This document shows positions 1-24,000 of a stretch of DNA of 24,000 bases, in pieces. Numbering within the stretch: position 1 is the stretch's first letter; each line of letters starts with the position of its first letter. A model generated the notes under the pieces. It was given only the letters and a program-made list of their open reading frames with translations, did no database searches and had not been told where the DNA came from. This DNA comes from Stellaceae bacterium (lineage in GTDB: Bacteria > Pseudomonadota > Alphaproteobacteria > ATCC43930 > CGMCC-115725). Location: positions 1-24,000 of the forward strand of contig DATJJW010000061.1 in NCBI GenBank assembly GCA_035491935.1, read 5' to 3'. The translations under genes were made by a program, and so were the position numbers.

Positions 1-311
1 TGCCCGAATTCGCGGTTGCCAATGTCCATCTGTCCCATGGGCAGATCCTGAACCGGCGGCAGCTCCACCGCATCGCCCGGTTCCTGCCCGGGCATGCGAT
101 GATCATCGGCGACTGCAATATGCTCGGGCCATCGCTGTTGCCGCGCTACAGCGATATCGGGCCCCGGATGGCGACGCACAATGCTGGTCACATCATCCCG
201 TTGCGACTCGACCGATGCTTCGTCCGCGGGCTGACCATCCTGGAGGCGGCGCTCCTGAACAGGGGAACCTCGGACCACCGGCCCATGGCCGTCATCTGCC
301 TCGCCGATTGA
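1..311 (+). CDS. endonuclease/exonuclease/phosphatase (EEP) family protein, C-terminal part (5' end lies outside the window)
   Basis: Frame 3 is open from base 3 (PEFAVANVHLSHGQ...MIIGDCNM...TSDHRPMAV). The 'GDxN' and C-terminal 'SDHxP' motifs are typical of the EEP fold. Stop codon at 309-311. Confidence 0.6.
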   Translation, partial: PEFAVANVHLSHGQILNRRQLHRIARFLPGHAMIIGDCNMLGPSLLPRYSDIGPRMATHNAGHIIPLRLDRCFVRGLTILEAALLNRGTSDHRPMAVICLAD

Positions 312-383
312 GGCTTCCGCGCCTCCCCCTACGGGGATGAAATGCCGCAGCGCGGCCTATCACCTAGGGAGAGGAGAGCGCAG

Positions 384-599
384 ATGCGCAAGGTTGCAGT
401 TCTCGTGGTCGCCGGCCTCATGATTGCCTCCCTGTCCGGCTGTGTCGCCTATCCCGCGCCGGGCTATTACGCCGCGCCGGGATATTATGCGCCAGGGTAT
501 TATGCGCCGGGATACTACGGCTATTACGGCCCGAACGTCGTCGTCGGTGGCGGCTATTGGGGGCATGGTGGCTGGGGTCACGGTGGTTGGCACCATTAG
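384..599 (+). CDS. small lipoprotein with tandem PGYYA and GHGGW repeats
   Basis: ATG at 384 is preceded by GGGAGAGGAG. The product begins MRKVAVLVVAGLMIASLSG|C, a signal peptide plus LSGC lipobox. The mature part is YPAPGYYAAPGYYAPGYYAPGYYGYYG...GGGYWGHGGWGHGGWHH. The ORF track's longer start at 342 adds a non-signal N-terminus. Confidence 0.6.
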   Translation: MRKVAVLVVAGLMIASLSGCVAYPAPGYYAAPGYYAPGYYAPGYYGYYGPNVVVGGGYWGHGGWGHGGWHH

Positions 600-856
600 C
601 CTGATCCGGAAGCGGCCGCGCCAAAGTCTCTGAACGGCGCGGAATCCTTCCGGTGGGCTGGCCATAGGTCGTCTTTTTTCTATTCCTTACGGTACCGCCG
701 CTTCGGCCGTTACGATGGCCGTTGCCACATCCCGTCGCGGGTGCTACCGAGAATGTCCTATAATTCGCCGTCGCGTTGCAATGCGGGCCGTGCGGGACAC
801 ATTGACCTTCCCTCATTGGCATAAGCATAAGCAACGCCAAGGTATCGGAGGGCGCA

Positions 857-1057
857 ATGAAGGACATGGAAAAGCGGACATCAAGTTCCTTTTGGAACAT
901 ATTGCAGCTACTGCCGTTTATCGGGCTGCTCTGGCTGCCCTTCTATAATTTCAAGGGACCGTCGCTCGGCGGGTTCCCGTTCTTCTACTGGTACCAGTTC
1001 GCCTGGGTGCCGGTGACGTCCTTCCTGATCTACCTCGGCTATAGGAAGATGAAATGA
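857..1057 (+). CDS. DUF3311-like small membrane protein (symporter-associated)
   Basis: 66 aa with two hydrophobic helices and an FFYWYQFAW motif. GGAGGG RBS lies before the ATG. Its stop overlaps the start of the downstream symporter (ATGA at 1054-1057), the usual DUF3311 + SSS arrangement. Confidence 0.7.
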   Translation: MKDMEKRTSSSFWNILQLLPFIGLLWLPFYNFKGPSLGGFPFFYWYQFAWVPVTSFLIYLGYRKMK

Positions 1058-2625
1058 GCGCCTCGATCAATGTGACGGCGCTGGCTGTCTTCATCTTCTT
1101 CTTCGTGCTGATCACGGTCCTGGGCTTCGTCGCCGCGCGCTGGCGCCGGGGCGATCTCAATCAGCTCCATGAATGGGGTCTCGGCGGCCGCCGCTTCGGC
1201 ACGATCATCACCTGGTTCCTGGTCGGCGGCGACTTCTATACGGCCTATACCATCATCGCCGTGCCGGCGCTGGTCTATGCGGTCGGCGCCTATGGCTTCT
1301 TCGCCTTGCCCTATACGATCGTCGTCTATCCGCTGGTCTATCAGATCATGCCGCGGCTGTGGGCGGTGTGTCAGAAGCACAGCTATGTGACGGCGGCGGA
1401 TTTCGTCGAAGGTCGCTATGGCAGCTCCTGGCTGGCGCTGGCCGTGGCCCTGACCGGCATGCTCGCCACCATGCCGTATATCGCGCTGCAACTGGTCGGC
1501 ATGCAGGTGGTCATCGCGGCGCTGGGCCTGGGCGGCAGCGGATGGCAGGGCGATATACCGCTGGTCATCGCTTTCGTCATCCTGGCGGTCTACACCTATG
1601 CTTCGGGCCTGCGGGCGCCGGCGATGATCGCCTTCGTCAAGGATATCATGATCTATATCGTGGTGATCGCGGCGATCGCGATCATCCCTTTCAGCCTGGG
1701 TGGCTACGGCGCCGTGTTCGATGCGGCGGACAAGGCGTTCCAGGCCAAGGGCGGCGCCACCGGCCTGCTGCTCCAGCCGGCACAGTTCGTGCCCTTCGCG
1801 ACGCTGGCGCTCGGTTCGGCCTTCGCGGCCTTCATGTATCCCCACACCATGACCGGCGTGCTGTCCTCGTCGAGCGGCGATGTCGTACGCCGCAATGCGA
1901 TGCTGCTGCCGCTCTACACCATCCTGCTGGGCCTGATCGCCCTGCTGGGTTACATGGCGATCGCGGCAGGCATCTCGGTCAAGTCGGCGACCGAGGTGGT
2001 GCCGGCCTTGTTCCTCAAGATCTTCCCGGATTGGTTCGTGGGCTTCAGCTTCGCCGCGATCGCGATCGGCGCCCTGGTGCCGGCCTCGATCATGTCGATC
2101 GGCGCTTCCAACCTGTTCGCGCGCAATGTCTGGCGGACCTTCGTCAACCCGTCGATCTCGCCGGAGAGCGAGGCTTCCATGGCCAAGCTGGTGTCGTTGC
2201 TGGTCAAGTTCGGCGCGCTGGCATTCGTCGTGTGGCTGCCGACGCAATTCGCGATCTACCTGCAGCTGTTGGGCGGCGTCTGGATCATGCAGACCTTCCC
2301 GGCCATCGTCTTCGGCCTCTACAAGACGCGGATGCGTCCGGCGGCGCTGCTGCTCGGCTGGGCGGTCGGCATGGCGGTGGGCACGTGGATGGCCTATGCG
2401 GTCGGGCTGAAGCCGGTCTATCCGCTGGTCATCGGCGGTACGAGCTACAGCGTCTATATCGGTCTGATCGCCGGGGCCTTGAACCTGGCCGTCAGCGTGG
2501 TGGTCACCCTGCTGCTCGCCGCCATCGGCATCGGTGCCGGGCGGGACGATACGCGGCCGGAAGACTTCCATGTGTCGAAGGCCGGCAGTGCGCCGGAGAT
2601 CAATCCCGTGACCGAGGCGTTCTAA
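1054..2625 (+). CDS. sodium:solute symporter (SSS) family transporter
   Basis: 523 aa with about 13 hydrophobic segments. The N-terminal 'GGRRFG...WFLVGGDFYTAYT' motif is typical of SSS proteins. Translationally coupled to the DUF3311 ORF. GC3-rich frame. Confidence 0.85.
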   Translation: MSASINVTALAVFIFFFVLITVLGFVAARWRRGDLNQLHEWGLGGRRFGTIITWFLVGGDFYTAYTIIAVPALVYAVGAYGFFALPYTIVVYPLVYQIMPRLWAVCQKHSYVTAADFVEGRYGSSWLALAVALTGMLATMPYIALQLVGMQVVIAALGLGGSGWQGDIPLVIAFVILAVYTYASGLRAPAMIAFVKDIMIYIVVIAAIAIIPFSLGGYGAVFDAADKAFQAKGGATGLLLQPAQFVPFATLALGSAFAAFMYPHTMTGVLSSSSGDVVRRNAMLLPLYTILLGLIALLGYMAIAAGISVKSATEVVPALFLKIFPDWFVGFSFAAIAIGALVPASIMSIGASNLFARNVWRTFVNPSISPESEASMAKLVSLLVKFGALAFVVWLPTQFAIYLQLLGGVWIMQTFPAIVFGLYKTRMRPAALLLGWAVGMAVGTWMAYAVGLKPVYPLVIGGTSYSVYIGLIAGALNLAVSVVVTLLLAAIGIGAGRDDTRPEDFHVSKAGSAPEINPVTEAF

Positions 2626-2640
2626 ACGCCCGGTAGAGCC

Positions 2641-2690
2641 CTTGCCGGGCAGGTGGCATCCCATCCTGCCCGGCAAGTCGCCTTTTCTCG
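2641..2690 (+). terminator. rho-independent terminator after the symporter gene
   Basis: Perfect 13-bp stem CTTGCCGGGCAGG (2641-2653) / CCTGCCCGGCAAG (2665-2677) with an 11-nt loop, followed by TCGCCTTTTCTCG. Confidence 0.65.
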
Positions 2691-2714
2691 CTCTAAACGT
2701 GTGGGCCGAATCAA

Positions 2715-2745
2715 ATGGCTTTAGGTTGAAATGACCTAAAGCCAT
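2715..2745. other. second perfect stem-loop (12-bp stem) in the long intergenic region
   Basis: ATGGCTTTAGGT (2715-2726), TGAAATG loop, ACCTAAAGCCAT (2734-2745). A T-rich tract follows on the minus-strand reading (TTTGATT). Function unknown. Confidence 0.35.
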
Positions 2746-2926
2746 CTTGATCTGGACTTGCGAGCGCGAAGCCTTCCAATTCCCATCATCCACGATGACG
2801 CCGAGGGCGCGGCCACCAAGGCCTTTCCCGTCAATCCTGCGACACGCCCGTCAATTTATTAAAAATCGTTAACGCCTTCAAATTTCTAGGCTTATCGTCG
2901 AATATTCAGCGCCAATTGTTGCGTTT

Positions 2927-2955
2927 TCAACCATGTGAGCAAACTCCATGGTTGA
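2927..2955. promoter_or_regulatory. inverted repeat TCAACCATG-N11-CATGGTTGA in the AT-rich region upstream of the EBP gene (candidate operator)
   Basis: Perfect 9-bp arms at 2927-2935 and 2947-2955, inside an unusually AT-rich, ORF-free stretch (about 2820-3180). Confidence 0.3.
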
Positions 2956-3200
2956 TAGTTTGATTAAAATGTGGTTAACGTGATGTCCCTGGGAACGCGA
3001 CTATTTGAATGCTGAAATAAATCCAGCCTTCCGAAACCTCGCCGCTGTGTGCGGGAGGAAACTATTTTTCGCGATCTCTGGTCTATGAATTTTGATACGT
3101 CAGCAACGTAGAGCTGTGCGCGCCTTGCGGGTCATTGAAACCGATTTATCGGTAGAGAAAGGACTTTCCCGCCGTTGCGGTGCGATCAGGAGAGGGTGCT

Positions 3201-4367
3201 ATGGTGAATGATAAACGGCGACCGTCGCAATTGTCCGCGGATGATTCGAGCCGTTACATCAAGGAAGCCGTAGCCCGACGTTCTCCACCGCCGCCGACAT
3301 CCGACCCCTCGTTCATCGTCGGCAACAGTCCGCAGATGCTCGAGGTTTTCGACCGCATCAGGCGATTTGCGCCCTATGAATTGCCGGTCCTGATCACTGG
3401 CGAAAGCGGCACGGGCAAGGAACTGGTCGCCAAGGCCATCCACGAACGATCCGGCCGGGCGTCGGGTCCCTTCGTCGCCGTGAATTGCGCCGGCATGCCT
3501 GCCACCCTGATCGCGTCGGAGCTGTTTGGCTATGAGAAGGGGGCCTTCACCGGTGCGCTCGCCCGAAAACGCGGGCTTGTCGAGCAGGCGGCGAATGGCA
3601 CGCTGCTCCTGGACGAGATCGGCGACATGCCCTTCGATCTCCAGGGCCATTTGCTGCGGTTCCTGCAAGAGGAAGAGATCGTCCGCGTCGGCGGCCATGA
3701 ACCGGTCAAGGTGAGCGTCCGCGTGATCGCGGCGACCAACGTCAAGATGGCCGATGCCGTGGCGGCCGGGCGTCTGCGCGAGGATCTGTTCTACCGCCTC
3801 AACGTGCTCAGCCTGCATCTGCCGCCGCTGCGCCTGCGCGCGGGGGACATTCCGATCCTGGTGAATTATTTCCTGGAGACGATCGCGCGCGAACTGCATC
3901 GGCCGAAGCCGCAGATAAGCCCATTGGCCGTCGCCGCGCTGGAAGCCCATCGCTGGCCCGGCAACATACGCGAGCTGATCGCCACGCTGCGTCGTGCCAT
4001 CGTGCTCTGCAACGACGATTTGATCGAGACGGGCGACCTCGGTATGGAATTCGCCGAAGCGCCATCCAGCCAGCCGATCAAGCTCATGCCCGACCGGCCG
4101 CGTCCCGGATCGGAAGAGGAGCGCGCTTTGCTGCTCGATACGCTGGGCGACCACGGGTGGAACATCACGCGCTGCGCGCAAGTGCTCAACGTTTCCCGCG
4201 TGACGCTCTATCGCATGCTCGAGCGCCAAGGTCTCAATGTCAGCGATGAGGGCAAGAGCCCCGGTCTCGCCCGCGGCCGGACCGGCATGCGCCCGGCACC
4301 CATGGGGTTGACGACGCGCGCCGAAGGCAAGCCGTCCTACCCGCTTCTACGCCCCGACGGCATCTGA
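3201..4367 (+). CDS. sigma-54-dependent transcriptional activator (bEBP) with AAA+ and Fis-type HTH domains and no N-terminal sensory/receiver domain
   Basis: ATG at 3201 follows CAGGAGAGGG. Motifs present: Walker A GESGTGKE, the sigma-54 contact loop GYEKGAFTGA, DEIGDM (Walker B), REDLFYRLNV, and C-terminal HTH NITRCAQVLNVSRVTLYRMLERQGL. Only about 45 aa precede the AAA+ core. Confidence 0.9.
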   Translation: MVNDKRRPSQLSADDSSRYIKEAVARRSPPPPTSDPSFIVGNSPQMLEVFDRIRRFAPYELPVLITGESGTGKELVAKAIHERSGRASGPFVAVNCAGMPATLIASELFGYEKGAFTGALARKRGLVEQAANGTLLLDEIGDMPFDLQGHLLRFLQEEEIVRVGGHEPVKVSVRVIAATNVKMADAVAAGRLREDLFYRLNVLSLHLPPLRLRAGDIPILVNYFLETIARELHRPKPQISPLAVAALEAHRWPGNIRELIATLRRAIVLCNDDLIETGDLGMEFAEAPSSQPIKLMPDRPRPGSEEERALLLDTLGDHGWNITRCAQVLNVSRVTLYRMLERQGLNVSDEGKSPGLARGRTGMRPAPMGLTTRAEGKPSYPLLRPDGI

Positions 4368-4392
4368 GCCGCGCTGTATCAGCGGCGTAATG

Positions 4393-4409
4393 GTTAATGT
4401 AAAGTTAAC
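4393..4409. promoter_or_regulatory. candidate upstream activator sequence (GTTAAT-N5-GTTAAC / GTTAA-N7-TTAAC dyad)
   Basis: Dyad GTTAAtgtaaagTTAAC lies about 115 bp upstream of the -24 element, the usual bEBP UAS distance. Related GTTAACG motifs occur at 2868-2873 and 2974-2979, upstream of the EBP gene. Confidence 0.3.
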
Positions 4410-4457
4410 AAGAAAAAATGAACGGCGACACCATGCGCGACATGGAAAAATAACGCT

Positions 4458-4469
4458 TAATGCGTTGAT
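4458..4469 (-). promoter_or_regulatory. IHF-like site between the putative UAS and the sigma-54 promoter
   Basis: The minus strand reads gATCAAcgcaTTA, matching WATCAANNNNTTR except for the first base. It sits in an AT-rich tract about 45 bp upstream of the -24 element. Confidence 0.3.
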
Positions 4470-4510
4470 CCCATTAGAATATCTCCTCGGCGTCACTCTC
4501 CGAAAAGCTC

Positions 4511-4526
4511 TGGCATATCCCTTGCT
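4511..4526 (+). promoter_or_regulatory. sigma-54 (-24/-12) promoter
   Basis: cTGGCATatcccTTGCTa compared with the consensus YTGGCACG-N4-TTGCW. GG and GC have the correct spacing. The site is 83 nt upstream of the ATG at 4609 and immediately downstream of a bEBP gene. Confidence 0.75.
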
Positions 4527-4608
4527 ATTTCCCTTCGAGCGTACTTTGGCGGGTAGGTCACCGGCCGAACAGGACGCCGAACTCAACGGGAGAAATGGGA
4601 GAATCGAT

Positions 4609-5664
4609 ATGCGTAAATTCTTTCTTTTGACGGTGTCTGTGTTCGCTATGACCAGCGTTGCCGCATACGCCGACGAGCATAACGGCGGTAACAATAACGG
4701 CAACAATGGTGGCGACCCCGGCAAGAGCCATACGCCGCCGAGCCTGGAGCAGTACCTCTCGGTCGCGGTCGCGGTGAACTATGCCGATTCGTCTGACAAC
4801 GACCATTCGCTCTCGAACGGCCAGAAGAACTCCGCTCAGATCGGCTCGTCGTTCCAAGGGGCTGAAGGCGTCTCCAACCAGAACCAGAATGCCGGCGCCA
4901 ACAGCGCGCTGCAGAACTCGCTGTCGCTGGCCTATGTCCAGGGCTGCGCCTGCGGCACGACCGTCGGCGGCGGTTCCAAGGATGGTTCGAGCGGTTCGAT
5001 CGGCGATGCGGCGGCCTTTGCCGCGGCCCTGAATTTCGGCTCGATCGAGGAAGCCGGTGGTGTCCATATCGACGACCCGCACAGCTATCATTCGGCGCCG
5101 ACTTCGGCATCGGCGACGATCAACAACGGTGCCTATAACGGCTTCACCGGCGCGGCGCAGGTGAACCAGAATGCCGGTGCCGGCTCGCTGCTGCAAAACG
5201 CCACGGCGCTGGCCTCGGTCAACCCGATCTCCGGCACGATCGACCAGACCAAGGTGGCACTCGGCCTCGCGCTCAATGACGGCTCGGTCACGGACAACGC
5301 GGTTTCCAACGACCAGCACAACACCACGAGCGCCATCGACGGCTCGTTCAACAACATGAAGGGTGTTGCGAACGTCAACCAGAACGCGGCCGCCAACTCG
5401 CTGCTGCAGAATTCGACGGCGATTTCGTCGATCGAATACTGCAACTGCGCGGCGACCGATCTCAGCGCTTCGGCGGCCCTCAGCGCCAATATCGGTAATG
5501 TGAACGACAACAGCTTCAGCGCCACCAATGGCTCGAACGCCACCACGATGAACGGGTCGTTCAACGGCTCGCAGGGCGTGATGCAGATCTCGCAGAACGC
5601 GGGCGCCAACAGCCTGCTGCAAAATGCAGCTTCGGTGGCCGTCATCACGCAAGTCGCGCACTAA
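4609..5664 (+). CDS. secreted Asn/Gln/Gly/Ser/Ala-rich four-repeat protein; candidate major fibre/amyloid subunit (FapC-like architecture)
   Basis: ATG at 4609 follows GGGAGAAATGGGAGA. Signal peptide is MRKFFLLTVSVFAMTSVAAYA|DE. There are four imperfect repeats, each ending GxxGVxxVNQNAGANSLLQNxxA. The protein is 351 aa and almost devoid of charged or aromatic residues. The ORF-track start at 4390 lies upstream of the sigma-54 promoter and was rejected. Confidence 0.8.
   Translation: MRKFFLLTVSVFAMTSVAAYADEHNGGNNNGNNGGDPGKSHTPPSLEQYLSVAVAVNYADSSDNDHSLSNGQKNSAQIGSSFQGAEGVSNQNQNAGANSALQNSLSLAYVQGCACGTTVGGGSKDGSSGSIGDAAAFAAALNFGSIEEAGGVHIDDPHSYHSAPTSASATINNGAYNGFTGAAQVNQNAGAGSLLQNATALASVNPISGTIDQTKVALGLALNDGSVTDNAVSNDQHNTTSAIDGSFNNMKGVANVNQNAAANSLLQNSTAISSIEYCNCAATDLSASAALSANIGNVNDNSFSATNGSNATTMNGSFNGSQGVMQISQNAGANSLLQNAASVAVITQVAH
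4756..5661 (+). repeat. four imperfect ~70-90-aa protein repeats (R1-R4) within the major subunit gene
   Basis: Core motifs: NQNAGANSALQN (DNA 4876-4920), VNQNAGAGSLLQN (5161-5202), VNQNAAANSLLQN (5374-5415) and SQNAGANSLLQN (5587-5628). Each repeat starts with an alternating hydrophobic strand: AVAVAVNYA, AAFAAALNFG, VALGLALNDG, ASAALSANIG. Confidence 0.8.
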
Positions 5665-5695
5665 GTCCGTCTTCGGCTGCATCCCTTCACAGCCA

Positions 5696-5721
5696 CCGGC
5701 CCCTCGATCCCGAGGGGCCGG
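5696..5721 (+). other. perfect GC-rich stem-loop 1 after the major-subunit gene
   Basis: CCGGCCCCTCG-atcc-CGAGGGGCCGG, an 11-bp perfect stem with no U-tract. Confidence 0.5.
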
Positions 5722-5747
5722 GGCCGGAAGAAGGGAAGGCTCCCGCG

Positions 5748-5790
5748 TACCCCGGCGGCTCGGCCGCCGGGGTATCTCTTCCGGTTCTGA
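5748..5790 (+). terminator. stem-loop 2 / candidate partial (attenuating) terminator between the major and minor subunit genes
   Basis: TACCCCGGCGGC-tcg-GCCGCCGGGGTA (12-bp perfect stem, 5748-5774), followed by the pyrimidine/T-rich TCTCTTCCGGTTCT. Confidence 0.45.
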
Positions 5791-5807
5791 GAGAAGGAAT
5801 TGGCGCG

Positions 5808-6128
5808 ATGACGAGAAACATCCGGGTGCTCACCGCCATGGCCGTCGCGGTGGGAATGCTGAAGCTTCCGGTGATTGCTTATGCCGATCCTCTACCTGTT
5901 CCGCCCGTCTCGCTGAGCGATCTGCAAGACAGCGCCGCCAAGGGCCTGCCGGACAATTTGAACTCGGCACAGGTCTCGGCCAATTCCGTGGGCACCAACA
6001 CGGTGACGGGCATCATCAGCAATGCCGGCTCACTCAACAACAATAGCGGGCTGACCACCGTCCTGCAGAATACCGGCAACAATTCGCTGTTCCAGACCTC
6101 GACGGTCATGAACATCACGATCCATTAG
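5808..6128 (+). CDS. small secreted single-repeat paralogue of the major subunit (candidate nucleator/minor subunit)
   Basis: Signal peptide is MTRNIRVLTAMAVAVGMLKLPVIAYA|DP. The mature part ends SLNNNSGLTTVLQNTGNNSLFQTSTVMNITIH, which aligns with SFNGSQGVMQISQNAGANSLLQNAASVAVITQVAH of the major subunit. RBS AGAAGGA. Confidence 0.75.
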   Translation: MTRNIRVLTAMAVAVGMLKLPVIAYADPLPVPPVSLSDLQDSAAKGLPDNLNSAQVSANSVGTNTVTGIISNAGSLNNNSGLTTVLQNTGNNSLFQTSTVMNITIH

Positions 6129-6151
6129 CCGAAGGTTGAGGAGGTAGCGCG

Positions 6152-6859
6152 ATGCTGCGACCGATACGCCTCATGCTTGCCTGCCTTTGCGGCGGTCTCG
6201 GCCTGGCGGGGATCGTCGCTTCGGCTTATGCCGGCGACATGACCCTCACCAGCGAGATAACCGGCTCGACGGCGTTCCATGTGCCCGTGAAGAGCTTCAA
6301 GGAATTGAAGTTCGTGCACACCTTGCATCAGCAGGTCGATTATTCCTGCGGCGCAGCGGCGATCGCGACCTTGCTGACATATTCCTACGGCAAGCCCGTG
6401 GCCGAGCGGACCGTGTTGCAGGACATGCTCGACCACGGCGACAAGCAGGTCATCCAGACCAAGGGCTTCTCGCTGCTCGACATACGCAACTACCTTGCCC
6501 GGCAGGGTCTGCAGTCAGGCGGCTACCGGTTGCCGCTGGACAAGATCCCCGAGGTCGCCGTTCCCGGCATCGTCCTCATCAACCACAATGGCTACAACCA
6601 CTTCGTCGTGGTCGACGGGTTCAAGGATGGCCGCCTGCTGCTGGCCGACCCGTCCTTGGGCGCCCGGACCGTCGATGTCGACACGTTCAAGCGCGAATGG
6701 ACGGGGGTCTATTTCGTGATCCTCACCGGCGCCGACGACGCCAGGCGCAAATTCAATCTCAAGGAGGATTGGTCGCTTCAGGGACATGGCACCTGGGACC
6801 GGTTCCGCGACACGTTCGACCTGGCGCGGCTGAGCTTCAAAAGCGCTGATGCATTCTGA
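6152..6859 (+). CDS. periplasmic stand-alone C39 family cysteine peptidase (FapD-like)
   Basis: GAGGAGG RBS. Signal peptide ends ...IVASAYA|G. Catalytic elements: Gln/Cys region HQQVDYSCGAAAIATLLTY, His region NGYNHFVVVDG, Asp in LLLADPS. No ABC transporter domains are attached. Confidence 0.8.
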   Translation: MLRPIRLMLACLCGGLGLAGIVASAYAGDMTLTSEITGSTAFHVPVKSFKELKFVHTLHQQVDYSCGAAAIATLLTYSYGKPVAERTVLQDMLDHGDKQVIQTKGFSLLDIRNYLARQGLQSGGYRLPLDKIPEVAVPGIVLINHNGYNHFVVVDGFKDGRLLLADPSLGARTVDVDTFKREWTGVYFVILTGADDARRKFNLKEDWSLQGHGTWDRFRDTFDLARLSFKSADAF

Positions 6860-6873
6860 TTGGGGGCAAGACC

Positions 6874-7632
6874 ATGAGAATAAGCCATGCTCTCTATCCC
6901 GCGGTCGCAGCGTTATCCCTGTTGGTGATGCGCGACGCCTATGCGGATGTTCCAGGCAGATCCGGCCCGGCGCCCAAAGCCGTCGATCTCTTCGACTATT
7001 ACGCGCCCGGTGTCGTTCCCGGGCCGAAGGCGAGCGTCCATGAGGCCGCGGCGAGTACCCGGTTATCCGTCCAGCCGGCGCCTGTCCAGTCGGTGTTTGC
7101 CCAGTCAGCGCCCGTCCAGTCAGCGCCCGTCCAGGCAACACCTGCCCAATCGGCACCCATCCAATTGGCGATGGCGAACGAGATACCGGCCGACCAGCTG
7201 GGCGATATCCGTGGCGGCTTCTCCCTGCCCAGCGGCATGGAGATCAGCTTCGGCTTCGACATCGCCACACGGGTCGGCGGCGATGTCGTGCAGCAATTGA
7301 GCGTGCCGATGACGAATGTGCCGGGCACGGGTTCCTCGGTGCCGCTATCCGTGCTGTCGCAGGGGGCGTCGAGCTCCGTTCAGCTCTCGCTTGGCTCCGC
7401 GGCGCCCGTATCGGTGTCCTCGCTCGCCAATACCGGCCTCACCTCGATCACCACCACGCTGGGTGCCGGCGGGATCTCGTCGCTCATCCAGAACCAGGCG
7501 AACGGTCAGGTCATCCAGCAGACCCGCGTGCTCGACGTGTCGATCAGCGGGCTTACGCAATCCCTGGCACAGCAGGCCGCGCACACCATGATGGTCAATG
7601 CGCTCGCGGCCGCTTCCATGCCGCGTCATTGA
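6874..7632 (+). CDS. secreted protein with an xAPxQ pentapeptide array, an internal double-glycine motif and a degenerate QN repeat (position equivalent to FapE)
   Basis: Signal peptide ends ...LLVMRDAYA|DV. The Ser/Gly/Thr/Gln-rich C-terminal half includes GGISSLIQNQANGQVIQQTRV. There is a 14-nt gap to the C39 gene. GC3-rich frame. Confidence 0.7.
   Translation: MRISHALYPAVAALSLLVMRDAYADVPGRSGPAPKAVDLFDYYAPGVVPGPKASVHEAAASTRLSVQPAPVQSVFAQSAPVQSAPVQATPAQSAPIQLAMANEIPADQLGDIRGGFSLPSGMEISFGFDIATRVGGDVVQQLSVPMTNVPGTGSSVPLSVLSQGASSSVQLSLGSAAPVSVSSLANTGLTSITTTLGAGGISSLIQNQANGQVIQQTRVLDVSISGLTQSLAQQAAHTMMVNALAAASMPRH
7075..7164 (+). repeat. six tandem 15-bp units encoding PAPVQ SVFAQ SAPVQ SAPVQ ATPAQ SAPIQ
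   Basis: Direct reading of 7075-7164. Two adjacent units (TCAGCGCCCGTCCAG) are identical. Confidence 0.85.
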
Positions 7633-7640
7633 GGGACGAG

Positions 7641-7961
7641 ATGCAGCGCTTTCCGTACATTTCCAAATACGCCGCCAGGTGGGTCGCCCGCCTGACGCTC
7701 GGCCTGCTTTGCCTGTTGCCGTTCCAGCCGGCAAGGGCGGCGGATGGCGTGGTCGAAGTCGCCACGCCGGTGATGCCGATAACCGACAAGCCGGTGCCTG
7801 TCGAAGACCTGGCAGGACAGGCCGCGCGCGGTACCCCGCCGGGCCTGCCGGTCCTGCAGGAGAAACCCAAGCCGACCATCCGGCTCTGGGATGAAGTGAG
7901 TATTAGCCACGCCCTACCCAATCAGGGTACCATCAATTCAACAACGATGACGGTCCATTAA
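7641..7961 (+). CDS. small exported protein of unknown function (cluster accessory)
   Basis: ATG at 7641 follows GAGGGACGAG. Signal peptide is ...LGLLCLLPFQPARA|AD. The middle is Pro-rich. The C-terminus GTINSTTMTVH resembles the ...STVMNITIH end of the 5808 product. The TTG at 7629 in the ORF track is less likely. Confidence 0.6.
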   Translation: MQRFPYISKYAARWVARLTLGLLCLLPFQPARAADGVVEVATPVMPITDKPVPVEDLAGQAARGTPPGLPVLQEKPKPTIRLWDEVSISHALPNQGTINSTTMTVH

Positions 7962-7982
7962 GATCGTAGAGGAACCTTGGCC

Positions 7983-8483
7983 ATGATTACGACGAACATC
8001 TGGCGTTTCGCGGCAATCACTGGACTTTTCCTGCTCTGCCAATGCTCTGAGCAGAGCCAGCAAGCAAACAGCGGGCGCATCGCCGCCCCATCATCCAACG
8101 CAGCGAAGATATCGGATCCGTCCGGGCCGAGCCTGCTCCAAGAGCGCGGCAGCAAGCTCGCCATCGGCGAATATCGTCTCCTGGTCACGGGCAACACCTT
8201 GTTCCGGCCGTTGGCCAGCGGCGGCGAGACGGCGATCTACATCGCCCCCGATGGCGACCAGAAGATGCTGCTGCGCACCGCCGACGGGCGCAGCGGTACC
8301 GATAACGGACATCAGACCGAGCGCGGTTCGCTGGCCTGCTGGCAGTGGCAAAAGGCCGGTGCGGGCAGGATTCTGTGCTTCCAGCCCTATTGGAACGGCA
8401 GGGTTCTGACCATGGTGGAAACTTCGGGGGCCGTACAGCCAGCCCAATTCGTTGTCCAGAAGGGCAATTCAGCGTCTCTTTGA
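7983..8483 (+). CDS. exported (possibly lipo-)protein of unknown function (cluster accessory)
   Basis: AGAGGA RBS. N-terminus MITTNIWRFAAITGLFLLCQCSEQ is a signal peptide with a non-canonical lipobox. Four Cys residues in total. The start could instead be the TTG at 7977. Confidence 0.6.
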   Translation: MITTNIWRFAAITGLFLLCQCSEQSQQANSGRIAAPSSNAAKISDPSGPSLLQERGSKLAIGEYRLLVTGNTLFRPLASGGETAIYIAPDGDQKMLLRTADGRSGTDNGHQTERGSLACWQWQKAGAGRILCFQPYWNGRVLTMVETSGAVQPAQFVVQKGNSASL

Positions 8484-8583
8484 ACTGATTTCCGGGGCAC
8501 GTCAAACAGCCGAAATCGATGCCTACTGGGGATGGGTGACGTCTTCACGCCATTCCGCCAGATCGAGCGTTGGGGGAACAGTG

Positions 8584-9996
8584 ATGGGCAAGAAAATTCA
8601 CCGTTGGGCCACCTTTGTCCTTCTGGTCGCTGCCGAGCTTCCTTGGGCGGGAGCGGCGTCGGCACAGGCCGTGACGGCGAAGGATTTCGACGAGCTGCGC
8701 ACGCTGCTGCGTCGCCAGCAGCGCCAGATCGACCAGCAGGCCCAGCAGTTGCACGAGCAATCGAACGAGCTAAGGGCGCAAACCCGTCAGATCCAGGCGC
8801 AGCGGCGCCAGCTCGACCAGTTGCAGGGGCACCCGAATGCCCAGGGGCGGAAAAGACTGGCGGGTTCGACGGGCACGGCGGTGGTGGCAGCTCCCGTCGT
8901 ATCGCCGTCCCCGCAGGCCGCCACGCCGCAACCATCTGCCGAGGTGGTGCGTGCCCAAGTGGCCGAGAACCCGGAGGTTGCCCGCGAACGCGAGCGCGAG
9001 CAGCAGAACCGCATCGCCCAGACCAATACCAGCCTGGCGCGCACCGGCGGCGTGCTGACCCAGAAGGGGACTTTGCTGATCGAGCCGTCGCTCGAATACG
9101 ATTACCAATCGCAGCGTCAGGCCGTGGTGAGCGGTTTCACCATCATTCCCGGCATCACCTTCGGCAACATCAACATCACCAAGACGCAGCAGAGCACCCT
9201 GACCCAGGCGATGACGTTCCGCTACGGGGTGACCGACCGGCTGGAGCTTAATGTCCGCGTGCCCTTCGTCTATACGACGGCGTCGACCACCACCGGCAAT
9301 ATCACCCAGAACGCGCAACCGATCACGGTGCAGTCCGAAGGGCATTCGCTGGGCGACGTGGAATTCGGCGGCAGCTACCAGATCAATTCCGGTCAGCAGG
9401 GATGGCCGATCTTCGTCGGTAATCTGCGGGTAAAGACGATCACCGGGCGCGACCCCTTTTCCGTGCCGATCTACACGATCAACGATCCGAACGGTGCGTT
9501 CCTGCAGGGTATCCAGAAGGAGACGCCGACGGGCACCGGCTTCTATTCGGTCGAGCCGAGCATGACGGTGCTGTATCCGAGCGACCCGATCATCCTGTTC
9601 GGCAATCTGCGCTACATCCACAACATACCGCGCACCGTCAACGTCCAAAGCAGCACCGGCGACGCGCCGACGCCGACCAGCCTGCATCCCGGCGACGGCA
9701 TCGGCGCCAATTTCGGCTTAGGTTTCGCCTTCAACGAGAAAGCGTCGCTCAGCCTGAGCTATGAGGAAGTGCATGTCTTCAATTCGTCGAGCAACCACGT
9801 GTCGATCGGCGGGTCCAGCTATGATTTGGGAACACTCAATTTCGGCCTCGGCTATCAGCTCACGCCGAAGGTCAGCGTGAATCTCAGTGCCGGGATCGGC
9901 GTCACGCCTGATACCCCGGCGGCCAAGATCCTGCTCTCCGTCCCGGTCCACCTGCCCCTGTTCGGGCCGGCGGTGGGCGCCAATCATTCGTCCTGA
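8584..9996 (+). CDS. outer-membrane beta-barrel protein with an N-terminal coiled coil (FapF-like / MetA-pathway-type barrel)
   Basis: ATG at 8584 follows GGGGGA. Signal peptide ends ...AGAASAQA|V. A 7-heptad coiled coil spans residues 35-80, followed by a Pro/Ala-rich linker. The C-terminal ~300 aa show alternating beta-strand patterns (LLIEPSLEYDYQS, LELNVRVPFVY, GDVEFGGSYQI, LSLSYEEVHVF, LNFGLGYQLTP). The ORF-track start at 8452 overlaps the previous gene and lacks a signal peptide. Confidence 0.75.
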   Translation: MGKKIHRWATFVLLVAAELPWAGAASAQAVTAKDFDELRTLLRRQQRQIDQQAQQLHEQSNELRAQTRQIQAQRRQLDQLQGHPNAQGRKRLAGSTGTAVVAAPVVSPSPQAATPQPSAEVVRAQVAENPEVAREREREQQNRIAQTNTSLARTGGVLTQKGTLLIEPSLEYDYQSQRQAVVSGFTIIPGITFGNINITKTQQSTLTQAMTFRYGVTDRLELNVRVPFVYTTASTTTGNITQNAQPITVQSEGHSLGDVEFGGSYQINSGQQGWPIFVGNLRVKTITGRDPFSVPIYTINDPNGAFLQGIQKETPTGTGFYSVEPSMTVLYPSDPIILFGNLRYIHNIPRTVNVQSSTGDAPTPTSLHPGDGIGANFGLGFAFNEKASLSLSYEEVHVFNSSSNHVSIGGSSYDLGTLNFGLGYQLTPKVSVNLSAGIGVTPDTPAAKILLSVPVHLPLFGPAVGANHSS

Positions 9997-10023
9997 TTTC
10001 AACGTCATCCGAGGAGCGATGCC

Positions 10024-10512
10024 ATGCCCGTTCATCATGACAATGCAGATATCGGCGACAGCACGATCTCCAGTAGTTGGCGACGCGCAAGGCGGCGACG
10101 CCTGCGCATCCTGCTCGCCGATGGCGATCTCGTTCACATGGAACTGCTCAGCATGATGCTCGAGCCCGATCATGCCGTGATCGGCGCGCTGGCCGAAGGG
10201 GCCTATGTCGTCGAGATGATCGCGCGGGCGAAGCCCGATATCGCCATCATCGACATCGGCATGCCCGGTTTCCGAGGTATAGCGGCGACGTGGCGTCTCC
10301 AGCAGATCGCCCCCGAGACGAAGCTGGTCGTCCTGACGACGGATGCCAGGTTCGAATGCATCCGCGGCGTCCTCAGTGCCGGTGCGATGGCCTATCTGGT
10401 CAAGCCGGTGTCGGTCGCGGAACTGCACAAGGCCATCGCTTTCGTCGCGCAAGGCGGAAAATATCTGCCGGCCTCGATCGCCGGGGGGAAGCCGGACATC
10501 CTCATGCAGTAG
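10024..10512 (+). CDS. stand-alone response-regulator receiver (REC) domain protein with NarL/FixJ-type REC and no output domain
   Basis: GAGGAG RBS 7 nt upstream. Receiver motifs: RILLADGD, PDIAIIDIGMPG (phospho-acceptor Asp), KLVVLTT, AMAYLVKP. The protein ends soon after the 'GGKYLPASIA' linker with no HTH. It starts 27 nt after the barrel gene. Confidence 0.8.
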   Translation: MPVHHDNADIGDSTISSSWRRARRRRLRILLADGDLVHMELLSMMLEPDHAVIGALAEGAYVVEMIARAKPDIAIIDIGMPGFRGIAATWRLQQIAPETKLVVLTTDARFECIRGVLSAGAMAYLVKPVSVAELHKAIAFVAQGGKYLPASIAGGKPDILMQ

Positions 10513-10555
10513 GCATGCCGGTCAGACGAAAAAGCTTGAAATCCAAAGATATATC

Positions 10556-11302
10556 ATGTGCGCCACCGAGCAAGAGGACGGGGCGGCCACGGAGGATACC
10601 CGCAGCAGAGCGGCCCGTGCCGCCGAAGCGCGTGTCCTGCCCGCGGCCGTACGAAGGCTTGCGGATGATCTGGGGGCTTCCCGCGAACGGACATCCCATG
10701 TCCTGATGCTGCAGAAGGGGCAGGTGCTGCTGATGCGGCGCTTTTCCCCGGTGACATTCGCGGCGATCGAGAAGGTTGGCGTCTCGGCGCCGGCTTTCAC
10801 CTGGAAATCGCGATACCGGTGGTTCGGTTTCCCGATCGGCGCCATCCACGAATACTTCACGCCCCTGTCGGCGGGCCGTTCGATACGGGCCGGCTGGTCG
10901 GAGAGCGTCGTCGATACCCAGGAGCAGGACGAGCAATGGGCCGCTGCGGCCCTGAGGTACCTGGCCGAACTCCCCTGGCATGCCGACAGCATCGTCTTCA
11001 ACGACGCCATCATCTGGGATGTCCGGGGGCGCGGCAGGATCCGCGCCGCCCTCCGCTACGGCGAGAATCTCGCAAAGGTCGCGATCGACCTGTCCGCCGA
11101 TGGCGCCGTGGCCCGCATTCGCGCCAATCGTCCGGTAGCAACGAAGAATGGCTTCCAGTCGCGGGCCTGGGCCATGGAATTCAGCGCCTATCGTCTTTTC
11201 GAGACCCGATGGGTCCCGACGCTCGCGGAAGTGTCGTGGGAGGATGGGAACAAACGTCAGATCTATCGGCGCATCGAGGTCGAGGATTGGACGTGTCGAT
11301 GA
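10556..11302 (+). CDS. hypothetical protein (faint resemblance to DUF6544-type proteins; unverified)
   Basis: GC3-rich 248-aa frame from the ATG at 10556, with no clear RBS. LRYLAELPW and a C-terminal ...RWVPTLAEVSWEDGNKRQIYRRIEVEDW are present. The ORF-track start at 10343 overlaps the REC gene out of frame and was rejected. Confidence 0.5.
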   Translation: MCATEQEDGAATEDTRSRAARAAEARVLPAAVRRLADDLGASRERTSHVLMLQKGQVLLMRRFSPVTFAAIEKVGVSAPAFTWKSRYRWFGFPIGAIHEYFTPLSAGRSIRAGWSESVVDTQEQDEQWAAAALRYLAELPWHADSIVFNDAIIWDVRGRGRIRAALRYGENLAKVAIDLSADGAVARIRANRPVATKNGFQSRAWAMEFSAYRLFETRWVPTLAEVSWEDGNKRQIYRRIEVEDWTCR

Positions 11303-11355
11303 TGGCGACCACCTCGTATCGGCGGCGCTGATTGCCGGTCTGTCACCGGGGCGGA

Positions 11356-12330
11356 TCACTGGGCCGGGACCAGGGCCTTGATGCTGGCCTGCGCCGGATC
11401 GTCGAACGGTGCCTCGGGCAAGGGCCGCCGTGTCGGGACGGGCAGGGGTTCGCCCTGCGCGCAATCGATGAAAAGGCGCAGAGCGGACGACACGAAGCTG
11501 TCCTTGCGGTGGACGAACATGGTCACCGCCTTGGCGATGCCGGCGGGCAGGGTATGGGCGTGGACGCGCCCCTGGTGTTCCGCCGCGGCGACCACGGCAC
11601 GCGGCAGCAAGCTGACGCCGAGGCCGGCGGCGATGCAGCCGATGATGCCGTCGAGCGTGCCCATCTCCATCCGGCGCACATCGACGAAACCTTCCCGGGC
11701 GAGATACTCCAGGGTTCGCTGCCGATAGGAGCAGCCGGCCCGGAAGACGATGACCTTGCGGTTGCCGTTCGAGGCGAAATATTCCGTGACTTGCCGCGGC
11801 GTCCTGATCTGGGGCGGCGTCACCAGCACCAATTCTTCCTCGACGACGGGCAACGCTTCCAGATCGGCGTGGGCGACCGGTCCGGCGACGAAGGCGCCAT
11901 CCAGCCGGCGGGCCAGCACGCTCTCGATCAGCGGCTCGGTCGGCCCGCTCTCGATCTGCAGATCGACGGCGGGGCAGCGATCGGTATAGGCGGTCAGGAT
12001 CGGCGGCAGCCGCAGCGCCGCCGTCGTCTCCAGCGAGCCAATGCGCAATTCGCCGCCAGGGGCCGCCTCATCTCGAACCACCCGCCGGACCTCATCCAGT
12101 AGCTCATGGATGCGCAAGGCATAGGGTAGCAGACGGCCGCCCATCGCGGTGAGGGTGACGCCGCGCTTCGAGCGATGGAAGAGTTGGGCCCCGAGTTCAC
12201 GTTCGAGGCCGCGGATGCGCTGGGTCACGTTCGACTGCACCGTGTGCAGGTCATGCGCGGCGCGGCCGATGCCGCCGGCATTTGCCACTGCCAGGAAGAA
12301 GCCGAGATCGGTGCTGTCCATGGATGTCAT
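11356..12330 (-). CDS. LysR family transcriptional regulator
   Basis: The N-terminal wHTH LGFFLAVANAGGIGRAAHDLHTVQSNVTQRIRGLERELGAQLFHR is typical of LysR regulators. About 320 aa. Divergent from the neighbouring + strand operon. Confidence 0.9.
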   Translation of the reverse strand: MTSMDSTDLGFFLAVANAGGIGRAAHDLHTVQSNVTQRIRGLERELGAQLFHRSKRGVTLTAMGGRLLPYALRIHELLDEVRRVVRDEAAPGGELRIGSLETTAALRLPPILTAYTDRCPAVDLQIESGPTEPLIESVLARRLDGAFVAGPVAHADLEALPVVEEELVLVTPPQIRTPRQVTEYFASNGNRKVIVFRAGCSYRQRTLEYLAREGFVDVRRMEMGTLDGIIGCIAAGLGVSLLPRAVVAAAEHQGRVHAHTLPAGIAKAVTMFVHRKDSFVSSALRLFIDCAQGEPLPVPTRRPLPEAPFDDPAQASIKALVPAQ

Positions 12331-12340
12331 CTTTCGTAGA

Positions 12341-12366
12341 GATGAGCTTCATCAGAAATGATCACT
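12341..12366. promoter_or_regulatory. candidate LysR-binding dyads in the divergent intergenic region
   Basis: GATGA-gct-TCATC (12341-12353) overlaps a T-N11-A element TCAtcagaaaTGA (12349-12361), 11-30 bp from the LysR start codon. Confidence 0.3.
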
Positions 12367-12464
12367 TTTCTGCTGTCAATGGCCGCCCTAGTGTCGGGCC
12401 TGGCACGTCATGAAAGGCGGGACGAACCGCGGCCTCCTGGGGGCGTATTGGGAAGGAAGATGTT

Positions 12465-13409
12465 GTGAGCAACCCGAAGATCCTGGTGTTGGGTGTCGGC
12501 GGTATCGGCGGTTATTTCGGCGGCCGTCTGGTGGAGGCGGGGGCGGATGTGACCTTCCTCGTGCGCGAAGAGCGCAGCAAGCAGCTGGCCGAACGCGGCT
12601 TGCGCATCGAGAGCCCGTTCGGCGACGCTCGGCTGAAGGTGAAGACCCTACTCGCCGCGGAGGTTAAGCCGAGCTACGACGCGGTCCTGCTGACCTGCAA
12701 GGCTTATGACCTCGACGGCGCGGTCGCGGCCATCGCGCCCGCGGTGGCACCGACAGGCTATGTGCTGCCGTTCCTCAACGGCATCGCGCATATGGATGTG
12801 CTGAATGCCCAGTTCGGGCCCGCCCGCGTGCTCGGCGGTACGGCGAAGATCCAGTCAACGCTCACGGGCGATGGCGCGATCAAGCAGTTCAACGATTGGC
12901 GCACCTTGGCCTTTGGCGAGCAGACAGGCGAGATGACGGAGCGGGTCAAGACCCTGGCCGCCTTGTTCGCGGCCGCCAAAGGCGTCGAGGCCTTGGCCGT
13001 CCCCGACATCGTGCAGCGCATGTGGGAGAAGCTGGTCCATCTCTCGACCGCAGCGACCATGACCTGCCTGATGCGGGCGAATGTCGGCGAGATCCTGCAC
13101 ACCCCCGATGGGCAGGAGCTGTTCCTCGAGCAGCTTCATACCGCTGCCTCCATCGCGGCCGCCCATGGCCACCGGCCGAGCGATGCCTTCATGAAGCTGT
13201 GGGTCGAGACCTTCTCCCAACAGGATTCGCAGTATTCGACATCCATGCTCCGCGACATCGAGCGCGGCAGTCGGACCGAGGTCGAGCACATCCTGGGCTA
13301 CATGCTGCAAAAGGCGCGCGAGGCCGATGTACCGCATCACACGCTGTTGCTGGCCTACACCCACATCAAGGCCTATGAGCAGAGACGGGCGGCCAACCGC
13401 CTGCCGTGA
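12465..13409 (+). CDS. 2-dehydropantoate 2-reductase (ketopantoate reductase, PanE/ApbA family)
   Basis: GTG start follows GGAAGGAAG. Rossmann N-terminus is KILVLGVGGIGGYFGGRLVEAGADVTFLVR. C-terminal motif is STSMLRDIERGSRTEVEHILGYM. Confidence 0.8.
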   Translation: MSNPKILVLGVGGIGGYFGGRLVEAGADVTFLVREERSKQLAERGLRIESPFGDARLKVKTLLAAEVKPSYDAVLLTCKAYDLDGAVAAIAPAVAPTGYVLPFLNGIAHMDVLNAQFGPARVLGGTAKIQSTLTGDGAIKQFNDWRTLAFGEQTGEMTERVKTLAALFAAAKGVEALAVPDIVQRMWEKLVHLSTAATMTCLMRANVGEILHTPDGQELFLEQLHTAASIAAAHGHRPSDAFMKLWVETFSQQDSQYSTSMLRDIERGSRTEVEHILGYMLQKAREADVPHHTLLLAYTHIKAYEQRRAANRLP

Positions 13410-13454
13410 GCCCGCAAGCCCGTTCGATGGCCCGTTCGATGGAGAGGTGAAGCC

Positions 13455-14579
13455 ATGGCTGGTCCTATATCCGCTGCCCCAATGCACCCCAGCTTGTATT
13501 CGACGCTGCGTTCGGTCAGGACGCGCGGCGTCCGCGTGCCGCTGACCTTCGCGCTCGGCACCAGCGCTGCGGTCGTCACCGCAGTCCCGCTCCTGCTGGT
13601 CGATCTCGAGACCGAGGCAGGGATGACGGGCCGGAGCTACCTCTTCTGCTACACGCCCTCGGGCGCCCGTGCGATCGCCGGCCATATCCATGAAGCGGTC
13701 GAACTGGTGCGCGGCGAGCCCACGACAGCGCTCGATCTCGCGCGCCGGCTGCAGCGGCGCTTTGCCCTTCTTGGCGTGACCGGCACCGTCCGCATGGCGC
13801 TATCGGCCCTGGACATGGCGCTTTGGGATGCGATGGCGCAGGCGGCGGGGCAGCCGCTATCAATCTTATTGGGTGCCGCGCCCCGGCCGCTGCCGGCCTA
13901 TGACAGCCGCGGCCTTGGATTGATGCCGCCGGCCAAGCTGGCGGATGAAGCGGAACAGTTGCTGGCCAAGGGGCTGAAGGCGCTGAAGCTGCGCCTGGGC
14001 CACGAGACGCTGGCGCAGGATTTGGCGGCGCTCGACGCGGTGCGCCGCCGGATCGGCCCCGAAATCGCGATCATGGTCGACTACAACCAGGCGCTGACGC
14101 CGGCGGAGGCGATGGCGCGTGGCCGGGCACTCGACGATCGCGGCGTCGTCTGGCTGGAGGAGCCGATCGCGCATGACGACTACCGCAGCTACGCCCGGCT
14201 CGCCGAGGCGCTGCGCATGCCGGTCCAGATCGGCGAGAATTTCAACGGCGCGGAAGGCCTGCTTCAGGCGTTGGAGGCCCGTGCCTGCGACCTGATGATG
14301 CCGGATGTCGCGCGGATCGGCGGCGTCACCGGTTGGATGCAGGCCGCAGGAATCGCGGCGGCGGCCGGGATCGAACTCTCCTCGCATCTCATGCCCGAGG
14401 TCAGCGCCCAGCTCCTTTGCGCCACACCTACGCGGCATTGGCTGGAATATGTCGACTGGGCCGATGGCTTCATGGAGGAGCCGCTGCAGATCGTCGACGG
14501 CATGGCCGTGCCGTCCGCAGCACCGGGATCGGGGCTTAAATGGGATGAGGGCCGGGTGGCGCGGCTGGAGACCCTCTGA
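13455..14579 (+). CDS. mandelate racemase / muconate lactonizing enzyme family (enolase superfamily) protein
   Basis: GGAGAGG RBS. Motifs: ALDMALWD, KALKLRLG, IMVDYNQA, VVWLEEP, QIGENF and DLMMPDVARIGGVTGW (metal ligands and barrel strands of the MR/MLE fold). Confidence 0.85.
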   Translation: MAGPISAAPMHPSLYSTLRSVRTRGVRVPLTFALGTSAAVVTAVPLLLVDLETEAGMTGRSYLFCYTPSGARAIAGHIHEAVELVRGEPTTALDLARRLQRRFALLGVTGTVRMALSALDMALWDAMAQAAGQPLSILLGAAPRPLPAYDSRGLGLMPPAKLADEAEQLLAKGLKALKLRLGHETLAQDLAALDAVRRRIGPEIAIMVDYNQALTPAEAMARGRALDDRGVVWLEEPIAHDDYRSYARLAEALRMPVQIGENFNGAEGLLQALEARACDLMMPDVARIGGVTGWMQAAGIAAAAGIELSSHLMPEVSAQLLCATPTRHWLEYVDWADGFMEEPLQIVDGMAVPSAAPGSGLKWDEGRVARLETL

Positions 14580-14629
14580 GCCGCCGCTTCATTCTTTTTC
14601 AACCGGTTGGGGCCAAGCCTAGCCGGGCT

Positions 14630-15583
14630 ATGAGTGCCGTTCCCGCCATGACCAATACGCTTCGCGAGCGCGTCCGCACGCGTATTCCGTCGCTGCCGCA
14701 TTTCCTCGGGCGCGCGCGGCAGGATTGGCGCCTGGCGCTATATGATTTGCTGCCGATTGCCTCCAAGCCGCGGCAGCGCGATCTCCTCAGCCACGCCATC
14801 GCGTGGTTCCGGCCGAAGACGCGGGGTTTCAAGCCGACGCCCGGCCAGCGTTCTATCCATGACGAGCTGAGGCGGACCGGCATCAGCCGAGCGCTGCCGC
14901 CGCTCGATTCCGGGACGGTGGCGGCACTCCGGCAGTATTTCGAGCGTACGCCCTGCCATGACCCCTACCGGCCGCATCTCGGCCGTTTCCCATTCGACGC
15001 GCCGGCCAGCCCCGAGACCAATATGGGCTATTTCACCACGGCCGAGATCCTGGCGGCACCGGGCCTGCTGGCCCTGCTCAACGATCCGGACGTGCTGGCC
15101 GTGGCCGAGTTCTATCTCGGCTGCAAGCCGCTGCTCGACAATATCGGCGCCTGGTGGGCCTTTGGCGGACGCGAGGCGGCGAAGGGCACGCAGCGCTTCC
15201 ATCGCGACTTCGATTCCTTGCGCGGCTTCAAGCTGTTCATCTATCTCACCGATGTCGATGAGGGCAGCGGTCCGCATGTCTATATGAGCGGCAGCCACGT
15301 GAACCCGCTGCTCGACACCGGCAAGGCGCAGGCCGACGAGACGATCCGCCGATTGTTCGGTGCCGGCAACGAGATGGTCGTTACCGGTGCGGCCGGTACG
15401 CGTTTCATCGCCGACACCTTCGGCTTCCACAAGGGCGCGCTGCCGGCACAGGGAAGGCGGTTGATGGTGGCCGCGCAATACAATGTCCACCCCTCGCCGC
15501 ACACGCCGCGCCCGCCGGTGCTGACAGCACCGCCCGCCGGCCTGGCGCTCGATCGCGAGATCAACCGGTTGCTTCTGGCCTGA
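14630..15583 (+). CDS. phytanoyl-CoA dioxygenase (PhyH)-like Fe(II)/2-oxoglutarate oxygenase family protein
   Basis: RFHRDFD (HxD), FKLFIYLTDVDEGSGPHVYMSGSH and FGFHKG fit the PhyH-type facial triad pattern. Start is uncertain (ATG at 14630 or 14648). Confidence 0.55.
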   Translation: MSAVPAMTNTLRERVRTRIPSLPHFLGRARQDWRLALYDLLPIASKPRQRDLLSHAIAWFRPKTRGFKPTPGQRSIHDELRRTGISRALPPLDSGTVAALRQYFERTPCHDPYRPHLGRFPFDAPASPETNMGYFTTAEILAAPGLLALLNDPDVLAVAEFYLGCKPLLDNIGAWWAFGGREAAKGTQRFHRDFDSLRGFKLFIYLTDVDEGSGPHVYMSGSHVNPLLDTGKAQADETIRRLFGAGNEMVVTGAAGTRFIADTFGFHKGALPAQGRRLMVAAQYNVHPSPHTPRPPVLTAPPAGLALDREINRLLLA

Positions 15584-15805
15584 CCTAGCCGTGGCAGGCG
15601 CCTGGCGCCTTCACGACCGCTTCCTTCTCCAGCCCGTTCACCGTGGCGCTGGCGCGCTCCGTCGTGCCGGCCGGAACCGACCATCTATCATCGGAACCCG
15701 GCAATTCAGCCGGAGTTCAAGTCGCCGATATAGGTATTTTAACGAATGGAGTCATAAAAGGGAAATAACGAGGCGCCGAAGTCTTGCAACCGGGAGGAGA
15801 AATCT

Positions 15806-17527
15806 ATGGTGAGTACAATAAAAATAAGAACAAAACTCCTTTTGCTTGCCACTCTTACGGGTGTTTCGTTGCTTTTGACCATCGGTATTGCTGCCAAGCT
15901 GCAGGAAAATCGCATGCTCGCCGACCGCAAGGTCGAGCTGCGGGCGATCGTCGACGCGACGTTGACGATGATGAGCGGCCTGCAAAAGCAGGAGGCGGCC
16001 GGCAAGATTTCCCATGAGGAGGCGCTGGCGCGGTTGCGCCAATATATCTATGCCACCCGCTTCGATGGCGGCGTGGGGTATGTCTTCGCCTATACGATGG
16101 ACGGCCTCTCGGTCGCCAATGGCGCCAACCCCCAGATCGAGGGAGTGCGTTTCGAGGTTACGGACCAATTCGACAGGTCACGGCCGCCGGCCAACATCTC
16201 CGAGCAGCTGCAGCGGTCGATCGCACCGCGGCTTATCGCCCTGCGCAGCCAGCAAGAGGTCGACTACCTCAGCCCGTTTCCTCGCCCGGGCCAGAAGACG
16301 CCATTGCCCAAGCTGTTCATCGCCAAGCAATTCGAGCCTTGGCACATCGCCGTCTTCACCGGGCTATGGACGGACGACATCGATGCCAGTTTCCGCCAGG
16401 CCCTGTTGGCGCTGGGTGCGATCGGCCTTGCCATCATCGTCGTGACCAACGGCATCGTCTATCTGATCAGCCGGAGCATCACGACGTCGCTCGGGCGGCT
16501 GCGGAACCGGATGACCATGCTGGCCGCCGGCGACGATACGGTCGAGATCGTCGAGGCTACGCGCGGGGACGAGATCGGCGACATGGCCAAGGCCGTGCAG
16601 GTCTTCAAGGACGGCATGATCGACGCGAAGCGGCTGCGGACGGAGCAGGAGCATGCCAAGGCTCTTGCCGAGGAGGAGAAGCGCAAAGCGCTCAACGAGC
16701 TTGCCGATGCCTTCGAGCACAGCGTCAAGGTCGAGGTCGGTCTGCTGCTTTCATCATCGAAGGAGATGCATGGGGCGGCCCAGGATCTTTCCAGAACGGC
16801 GGAAGATACGAACAAGCAAAGCGCGATCGTCGCCGCGGCGGCGGAAGAGGCCGCGGTGAATGTCCAGACGGTGGCGAGCGCCACGGAGGAACTATCTGCC
16901 TCGATCACCGAGATCGGACGCCAGGTCGAGCATTCGAGCGGTATTTCCCATGAGGCGGTGGAGCAGGCCAGCCGGACCAATGTGACGGTCGATGGCCTGG
17001 CTCAGGCCGCCCAGCGCATCGGCGAGGTCATCAAGATGATCCAGGACATCGCCGCCCAAACCAATCTGCTGGCGCTGAACGCGACGATCGAGGCGGCGCG
17101 CGCCGGGGAGGCGGGCAAGGGCTTCGCCGTCGTGGCCAGCGAGGTGAAGGCCTTGGCGGCGCAGACCTCGCGGGCGACCGAGGAGATCGCGGCGCAGATC
17201 GCCTCGATCCAAGGTGCCACCAGCGAGGTGGTGACGGCGATCGGCGGCATTGAGGAGACGATCGGCCGGATCAACGAAACCGCCAGTGCCATCGCCGCGG
17301 CGGTGAACGAGCAATCGGCCGCGACCCAGGAGATCGCCAGCAACGTGCAGCAGGTTTCGGAAGGGACCACCGAAATATCGAGCAACATCACCAGCGTCAC
17401 GGTGGCGGCCGGAGAAACCGGGCAGGCATCATCCCGGATGCTGACCGGTTCGGCAGAGCTGGCGACGCGGGCGGAAAATTTGCGCGCCCAGGTCGATCAA
17501 TTCCTGGAAGCCGTACGCGTCGCATAG
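15806..17527 (+). CDS. methyl-accepting chemotaxis protein with periplasmic single-Cache (sCache_2-like) sensor, HAMP and MA domains
   Basis: GGGAGGAG RBS. TM1 is [21 protein letters not shown]. Cache motifs are [10 protein letters not shown] and [19 protein letters not shown]2 and HAMP follow. The conserved signalling hairpin is [37 protein letters not shown]. Confidence 0.9.
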
Positions 17528-17552
17528 GTTCGGAGGAAGCCGGCCGGACCTA
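17525..17552. terminator. possible bidirectional stem-loop between convergent genes
   Basis: TAGGTTCGG-N10-CCGGACCTA (9-bp stem with one G-U pair) spans both stop codons. No U-tract. Confidence 0.25.
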
Positions 17553-18941
17553 GGTGAGACAGGCGAGCAGCGTCCTCACATCCGCTTCCCTCTCCAGCCG
17601 GTTCACTGTGGCGATGGCACGCTCCGTCTTGTCGGCGGGCCAGCCGGCGAAGCCGGCGCAGTCGCGGAACTTGTCCTCGATTTCGGCCTGGGTCATCGGG
17701 TTGGTCTTGCTGCCCTTGCCGTAATCCAGCTTGCCACCGACCTGGCGGCCGTCCTTCAGCGCGAGATCGACGAAGGATGTGACGATGGTGTGGCCGGCCG
17801 CACGCCCTTCGGCCTCGCCGAAAGTGTCGTATTGCACGCGGCCGATGAGATCCTGGACGTCGGGCCGGCGCACGAATTCGTCGGTGAAGGATTTGAGGCC
17901 GAGTTTGCGGTCGACGGCCAGGGCCGCGACGCAGAATTCCAGGCTGAACTTCGCCTCCAGCTCGGTCTGCGGCCGGTGGTGCAGCAGCGTGCGGCTGATG
18001 TTCTCGCTGGTCTTGATGGTGATCCTGGCGATGTCCTGGGGCTTGATGTCATGCGTCTCGACCAGCGAGAGCATGAGCGTCATCGCCGGGTGGCTGAGGC
18101 TGCCGGTCGGCCACGGCTTCAGCCAGATGCCACGATCGACGAAGGCCCAGGGCTGGCCCAGGCGGTCGACGATGCGTTCGGGCTCCCAGCCGCCGCCCTC
18201 GGCCTGGAAGAAGCCACGCGGCGATTCCAGGATCGAGGCGGCGGCAGTGAAGCCCATGCGGGTAAGGTCGGCGGCGACGATGCCGGTCTCGCCGGACCGG
18301 CCGGCATGGAAGGGCTTCATCATGGTGCCGAAATTCTCGGACAGGCCGGCCGCCTGGCTGGCGGCGATGCCGAGGCAGTTGCGTATCGCGTCCGGCGGCA
18401 GGCGGTAGAGCTTGGCGACCGCGGCGGCGGCACTCAGCAGCCCGCAGGTGCCGGTCGAATGATAGCCGTTCAGGATGTGGTTCGGATGCGTCGCGTCGAA
18501 CAGCTTGCAGGCCAGCTCGGCGCCGATCTGATAGGCCAGCAGCACATCGATGCCCGAGGCGCCGCAGGATTCGCCCGCGGCCAGCAGCGCGCTCAGCACT
18601 GCGGCGGTCGGGTGAATGCCCTGGAATTTGCCGGTCGCCGCCTGCTGCGTGTCGTCGTAGTCATCGACATGCATCGCGGTGCCGTTGATCAGCGCGGCAA
18701 AGCGCGGCGGCAGCTTGGCGCCGCCGCCGAGCACCGAGGCGGTGGGGCCCGTCACGCCCTCGAAGGGCTGCACGTACCGGCGCAGGATGTCGACGGTTGG
18801 GGTGTGGGCGCCGGCAAGCGCGCAGCCCAAGGCATCGAGGATGGAGGCCTTGCCGAGCCGTGCGACCTCCGCGGGCACGTCGTCATAGCGGGTCTTGTGG
18901 ATGAAATCCGCGACATAGGCCGTCAGACCGAATTGCGACAT
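17550..18941 (-). CDS. MmgE/PrpD family protein (2-methylcitrate dehydratase-like)
   Basis: N-terminus YVADFIHKTRYDDVPAEVARLGKASILDALGCALAG and its length (463 aa) are typical of MmgE/PrpD proteins. Confidence 0.85.
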   Translation of the reverse strand: MSQFGLTAYVADFIHKTRYDDVPAEVARLGKASILDALGCALAGAHTPTVDILRRYVQPFEGVTGPTASVLGGGAKLPPRFAALINGTAMHVDDYDDTQQAATGKFQGIHPTAAVLSALLAAGESCGASGIDVLLAYQIGAELACKLFDATHPNHILNGYHSTGTCGLLSAAAAVAKLYRLPPDAIRNCLGIAASQAAGLSENFGTMMKPFHAGRSGETGIVAADLTRMGFTAAASILESPRGFFQAEGGGWEPERIVDRLGQPWAFVDRGIWLKPWPTGSLSHPAMTLMLSLVETHDIKPQDIARITIKTSENISRTLLHHRPQTELEAKFSLEFCVAALAVDRKLGLKSFTDEFVRRPDVQDLIGRVQYDTFGEAEGRAAGHTIVTSFVDLALKDGRQVGGKLDYGKGSKTNPMTQAEIEDKFRDCAGFAGWPADKTERAIATVNRLEREADVRTLLACLT

Positions 18942-18944
18942 GGC

Positions 18945-20342
18945 TCAGGCCCTCATTGCGTTGACGATGTCACGGATTGTCGTGCCTTCCAGGCCGCGAA
19001 CCAATTCGATGATCCGTTCGGCGCCGGATGCCCGCAGATGGTCGGTCATCAGCTTGCGCGCCTTGTGCTCGACCTCGTCGCGGGTCATCGGATTGTCCGG
19101 CGTGCCGCGCACCGCGCCGGTATGGTGCGAGAAGATGCGGCCGTCATGAGTCGTTACCTCCACCGTCGCCTGGCGTGGCGGTGGCGTGCGCGTCATCTCG
19201 GCGCTGGGCACCATCTCGATCTTGGCGCGCACGGCCAGCACCTCCGGGTCCTGCATGCGCGCATAGTCATGCGAGGAGCGGAGCGTCACGTCGCCATCGA
19301 CCCACATCAGCGCGACCAGATGCTGCATGCAGATTTCCGGCATGTGGCGGTTGCTGATGATCTTGGTTTCCTTGTCCGGCATGATGACGCGGATCCTGGC
19401 GAGATCCTTCGGCCGCAACCCGTGCTCGCTACGCAGCGCCAGCGAGGAATCGATCGTCGCCTGGATCGGAGATCCCACCGTCCATTTCTTTATCATGGCG
19501 CGCATGATCTCGAAGTCGTGGCCCAGGCCGCGGACCATCTCGGCCCGGTTGGGCTCGGGCGAGTAGCAGTCGAAGAAATTATGCTGGCCGTGGAAGGGAT
19601 CGCTGCCGCCGGTGAAGCCCGCCGCGACCATCGAGGCGGCGGCCGCGGCATTGCGCGCCGGGTTGCCGCCGAAGACGAAGCCTTTCTCGAAATGCTCGGG
19701 ATCGCGCATCCAACAGGTGACGCCGGCCGCCTGTTGGACCGCGAAGGAGAGCGCATAGCGCACCCGGCGCGGCTCGAAACCGTAAAGCGCGCTGCAGCCG
19801 GCCGTGCCGCCGAACAGGCCGCCGATGCTGTGCGGGCTGTGGAAGGCATTGTCGAGCAGCGCCTCGTCCAGCGCCATGGTCAGGCGGCAGCCGATATCGT
19901 AGCCCAGCACGATGGCCTTGAGGAAAGCCTCGCCACCGACATTGAGATTTTCGCCGATCGCCAGGATCGGCGGCAGGATGGCGCAACCCGGGTGCATGCG
20001 GGCGAGGTAATGCGAATCATCGGTCTCGCCGCCGCCGGCCAGCATGCCGTTGGCGAAGGCGGCATTGACCACCGAGGTCTTGAGGCCGGTGATGCCGATG
20101 CCGGCGTCGGGATTGCCGCCCAGTGACCGGACGTAGTCCAGCGCCACCCGGCCGGGCTTGAGATCGCGGCCGACCACGATGGCGGCCAGCGTATCGAGGA
20201 TGTGGTGCTTCGCCTTCTCGACCACCTCGGCCGGCAAGGCAAGTTGCTGCGAGCGGGCGATGTAGCCGCTCAGCTCGGCCATCATCGGCTCGATGTCGTC
20301 GGCGACGTCGTGCAGTGTTTCGCTTTGCGGTTCGTCGATCAT
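18945..20342 (-). CDS. MmgE/PrpD family protein (second, divergent paralogue)
   Basis: LSGYIARSQQLALPAEVVEKAKHHILDTLAAIVVG, 465 aa. Only a 3-nt gap separates it from the downstream paralogue. Confidence 0.85.
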   Translation of the reverse strand: MIDEPQSETLHDVADDIEPMMAELSGYIARSQQLALPAEVVEKAKHHILDTLAAIVVGRDLKPGRVALDYVRSLGGNPDAGIGITGLKTSVVNAAFANGMLAGGGETDDSHYLARMHPGCAILPPILAIGENLNVGGEAFLKAIVLGYDIGCRLTMALDEALLDNAFHSPHSIGGLFGGTAGCSALYGFEPRRVRYALSFAVQQAAGVTCWMRDPEHFEKGFVFGGNPARNAAAAASMVAAGFTGGSDPFHGQHNFFDCYSPEPNRAEMVRGLGHDFEIMRAMIKKWTVGSPIQATIDSSLALRSEHGLRPKDLARIRVIMPDKETKIISNRHMPEICMQHLVALMWVDGDVTLRSSHDYARMQDPEVLAVRAKIEMVPSAEMTRTPPPRQATVEVTTHDGRIFSHHTGAVRGTPDNPMTRDEVEHKARKLMTDHLRASGAERIIELVRGLEGTTIRDIVNAMRA

Positions 20343-20375
20343 GAACGGACTCCCGGAAGCTGATGTCTAAGTCGG

Positions 20376-21689
20376 CTATTCCTTGGGCATGGTGAAGCGC
20401 AGGGAGGCGGAGAGCAGGCCGGAGATGACCAGCACGCCGGCCATGATGGCGAGGCCGCCATTGAAGGAGCCGGTGGTGGTCCTGAGCCAGCCCAGCGCCA
20501 CCGGCCCCAGGAAGCCGCCCAGCGTGCCGATGGTGTTGATGAAGGCGATGCCGCCGGCCGCGCCTCTGCCCTGCAGGATGCGCGGCGGGATGGTCCAGAA
20601 TAGGCCGCGCGTCGTGGTGATGCCGATGACGGCCAGCGTCAGCCCGGTATATCCGATGTAGCTGAACGCCTGCTGGTGGGTGACGAGCGAGAGGAAGAAG
20701 CCGCCGGCGCCGAGGAAGCAGGCGACGACCAGATTGGCGATCCGCTTGCCGGTACGGTCCACCAGCCGGGCCCAGCAGACCAGCGCCACGCAGCCGAGCA
20801 GGAAGGGCAGCGACGACAGCAGGCTCGCGGCGGCATTGCCGAGGCCACGGCCTCGGAGCATCAAGGGCAACCATACCGCCAGGCCGTAGGATCCCAGCAG
20901 GAAGCCGAATTGGATGCCGGCACAGACCAGTACGCGGATGTCCCTGACGGCCATCCACATGCTCTCGATCGGCCGGTCGCGGTCCTCGGCGGCCAAGACA
21001 CCGGTGACCAGATCGCGCTCGCGCGGCGTCAGCCATGTCGCCTTTTGCGGCCCGTCGGCGATGACCCAGGGCAAGGCGATGCCCAGGAGGACGCATGGTA
21101 CGCCTTCGATGATGAACATCCATTGCCAGCCGGCGAGGCCGAGAAAGCCGTTCATCGGCAGGATCGCGGCCGCCAGCGGCCCGCTCAGCAGCGACGCCAC
21201 CGGCGACGACAGCAACGACCAGGCGAAGATCTGCGTCCGGTAATGCGCCGGGAACCAGCAGGCGAAGACGTAGATGATGCCAGGGAAATATCCGGCCTCC
21301 GCCACGCCCAGGAAGAAGCGCAGGATGATGAAGCTGTAGGGGCCGGTGACGAAGGCGGTGCCGGCGGAGAGCAGGCCCCAGGTGATCATGATGCGCGTCA
21401 GCCAGATGCGCGCGCCAAAACGATAGAGCAGGATATTGCTGGGGATTTCGAGGAAGCTGTAGCTGGCGAACAGCACACCGGCGCCCCAGCCGAACTCCCT
21501 GGCGGTCATGCCGAGGTCGCGGTTCATCGTCAGCGCGGCGAAGCCGACATTGGTGCGGTCCATATTGTTGAGCAGCAGGGCCACGGTCAGGATCGGGACG
21601 ATCCGCCAGATGACCTTGCGGAACGCAGCCGTTTCTTCCGCATTCCTGCCGATGGCCGAGGTGGGCGCGGCGGCCAAGTTCGGAATCAT
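20376..21689 (-). CDS. MFS transporter, anion:cation symporter (ACS) type (tartrate/phthalate/acid-sugar permease-like)
   Basis: 12 predicted TM segments. MDRTNVGFAALTMNRDLGMT...GAGVLFASYSFLEIPSNILLYRFGARIWL is typical of ACS-family MFS proteins. Confidence 0.8.
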   Translation of the reverse strand: MIPNLAAAPTSAIGRNAEETAAFRKVIWRIVPILTVALLLNNMDRTNVGFAALTMNRDLGMTAREFGWGAGVLFASYSFLEIPSNILLYRFGARIWLTRIMITWGLLSAGTAFVTGPYSFIILRFFLGVAEAGYFPGIIYVFACWFPAHYRTQIFAWSLLSSPVASLLSGPLAAAILPMNGFLGLAGWQWMFIIEGVPCVLLGIALPWVIADGPQKATWLTPRERDLVTGVLAAEDRDRPIESMWMAVRDIRVLVCAGIQFGFLLGSYGLAVWLPLMLRGRGLGNAAASLLSSLPFLLGCVALVCWARLVDRTGKRIANLVVACFLGAGGFFLSLVTHQQAFSYIGYTGLTLAVIGITTTRGLFWTIPPRILQGRGAAGGIAFINTIGTLGGFLGPVALGWLRTTTGSFNGGLAIMAGVLVISGLLSASLRFTMPKE

Positions 21690-21779
21690 GCATCCCTCCT
21701 GTTCCGCTATTCTTGTTGTCGTGGACGTCCGCCGCGGATGTCGCGAGAATCGGCGTCACATCTCGAATATGCGTGGGGG

Positions 21780-23534
21780 TTACCGCTCGAAATGGGTGGC
21801 CGAGCGACCGAAAAGCCGGCGCACGATGATGATGACCGTCAGCGACACCGCGACCAAGGTCAGCGACAGCACCGCGACCGAGGAGAAATCGGCTTCCTGC
21901 CACCGCTCGACCAGGCTGACCGAGATGGTCTCGGTGCCGGGCACGAACAGGAAGATCGATGCGGAGAGCTCGCGGATCATCGACACGAACATGAGCATCC
22001 AACCGGCCAGCACGCCGGAGCGGACCAGCGGAAACAGCACGTCACGGAAGCTGGCGATCTCGTTGGCGCCGCAAACGGAGGCCGCGCGCTCGAATTCGAC
22101 GCTGACCTGCCGCACGGAGCTCCCGATCGTCCGCACGCCATAGGGGATGTAATGCGTCATATAGGCGAGGAGCAGGATCCAGAGCGTGCCATAGAGCTGG
22201 AAGGGCGGATGGATATAGGCCCAGAGCATGGCGACGGCCATGACCGGGCCGGGCATCATCAGCGGGATCGAGGTGAGGATGTCGAGCACCTGGCCCGCAA
22301 AGGCCCGGGCGCGCACGATGACGAAGCTGACCAACAGGGTCAGCAACGTGGCGAGCGTGGCGCCGCCCAGGGCCAGGATGAGGCTGTGGGTGAAGCCCGA
22401 CGCCGCGTCGAGATCGGGCGAGAAGGTGGCCGCAAAGTGGCGCAGGGTCAGATTGGCGAGGCTGGGCGTCTCACCCCAGCGGCGGATGAACGCCGCGTAG
22501 ATCAGCACGGCATAGGGCAGCACCACCGCCAACAGAATGTAGGTCAGGGCATAGGCGAGCGTGACGTAGCGCCAGATGCCCAGCTTCATCCGGCGCGGCG
22601 GGTGGCCCTTGCCGGAGATGGTGGTGAATTTCTGCCGTCCGCCCAGCAGCCGCGCCTGCAGCCACAACCCGATGCCGGTCGCCGCCATGATGAAGCTGGC
22701 CAGCAATGCGGCGATCTCGTAGCGCGGCGGCGTATAGCTGATCGCCTGATAGAAGATGTAGGTCGTGATCGTGTAGATGCCGGATGGCGTGCCGAGGATG
22801 CCGGGAATGGCGAATTCCTCCAGCGCCCGCGTGAACACCAGGATCGCCGCCGAGAGGATGCCGGGCATGCAGATCGGCAGCACGATATGGCGCATGGTGC
22901 GCCAGATGCCGCCGCCGGCGATCAGCGACGCTTCCTCCAGGCTGGCATCCATCCTGTCCATGACCGCCTTGACCGTCAGGAAGACGTAAGGGCTGAGATA
23001 GAGCCCCATGACGAAGATCAGCCCGGGCATCGAATAGATGTTCGTGACCGGCCCATGGGCGCCCAGATAGCGGGCGACCTCGTTGATCACGCCGGTACGG
23101 GGTGCTGCCAGCAGCGACCAGGCGACGGCGCCGATCAGCGGCGGCGTGATGAAGGGCAGCAGGGCGGCCAGCTCGATCACGCCGCGCAGGGGCGTATTGG
23201 TCCGCGAGGTGATCCAGACCAGGGGCATCGCGATCAGGAAGGCGGCCGGCACCGTGCCGATCATGATGATCAGCGTGTTCCAGAAGGCACGGGCCAGGCC
23301 CGGCATGTGCCAGAATTCATTCAACGCCTGGGCGAAACCGCCCTGGCCGTAGATGAAGGCGCCATAGAACAGCCAGAACACCGGGTAGAGGACGAGGAAG
23401 CTCGTGGTCAGCACGGCGACGGTGATGATCAGGGTTGCCGGATCGCGCAGCTTCCCGACCGTCCGCAGCAGCCAAGGTTTCACCTTGGGCGCCGTCGCGT
23501 TGGGCGTGAGGGCGGCGGCCATGATGCGATTCAT
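21780..23534 (-). CDS. ABC transporter permease, fused two-domain type (iron(III)/polyamine-like importer)
   Basis: About 584 aa with two repeated binding-protein-dependent permease modules (EEASLIAGGGIWRTMRHIVLP and ERAASVCGANEIASFRDVLFP loops). The ATG at 23534 overlaps the ATPase stop (ATGA). The ORF-track start at 23567 is less likely. Confidence 0.8.
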   Translation of the reverse strand: MNRIMAAALTPNATAPKVKPWLLRTVGKLRDPATLIITVAVLTTSFLVLYPVFWLFYGAFIYGQGGFAQALNEFWHMPGLARAFWNTLIIMIGTVPAAFLIAMPLVWITSRTNTPLRGVIELAALLPFITPPLIGAVAWSLLAAPRTGVINEVARYLGAHGPVTNIYSMPGLIFVMGLYLSPYVFLTVKAVMDRMDASLEEASLIAGGGIWRTMRHIVLPICMPGILSAAILVFTRALEEFAIPGILGTPSGIYTITTYIFYQAISYTPPRYEIAALLASFIMAATGIGLWLQARLLGGRQKFTTISGKGHPPRRMKLGIWRYVTLAYALTYILLAVVLPYAVLIYAAFIRRWGETPSLANLTLRHFAATFSPDLDAASGFTHSLILALGGATLATLLTLLVSFVIVRARAFAGQVLDILTSIPLMMPGPVMAVAMLWAYIHPPFQLYGTLWILLLAYMTHYIPYGVRTIGSSVRQVSVEFERAASVCGANEIASFRDVLFPLVRSGVLAGWMLMFVSMIRELSASIFLFVPGTETISVSLVERWQEADFSSVAVLSLTLVAVSLTVIIIVRRLFGRSATHFER

Positions 23535-24000
23535 TGCATCGTCCCGCGGCGTGGCGTCGTCTCGCAACTGGGTATCGCTTCACCGCTGGGCAGCGTCTCG
23601 TGGCCGGCGATGAAATAGCAATGCTCGGGATCGAATTCGATCGCGACCGTATCGCCGACGGCGAAGGGGTGCAGCGCCGGCTGATGGGCCTCCAGGCGCC
23701 GGCCGTCGCCCAGCCTCAGCTCGTAATGGCAGGTTTCGCCAAGATAGGTCGCGATGCTGACATGGGCGGAGAGCGTTCCTTCCGGTGTCCGGCCATCCCG
23801 CCACGGCGCCAGACGGATGCCCTCGGGGCGGATCGACAACGATCCGACCGCGCCCGCGGCATATCCCGGCGCTCGGCAGCATATCGTCGCGATGATGCCC
23901 GCCACCTGGACCCGCGGATGAGGCGAGCCGTCGATCAGGGCCGCATTCAGCAGGTTGGTCTTGCCGATGAAGCTCGCGACGCGGATATCCGCCGGCTCTT
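23531..24000 (-). CDS. ABC transporter ATP-binding protein, C-terminal part (TOBE-like domain; 5' end outside the window)
   Basis: The minus-strand frame is open to the window edge (...ADIRVASFIGKTNLLNAALIDG...). The FIGxxNLL junction plus a beta-rich C-terminal regulatory domain are typical of PotA/FbpC-type ATPases. Confidence 0.7.
   Translation of the reverse strand, partial: EPADIRVASFIGKTNLLNAALIDGSPHPRVQVAGIIATICCRAPGYAAGAVGSLSIRPEGIRLAPWRDGRTPEGTLSAHVSIATYLGETCHYELRLGDGRRLEAHQPALHPFAVGDTVAIEFDPEHCYFIAGHETLPSGEAIPSCETTPRRGTMQ

Follow-up and report, generated by a model that had tools for sequence, protein, structure and literature searches.

In the window, the 24,000-nucleotide stretch of DNA that was analyzed, ORF analysis placed nine ORFs between positions 3201 and 10512, every one on the forward strand, together with a sigma-54 promoter and spacers. 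The co-directional block described in the initial annotation was borne out, including its 143-nt and 100-nt spacers: the successive gaps between ORFs are 143, 23, 14, −4 or 8, 15, 100 and 27 nt. The fourth value depends on the start of the gene at 7629–7961. A TTG start gives a product of 110 aa and a 4-nt overlap with the preceding gene, whereas the 8-nt gap that had been reported requires the ATG at 7641 and a product of 106 aa.

The first gene (3201–4367) encodes a 388-aa sigma-54 enhancer-binding protein (bEBP; Pfam Sigma54_activat 2e-68, AAA_lid_14, HTH_8) consisting of an AAA+ domain with a GAFTGA loop, a lid, and a Fis-type HTH. Pfam detected no N-terminal sensor or receiver domain, and the AAA+ domain begins at residue 39; the activator is therefore devoid of a sensor domain. 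Over the AAA+ and HTH regions it is 44% identical to the bEBP adjoining the fap genes of Aeromonas caviae, a protein longer by about 130 N-terminal residues; a domain of this size is also present in the fap-adjacent activator of Acidithiobacillus (locus L027). An orthologue of the activator adjoins the cluster in 12 of 25 related loci.

A sigma-54 (−24/−12) promoter, TGGCATATCCCTTGCT, lies at 4511–4526 on the forward strand, 82 nt 5' of the start codon (ATG) of the gene for the major subunit. It reads TGGCAT-N5-TTGCT and is the sole match to TGGCAC-N5-TTGCW with one mismatch in the 24 kb. Since looser matches are no more numerous than expected by chance, the weight of this assignment is carried by position and conservation. 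An equivalent element, TGGCAY-N5-TTGC[TG], precedes the orthologous gene in 14 of the 25 related loci, Acidithiobacillus included, which upholds the near-consensus promoter proposed initially. Two copies of TAAYGSTTAATG (4388–4399 and 4451–4462), 63 nt apart and about 50–125 nt 5' of the −24 element, are candidate activator-binding sites by virtue of their position. Control by sigma-54 and a bEBP had been considered a departure from Fap (functional amyloid) systems. It is in fact documented in Pseudomonas fluorescens, where fapA-E has an RpoN-dependent −24/−12 promoter and the adjoining bEBP gene is brfA (PMC9207406; PMC13101488). The fap loci of Aeromonas and Acidithiobacillus likewise have an adjoining bEBP gene.

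The major fiber subunit, of FapC type, is a 351-aa protein (4609–5664, forward strand) with a Sec signal peptide and four repeats of ~75 aa, the core of which is G-V-x-x-V-N-Q-N-A-G-A-N-S-L-x-Q-N. CxC motifs follow repeats 1 and 3. Alignment of homologues confirmed the four repeats and the CxC motifs, which are conserved in most homologues, the CxC motifs not in all. The repeat core is less foreign to Fap than was supposed at first, as the protein already belongs to the Pfam family FapBC (PF27129); this match was precomputed on an identical protein, and also on most of ~97 homologues. The NCBIfam models FapB and FapC match at 2e-7 and 1.4e-4, respectively. The AlphaFold2 model, built with the homologue alignment, is all-beta with four repeat units (pLDDT 83.6), so that a beta-solenoid-like monomer, which the initial annotation had suggested looking for, is predicted with confidence. 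Among PDB folds, the FapC fibril 9u4u is matched best (E 4e-3), though weakly, with a TM of 0.35 and a probability of 0.6. FapC was also the only match in a sequence-profile search of the PDB, at an E-value of 5. The other fold matches are beta-helix adhesins, ice-binding proteins and pectate lyases, and weakly curli CsgA.

The 143-nt spacer that follows contains two GC-rich hairpins (5696–5786, forward strand), with an 11-bp stem at 5696–5721 and a 13-bp stem at 5747–5775, then TCTCTTCC. The minimum free energy of segment 5660–5810 is −88.6 kcal/mol (z = −4.6), and the region contains one terminator-like match. Each of the 18 related loci tested has a strong hairpin here, at −26 to −39.5 kcal/mol; the sequences are unrelated. 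The stem-loops are probably a partial terminator or an mRNA-stabilizing element that would increase subunit output relative to the accessory proteins. The next gene (5808–6128, forward strand) encodes the minor subunit, a 106-aa single-repeat paralogue of FapB type, as judged from its sequence. It has a signal peptide, a leader-like segment SLSDLQDSAAKG (ELxxxxGR[GA] in relatives) and one Fap repeat, and is conserved in 25 of 25 loci. It was connected by phmmer to FapC-like proteins, as well as to small subunits from the Cupriavidus, Vibrio and Acidithiobacillus clusters.

The 235-aa product of the gene at 6152–6859 (forward strand) is a stand-alone periplasmic C39 cysteine peptidase of FapD type (NCBIfam FapD 4.3e-44, FilB 2.2e-32; Pfam Peptidase_C39 9e-21). 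Besides a Sec signal peptide, it carries a catalytic cysteine (Cys66) in DYSCGAAA and a histidine in an NHF motif; Pfam detected no ABC-transporter domain. The gene is directly followed, as in the Aeromonas locus, by that of a putative FapE (6874–7632, forward strand). This 252-aa protein comprises a signal peptide, a low-complexity Pro/Ala/Gln region, a signature motif, and a C-terminal Fap-type N/Q repeat. It is not matched by the NCBIfam FapE model, and against a broader FapE profile it reaches only about 15 bits; that profile nevertheless singles out its family among 2861 ORFs. Aligned with hhalign to a profile of 136 FapE sequences, the family gives a probability of 96.5% (E 8e-10) over 36 columns, and its C-terminal repeat gives 95.9% when compared with that of FapB type. 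The 36-column motif and the repeat support its assignment as a divergent FapE.

The signature motif, QLGDIRGGF (7195–7221, forward strand), is of the double-glycine type. The pattern L-x3-[MLI]-R-[GA]-G-F was found in 20 of 20 members of the FapE-like family, 15 with a stricter regular expression and the remaining five by eye. Of 136 representatives of canonical FapE, 125 contain [LM]RG[RK][FY], with a median location close to residue 52, and GG never occurs. Weaker forms of the GG-type motif exist in two other exported proteins of the cluster. It is plausible that QLGDIRGGF is cleaved after GG by the FapD-type peptidase. In Pseudomonas, peptides from the first ~70 residues of FapE are missing and the substrate of FapD is unknown (PMC5557850). 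The cluster offers an unusually clear candidate cleavage motif for a Fap protease.

Two small genes separate the FapE-like and barrel genes. The 110-aa protein (7629–7961, forward strand), which matches no Pfam or NCBIfam family, has a signal peptide, a leader-like segment, and an invariant [LFIV]WDE[IVL]. The leader-like segment is LGxxRGG in most relatives and ARGT in the window protein; its similarity to the FapE motif is weak (39% with hhalign). The family was delineated by position in 14 related loci in addition to the window, a freshwater Roseomonas subgroup being without it. The second protein (7977–8483, forward strand) is a 168-aa lipoprotein in which a lipobox cysteine is followed by a linker rich in Pro and Ala and by a ~110-aa domain containing two invariant cysteines. 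Classic lipoboxes (LLAAC, LAAGC) align in register with Cys21 in homologues. No relative was found in Pfam or the PDB, and a single-sequence AlphaFold2 model was unusable (pLDDT 35). Both extra accessory genes noted at the outset are conserved in this branch, the lipoprotein being present in alphaproteobacterial loci and absent from those of Acidithiobacillus.

The 470-aa outer-membrane protein (8584–9996, forward strand) is, from its sequence, a homologue of the secretion channel FapF. Its ORF extends upstream to 8452, and the ATG at 8584 yields a signal peptide, followed by a Q/R-rich coiled coil and then, after a linker, by a barrel that contains a PTG motif. Residues 145–455 match PDB FapF (5o67/5o65/5o68) with a phmmer E-value of 6e-31 and an aligned PTG motif, and the NCBIfam FapF model matches at 5.5e-46 over positions 14–417 of 420, including the coiled-coil region. 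NCBIfam FilC and Pfam Phenol_MetA_deg match at 3e-18 and 5e-6. The last gene (10024–10512, forward strand) encodes a 162-aa stand-alone receiver (REC) protein (Pfam Response_reg 1e-19) with the phospho-acceptor Asp, the Thr and the Lys, unrelated to the N-terminal domain of the Aeromonas bEBP. It is probably co-transcribed with the cluster, given the 27-nt gap. Its inclusion in the cluster was not sustained by conservation, as a REC gene is adjacent in 1 of 25 related loci (L022), there upstream of the bEBP gene.

Five core parts of the cluster are homologous to FapB/C, FapD, FapE and FapF, and the promoter, the activator and the gene set are conserved. The cluster is thus a distant but recognizable relative of the Pseudomonas Fap system, by which biofilm fibers of functional amyloid are secreted, and it is quite probably a divergent operon for the biogenesis of functional amyloid, or of fibers, in a Rhodospirillales (Stellaceae) host. 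The initial reading as a Fap-like secreted-fiber cluster under sigma-54 control is supported by profile, structure, synteny and literature comparisons; the profile searches it called for returned FapF, FapD and FapB/C-type matches, and FapE by profile–profile alignment. NCBIfam bit scores are far under the equivalog cut-offs (150 vs 330 for FapD, 157 vs 700 for FapF, 31 vs 190 for FapB), so the proteins are distant homologues and not orthologues in the curated sense. As in Pseudomonas, FapBC-family repeat subunits and a periplasmic C39 peptidase are found, and the FapE-type protein combines an N/Q repeat with an ELxxMRGx[FY]...FG motif. The FapF-type channel likewise unites a coiled coil and a PTG-bearing barrel, and an RpoN-type promoter comes with a neighboring enhancer-binding protein. 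In contrast to Pseudomonas, FapA is absent and the order is C-B-D-E-x-x-F instead of A-B-C-D-E-F. The major subunit has four repeats instead of three, with short linkers and CxC motifs, the minor subunit has a single repeat, the FapE motif ends with GG instead of G[RK], the lipoprotein and ~100-aa exported protein genes are added, and the host is an alphaproteobacterium.

The Fap-type machinery might instead secrete a folded beta-solenoid adhesin or another surface fiber that is not a true amyloid. The confident monomeric model, the fold matches other than FapC and the CxC motifs, which might add stabilizing disulfide bonds, point in this direction. However, FapC fibrils are themselves stacked repeat layers, so that a solenoid-like monomer is no argument against amyloid. 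As the repeats also fall in Pfam FapBC, and the cluster shares a single-repeat minor subunit and a FapE-type protein with Fap systems that form amyloid, a non-amyloid product is considered rather unlikely. The C39 peptidase and the GG-type motifs of three small exported proteins could also suggest export of bacteriocin- or signal-like double-glycine-leader peptides as the main products. This is highly improbable, for the peptidase carries a Sec signal without an ABC-transporter domain, its putative substrates bear Sec signal peptides, the motif is internal, 45–185 residues into the predicted ORFs (some over-extended upstream), the dominant product is the 351-aa repeat protein, and the barrel is FapF-like.

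That the barrel is a COG4313/Phenol_MetA_deg-type channel for uptake of hydrophobic compounds, placed by chance beside unrelated secreted proteins, is scarcely credible. Such channels (e.g. Pput2725) share the fold and PTG motif with FapF (PMC6173800) and with the window barrel, in keeping with its Phenol_MetA_deg match, but they have no coiled coil and no reported C39 partner. The match to FapF, which takes in the N-terminal coiled coil, is better by about 40 orders of magnitude, the barrel gene co-occurs with C39 and repeat genes in most loci with sufficient flanking sequence, even when the order is shuffled, and no aromatic-degradation genes were found near the cluster. The putative Fil pilus system of Acinetobacter likewise has a stand-alone C39 peptidase (FilB) and a FapF-like barrel (FilC), but the NCBIfam matches to these (2e-32 and 3e-18) are much weaker than to FapD and FapF, and no Fil subunit similarity appeared among the family-profile matches. 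Curli also combine major and minor N/Q-rich repeat subunits, Sec, unfolded secretion through the outer membrane, and extracellular polymerization. However, their channel is the CsgG lipoprotein nonamer of the CsgG/E/F machinery instead of a FapF-type barrel, they have no C39 peptidase, and no window product matched a curli family of Pfam or NCBIfam at E ≤ 0.1.

In a Fap-type mechanism, the sensor-less bEBP would switch on the promoter at 4511–4526, and the hairpins 3' of the first gene of the operon would favor the major subunit over the accessory genes. Sec would carry all structural and accessory proteins across the inner membrane. In the periplasm, the peptidase would cut the FapE-like protein at ELxxxRGG|F, and perhaps the FapB-like and 110-aa proteins as well. 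The coiled-coil/barrel channel would be the exit for the unfolded FapC-like (four repeats), FapB-like (one) and FapE-like (one) proteins, which would polymerize extracellularly, forming an amyloid fiber of stacked cross-beta (beta-solenoid-like) structure. The lipoprotein and the 110-aa protein would presumably act as helpers specific to this branch, in place of the missing FapA.

The survey of distribution proposed initially gave 25 related loci, in Alphaproteobacteria (Acetobacteraceae, Rhodospirillales) and some Acidithiobacillus, in which the gene set is kept while the positions of barrel and activator are shuffled. No published report of Fap in Alphaproteobacteria was found, nor a paper describing this branch, and in published surveys Acidiphilium was credited with no more than a FapD+FapF pair. 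As far as the literature goes, the cluster can therefore fairly be termed an undescribed branch, but one of Fap and not a new kind of system. The cluster extends Fap to a further bacterial class. The nearest relatives outside the Alphaproteobacteria are loci of A. ferriphilus (L025) and Acidithiobacillus sp. (L027), with identities of 37–39% for the four-repeat subunit, 45% for FapD and 35–39% for FapF. They share the single-repeat small subunit, the promoter, the adjoining bEBP, and proteins of FapE-like and 110-aa type (bearing ELAKLRGGF and LRQARGG, respectively). They have no lipoprotein homologue, their bEBP possesses an N-terminal domain, and their barrel is encoded on the opposite strand and is without a long coiled coil. 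Published surveys report Acidithiobacillus Fap with 4–8 repeats (PMC3792158), with FapBC, D, E and F hits in A. caldus, and D and F only in A. ferrivorans. The loci akin to the window appear to be of this second, A. ferrivorans-like kind.

From its sequence, the cluster at 3201-10512 is assigned as a divergent Fap-type operon, a variant of the known system rather than a new kind of system. The nine co-directional ORFs on the forward strand, their sizes and their intergenic distances are as described in the initial annotation, and the Fap-like reading proposed there is supported by a real and conserved, though divergent, operon. Three products are confirmed directly by Pfam: the sigma-54 activator (bEBP, for enhancer-binding protein), the C39 peptidase and the receiver domain (REC). 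Matches to NCBIfam Fap models were obtained for FapB, FapC, FapD and FapF only. All scores are far under the curated cut-offs, and equivalog-level identity to the Pseudomonas FapB, C, D, E and F proteins is not reached, which is consistent with the names 'hypothetical protein' or 'transporter' found in database records.

Other identities were weighed. Curli was rejected, as none of the nine products gave a curli-related match in Pfam or NCBIfam at E <= 0.1, either to curlin repeat subunits or to the CsgG/E/F machinery. The Fil pilus system of Acinetobacter gave NCBIfam scores of 113 bits for FilB (cut-off 475) and 66 bits for FilC (cut-off 630), both weaker than the Fap model scores for the window proteins; a literature search on the Acinetobacter Fil system returned nothing. 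Bacteriocin export and the uptake of hydrophobic compounds were also considered as functions of the cluster, and rejected.

The major and minor subunits both contain Fap-type imperfect repeats rich in N, Q, G and A. The repeat subunit had been regarded as a departure from Fap, but it already falls within Pfam family PF27129: precomputed annotations assign this family, named 'FapBC' in gene tables, to a database protein identical to the 351-aa protein and to most of its ~97 homologues. The 351-aa protein also matches weakly the NCBIfam models for FapB (2e-7) and FapC (1.4e-4), both under their curated cut-offs. No match was found in the PDB by single-sequence phmmer, and a profile search of the PDB yielded FapC as its sole match (E = 5). 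With 41 homologues in the alignment, AlphaFold2 gave a confident model (pLDDT 83.6) of four all-beta repeat units. Its closest fold in the PDB is the FapC fibril 9u4u, a weak match (E 4e-3, TM 0.35), and the remaining fold matches are all beta-helices. The 351-aa protein is classed as the putative FapC-type major subunit. The model is a predicted stacked-beta structure, and the product of the cluster may be extracellular amyloid fibrils, which in Fap systems bind ThT and Congo red and depolymerise only with formic acid. The 106-aa protein carries one repeat, with relatives both in the 351-aa protein and among the small subunits encoded by clusters in Cupriavidus, Vibrio and Acidithiobacillus, and is the predicted FapB-type minor subunit. 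A single-repeat FapB has already been published for Vibrio (PMC3792158).

Two features of the subunits were observed in passing. The subunit gene is duplicated in the Acidiphilium-type loci (L018, L023, L024), where the opposite strand carries another FapC-like gene, situated upstream of the activator. The C-terminal residue of the FapC-like, FapB-like and 110-aa exported proteins is nearly always basic (H, R or K) and directly follows a beta-strand-like segment, as in ...NITIH, ...NITLR and ...TMTVH (window C-termini at 5664, 6128 and 7961, and their families). This residue could be an export or capping signal.

The peptidase is a Sec-exported, stand-alone C39 cysteine peptidase with catalytic Cys and His, the Sec signal peptide and the DYSCG and NHF motifs being read off the sequence. 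It matches the NCBIfam FapD model at 4.3e-44 with 150 bits, below the equivalog cut-off of 330. FapF is defined by an N-terminal coiled coil, a linker and a 12-stranded plugged barrel with a PTG motif. Homology of the cluster's barrel protein to the Pseudomonas FapF of the crystal structures extends across the entire barrel (E 6e-31) and includes the PTG motif; its match to the NCBIfam FapF model (5.5e-46) runs from the coiled coil to the C-terminus.

FapE is a secreted protein of ~250 residues whose gene follows fapD, whose N-terminus is processed and whose C-terminus is rich in N and Q; the 252-aa protein could be recognised as such at the profile-profile level only. The NCBIfam FapE model matches the Aeromonas FapE (2e-12) and gave no match to the 252-aa protein or to its Acidithiobacillus, Cupriavidus and Vibrio counterparts. 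Because the 252-aa protein was missed, a broader profile was built, starting from the fap locus of Aeromonas caviae, which has the order bEBP, FapB, FapC, FapD, FapE, FapF. A profile of the close relatives of its FapE was used in an exhaustive search of representatives that retrieved 203 proteins (E <= 0.001), of which 136 full-length ones constitute the broad profile; a word-indexed search from the Aeromonas FapE returned Aeromonas-like proteins only. When compared with the 252-aa family by hhalign, the narrow Aeromonas-only profile gave 9.8% and the 136-sequence profile gave a probability of 96.5% (E 8e-10) over a 36-column signature. This signature reads sDxELxxMRG[RK][FY]..g...FG[VI] in canonical FapE and PxxELxxMRGGF.lPgG..vaFGFdI in the 252-aa family. 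Among 2861 ORFs of the related loci searched with the broad profile, the 252-aa family ranks straight after true FapE (E 1e-6 to 0.1), the window protein itself reaching only about 15 bits. One Fap-type repeat lies towards the C-terminus (hhalign 95.9% against the FapB-type family), in agreement with the published resemblance of the FapE C-terminus to amyloid repeats (PMC5557850). From the short signature, the single repeat and the position of the gene after the FapD-type gene, it is concluded that the 252-aa protein is a divergent FapE.

No product of the cluster matched any FapA model, and within the operon no gene precedes the subunit gene, where the FapA chaperone would come first. Loss of FapA, which is non-essential, is the commonest variation of Fap systems (PMC3792158; PMC6173800). 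The two extra accessory genes pointed out in the initial annotation are conserved in this branch, that is, the window cluster and its related loci, except that the 110-aa gene is missing from a freshwater Roseomonas-like subgroup. Members of the 168-aa family, found in alphaproteobacterial loci only, are lipoproteins, with classic lipoboxes that align with Cys21 of the window protein and with two invariant cysteines in common. The 168-aa lipoprotein has no relative in Pfam or the PDB, and its single-sequence AlphaFold2 model is unusable (pLDDT 35). Proteins of the 110-aa family have a signal peptide, an invariant WDE motif and a segment resembling a leader. The simplest guess would be that both accessory proteins assist secretion or nucleation, from the periplasm or the outer membrane, in a FapA-less system. 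If the Fap-type assignment is right, these two proteins, which have no known relatives, would be candidates for new roles in the secretion of amyloid.

C39 peptidases usually cut after GG or GA, downstream of an ELxxI-type leader. All 20 collected members of the FapE-like family carry L-x3-[MLI]-R-[GA]-G-F, a motif that is proposed as a candidate FapD cleavage site. Canonical FapE proteins carry [LM]RG[RK][FY] in 125 of the 136 representatives, at a median position around residue 52, and never have GG. For Pseudomonas, the substrate of FapD is given as undetermined, and FapE alone lacked peptides from its first ~70 residues (PMC5557850). Of the 15 proteins collected for the 110-aa family, 10 also have a leader-like segment (LGxxRGG), and such segments occur in the FapB-like family as well (ELxxxxGR[GA], with LDDVRGG in the Cupriavidus homologue). 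For both families, statistics lend weak support to a leader in common with FapE; in the case of the 110-aa protein it is kept as a suggestion, since hhalign gave just 39%. A speculative and on balance doubtful reading is that the E-L-x-x-M-R-G-G|F leader, which would act in the periplasm, is homologous to the MRG[RK][FY] motif near-universal in canonical FapE, that cleavage by FapD licenses export through FapF in all Fap systems, and that the lipoprotein replaces FapA as a helper in the periplasm. The GG leader would then be carried by the FapE-type protein and, probably, by the FapB-type and 110-aa ones too. If this reading were true, the target of FapD would be legible from sequence in this branch. 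Here the FapE signature takes a cleaner, double-glycine form, through which the cleavage target of FapD could be tested directly and at low cost.

Upstream of the structural genes, the -24/-12 element TGGCAT-N5-TTGCT (4511-4526) is the sole match to the consensus with one mismatch in the window. Looser matches occur in the window at chance level, so that by itself the match is weak evidence; what counts is its position, 82 nt before the first structural gene, and its conservation, with an equivalent element ahead of the orthologous gene in 14 of the 25 related loci. A bEBP is encoded adjacently in the window and in 12 of the 25 loci. The combination of an RpoN-type promoter and an adjacent bEBP is that of P. 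fluorescens fap and brfA: fapA-E has an RpoN-dependent -24/-12 promoter, and the adjoining brfA encodes a c-di-GMP-sensing bEBP needed for fap transcription (PMC9207406; PMC13101488). Sigma-54 control is thus already established for Fap and is not the departure from it that had been supposed. The window activator has no sensor domain, as its AAA+ domain already begins at residue 39. It is 44% identical to the fap-adjacent bEBP of Aeromonas, which differs by an N-terminal domain of ~130 residues absent from the window protein. The possibility that REC is the split-off N-domain of a BrfA-like activator was rejected, as it bears no similarity to this missing domain. Nor does REC hold as a core member of the system, an adjacent REC gene being found in only one of the related loci (L022).

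Upstream of the sigma-54 promoter, the direct repeat TAAYGSTTAATG occurs in two copies 63 nt (six helical turns) apart (4388-4462). Each copy of TAAYGSTTAATG overlaps a short palindrome, and the copies are candidate enhancer sites. The 143-nt spacer after the first structural gene contains two GC-rich hairpins (z = -4.6). A perfect GC-rich hairpin of 11-15 bp follows the major subunit gene in 18 of 18 loci tested (window 5664-5808; loci within L003-L027). Position and structure are kept and the sequences are unrelated, which would fit a terminator that sets stoichiometry or an RNA stabiliser. In the freshwater Roseomonas-like MAGs (L004-L011, L019, L020), the barrel gene is on the opposite strand, and an adjacent bEBP, the -24/-12 element and the 110-aa gene are all absent. 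This subgroup has apparently changed its regulation and one accessory component.

Scanning genomes with the repeat-protein alignment yielded 25 loci. The alphaproteobacterial ones belong to Roseomonas, Neoroseomonas, Caldovatus, Acidiphilium, and MAGs of Acetobacteraceae and Rhodospirillales; the others are from two Acidithiobacillus genomes (37-39% identity) and one related unclassified proteobacterial MAG (31%). Beyond the alphaproteobacterial loci, the nearest relatives occur in Acidithiobacillus, which, if the Fap-type assignment is right, would point to exchange among lineages of acidophiles. The run FapC-like, FapB-like, FapD, FapE-like, lipoprotein is kept in all alphaproteobacterial loci with enough downstream sequence. 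The barrel and activator genes lie before the subunit gene, after the lipoprotein gene or divergently, depending on the locus, which points to functional linkage rather than an inherited neighbourhood. The 351-aa repeat protein and the barrel protein have counterparts of 100% identity in a 'Stellaceae bacterium' metagenome-assembled genome. The host family of the window, Stellaceae, is now Allostellaceae (Rhodospirillales, Alphaproteobacteria). If the assignment is right, Acetobacteraceae and Rhodospirillales possess a complete, conserved Fap-type system, in hosts that include acidophiles, freshwater Roseomonas and soil-type metagenome-assembled genomes.

Fap was described by Dueholm et al. 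(2013) as restricted to Beta-, Gamma- and Deltaproteobacteria, with an Acidithiobacillus FapC of 4-8 repeats and a reduced FapB (PMC3792158). The supplement of Rouse et al. (2018) scores FapD and FapF only for Acidiphilium cryptum, Cupriavidus metallidurans and A. ferrivorans, while for A. caldus it has hits to B/C, D, E and F; the main text adds five other phyla in which fapD and fapF are co-localised as a pair (PMC6173800). Nothing relevant on Fap in Alphaproteobacteria, Acidiphilium or Rhodospirillales came out of searches of the literature. The branch therefore appears undescribed in papers, as first suggested, although its subunit is already captured by Pfam.

Three loci from plasmid records, which carry no annotation at the hits, were analysed by reading ORFs directly from the sequence. 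The Cupriavidus metallidurans CH34 megaplasmid (L028; NC_007974.2, 64738-79649) bears an unannotated Fap-like cluster, in a host for which FapD and FapF alone were scored in the published survey (PMC6173800). It encodes a Gly-rich protein of 511 aa whose C-terminus holds one Fap repeat, a single-repeat protein of 162 aa with the LDDVRGG leader, FapD, a protein in the FapE position with an RGGFDV motif, and a 490-aa FapF. On the Indioceanicola profundi plasmid (L029; NZ_CP030127.1), a FapF-like barrel (36% identity) adjoins a weakly FapC-like ORF of 1612 aa on the opposite strand, and may represent a further variant from Alphaproteobacteria, one whose subunit is giant. The Aeromonas caviae record (L030; NZ_AP026896.1) is labelled a plasmid, yet at 4.9 Mb is evidently a chromosome. 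Its fap locus is canonical (FapB, C, D, E, F); the bEBP gene is divergently oriented, and a transposase-like ORF separates it from fapB.

The genes flanking the cluster in the window are unrelated to it: an SSF transporter, DUF6544/DUF6920, LysR, PanE, an enolase-superfamily gene, an MCP and two PrpD genes. The latter are tandem MmgE/PrpD-family paralogues of 463 and 465 aa on the reverse strand (17550-20342), downstream of a Cache/HAMP chemoreceptor gene; they have no relation to the Fap-type cluster. At 342-599 on the forward strand, upstream of a DUF3311 and sodium:solute symporter pair (857-2625), an 85-aa ORF of lipoprotein type has an LSGC signal, tandem YYAPGYY repeats and a GGWGHGGWGHGGWHH tail. 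Its product looks like an odd Gly/Tyr/His-rich small lipoprotein.

Follow-up and report, generated by a model that had tools for sequence, protein, structure and literature searches.

A predicted four-repeat fibre subunit of the FapB/FapC family and its gene cluster in an alphaproteobacterium

The 351-aa product of the open reading frame at positions 4609–5664 was identified from its sequence as a divergent member of the FapB/FapC (functional amyloid) family, that is, as a remote homologue within a known system and not as an equivalog. The protein is likely to be the bulk fibre subunit of a Fap-type secretion and assembly system, and would form an extracellular β-solenoid amyloid with one layer per repeat, as judged from the sequence and a predicted structure. 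A sequence-only reading of this DNA had proposed a secreted β-solenoid or amyloid-type subunit close to CsgA and FapC yet identical to neither, and this was supported by the family placement and by an all-β AF2 model. The core biology of such systems, with a FapF channel, a C39 peptidase and a secreted repeat protein, was known before; the picture is refined here and not changed. The following features were located in the window (the whole stretch of 24,000 nt that was analysed).

3180–4367, forward strand: sigma-54-dependent transcriptional activator with an AAA+ domain and a Fis-type HTH, no receiver domain (Pfam Sigma54_activat, 2e-68; HTH_8).
4511–4526, forward strand: sigma-54 −24/−12 promoter consensus, TGGCATATCCCTTGCT, 83 nt upstream of the subunit ATG.
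4609–5664, forward strand: predicted major subunit of the fibre, FapB/FapC family, 351 aa; stop codon at 5662–5664.
4609–4671, forward strand: Sec signal peptide, residues 1–21 (...AYA/DE), read from the sequence.
5808–6128, forward strand: small secreted one-repeat paralogue, 106 aa, candidate minor subunit (nucleator or cap, FapB-like role).
6152–6859, forward strand: periplasmic C39 cysteine peptidase, FapD-like (Pfam Peptidase_C39, 9e-21).
6874–7632, forward strand: FapE-like secreted protein, 252 aa, with the double-glycine motif ...DQLGDIRGG/FSLP (G114–G115, DNA 7213–7218).
7629–7961, forward strand: small secreted protein of 110 aa (p110), family motifs D-L-G-R-x-R-G-G and R-L-W-D-E.
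7977–8483, forward strand: conserved lipoprotein-like protein, 168 aa, syntenic in 22 loci.
8452–9996, forward strand: FapF-like outer-membrane β-barrel (NCBIfam FapF, 7e-46, under the cut-off).

The start codon in the NCBI record of an identical protein (P0001) was the same as that of the open reading frame. The signal peptide cleavage position coincided with a conserved A-x-A site in the aligned homologues, and residues 2–18 were modelled by AF2 as a helix of low pLDDT. Asn and Gln made up 20% of the subunit and Gly, Ala, Ser and Thr 46%, with neither Arg nor Trp. One homologue is named ‘Adhesin’ in UniRef.

Assignment to the family was based on profile comparisons. Pfam PF27129 (PF27129.1, FapBC), the accession that canonical Pseudomonas FapC also bears, was precomputed for P0001 and for 93 of the 98 homologues; a Pfam release predating PF27129 gave no match to the subunit at E ≤ 0.1. 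The NCBIfam model for FapB matched at E 2e-7 (30.8 bits, below the equivalog cut-off of 190) and that for FapC at E 1.4e-4 (21.7 bits; cut-off 195). Using hhalign, the family profile was aligned with Pseudomonas FapB at 92.6% probability (E 4.5e-7, 149 columns) and with Pseudomonas FapC at 16.5%; against a FapC alignment (E 3.4e-4) repeats R2–R4 were in register with IR1–IR3. Identity to canonical FapB and FapC was about 23%. The minimal Fap repeat has been given as X15-G-X4-N-X3-G-X6-N-X7 (PMC3792158), and its G-x4-N-x3-G-x6-N portion was matched strictly by R1 and R2 and with one substitution each by R3 (G261A) and R4 (N328S). Four strict matches were present in 34 of 84 family members, at an expectation of 0.06 matches per shuffled sequence. 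The repeat cores of the subunit (GVMQISQNAGANS) read like those of FapB (GVTQVNQSAGVGN). No literature on PF27129 was found, nor any paper combining FapC with alphaproteobacterial taxa, and a search on FapD, FapE and double-glycine sites gave nothing relevant. Stellaceae, Acetobacteraceae and Acidithiobacillus form a divergent lineage, of which the literature yielded no description.

A secreted protein of 351 aa with four repeats had been read at this position, and translation bore this out. The repeats were delimited as follows.

4747–4953, forward strand: repeat 1, residues 47–115, ending in C113-A-C115 (DNA 4945–4953).
5005–5238, forward strand: repeat 2, residues 133–210, with an insertion of about 17 residues at 148–164 and no Cys pair.
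5242–5448, forward strand: repeat 3, residues 212–280, ending in C278-N-C280 (DNA 5440–5448).
5455–5661, forward strand: repeat 4, residues 283–351, no Cys pair; the protein ends 2 residues past the last strand.

The units were about 70 residues long, with R2–R3 and R3–R4 linkers of 3–4 residues. A QN core began at residues 93, 187, 258 and 329 (spacings of 94, 71 and 71), exactly as had been noted, and read in order QNAGANSALQN, QNAGAGSLLQN, QNAAANSLLQN and QNAGANSLLQN. The description of this core as invariant was too strict, with 8 of 11 positions identical in all four repeats; likewise the flanking consensus G-(S/A)-(F/Y)-(N/Q)-G was exact in repeats 2 and 4 and approximate in repeats 1 and 3. 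A repeat HMM built from the family found exactly four domains in the open reading frame (each E 1e-14 to 1e-16), and pairwise local alignments of the four units gave z = 8–15 over composition-preserving shuffles. The core recurred at the DNA level at intervals of 282, 213 and 213 nt with 66–72% identity. Tandem Repeats Finder detected no DNA-level tandem array at the gene, and the repeats are therefore considered old and diverged. Conservation of the repeat core and Cys pairs, which had been named as a check, was seen among the homologues, with the repeats kept in 98 of them; the ladder residues (the Asn of strand 1, G, Q-N, G and Q-N of each repeat) were invariant or at least 90% conserved in 84 aligned homologues.

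In the AF2 model (pLDDT 85.9, pTM 0.82) one strand pattern recurred four times. The repeat cores had pLDDT >90, the repeat 2 insertion (148–164) was at around 65, and N-terminal residues 22–44 were disordered. The modelled chain stops at the last strand, hence there is no C-terminal cap, and an N-terminal cap is also lacking in the model. The FapC fibril 9u4u was both the sole PDB sequence match, a weak one, and the top Foldseek match, again weak (TM-score 0.09–0.16, E 3.7e-3). Further Foldseek matches were to β-helices and CsgA fibrils (weak) and, at E 1–6, to β-helical adhesins and autotransporter passenger domains.

The subunit gene is the first after the sigma-54 promoter. The consensus at 4511–4526 was the single match in the 24-kb window, where 0.01 would be expected by chance, and a strict consensus lay 96–169 nt upstream of the orthologous subunit gene in 12 of 25 related loci (background 0.025 per kb). 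The cluster gene set was syntenic in 25 loci, and the activator gene accompanied it in most of the related loci having enough flanking DNA. The gene order (activator, major subunit, small paralogue, D, E-like, p110, lipoprotein, F) differs from fapABCDEF.

The gene of the 106-aa paralogue was syntenic in 25/25 loci and contains a DNA-level copy of the repeat core at 6025–6098. Its product was detected by the repeat HMM at E 7e-4 (among 249 ORFs), and its family profile was aligned with the major-subunit unit by hhalign at 96.3% probability (E 1.9e-9, 52 columns). The C39 peptidase carries its catalytic Cys in YSCGAAA (residues 64–70) and His in NHFVV (149–153); it matched NCBIfam FapD at 4e-44, under the equivalog cut-off, and Pseudomonas FapD by BLASTP with 35% identity (5e-36). 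The 252-aa protein encoded directly after it, in the position of fapE in Pseudomonas, had no match in NCBIfam or Pfam, and a homology search with it returned 3 matches only. Its link to FapE came from direct comparison with a Pseudomonas fap locus, in which the family was aligned by hhalign with the N-terminal motif of Pseudomonas FapE (E 9e-4, over 28 residues only). The motif [ED]-L-x-x-[MIL]-R-[GA]-G-F was present in 27/27 FapE-like orthologues, and the protein is probably a substrate of the C39 peptidase. In 16 loci an orthologue of p110 was found, flanked by the FapE-like gene and the lipoprotein gene; the copy in the window reads EDLAGQAARG and RLWDE. Orthologues of the 168-aa protein bear an L-A-[AG]-C lipobox, and this protein had no match in Pfam or NCBIfam. 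The FapF-like gene probably starts at the ATG at 8584; its product was 28% identical to Pseudomonas FapF over 323 aa (BLASTP, 2e-36) and has an N-terminal coiled-coil-like segment, heptad-like and rich in Q, R and L, at residues 81–125 as read from the sequence. No cluster protein matched FapA by NCBIfam, BLASTP or hhalign, the 168-aa lipoprotein and the 110-aa protein included in the hhalign comparison. Fap systems are known to deviate often in lacking fapA (PMC3792158). Three genes of the cluster have no Pseudomonas counterparts or only motif-level ones.

The subunit resembles Pseudomonas FapC and FapB in its Pfam family (FapBC), its Sec-dependent secretion, its N/Q/G/A/S-rich composition and its imperfect repeats built on G-x4-N-x3-G-x6-N; as in FapC, a Cys pair lies directly past the last strand of a repeat. 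The genes of a FapD (C39) peptidase, a FapE-like protein and a FapF-like protein adjoin it, and one cross-β layer per repeat is predicted in both systems (PMC12392863). Its repeat number of four departs from the three found in 94% of FapC proteins (PMC12392863) and lies within the range of 2 to 16 reported for Fap (PMC3792158). Compared with FapC, each unit is extended (~70 aa), and two linkers out of three are very short. One CxC pair follows repeat 1 and another repeat 3, the C-terminus having none; the single CxxC of canonical FapC comes after IR3. The cluster further differs from Pseudomonas fap in that no FapA was found, in its own gene order and in the sigma-54 promoter before the subunit gene. 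The host is an alphaproteobacterium; in a 2013 survey, Fap systems were confined to Beta-, Gamma- and Deltaproteobacteria (PMC3792158). Deviant Fap systems in that survey are similar: the main subunit has over three repeats, the FapB-like minor subunit is reduced to one or two, fapA is missing and fapF lies detached (PMC3792158). Its descriptions include neither the alternating Cys-pair pattern nor the alphaproteobacterial clade (PMC3792158). Acidithiobacillus loci L027–L029 had the whole cluster gene set in common, the sigma-54 activator included, and their proteins were 31–39% identical to the subunit over part of their length only.

The likeness to curli consists of a presumed extracellular functional amyloid, stacked imperfect repeats, Asn/Gln ladders, a nucleator paralogue and a dedicated outer-membrane channel. 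Identity with curli was rejected: the subunit has no curlin repeat (S-x5-Q-x-G-x-G-N-x-A-x3-Q; no Pfam curlin-repeat match at E ≤ 0.1), and no CsgG/E/F-like genes are present in the cluster. The curli repeat is about 20 residues long and forms a β-hairpin, whereas the unit here has about 70 residues and 4–5 strands. Secretion would use a FapF-type barrel and a C39 peptidase, unlike the curli machinery. The Acinetobacter Fil ‘putative pilus’ was also compared using NCBIfam: the C39 peptidase matched FilB (2e-32) and the outer-membrane barrel FilC (5e-18), both more weakly than the respective Fap models (FapD, FapF), and the repeat protein was hit by none of the Fil subunit models.

Published work on Fap secretion and on a Greek-key solenoid with one layer per repeat (PMC5557850, PMC12392863) served as the template for a proposed mechanism. 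The adjacent sigma-54 activator would switch on transcription of the subunit gene. The precursor would pass the inner membrane via Sec, remain unfolded in the periplasm and leave the cell through a trimeric FapF-like barrel; export would depend on the periplasmic C39 peptidase, whose probable substrates are the FapE-like protein and the 110-aa protein, cut after their R-G-G motifs. Once extracellular, each repeat would form one multi-strand cross-β layer, with the register kept by the invariant Asn/Gln/Gly ladders (N ... G-x5-Q-N-x-G-x5-Q-N). Given a predicted four-layer solenoid without caps, repeat 4 of one molecule would template repeat 1 of the next, producing an open-ended amyloid fibre in the biofilm matrix. 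The one-repeat paralogue would probably act as the nucleator or as a terminating layer. For this lineage, secretion, fibril assembly and the binding of amyloid dyes are predictions.

The label of major subunit was given because this is the sole multi-repeat gene of the cluster, and the repeats are nearer to FapB, minor in Pseudomonas, than to FapC. The protein might accordingly be a FapB-like nucleator or minor subunit, with the bulk component encoded elsewhere or being the small one-repeat protein; the stronger hhalign and NCBIfam matches to FapB and the FapB-like reading of the cores speak for this. It was considered improbable, as no second multi-repeat FapBC gene was seen in the window or in the 25 related loci (tblastn synteny table), the gene comes first after the sigma-54 promoter, and in Vibrio and Acidithiobacillus systems with a FapB of 1–2 repeats the multi-repeat protein was taken as FapC (PMC3792158). 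Still less probable is a non-amyloid, monomeric β-helix protein, serving in surface adhesion or matrix binding, for which the Fap-like neighbours would be an export route only. Such a protein would fit the UniRef name of one homologue, the confident folding of a single chain by AF2 and the adhesin and passenger-domain matches in Foldseek. The AF2 model, however, has no capping element at either end, the ladder positions of Asn, Gln and Gly show the invariance seen in FapB/C, and a monomeric adhesin would not readily account for a one-repeat paralogue; canonical FapC is itself predicted by AlphaFold as a solenoid monomer, yet forms fibrils (PMC12392863).

Closure of repeats 1 and 3 only by Cys-x-Cys, as first described, was confirmed: C113/C115 and C278/C280 are the sole Cys of the protein. 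Across the family a pair closes the last repeat but one and, counting back from there, every second repeat; the final repeat never has one. A (R1R2)(R3R4) super-repeat had been suggested from this pattern. It held insofar as Cys pairs recur every second repeat in 4-, 7- and 11-repeat relatives; repeat identities (R1–R3 45.5%, marginally the highest; R2–R3 44.8%; R2–R4 43.0%) single out no R1–R3 or R2–R4 partners, and a plain two-repeat tandem duplication lacks sequence support, R2–R3 exceeding R2–R4. CxC pairs are classic metal ligands, and the motifs of R1 and R3 could be joined by inter-repeat disulfides or a shared four-Cys metal site into a covalent two-repeat super-unit. Both motifs were present in 66 four-repeat proteins, neither in 15 and one in 2, which would agree with such stapling. 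The 15 Cys-less proteins form one sequence cluster, however, so that the joint absence counts as a single evolutionary event. Moreover, three-repeat relatives have one pair and many long relatives a single pair after the penultimate repeat, the spacing varies among homologues (CxC, CxxC, CxxxC), and canonical FapC has a single CxxC. Because the R2–R3 and R3–R4 linkers are so short, the layers must stack sequentially in the model, and R1 and R3 would be neighbours in no cyclic order. Stapling was therefore judged rather unlikely. A local disulfide at each pair is more likely, since three-repeat relatives carry a single pair; it would be small, lock the turn leaving its layer and be accommodated on every second layer only.

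A tentative and somewhat doubtful wider reading is that Alphaproteobacteria (Stellaceae, Acetobacteraceae) and Acidithiobacillus share a separate, hitherto undescribed lineage of Fap-like amyloid machines. These would be controlled by sigma-54, would have a minor subunit of a single layer and an additional lipoprotein, and would use accessory proteins whose motifs are of the canonical double-glycine leader type (FapE-like, p110). The target of the FapD peptidase was called unclear in a 2017 study of FapF (PMC5557850). The textbook double-glycine site of the FapE-like protein, beside a motif common to Pseudomonas FapE, is a concrete candidate for the cut, and the wider reading, if true, would directly expose this long-unclear substrate and its cleavage site. 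Layers with alternating Cys pairs could render the fibre redox-tunable, a property not known from Fap or curli, and a natural four-layer, short-linker design of this kind may be useful for understanding and engineering stacked-repeat amyloids. Cultured carriers included Roseomonas, Neoroseomonas, Caldovatus and Acidiphilium strains, among them Roseomonas nitratireducens PWR1, Caldovatus aquaticus and Acidiphilium sp. C61. The Fap system, studied almost only in Pseudomonas, would be extended to Alphaproteobacteria.

Translation of 4609-5664 (+) gave a 351-aa secreted protein of four repeats (R1-R4), as the sequence-only reading had described it, and an identical protein with the same start is deposited at NCBI (P0001; hypothetical protein, Stellaceae bacterium MAG). 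The cores start at residues 93, 187, 258 and 329 and read QNAGANSALQN (R1), QNAGAGSLLQN (R2), QNAAANSLLQN (R3) and QNAGANSLLQN (R4); the label "invariant" applied earlier was slightly too strong, eight of the 11 positions being identical in all four. The four cysteines of the protein form two pairs, C113/C115 (DNA 4945-4953) and C278/C280 (DNA 5440-5448). Pairwise local alignments of the repeat units scored 8-15 standard deviations above shuffles, and a repeat HMM found exactly four domains (E 1e-14 to 1e-16 each), so composition does not account for the repeat. At the DNA level the core copies are spaced 282, 213 and 213 nt apart with 66-72% identity; Tandem Repeats Finder detected no array in the DNA, and the repeats were therefore considered old.

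Homologues numbered 98 in a search of 5.8 billion proteins. HMMER, run in full over 1.84 billion cluster representatives, gave 448 hits at E <= 1e-3, of which 52 reached E <= 1e-30. The sequence-only reading had made its case depend on conservation of the core among homologues, and the cores are conserved. In an 84-sequence alignment all repeats share one set of ladder residues: the alternating-hydrophobic first strand contributes an Asn, and G-x5-Q-N-x-G-x5-Q-N comes after it, each of these positions being either invariant or conserved to at least 90%. Very long relatives also appeared in the HMMER scan (e.g. P0222, 851 aa; P0247, 3063 aa), with up to ~15 matched stretches.

The subunit had no match in the local Pfam copy. 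Precomputed annotation assigned PF27129 (family name 'FapBC') to it and to nearly all homologues; the canonical FapC proteins of Pseudomonas have this accession too. Matches to the NCBIfam models were weak and sub-threshold for both FapB (2e-7, 30.8 bits; cut-off 190) and FapC (1.4e-4). Profiles were compared with the proteins of one fetched Pseudomonas fap locus; the subunit family aligned with FapB at 92.6% probability (E 4.5e-7, 149 columns) and with FapC at E 1.5e-3 (single sequence) or 3.4e-4 (15-sequence alignment), R2-R4 falling in register with the imperfect repeats IR1-IR3 of FapC. The minimal Fap repeat, G-x4-N-x3-G-x6-N (PMC3792158), was fitted exactly by R1 and R2 and with one substitution each by R3 and R4 (0.06 matches in shuffled sequences). 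In wording the repeats are nearer to FapB (GVTQVNQSAGVGN) than to FapC (GNVGVNLQSGAGN). The FapC fibril 9u4u was the sole PDB sequence match (E 1.7) and the best Foldseek match (E 3.7e-3, poor TM-score), other Foldseek matches being beta-helices and CsgA. These sequence comparisons place the subunit within the FapBC family, though as an equivalog of neither FapB nor FapC; its earlier interpretation as an amyloid-type subunit is supported, and the feature is real and conserved.

The subunit gene stands first in a cluster whose gene order recurs in 25 loci of other genomes. Carriers were Roseomonas, Neoroseomonas, Caldovatus, Acidiphilium, other Acetobacteraceae and Rhodospirillales MAGs and, more distantly, Acidithiobacillus.

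Genes accompanying the subunit gene in the window
3180-4367: sigma-54 activator without receiver domain
5808-6128: 106-aa secreted paralogue, one repeat copy (hhalign 96.3%, E 1.9e-9 vs unit; HMM E 7e-4)
6152-6859: periplasmic C39 peptidase, Cys and His motifs intact (35% identity to Pseudomonas FapD, 5e-36)
6874-7632: FapE-like secreted protein, 252 aa (conserved motif and profile alignment with Pseudomonas FapE)
7629-7961: p110, secreted, 110 aa (orthologous family)
7977-8483: lipoprotein-like protein (L-A-[AG]-C lipobox in orthologues)
8452-9996: FapF-like barrel, coiled-coil-like N-terminus (2e-36 vs Pseudomonas FapF)

The lipoprotein-like protein is conserved; neither Pfam nor NCBIfam matched it, and the fap operon of Pseudomonas encodes no equivalent. 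At 4511-4526, ending 83 nt before the subunit gene starts, lies a single sigma-54 -24/-12 consensus (TGGCAT-N5-TTGCT; 0.01 expected by chance), and the strict consensus preceded the subunit orthologue in 12 of 25 loci (background 0.025 per kb). The fetched Pseudomonas locus, too, has a sigma-54 activator; it is of VpsR type and is encoded shortly after fapF, at 10916-12238 on the minus strand. In the window a stand-alone response-regulator receiver protein (10024-10512) directly follows the FapF-like gene, the cluster's own activator having no such domain. Neighbours of related clusters included a PilZ protein (L003, 12141-12635) and a GGDEF-EAL protein (L029, Acidithiobacillus, 4138-7359), which hint at c-di-GMP control of the matrix system.

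The motif [ED]-L-x-x-[MIL]-R-[GA]-G-F was present in 27 of 27 orthologues of the FapE-like protein (the window and related loci L001, L003 and L006-L029). In the window it reads DQLGDIRGG|FSLP, with G114-G115 at DNA 7213-7218, and its hydrophobic residues at -4, -7 and -12 agree with the double-glycine leaders that C39 peptidases classically recognise. Together with the P-G-x-x-[IV]-S-F-G that comes after it, the motif was aligned with the N-terminus of Pseudomonas FapE (AEMAELRGRYVMPGRIISFG; ELRGRYVMPG) by hhalign (E 9e-4), and the gene occupies the fapE position, directly after the C39 peptidase gene. This suggests that the FapE-like protein is a substrate of FapD-type peptidases and the double glycine its cleavage site. 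Secretion requires FapD activity and FapE loses its N-terminus, the FapD substrate not being named (Rouse et al., PMC5557850); the predicted site, explicit in the FapE-like protein, bears on the question left open there. The deposited NCBI start for 6874-7632 is an internal Met (MANEIPADQLGDIRGG…; 153-aa product). It is probably too short, since a plausible signal peptide (…AYA|D) stands at the head of the longer ORF, and orthologues retain one. The p110 family, with motifs D-L-G-R-x-R-G-G and R-[LF]-W-D-E, matched no database family. Its genes, with orthologues in 16 loci (e.g. L001 10839-11138), are flanked by those for the FapE-like protein and the lipoprotein; p110 may be cleaved by the C39 peptidase as a second substrate, or may be a minor component of the fibre.

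Cys pairs in the family (C, pair after that repeat; -, none)
4 repeats: C-C-, n=66
4 repeats: ----, n=15
4 repeats: C---, n=2
7 repeats: -C-C-C-, n=4
11 repeats: -C-C-C-C-C- (after repeats 2, 4, 6, 8, 10), n=1
3 repeats: -C-, n=6, plus more in a second survey

Pairs were spaced CxC, CxxC or CxxxC and never followed the last repeat in the family survey. Several relatives of 7-11 repeats have one pair, after the penultimate repeat, and in canonical FapC a single, invariant CxxC comes right behind IR3. Because the R2-R3-R4 linkers are 3-4 residues long, these repeats must stack sequentially. As they do so, and as a single pair suffices in many relatives, we consider it more likely that the two cysteines of a pair form a local disulfide, which would lock the turn leading out of their layer; bridging between R1 and R3 was disfavoured on the same grounds. 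The 15 Cys-less four-repeat proteins form one sequence cluster, so joint absence of the pairs counts as a single event and does not argue for coupling. That clade instead has two different conserved cysteines, placed in repeats 2 and 4 respectively. The proposed (R1R2)(R3R4) super-repeat gained structural support from a two-layer periodicity of the Cys pairs; simple duplication was unsupported by the repeat identities (R1-R3 45.5%, R2-R3 44.8%, R2-R4 43.0%).

By analogy the system would work like Fap. Unlike fapABCDEF, the cluster lacks FapA, has a different gene order, encodes a lipoprotein and a 110-aa protein in addition, has a one-repeat minor subunit and is probably under sigma-54 control. 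The subunit has four short-linker repeats, compared with three in 94% of FapC proteins (PMC12392863), and its Cys pairs are internal and alternating. A 2013 survey confined Fap to Beta-, Gamma- and Deltaproteobacteria and had already recorded variants from Acidithiobacillus and Vibrio in which FapB is reduced and the repeats number 4-16 (PMC3792158). A literature search found no paper tying Fap to Alphaproteobacteria, though one may exist. The cluster is a real and conserved variant of an already known kind.

Using the Pseudomonas model (PMC5557850, PMC12392863) as template, we infer all steps beyond the gene inventory. The sigma-54 activator would turn the cluster on, and its proteins would be exported via Sec. 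The C39 peptidase would mature the FapE-like and small proteins, and the unfolded subunit would exit through a FapF-like trimer. Outside the cell each repeat would form one cross-beta layer, zipped by Asn/Gln ladders, with subunit molecules adding head-to-tail and the one-repeat paralogue serving as a nucleating or terminating layer.

Elsewhere in the window, an 85-aa ORF (342-599) encodes an odd small Gly/Tyr/Trp/His-rich protein in which YYAPGYY and GGWGHGGW repeats come after a lipoprotein-like signal (…LSGC).

What the first reader, a model, noticed from the sequence alone, without database searches (positions are those of the whole stretch)
5641..7961. All four putative secreted cargo proteins end in a C-terminal histidine after a beta-strand-like segment
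The read C-termini are ...SVAVITQVAH* (stop at 5662-5664), ...TSTVMNITIH* (6126-6128), ...AAASMPRH* (7630-7632) and ...NSTTMTVH* (7959-7961). The peptidase, the 168-aa protein and the barrel do not end in His (…SADAF, …NSASL, …ANHSS). His is a rare residue, so four of four cargo-like proteins sharing it as the last residue is unlikely by chance. Three of them also share an alternating (V/T/I)-x-(V/I/T)-x-H pattern. This suggests a C-terminal sorting, docking or assembly signal, for example recognition by the barrel, by the C39 peptidase, or by metal-dependent stacking. I do not know of such a signal being described for Fap or curli cargo.
Basis: seen in the sequence. Interest (0 to 1): 0.65.

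Follow-up and report, generated by a model that had tools for sequence, protein, structure and literature searches.

The report
Polar end-cap on Fap-like fibre subunits
The four histidine endings are real, but they are a local version of a wider rule not found in the searchable Fap literature: in this uncharacterised relative of the Pseudomonas Fap amyloid-export system, the exported subunits nearly always end in K, R, H, Q or N, which points to a role of the exact chain end in fibre assembly or export.

Summary
Four signal-peptide proteins (A, B, C, D) end in His. The C39 peptidase, the 168-aa protein and the FapF-type barrel do not.

The terminal His is not a conserved His-specific signal:
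- In a relative with the same gene order (L162), B ends in H, C in R and D in P.
- In Neoroseomonas (L008) the four end in R, R, R and K.

Across 162 related loci and two database censuses, a broader rule holds.
- The cargo families end in K/R/H/Q/N in 86% of 307 proteins, against 25% of neighbouring genes.
- Small, hydrophobic and acidic last residues are almost absent.
- In family B the chain stops exactly 20 residues after a conserved QN[ST]G motif in 79 of 110 proteins.
- Near-identical tails differ only by K, H or R at the end.
- His is the usual state of B in the clade that holds the window.

Canonical FapC ends in Phe, and the Fap papers I could search and read describe no C-terminal signal.

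My best reading is an assembly cap that pairs with the terminal carboxylate. An export docking signal and protection from tail-specific proteases remain live rivals.

By-product: family C carries a canonical double-glycine leader motif, a likelier target for the C39 peptidase than the His.

The parts
3180..4367 (+). Sigma-54-dependent transcriptional activator (AAA+ domain plus HTH_8, no receiver domain), just upstream of the cluster
   Evidence: Pfam Sigma54_activat E 2e-68 and HTH_8
4511..4526 (+). Sigma-54 (-24/-12) promoter-like site TGGCATATCCCTTGCT, about 83 nt upstream of the start of gene A
   Evidence: Only match in the window with one mismatch to TGGCAC-N5-TTGCW. Matches as a class are not enriched, so position is the argument.
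4609..5664 (+). Cargo A: subunit with four Fap-type repeats (...NQNAGANSLLQN + strand). It has a signal peptide and ends ...VAVITQVAH.
   Evidence: Weak NCBIfam FapB/FapC hits, 30.7 and 21.7 bits. The precomputed Pfam FapBC family hits the homologue encoded next to a 93%-identical B in L161; that homologue ends ...VITQVKH. 72 representatives found.
5808..6128 (+). Cargo B: 106-aa protein with a single repeat, always just upstream of the peptidase. It ends ...LQNTGNNSLFQTSTVMNITIH.
   Evidence: Family found in most of the related loci. Conserved QN[ST]G motif lies exactly 20 aa before the stop in 79 of 110. No Pfam or NCBIfam model hits it.
6152..6859 (+). Periplasmic C39 (double-glycine) cysteine peptidase, FapD/FilB-like. 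It ends ...SADAF.
   Evidence: Pfam Peptidase_C39 at 74.5 bits. NCBIfam FapD at 150 bits, below the 330 cut-off. PDB 6mpz E 9e-10.
6874..7632 (+). Cargo C: 252 aa, at the FapE position in the gene order. It contains one Fap-like half-repeat and ends ...AAASMPRH.
   Evidence: Family lies downstream of the peptidase in related loci. Last residue is R in 92 and H in 13 of 130. Terminal columns align.
7183..7218 (+). Double-glycine leader-like motif in C: I-PADQ-L-GD-I-R-G-G, followed by F. It is the likely C39 cleavage site.
   Evidence: 125 of 130 family C members carry L-x3-4-R-G-G. Profile: P-12 V/L/I, P-7 L, P-4 M/V/I/L, P+1 F.
7629..7961 (+). Cargo D: about 106-110 aa, start at TTG 7629 or ATG 7641. 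It has a signal peptide ending ...PARA and ends ...NSTTMTVH.
   Evidence: GC3 0.77. It aligns to the end with L008 D (...TSTSRASK). L162 has a 118-aa gene at the same position ending ...GGRAAP.
7977..8483 (+). Protein E: 168 aa, possible lipoprotein, found only in the closest relatives. It ends ...NSASL and is not part of the His pattern.
   Evidence: Homologues in L003, L008, L096 and L103 by phmmer, and a 167-aa gene at the same position in L162. They end ...NPERV...NPEGV or ...NSENL.
8452..9996 (+). FapF-type outer-membrane barrel with an N-terminal coiled-coil region. The likely true start is ATG 8584. It ends ...VPVHLPLFGPAVGANHSS.
   Evidence: PDB FapF 5o65/5o67 E 1e-30 over residues 189-499. 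NCBIfam FapF at 156.9 bits, below the 700 cut-off.

Best explanation
The four terminal histidines are the local form of a family-wide C-terminal end-cap on the exported subunits of a Fap-like fibre system. That system consists of a periplasmic C39 peptidase and a FapF-type barrel.

The chain stops immediately after the last beta-strand of the last Fap-type repeat in B, A and D, or after a short tail in C. The last residue is almost always a long, non-acidic side chain carrying an N-H group: K, R, H, Q or N. His is interchangeable with K and R. It is the usual state of subunit B in the clade that holds the window, and a lineage-specific substitution in C and D.

Inferred mechanism: the exact chain end matters for fibre assembly. 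The last side chain pairs with, or neutralises, the free terminal carboxylate at the edge of the cross-beta stack, so that subunits can template and stack. The preferred residue is therefore set by each subunit family's own packing (B: K/Q/H; C: R), not by one shared receptor.

Shown: the pattern, its conservation and the interchangeability of the residues. Inferred: the carboxylate-pairing role in assembly.
For: The system is Fap-related.
- The barrel matches PDB FapF at E 1e-30.
- The peptidase is a C39 peptidase.
- A gives weak FapB/FapC hits, and its homologue in L161 carries a Pfam FapBC hit.

The rule holds across relatives.
- 307 cargo proteins from 160 related loci end in K/R/H in 68% and in K/R/H/Q/N in 86%. 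The figures are 19% and 25% for 1189 neighbouring ORFs. Only 2 of 307 end in D or E, against 6.8% in the background.
- B: K35 Q29 H22 R9 P9 N8 Y1 E1. C: R92 H13 of 130.
- An independent database census of B homologues gives K35 H12 P10 Q9 N2 R2 Y1.
- A-family representatives give N16 H12 R11 K9.

The end position is fixed. The distance from QN[ST]G to the stop is exactly 20 aa in 79 of 110 B proteins and 21 aa in 18.

The residues are equivalent.
- Tails ...FILNLSV[K/H/R] differ only at the last residue.
- The terminal columns of C and D align as H, R or K.
- P0123-P0125 keep the terminal H despite an inserted residue before it.

The preference follows the family, not the cluster.
- B prefers K/Q/H and C prefers R within the same clusters.
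- Association of His endings within a cluster is weak: Fisher p 0.07 and 0.22.

Published experiment in canonical Fap: a C-terminal tag on FapB blocks or delays fibrillation, whereas an N-terminal tag does not (PMC11787515).
Against: There is no structural support.
- The AlphaFold2 model of B had mean pLDDT 57 and that of A had 36, so the position of the last residue in a fold or fibre is unknown.
- The tail of C is not strand-like, yet it shows the strongest preference for one residue (R).
- In family A the tail length after the last repeat varies by 3-4 residues. This fits a precise packing role poorly.
- S, T and Y could also donate hydrogen bonds but are absent.
- Canonical FapC ends in Phe, so the rule is not general to Fap fibres.
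Confidence: 0.4

Rival explanations
1. Export or docking signal. The terminal strand and its free carboxylate dock by beta-augmentation onto the FapF-type barrel or a periplasmic partner, as chaperone-usher pilins dock on their chaperone. The polar last residue is part of the recognised motif, and translocation starts from the C-terminus.
For: - The feature is present on all cargo families and absent from the peptidase, E and the barrel.
- The chain end is fixed in position in B.
- Tails such as ...NATIINIQYQ and ...IVNVQFK resemble pilin C-termini with a penultimate aromatic residue (the resemblance is from my own knowledge).
- No targeting signal for FapF is mentioned in the Fap papers I could search and read.
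Against: - Cargo families within one cluster prefer different last residues (B: K/Q/H; C: R), and His endings do not co-vary significantly across a cluster.
- Tail length varies in family A.
- The tail of C is not strand-like.
- Co-folding with the barrel could not be run.
Confidence: 0.27
2. Negative design, acting as an anti-degron or anti-beta-signal. The subunits cross the periplasm unfolded, with an exposed hydrophobic terminal strand like that of an outer-membrane protein. A bulky polar last residue keeps that strand from being read as a non-polar C-terminus by PDZ proteases (Prc/Tsp, DegS, DegP) or as a BAM beta-signal.
For: - A, G, S, T, V, L and I are almost completely absent as last residues: 7 of 307, against about 45% in the background.
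- An aromatic or aliphatic residue at -2 is followed by K, Q, R or H, as in ...VQFK...LQFQ...AQFR...QWH.
- Prc degrades substrates with non-polar C-termini and flexible tails, and its PDZ domain has a small hydrophobic pocket for the last residue (PMC5686067).
- The barrels in the same loci end in the usual ...F.
Against: - Acidic last residues should protect equally well, yet they are excluded: 2 of 307 against 6.8% in the background.
- A generic anti-degron does not explain why C prefers R to K by 92 to 3 while B prefers K to R by 35 to 9.
- It also does not explain the fixed position of the chain end.
Confidence: 0.2
3. His-specific chemistry. The terminal His of all four cargo proteins acts as a metal-binding or pH-sensing group for stacking or docking.
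For: - Four of four cargo proteins in the window end in His.
- The terminal His is the majority state of B in the clade that holds the window, and the five closest database homologues all end in His.
- Nine other clusters have two or more cargo proteins ending in His.
- Some His-ending lineages are acidophiles: Acidocella in L004 and Acidithiobacillus in L079.
Against: - K, R, Q and N replace His at the aligned position in close relatives: L003, L008, L096, L103 and L162. These residues do not share the metal chemistry of His.
- His in C and D is not conserved even at about 55% identity.
- The link to habitat is confounded with phylogeny and was not tested.
Confidence: 0.08
4. No function. The shared endings reflect compositional or mutational drift, or a translation-termination context effect, and the four His endings are coincidence within a His-rich lineage.
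For: - K, N, Q and H are all [A/C]-A-N codons, one mutation apart.
- The terminal residue of B changed at least 30 times over 110 tips.
- Basic C-termini are common in bacteria in general (my own knowledge).
Against: - E (GAR) is also one step from K and Q, yet it occurs once in 114 B proteins.
- The enrichment is more than three-fold over neighbouring genes of the same genomes.
- The position of the chain end is fixed.
- The pattern recurs in three unrelated cargo families.
Confidence: 0.05

Closest known systems
Fap functional-amyloid system of Pseudomonas (FapA-F)
   Same: - FapF-type barrel with an N-terminal coiled-coil region (PDB 5o65/5o67, E 1e-30).
- Periplasmic C39 peptidase like FapD.
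- N/Q-rich repeat subunits with weak FapB/FapC similarity.
- Gene order: subunits, peptidase, a protein at the FapE position, barrel.
   Different: - Every NCBIfam Fap equivalog score is far below its cut-off.
- No FapA or FapE match.
- Families B, C, D and E hit no curated model.
- Canonical FapC ends ...GSKLAF, in Phe after a CxxC tail, not in a polar cap.
- The cluster sits next to a sigma-54 activator.
- Family C has a canonical double-glycine motif, whereas Fap proteins are reported to lack canonical C39 sites (PMC5557850).
Fil putative pilus system of Acinetobacter (NCBIfam FilB and FilC models)
   Same: A C39 peptidase and a FapF-like barrel. FilB hit at 112.6 bits and FilC hit at 65.5 bits.
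   Different: Both scores are far below the cut-offs of 475 and 630. No other Fil component was found. A search for papers on FilA, FilB and FilC found none.
C-terminal motif of chaperone-usher pilins (terminal strand with alternating hydrophobic residues, penultimate aromatic residue, carboxylate anchored by the chaperone's Arg/Lys); from my own knowledge
   Same: The subunit ends in an alternating hydrophobic strand, often with an aromatic residue at -2 and a polar last residue (...IQYQ...VQFK). The chain end is fixed in position.
   Different: No PapD-like chaperone or usher is present in the cluster. The export machinery is a 12-strand FapF-type barrel. Binding of the strand to any partner was not tested.
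Outer-membrane-protein beta-signal and C-terminal recognition by PDZ proteases (BAM, DegS, Prc/Tsp)
   Same: The terminal strand has alternating hydrophobic residues. The barrels of the same loci end in the usual ...F. Prc reads small non-polar last residues (PMC5686067).
   Different: The cargo proteins end in K, R, H, Q or N rather than an aromatic or small non-polar residue. The resemblance stops one residue short, as if by design.
Double-glycine leader peptides cleaved by C39 peptidases (bacteriocin and PCAT substrates)
   Same: Family C has hydrophobic residues at P-12, P-7 and P-4, then R-G-G followed by F. The peptidase matches the double-glycine protease 6mpz.
   Different: The motif lies 50-250 residues into a Sec-exported protein and would be cut in the periplasm, not at a short cytoplasmic leader. 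Cleavage is inferred, not shown.

Membership tests
Fap system (Pseudomonas functional amyloid) | FapF-type outer-membrane barrel with a periplasmic coiled coil | tested here: met
   PDB FapF 5o65/5o67 E 1e-30 over the whole barrel. NCBIfam FapF E 7e-46, but 156.9 bits against an equivalog cut-off of 700. It is a homologue, not an equivalog.
Fap system (Pseudomonas functional amyloid) | Periplasmic C39 cysteine peptidase (FapD) | tested here: met
   Pfam Peptidase_C39 at 74.5 bits against a cut-off of 22. The N-terminus looks like a signal peptide. NCBIfam FapD at 150 bits against a cut-off of 330.
Fap system (Pseudomonas functional amyloid) | FapB/FapC subunits with three Fap repeats | tested here: inconclusive
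   A scores 30.7 bits for FapB and 21.7 bits for FapC, against cut-offs of 190 and 195. The precomputed Pfam FapBC family hits the homologue of A in L161. A has four repeats with a different consensus, NQNAGANSLLQN.
Fap system (Pseudomonas functional amyloid) | FapA chaperone and FapE | tested here: not met
   No NCBIfam or Pfam hit for B, C, D or E at E <= 0.1. C only occupies the FapE position in the gene order.
Fil putative pilus system (Acinetobacter) | FilB and FilC at the NCBIfam cut-offs | tested here: not met
   FilB 112.6 bits against 475. FilC 65.5 bits against 630.
Double-glycine (C39) substrates | Leader consensus: hydrophobic residues at -12, -7 and -4, and G-G at -2 and -1 | tested here: met
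   Window C has I(-12), L(-7), I(-4), R-G-G, then F. 125 of 130 family C members carry L-x3-4-R-G-G, against 52 of 1189 background ORFs. B and D in the window are degenerate (...AAKG...AARG).
Double-glycine (C39) substrates | Cleavage after G-G by the cognate peptidase | not testable with these tools
   This needs N-terminal sequencing or mass spectrometry of the mature protein, with and without the peptidase.
Outer-membrane-protein beta-signal | C-terminal aromatic residue (usually Phe) as the last residue | tested here: not met
   Only 12 of 307 cargo proteins end in F or Y. The four in the window end in His.
   L162: B ends in H, C in R, D in P. L008: R, R, R, K. L003 and L103: N, R, R.
   K/R/H/Q/N is the last residue in 86% of cargo against 25% of background ORFs. 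Peptidases and barrels mostly end in F, and E ends in L or V.
   This needs mutagenesis and reporter grafting. Co-folding was not possible, because structure prediction takes one natural sequence.

The most novel reading that the evidence does not exclude
The [K/R/H/Q/N]-COOH end directly after the last amyloid-type strand is a true export or assembly signal, read by FapF-type transporters or by the growing fibre end. It would be the first such signal for the Fap superfamily. The terminal-His version, which dominates a soil and acidophile alphaproteobacterial clade, would make it pH-switchable: charged, and so active, only at acidic pH.
Probability: 0.2. Interest if true: 0.7.

Novelty: new variant of a known kind. 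Interest (0 to 1): 0.5.

Why it matters
Two questions about Fap-type amyloid secretion are still open in the Fap papers I read: how the FapF barrel selects its substrates, and what the FapD peptidase cuts (PMC5557850, PMC6173800). This cluster belongs to a large, unannotated sister group of Fap found in Alpha-, Beta-, Gamma- and Deltaproteobacteria.

In that group two sequence features stand out.
- The exported subunits have a fixed chain end capped by K, R, H, Q or N.
- The protein at the FapE position carries a canonical double-glycine motif.

Both are short, mutable and directly testable. If either is functional, it gives a handle for blocking biofilm fibre export, or for loading engineered cargo onto such fibres.

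Tried and rejected
- Structure prediction gave nothing usable. B with a 44-sequence alignment reached mean pLDDT 57, and only about 44-55 over the last 26 residues. A as a single sequence reached pLDDT 36. No fold search was run on these models.
- The first metagenome scan, with the single peptidase sequence, found no relative. The second, with alignment A2, worked.
- Pfam and NCBIfam give no family for B, C, D or E. The PDB holds no relative of A.
- Literature searches found no description of a C-terminal signal in Fap, and no paper on FilA, FilB and FilC.
- Co-variation of His endings within a cluster is weak: Fisher p 0.07 for A-like and 0.22 for C against B. I therefore dropped the idea of one receptor pocket co-evolving with all the cargo.
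- I rejected metal binding or other His-specific chemistry, because K, R, Q and N substitute for His.
- I rejected recognition of the C-terminus by the C39 peptidase, in favour of the double-glycine motif in the N-terminal half.
- I checked for DNA-level causes and rejected them. The four tails are not DNA repeats, they use both CAC and CAT and all three stop codons, and the neighbouring E codon (GAR) is avoided.
- The word-indexed protein search with B alone returned only 5 hits, and with the family alignment only 71. That census is therefore smaller than the family's true size.

Full report
1. OBSERVATION

The ORF list and direct translation confirm the four endings at the stated stops.
- A (4609-5664): ...SVAVITQVAH, stop TAA.
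- B (5808-6128): ...TSTVMNITIH, stop TAG.
- C (6874-7632): ...AAASMPRH, stop TGA.
- D (7629 or 7641 to 7961): ...NSTTMTVH, stop TAA.

The peptidase (...SADAF), the 168-aa protein E (...NSASL) and the barrel (...ANHSS) do not end in His.

All four His-ending ORFs have the coding signature of the region. GC3 is 0.77-0.82, and D read in the other two frames gives 0.48-0.65. Each has a signal-peptide-like N-terminus.

In 1189 confident non-cargo ORFs from related loci, 3.4% end in His. Four of four therefore has a chance of about 1.3e-6. The chance that all four share any single residue is about 8e-4 (my arithmetic from the frequencies).

2. WHAT THE CLUSTER IS

- The barrel matches solved FapF structures (5o65/5o67) at E 1e-30 over the whole barrel domain.
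- The peptidase is a C39 double-glycine peptidase: Pfam 74.5 bits, and PDB 6mpz at E 9e-10.
- A has four repeats of the type G-x-x-x-(V/I)-x-QNAGANSLLQN plus a strand. It gives weak FapB/FapC hits.
- The homologue of A in L161, encoded next to a B that is 93% identical to the window's, carries a precomputed Pfam FapBC hit.

All NCBIfam Fap and Fil equivalog scores are far below their cut-offs. B, C, D and E hit no curated family.

A sigma-54 activator (3180-4367) and a well-placed -24/-12-like site (4511-4526) precede A.

The cluster is therefore a distant, unannotated relative of the Fap amyloid-export system, not a member of the canonical family.

3. RELATIVES

I fetched 80 loci from reference genomes and 80 from metagenomes through the peptidase, and two closer contigs through B. 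The core gene order (B, peptidase, C, with a FapF-type barrel nearby on either strand) recurs across Alpha-, Beta-, Gamma- and Deltaproteobacteria.

a) His is not conserved as such.
- L162 has B 56% identical and the same order B, peptidase, C, D, E, barrel. There B ends ...VNVTMH, C ends ...SILRR and D ends ...ISGGRAAP.
- In Neoroseomonas eburnea (L008), A, B, C and D end in R, R, R and K. D aligns with the window's D to the last residue, K against H.
- In Roseomonas (L003) and in L103 the endings of A, B and C are N, R and R.
- In L161, A still ends ...VITQVKH.

b) A broader rule is conserved. The last-residue counts on unique tails are as follows.
- B (n=114): K35 Q29 H22 R9 P9 N8 Y1 E1.
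- C (n=130): R92 H13 P6 L5 Q4 Y4 K3 F3.
- A-like (n=50): R10 H9 Q9 P7 K6 F3 N3, and three others.

Pooled over 307 cargo proteins:
- K/R/H is the last residue in 68%, against 19% in the background.
- K/R/H/Q/N is the last residue in 86%, against 25%.
- D or E is the last residue in 2 of 307, against 6.8%.
- A, G, S, T, V, L and I together account for 7 of 307, although they make up about 45% of background endings.

Two independent censuses agree.
- 71 B homologues from the 5.8-billion-protein database: K35 H12 P10 Q9 N2 R2 Y1.
- 72 A-family representatives from the 1.8-billion library: N16 H12 R11 K9 P7 F6 Q4 Y4.

c) The chain end is fixed. In B the stop lies exactly 20 residues after the conserved QN[ST]G in 79 of 110 proteins, and 21 residues after it in 18. 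The consensus tail is N-A-T-I-(I/V)-N-(L/V/I)-(Q/T)-(V/L/F)-(K/Q/H). The terminal P cases, such as ...NLEP and ...VQFRP, are one-residue extensions.

d) The residues are interchangeable.
- Tails ...SSFILNLSV[K/H/R] differ only in the last residue.
- P0123-P0125 keep a terminal H despite an inserted N or S before it.
- The terminal columns of C align as H/R/R/R/R/R/H/R/R/K/H/H.

e) Phylogeny. On a neighbour-joining tree of the peptidase, the last residue of B changes at least 30 times over 110 tips. His is the majority state of the clade that holds the window: 21 tips end in His, and at least 10 changes between His and non-His are needed. That clade consists mainly of alphaproteobacterial genomes and unassigned metagenome contigs, and includes Acidocella. 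His also occurs outside that clade, in Acidithiobacillus (L079), and in B homologues from Marinobacter (P0153) and other lineages in the database census.

f) There is no coupling at the level of the cluster. Where B ends in His, the other cargo proteins are only weakly more likely to do so (Fisher p 0.07 and 0.22). B and C of the same cluster prefer different residues. Nine other clusters have two or more cargo proteins ending in His, so the window is an extreme case of a lineage tendency rather than a unique one.

g) Canonical Fap differs. FapC (PDB 9nqd, 9u4u) ends ...CAAGTGSKLAF (PMC12459412 names Phe250 as the last residue).

4. MECHANISM

What is shown: the last residue and the position of the chain end of the exported subunits are under selection for a long, non-acidic side chain bearing an N-H group.

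What is inferred:

i) Assembly cap (my preferred reading, about 0.4). The last side chain pairs with the free carboxylate at the edge of the cross-beta stack. This fits several results:
- the allowed set K/R/H/Q/N;
- the exclusion of D and E, although GAR codons are one step from K and Q;
- the fixed chain end;
- the family-specific preferences (C: R over K by 92 to 3; B: K over R by 35 to 9);
- the published result that a C-terminal tag on FapB hampers fibrillation while an N-terminal tag does not (PMC11787515).

Against it: there is no structure, because both AlphaFold2 runs were uninformative. The tail of C is not strand-like. Tail length in family A varies.

ii) Docking or export signal read by the barrel or a periplasmic partner through beta-augmentation and a carboxylate anchor, as in chaperone-usher pilins (about 0.27). 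The feature marks cargo only, and the Fap papers I could search and read mention no FapF targeting signal. However, the lack of co-variation within clusters and the family-specific residue preferences argue against a single pocket.

iii) Anti-degron or anti-beta-signal (about 0.2). Tails such as ...VQF-K...LQF-Q and ...AQF-R look like beta-signals of outer-membrane proteins capped by one polar residue. Prc reads small non-polar last residues on flexible tails (PMC5686067). This reading does not explain the exclusion of acidic residues or the R-against-K preferences.

iv) His-specific metal or pH chemistry (about 0.08) and v) no function (about 0.05) are disfavoured by the substitutions and by the strength and recurrence of the pattern.

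5. THE PEPTIDASE QUESTION

A better candidate site turned up.
- 125 of 130 family C proteins carry L-x3-4-R-G-G, against 52 of 1189 background ORFs.
- The profile is V/L/I at P-12, L at P-7, M/V/I/L at P-4, R-G-G, and F at P+1. These are the classical double-glycine leader positions (from my own knowledge of bacteriocin leaders).
- In the window this is I104...L109..I112-R-G-G115, followed by F (nt 7183-7218).
- About half of the B proteins have the motif. The window's B (SDLQDSAAKG) and D (EDLAGQAARG) are degenerate, and L008 D has ...LRSMRGG.
- The only moderately confident element in the B model outside the signal peptide is a short helix over this segment.

Rouse et al. state that Fap proteins lack canonical C39 sites and that the FapD target is unknown, with FapE suspected (PMC5557850). 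Family C sits at the FapE position.

6. COMPARISON AND NOVELTY

The machinery works like Fap, but it fails the equivalog tests and lacks FapA and FapE matches. The polar C-terminal cap is absent from canonical FapC, and no paper I could search describes it. I rate it a new variant of a known kind: an undescribed conserved feature of an unannotated sister group of Fap.

Interest is 0.5. The finding is a clear, testable lead on substrate handling in FapF-type secretion, but the mechanism is unresolved and the His itself is not special.

Noticed in passing
window 7183-7218 (C residues 104-115); also B 5808-6128 residues about 38-47 and D residues about 62-71; loci L001-L160: Double-glycine leader-like motif in the cargo proteins. 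Family C has V/L/I(-12), L(-7), M/V/I/L(-4), R-G-G, then F in 125 of 130 members. About half of family B has L-x3-4-R-G-G. It is probably the cleavage site of the FapD-like C39 peptidase, whose substrate is unknown in the Fap field.
   Followed up: partly
window 4511-4526 (+): TGGCATATCCCTTGCT, one mismatch from the sigma-54 -24/-12 consensus. It lies between the sigma-54 activator gene and gene A, which suggests the fibre genes are sigma-54 dependent.
   Followed up: partly
window 342-599 (+), likely start 384: Small ORF with a lipoprotein-like signal (...LSGC) and Tyr/Gly-rich repeats (APGYY four times, GGWGH twice) that ends ...GGWHH. It is a fifth His-ending small protein outside the cluster. 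GC3 of 0.68-0.69 is lower than in the cluster genes, so coding is uncertain.
   Followed up: partly
window 9940-9996 (barrel C-terminus): The barrel ORF runs 11 residues past the beta-signal-like ...VPVHLPLF (GPAVGANHSS). Most homologous barrels end at or within a few residues of the F or L (...RVPISF, ...ISLQAF). Its ORF start at 8452 also overlaps gene E, so the likely true start is ATG 8584.
   Followed up: no
window 7977-8483; L003 6655-7137, L008 11667-12137, L096, L103, L162 2274-2777: Protein E (about 160 aa, possible lipoprotein) occurs only in the closest relatives of the cluster and hits no known family. It could be a FapA-like periplasmic accessory factor.
   Followed up: no
L082 2202-5474, L086 71-2826, L001 7500-9473, L006 1-2076: Soil relatives carry one or two large (420-660 aa) A/B-family subunits upstream of B. 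These end ...GFSPTNTVH, ...SPTNSITTTH or ...TTAR. Several clusters therefore have two or three cargo proteins ending in His, like the window.
   Followed up: partly
proteins P0218, P0225, P0238, P0241, P0242, P0252; L024 7444-9468; L060 4245-9299: A subfamily of very large (650-1700 aa) repeat proteins with QQNNGNNNAIQSA... repeats ends in ...VANF...VANY or ...TANF. That is an aromatic ending like that of an outer-membrane protein, not the polar cap. They may be handled differently.
   Followed up: no
alignments A1 and A2 (peptidase family): The C39 peptidases themselves end in a conserved Phe (invariant among the 15 closest sequences, A2; consensus F in A1). This is a second fixed C-terminus in the system, of the opposite chemical type.
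   Followed up: no
window 7627-7641: The stop of gene C overlaps the possible TTG start of D (CAT TGA, with TTG at 7629). An ATG at 7641 is an alternative start. The two genes are probably translationally coupled.
   Followed up: no

Follow-up and report, generated by a model that had tools for sequence, protein, structure and literature searches.

The analyzed window spans 24,000 nucleotides of a Stellaceae bacterium genome (assembly GCA_035491935.1, contig DATJJW010000061.1, positions 1 to 24,000 of the forward strand) and features a co-directional gene cluster that is distantly related to the functional-amyloid operon fapABCDEF of Pseudomonas (Table 1). A σ54 activator is followed by a major repeat subunit with weak matches to the FapB/FapC models NF058557 and NF058558, a 106-aa single-repeat small subunit, a stand-alone C39 cysteine peptidase of 235 aa with its own signal peptide, a 252-aa protein in the fapE position, two small ORFs and a FapF-like outer-membrane barrel with an N-terminal coiled coil, the presumed export channel. 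The peptidase scores 74.5 bits against Pfam PF03412 (cut-off 22) and matches the FapD model NF058616 at 4e-44, where its 150.4 bits remain below the equivalog cut-off of 330 bits, so that it is FapD-like rather than an equivalog. The barrel similarly matches NF058560 (FapF) at 6.7e-46, below the model cut-off, as well as Pfam Phenol_MetA_deg. The cluster has neither a FapA match nor an ABC transporter.

Table 1. Features of the Fap-like cluster in window coordinates
Position	Strand	Feature	Details
3180-4367		σ54 activator	
4609-5664	+	Major FapC/FapB-like repeat subunit	
5808-6128	+	Single-repeat small subunit, 106 aa	Degenerate leader remnant VSLSDLQDSAAKG
6152-6859	+	FapD-like C39 peptidase, 235 aa	Catalytic residues Gln60, Cys66, His150, Asp166
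6347-6349		Cys66 of the peptidase	
6599-6601		His150 of the peptidase	
6647-6649		Asp166 of the peptidase	
6874-7632	+	FapE-like ORF, 252 aa	
6874-6945	+	Predicted Sec-type signal peptide	Residues 1-24, MRISHALYPAVAALSLLVMRDAYA, cut predicted after AYA, next residue D25
6946-7182	+	Pro-region	Residues 25-103
6982-7005		Conserved VDLxxYYA element	
7067-7134		15-bp x 4.5 tandem repeat	Encodes the Pro/Ala/Gln pentapeptide spacer
7183-7218	+	Double-glycine leader-type motif	Residues 104-115, IPADQLGDIRGG, positions -12 to -1; predicted scissile bond between G115 and F116
7219-7632	+	Predicted mature FapE-like domain	F116-H252, 137 aa
8584-9996	+	FapF-like barrel	

A double-glycine leader-type motif behind a Sec signal

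The 252-aa protein begins with a Sec-like signal peptide, recognized directly in the sequence from its n-region, hydrophobic core and A-x-A site and supported by homologues that align with their own signal peptides, and continues through a low-complexity pro-region into the motif and a Ser/Gly/Gln-rich domain. The motif features hydrophobic residues at positions -12 (I104), -7 (L109) and -4 (I112), Gln in place of Glu at -8 and G114-G115 at -2/-1, and is followed by Phe. The preliminary description had placed such a leader-like motif at these residues, at the junction between the pentapeptide spacer and the C-terminal domain, and its observation and coordinates are confirmed here. Its side remark on the two GG dipeptides following the signal peptide of the major subunit does not hold, as these score -31 and -34 bits and bear no resemblance to the leader.

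The similarity to classical leaders is not explained by chance. A loose pattern, [LIVM]x3[EQD][LM]x2[LIVM]xGG, occurs 36 times in 3.65 million six-frame positions of this genome, or 0.0024 expected matches in a protein of this size, and a position matrix built from homologues, leaving out the window's own sequence, scores the site at 31.9 bits, whereas the next best of 4.6 million positions in the genome scores 16.8 bits. The major subunit, the 106-aa, 110-aa and 168-aa proteins and the barrel score between -6 and -19 bits at best, with -14 bits for the 106-aa protein and -6 bits for the barrel, and are thus rejected as leader carriers in this genome, where only the 252-aa protein has the tag. 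In contrast, the curated bacteriocin-leader profile TIGR01847 returns no match in the whole genome at E up to 10, and a search of short motif peptides against NCBIfam gave a single weak hit, that of one relative's peptide to the GG-leader family TIGR04149 (E 0.089).

The reading frame deserves comment, as a public gene caller starts the gene at M100, yielding a 153-aa protein that begins MANEIPADQLGDIRGG and in which the motif would resemble a classical N-terminal leader. We reject this start: the closest homologues share the N-terminal signal peptide and a VDLxxYYA(R)xLGL element with Y43 invariant, GGGGG lies 8-12 nt before the upstream ATG whereas no Shine-Dalgarno-like sequence precedes M100, and in all relatives the motif lies behind a signal peptide. 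The lower GC3 of the upstream part (0.69 vs. 0.87) probably misled the caller.

To assess the predicted structural context, we built an AlphaFold2 model from a 75-sequence alignment (mean pLDDT 72.9). Residues 1-93 are disordered, with pLDDT of about 45-60 for the pro-region, residues 106-113 (positions -10 to -3) form a helix, the GGFS segment (114-117) has pLDDT below 50, and a confident beta domain (123-225) and a helix (227-247) follow with pLDDT of about 85-95 across 123-247. The predicted mature domain includes a Q/N-rich strand pair (GISSLIQNQANGQVIQQ) that resembles the subunit repeat, but no solved fold matches it (best Foldseek E-value 0.09), so that the fold provides no functional hint. 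The arrangement around the motif mirrors the LahT150-leader co-crystal, where residues -4 to -11 form a two-turn helix that places V-4, L-7 and L-12 in a hydrophobic groove while residues -1 to -3 run extended into a narrowing cleft (PMC6363468).

Conservation and linkage to FapD-type peptidases

Conservation of the motif in orthologues had been set beforehand as a criterion, and it is strongly borne out: the motif is the conservation peak of its family. Whereas a word-index homologue search found only 2 proteins, an exhaustive profile search found 325 relatives (E <= 1e-3), all unnamed or hypothetical. Of the best 150, 141 (clusters at 50% identity or less) contain the motif and the rest are N-terminally truncated fragments or spurious hits. 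Over these 141 representatives, position -12 is L in 76, V in 37, I in 14 and M in 11 (138 in total), -11 is most frequently S (44), -8 is E in 54 and Q in 47 (101), -7 is L in 133, -4 is I in 46, M in 38, V in 28 and L in 19 (131), -3 is R in all 141, -2 is G in 129 and A in 12, -1 is G in 140 and A in 1, and +1 is F in 110; as a dipeptide, -2/-1 were recorded as GG in 129, AG in 12 and GA in 1. In the 75-sequence alignment, with a mean column identity of 19%, the only invariant columns are R113, G115 and G226, although the residues after the site (F, then xLPxG, and FGF) are also conserved. The length of the region preceding the site varies widely, with the site lying from 27 to about 350 residues from the N-terminus (median 66). 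A search for related loci by exact peptide patterns found nothing with the peptidase, whereas a two-sequence alignment identified the nearest named genomes with this protein family, both Acetobacteraceae: Roseomonas nitratireducens and an Acidocella MAG, at 39-41% identity and both carrying the motif.

The motif further travels with FapD-type peptidase genes. In a sample of 401 genomes of the same class, 32 have a FapD-like match, and in 16 alphaproteobacterial loci the gene directly downstream of the peptidase carries [LVIM]xxx[EQD]Lxx(h)RGG followed by [FYLM]. Searching the same sample with the family profile gave 17 genomes, all of them among the 32 and each with the match within about 1-2 kb of the peptidase gene, and an independent metagenome contig shows the same operon layout including the σ54 activator. 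The neighboring peptidase itself aligns with the solved double-glycine protease LahT150 (6MPZ, E 9e-10), its closest solved relative, and keeps the Gln, Cys, His and Asp columns.

Nor is the tag confined to FapE-like proteins. In several operons the single-repeat small subunit directly upstream of the peptidase carries an ELxxxRG[GA..]-type leader behind its own signal peptide: ISENQMSQLRGG followed by A, LTLEELSAERGG followed by T, ALSDLATVRGG followed by S and NVLADQRGG followed by T, along with RGA, RGE, RGM, RGT, RGR and RGK variants. In FapD/FapF loci that lack a FapE-like gene, other small signal-peptide proteins next to the peptidase carry very classical versions behind their signal peptides, namely LSDTQMDSVVGG followed by Q, MTDAEMDGVVGG followed by T, MSEAALGNVTGG followed by L and LSEAQMDSVAAG followed by G; this holds in 9 of 11 such loci, against 0.034 matches expected per protein. 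One FapF-like barrel has LNDRALADIRGG followed by Q in its periplasmic arm. A motif that moves between unrelated proteins but stays beside one enzyme family is best read as that enzyme's recognition signal.

A proposed periplasmic processing site

In light of these results, we propose that the 252-aa protein is the FapE-equivalent of a divergent alphaproteobacterial Fap-type operon. Following Sec export and signal peptide removal after A24, residues 104-113 would form a short amphipathic helix whose hydrophobic face (I104, L109 and I112) docks in the leader-binding groove of the neighboring periplasmic peptidase, the extended R113-G114-G115 segment would enter the narrow active-site cleft, and cleavage after G115 would remove a 91-residue disordered pro-region (residues 25-115) and release a 137-residue beta-rich protein that leaves through the FapF-like barrel, where it starts or anchors fiber assembly. 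The motif, its conservation, its linkage to FapD genes, the intact catalytic residues and the predicted helix and domain boundary come directly from the analysis, whereas binding, cleavage, the exact scissile bond and the coupling to export are inferred, with no biochemical evidence of cleavage for this protein or any relative. We hold recognition by FapD and cleavage at or next to the GG to be more likely than not, though well short of certain. The interpretation of the preliminary description, that the motif is a candidate substrate site for the adjacent C39 peptidase in the periplasm, is thus supported, with the corrections that cleavage remains an inference and that the arrangement is not unusual for this family, as had been claimed: a Sec signal followed by a GG-type leader is the rule next to FapD-type peptidases.

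The main doubts stem from position -1, which is Arg or Lys in canonical FapE and can be A, E, M, T, R or K in the small subunits of related operons. This does not fit the narrow S1 pocket of classical C39 domains and would need a wider pocket, a shifted scissile bond or a docking-only role, and the conserved core may be [ED]LxxhRG. The conservation of the residues after the site could also mean that the segment belongs to the fold or to another interaction. We looked for FapD columns that track GG vs. G[RK] in 29 enzyme/substrate pairs, where more than 20 columns separate the groups perfectly because the groups are two clades, so that covariation could not be distinguished from clade membership and says nothing about an S1 pocket.

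Of the alternatives, the one that survives best, though unlikely, is that the motif is a docking or secretion-targeting signal recognized by FapD acting as a chaperone, or by the FapF coiled coil, without being cut at the GG, the N-terminal loss of FapE then happening elsewhere or through another protease. The variable -1 residue, beside an [ED]LxxhRG core that stays conserved, is in line with this view, as are the non-cleaving, substrate-binding C39-like domains of HlyB-type transporters (cited in PMC5557850) and the proposal by Rouse et al. that the lost N-terminus of FapE is a FapF-targeting sequence. However, the peptidase here keeps the full catalytic set, the catalytic Cys is required in Pseudomonas, the -2/-1 residues in this family are the small ones that a C39 cleft demands, and the GG segment is predicted to be flexible and sits at a domain boundary. 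Less likely still, FapD may cut within the motif at a different bond, for example between G114 and G115, so that the variable residue becomes P1': R(-3) and G(-2) are the most conserved positions across FapE-like proteins, canonical FapE and the small subunits, but the hydrophobic positions and E/Q at -8 are in exact classical register only if the cut follows the second Gly, which is near-invariant within this family. That the resemblance is fortuitous, or that the segment is only a structural turn of the FapE fold unrelated to the peptidase, is very doubtful despite the conserved downstream residues, given the chance expectation above, the recurrence of the motif in proteins with unrelated mature parts next to FapD genes and the low model confidence of the GG segment, which lies outside the folded core. 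A cytoplasmic precursor starting at M100 and exported by a peptidase-ABC transporter is the least tenable, in view of the gene-start evidence and of a cluster that has no ABC transporter and whose only C39 protein is stand-alone and bears a signal peptide.

A broader and more tentative reading, which we consider possible but less likely than not, is that a Sec signal followed by a double-glycine-type leader is a general two-step address label: the first part would take the cargo across the inner membrane and the second would be read in the periplasm by FapD-type peptidases, its removal being mechanically coupled to threading through the FapF-type barrel, as an outer-membrane counterpart of the peptidase-containing ABC exporters. 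Any protein carrying the tag, including FapE-like proteins, small fiber subunits, unrelated small proteins and even the N-terminal arm of some FapF barrels, would then be cargo or a regulated part of the machine, and the long pro-region with its conserved VDLxxYYA element would be an additional, removable control module.

Relation to bacteriocin leaders, FapE and curli

The motif shares with the leaders of ComC/ComA, class II bacteriocins and LahA/LahT150, which are cut by C39 domains of AMS/PCAT ABC transporters, the 12-residue register (Leu-12-X3-Glu-8-Leu-7 and Gly-Gly, consensus from PMC6363468, with Gln at -8 here), a predicted two-turn helix followed by an extended P3-P1, and a partner enzyme with the same C39 fold and Gln/Cys/His/Asp set. 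It differs in that the tag is internal, behind a Sec signal peptide and a 79-residue pro-region rather than at the N-terminus of a cytoplasmic precursor, the peptidase is predicted to be a free periplasmic protein rather than a domain of an inner-membrane exporter, Arg at -3 and Phe at +1 are near-invariant, which classical leaders do not show, the cargo is a 137-residue protein predicted to be folded rather than a small peptide, and the curated leader profile does not detect it. Curli CsgB/CsgF-type nucleator and anchor proteins, offered here by analogy only, are likewise minor secreted components of an amyloid fiber system with a subunit-like Q/N-rich segment, but there is no known sequence relation, and curli are not known to involve a peptidase or propeptide processing.

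With the Pseudomonas Fap system the cluster shares the gene order of subunits, peptidase, E-position protein and barrel, while adding the σ54 activator and the two small ORFs between the last two. The window protein does not match the FapE model NF058559 (cut-off 250 bits) even at E up to 10, although one alphaproteobacterial intermediate does so at 1.3e-16. A profile-profile comparison (hhalign) of its family with 13 canonical or near-canonical FapE sequences nevertheless gives 90% probability (E 1.4e-6), but only over 41 columns around the motif, aligning qLg.iRGGF.lp.Gv.V.FGF with ELa.mRGRY.V....v.FGv and relating the region to FapE residues of about 27-67. Canonical FapE proteins, those over the model cut-off, read LKDxE[LM]AxLRG[RK] followed by YVMPGR, starting about six residues after the signal peptide, so that the leader-like helix and the Arg-Gly are shared but not the -1 residue.

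Processing of FapE by FapD has been suspected previously: FapD Cys38 is required for secretion in Pseudomonas, and FapE is the only Fap protein lacking N-terminal peptides in mass spectrometry, over its first ~70 residues, yet the same 2017 structural study stated that Fap proteins lack canonical C39 sequences (PMC5557850) and a 2018 review considered the FapD substrate "yet to be determined" (PMC6173800). A conserved canonical site is not described in the papers we could search. The family presented here shows a canonical, strongly conserved double-glycine leader in the FapE position and by homology points to residues of about 27-41 of Pseudomonas FapE (ELxxLRG[RK], then Y) as the equivalent site, thus turning a general idea into a single-bond prediction. 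It also extends the bacteriocin-type leader/C39 logic, as inferred from sequence, from the cytoplasmic face of ABC exporters to the periplasm and suggests how secretion of biofilm amyloid is licensed, which matters for biofilm control. In one canonical FapE sequence the tryptic peptides between the predicted cut (residue 40) and residue 69 are a 6-mer and a hydrophobic 23-mer, from which we infer that the published peptide gap is compatible with a cut at residue 40.

Conserved elements of the pro-region and the predicted gene start

The pro-region that would be removed upon cleavage contains a second conserved element, VDLxxYYA(R)xLGL, which reads VDLFDYYA in the window protein, is shared by its closest homologues and features a tyrosine, Y43, that is invariant in 9 sequences. 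The AlphaFold2 model assigns this element a short helix (residues 39-43), and it could serve as a docking site for another cluster protein or for the barrel’s coiled coil. A public gene call (P0001) instead starts the gene at M100 to yield a protein of 153 aa, thus removing both the signal peptide and the pro-region and making the protein look like a classical leader peptide precursor; GC3 of the pro-region is 0.69, against 0.87 downstream. The pro-region can apparently also be very long: in the related locus L057 (genome G214, contig C7), a FapE-like protein has the motif about 350-440 residues from the start of the open frame, although the latter overlaps the peptidase gene and the true start is therefore uncertain.

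Coordinates of the additional features (L-numbers denote related loci, with genome and contig in parentheses where given)
Feature	Locus	Position	Residues	Strand
VDLFDYYA element of the pro-region	Window	6982-7005	37-44	
106-aa single-repeat subunit, with its degenerate leader remnant, VSLSDLQDSAAKG, at the residues given	Window	5808-6128	~33-46	
Public gene call P0001	Window	7171-7632		
Small ORF after the FapE-like gene	Window	7629-7961		
Small ORF after the FapE-like gene	L056	635-1066		-
Small ORF after the FapE-like gene	L095	6659-6892		
C-terminal His	Window	7630-7632		
FapF-like barrel with leader motif	L105 (G200:C24)	+722..2119 relative to FapD	164	
Listed together with the L105 barrel	L038	2055-3452		
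FapE-like protein with distant motif	L057 (G214:C7)	8722-10437		

Leader-like motifs in other proteins of the cluster and of related operons

Orthologues of the 106-aa single-repeat subunit (L071, L065, L074, L056 and L095) carry an ELxxxRG[G/A/E/M/T/R/K] leader behind their signal peptide, whereas the window’s copy retains only a degenerate remnant that scores -14 bits; this subunit may have escaped processing in this lineage. In an operon without a FapE-like gene, a FapF-like barrel carries a full leader motif, LNDRALADIRGG↓Q (the arrow here and below marks the predicted scissile bond), in its periplasmic N-terminal arm, which fits the published alternative that FapD may cut FapF. In two further loci, L063 (G252:C4) and L069 (G380:C11), two FapE-like paralogues lie in tandem after one peptidase gene and each has its own RGG↓F motif (MSRGELDENRGG↓F and MSRDELDGARGG↓F; MSRAELDESRGG↓F and MSSDELDRHRGG↓F).

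Downstream small ORF and C-terminal residues

The small ORF after the FapE-like gene is conserved in position and shares a (V/Q)LWDE(L/V/F) element in three operons, while no family matches it. In genome G014 it also contains TVLAAQRGA↓G, which resembles the leader core of that genome’s other two tagged proteins, with all three featuring Gln at -4. Finally, several cargo-like proteins in related operons (relatives L004, L019, L036, L071 and L074) end in His (…RVLFH, …GIAGH, …GITGH, …NINIH, …INHH), as does the window protein; this is not a rule, as others end in Q, Y, N or R.
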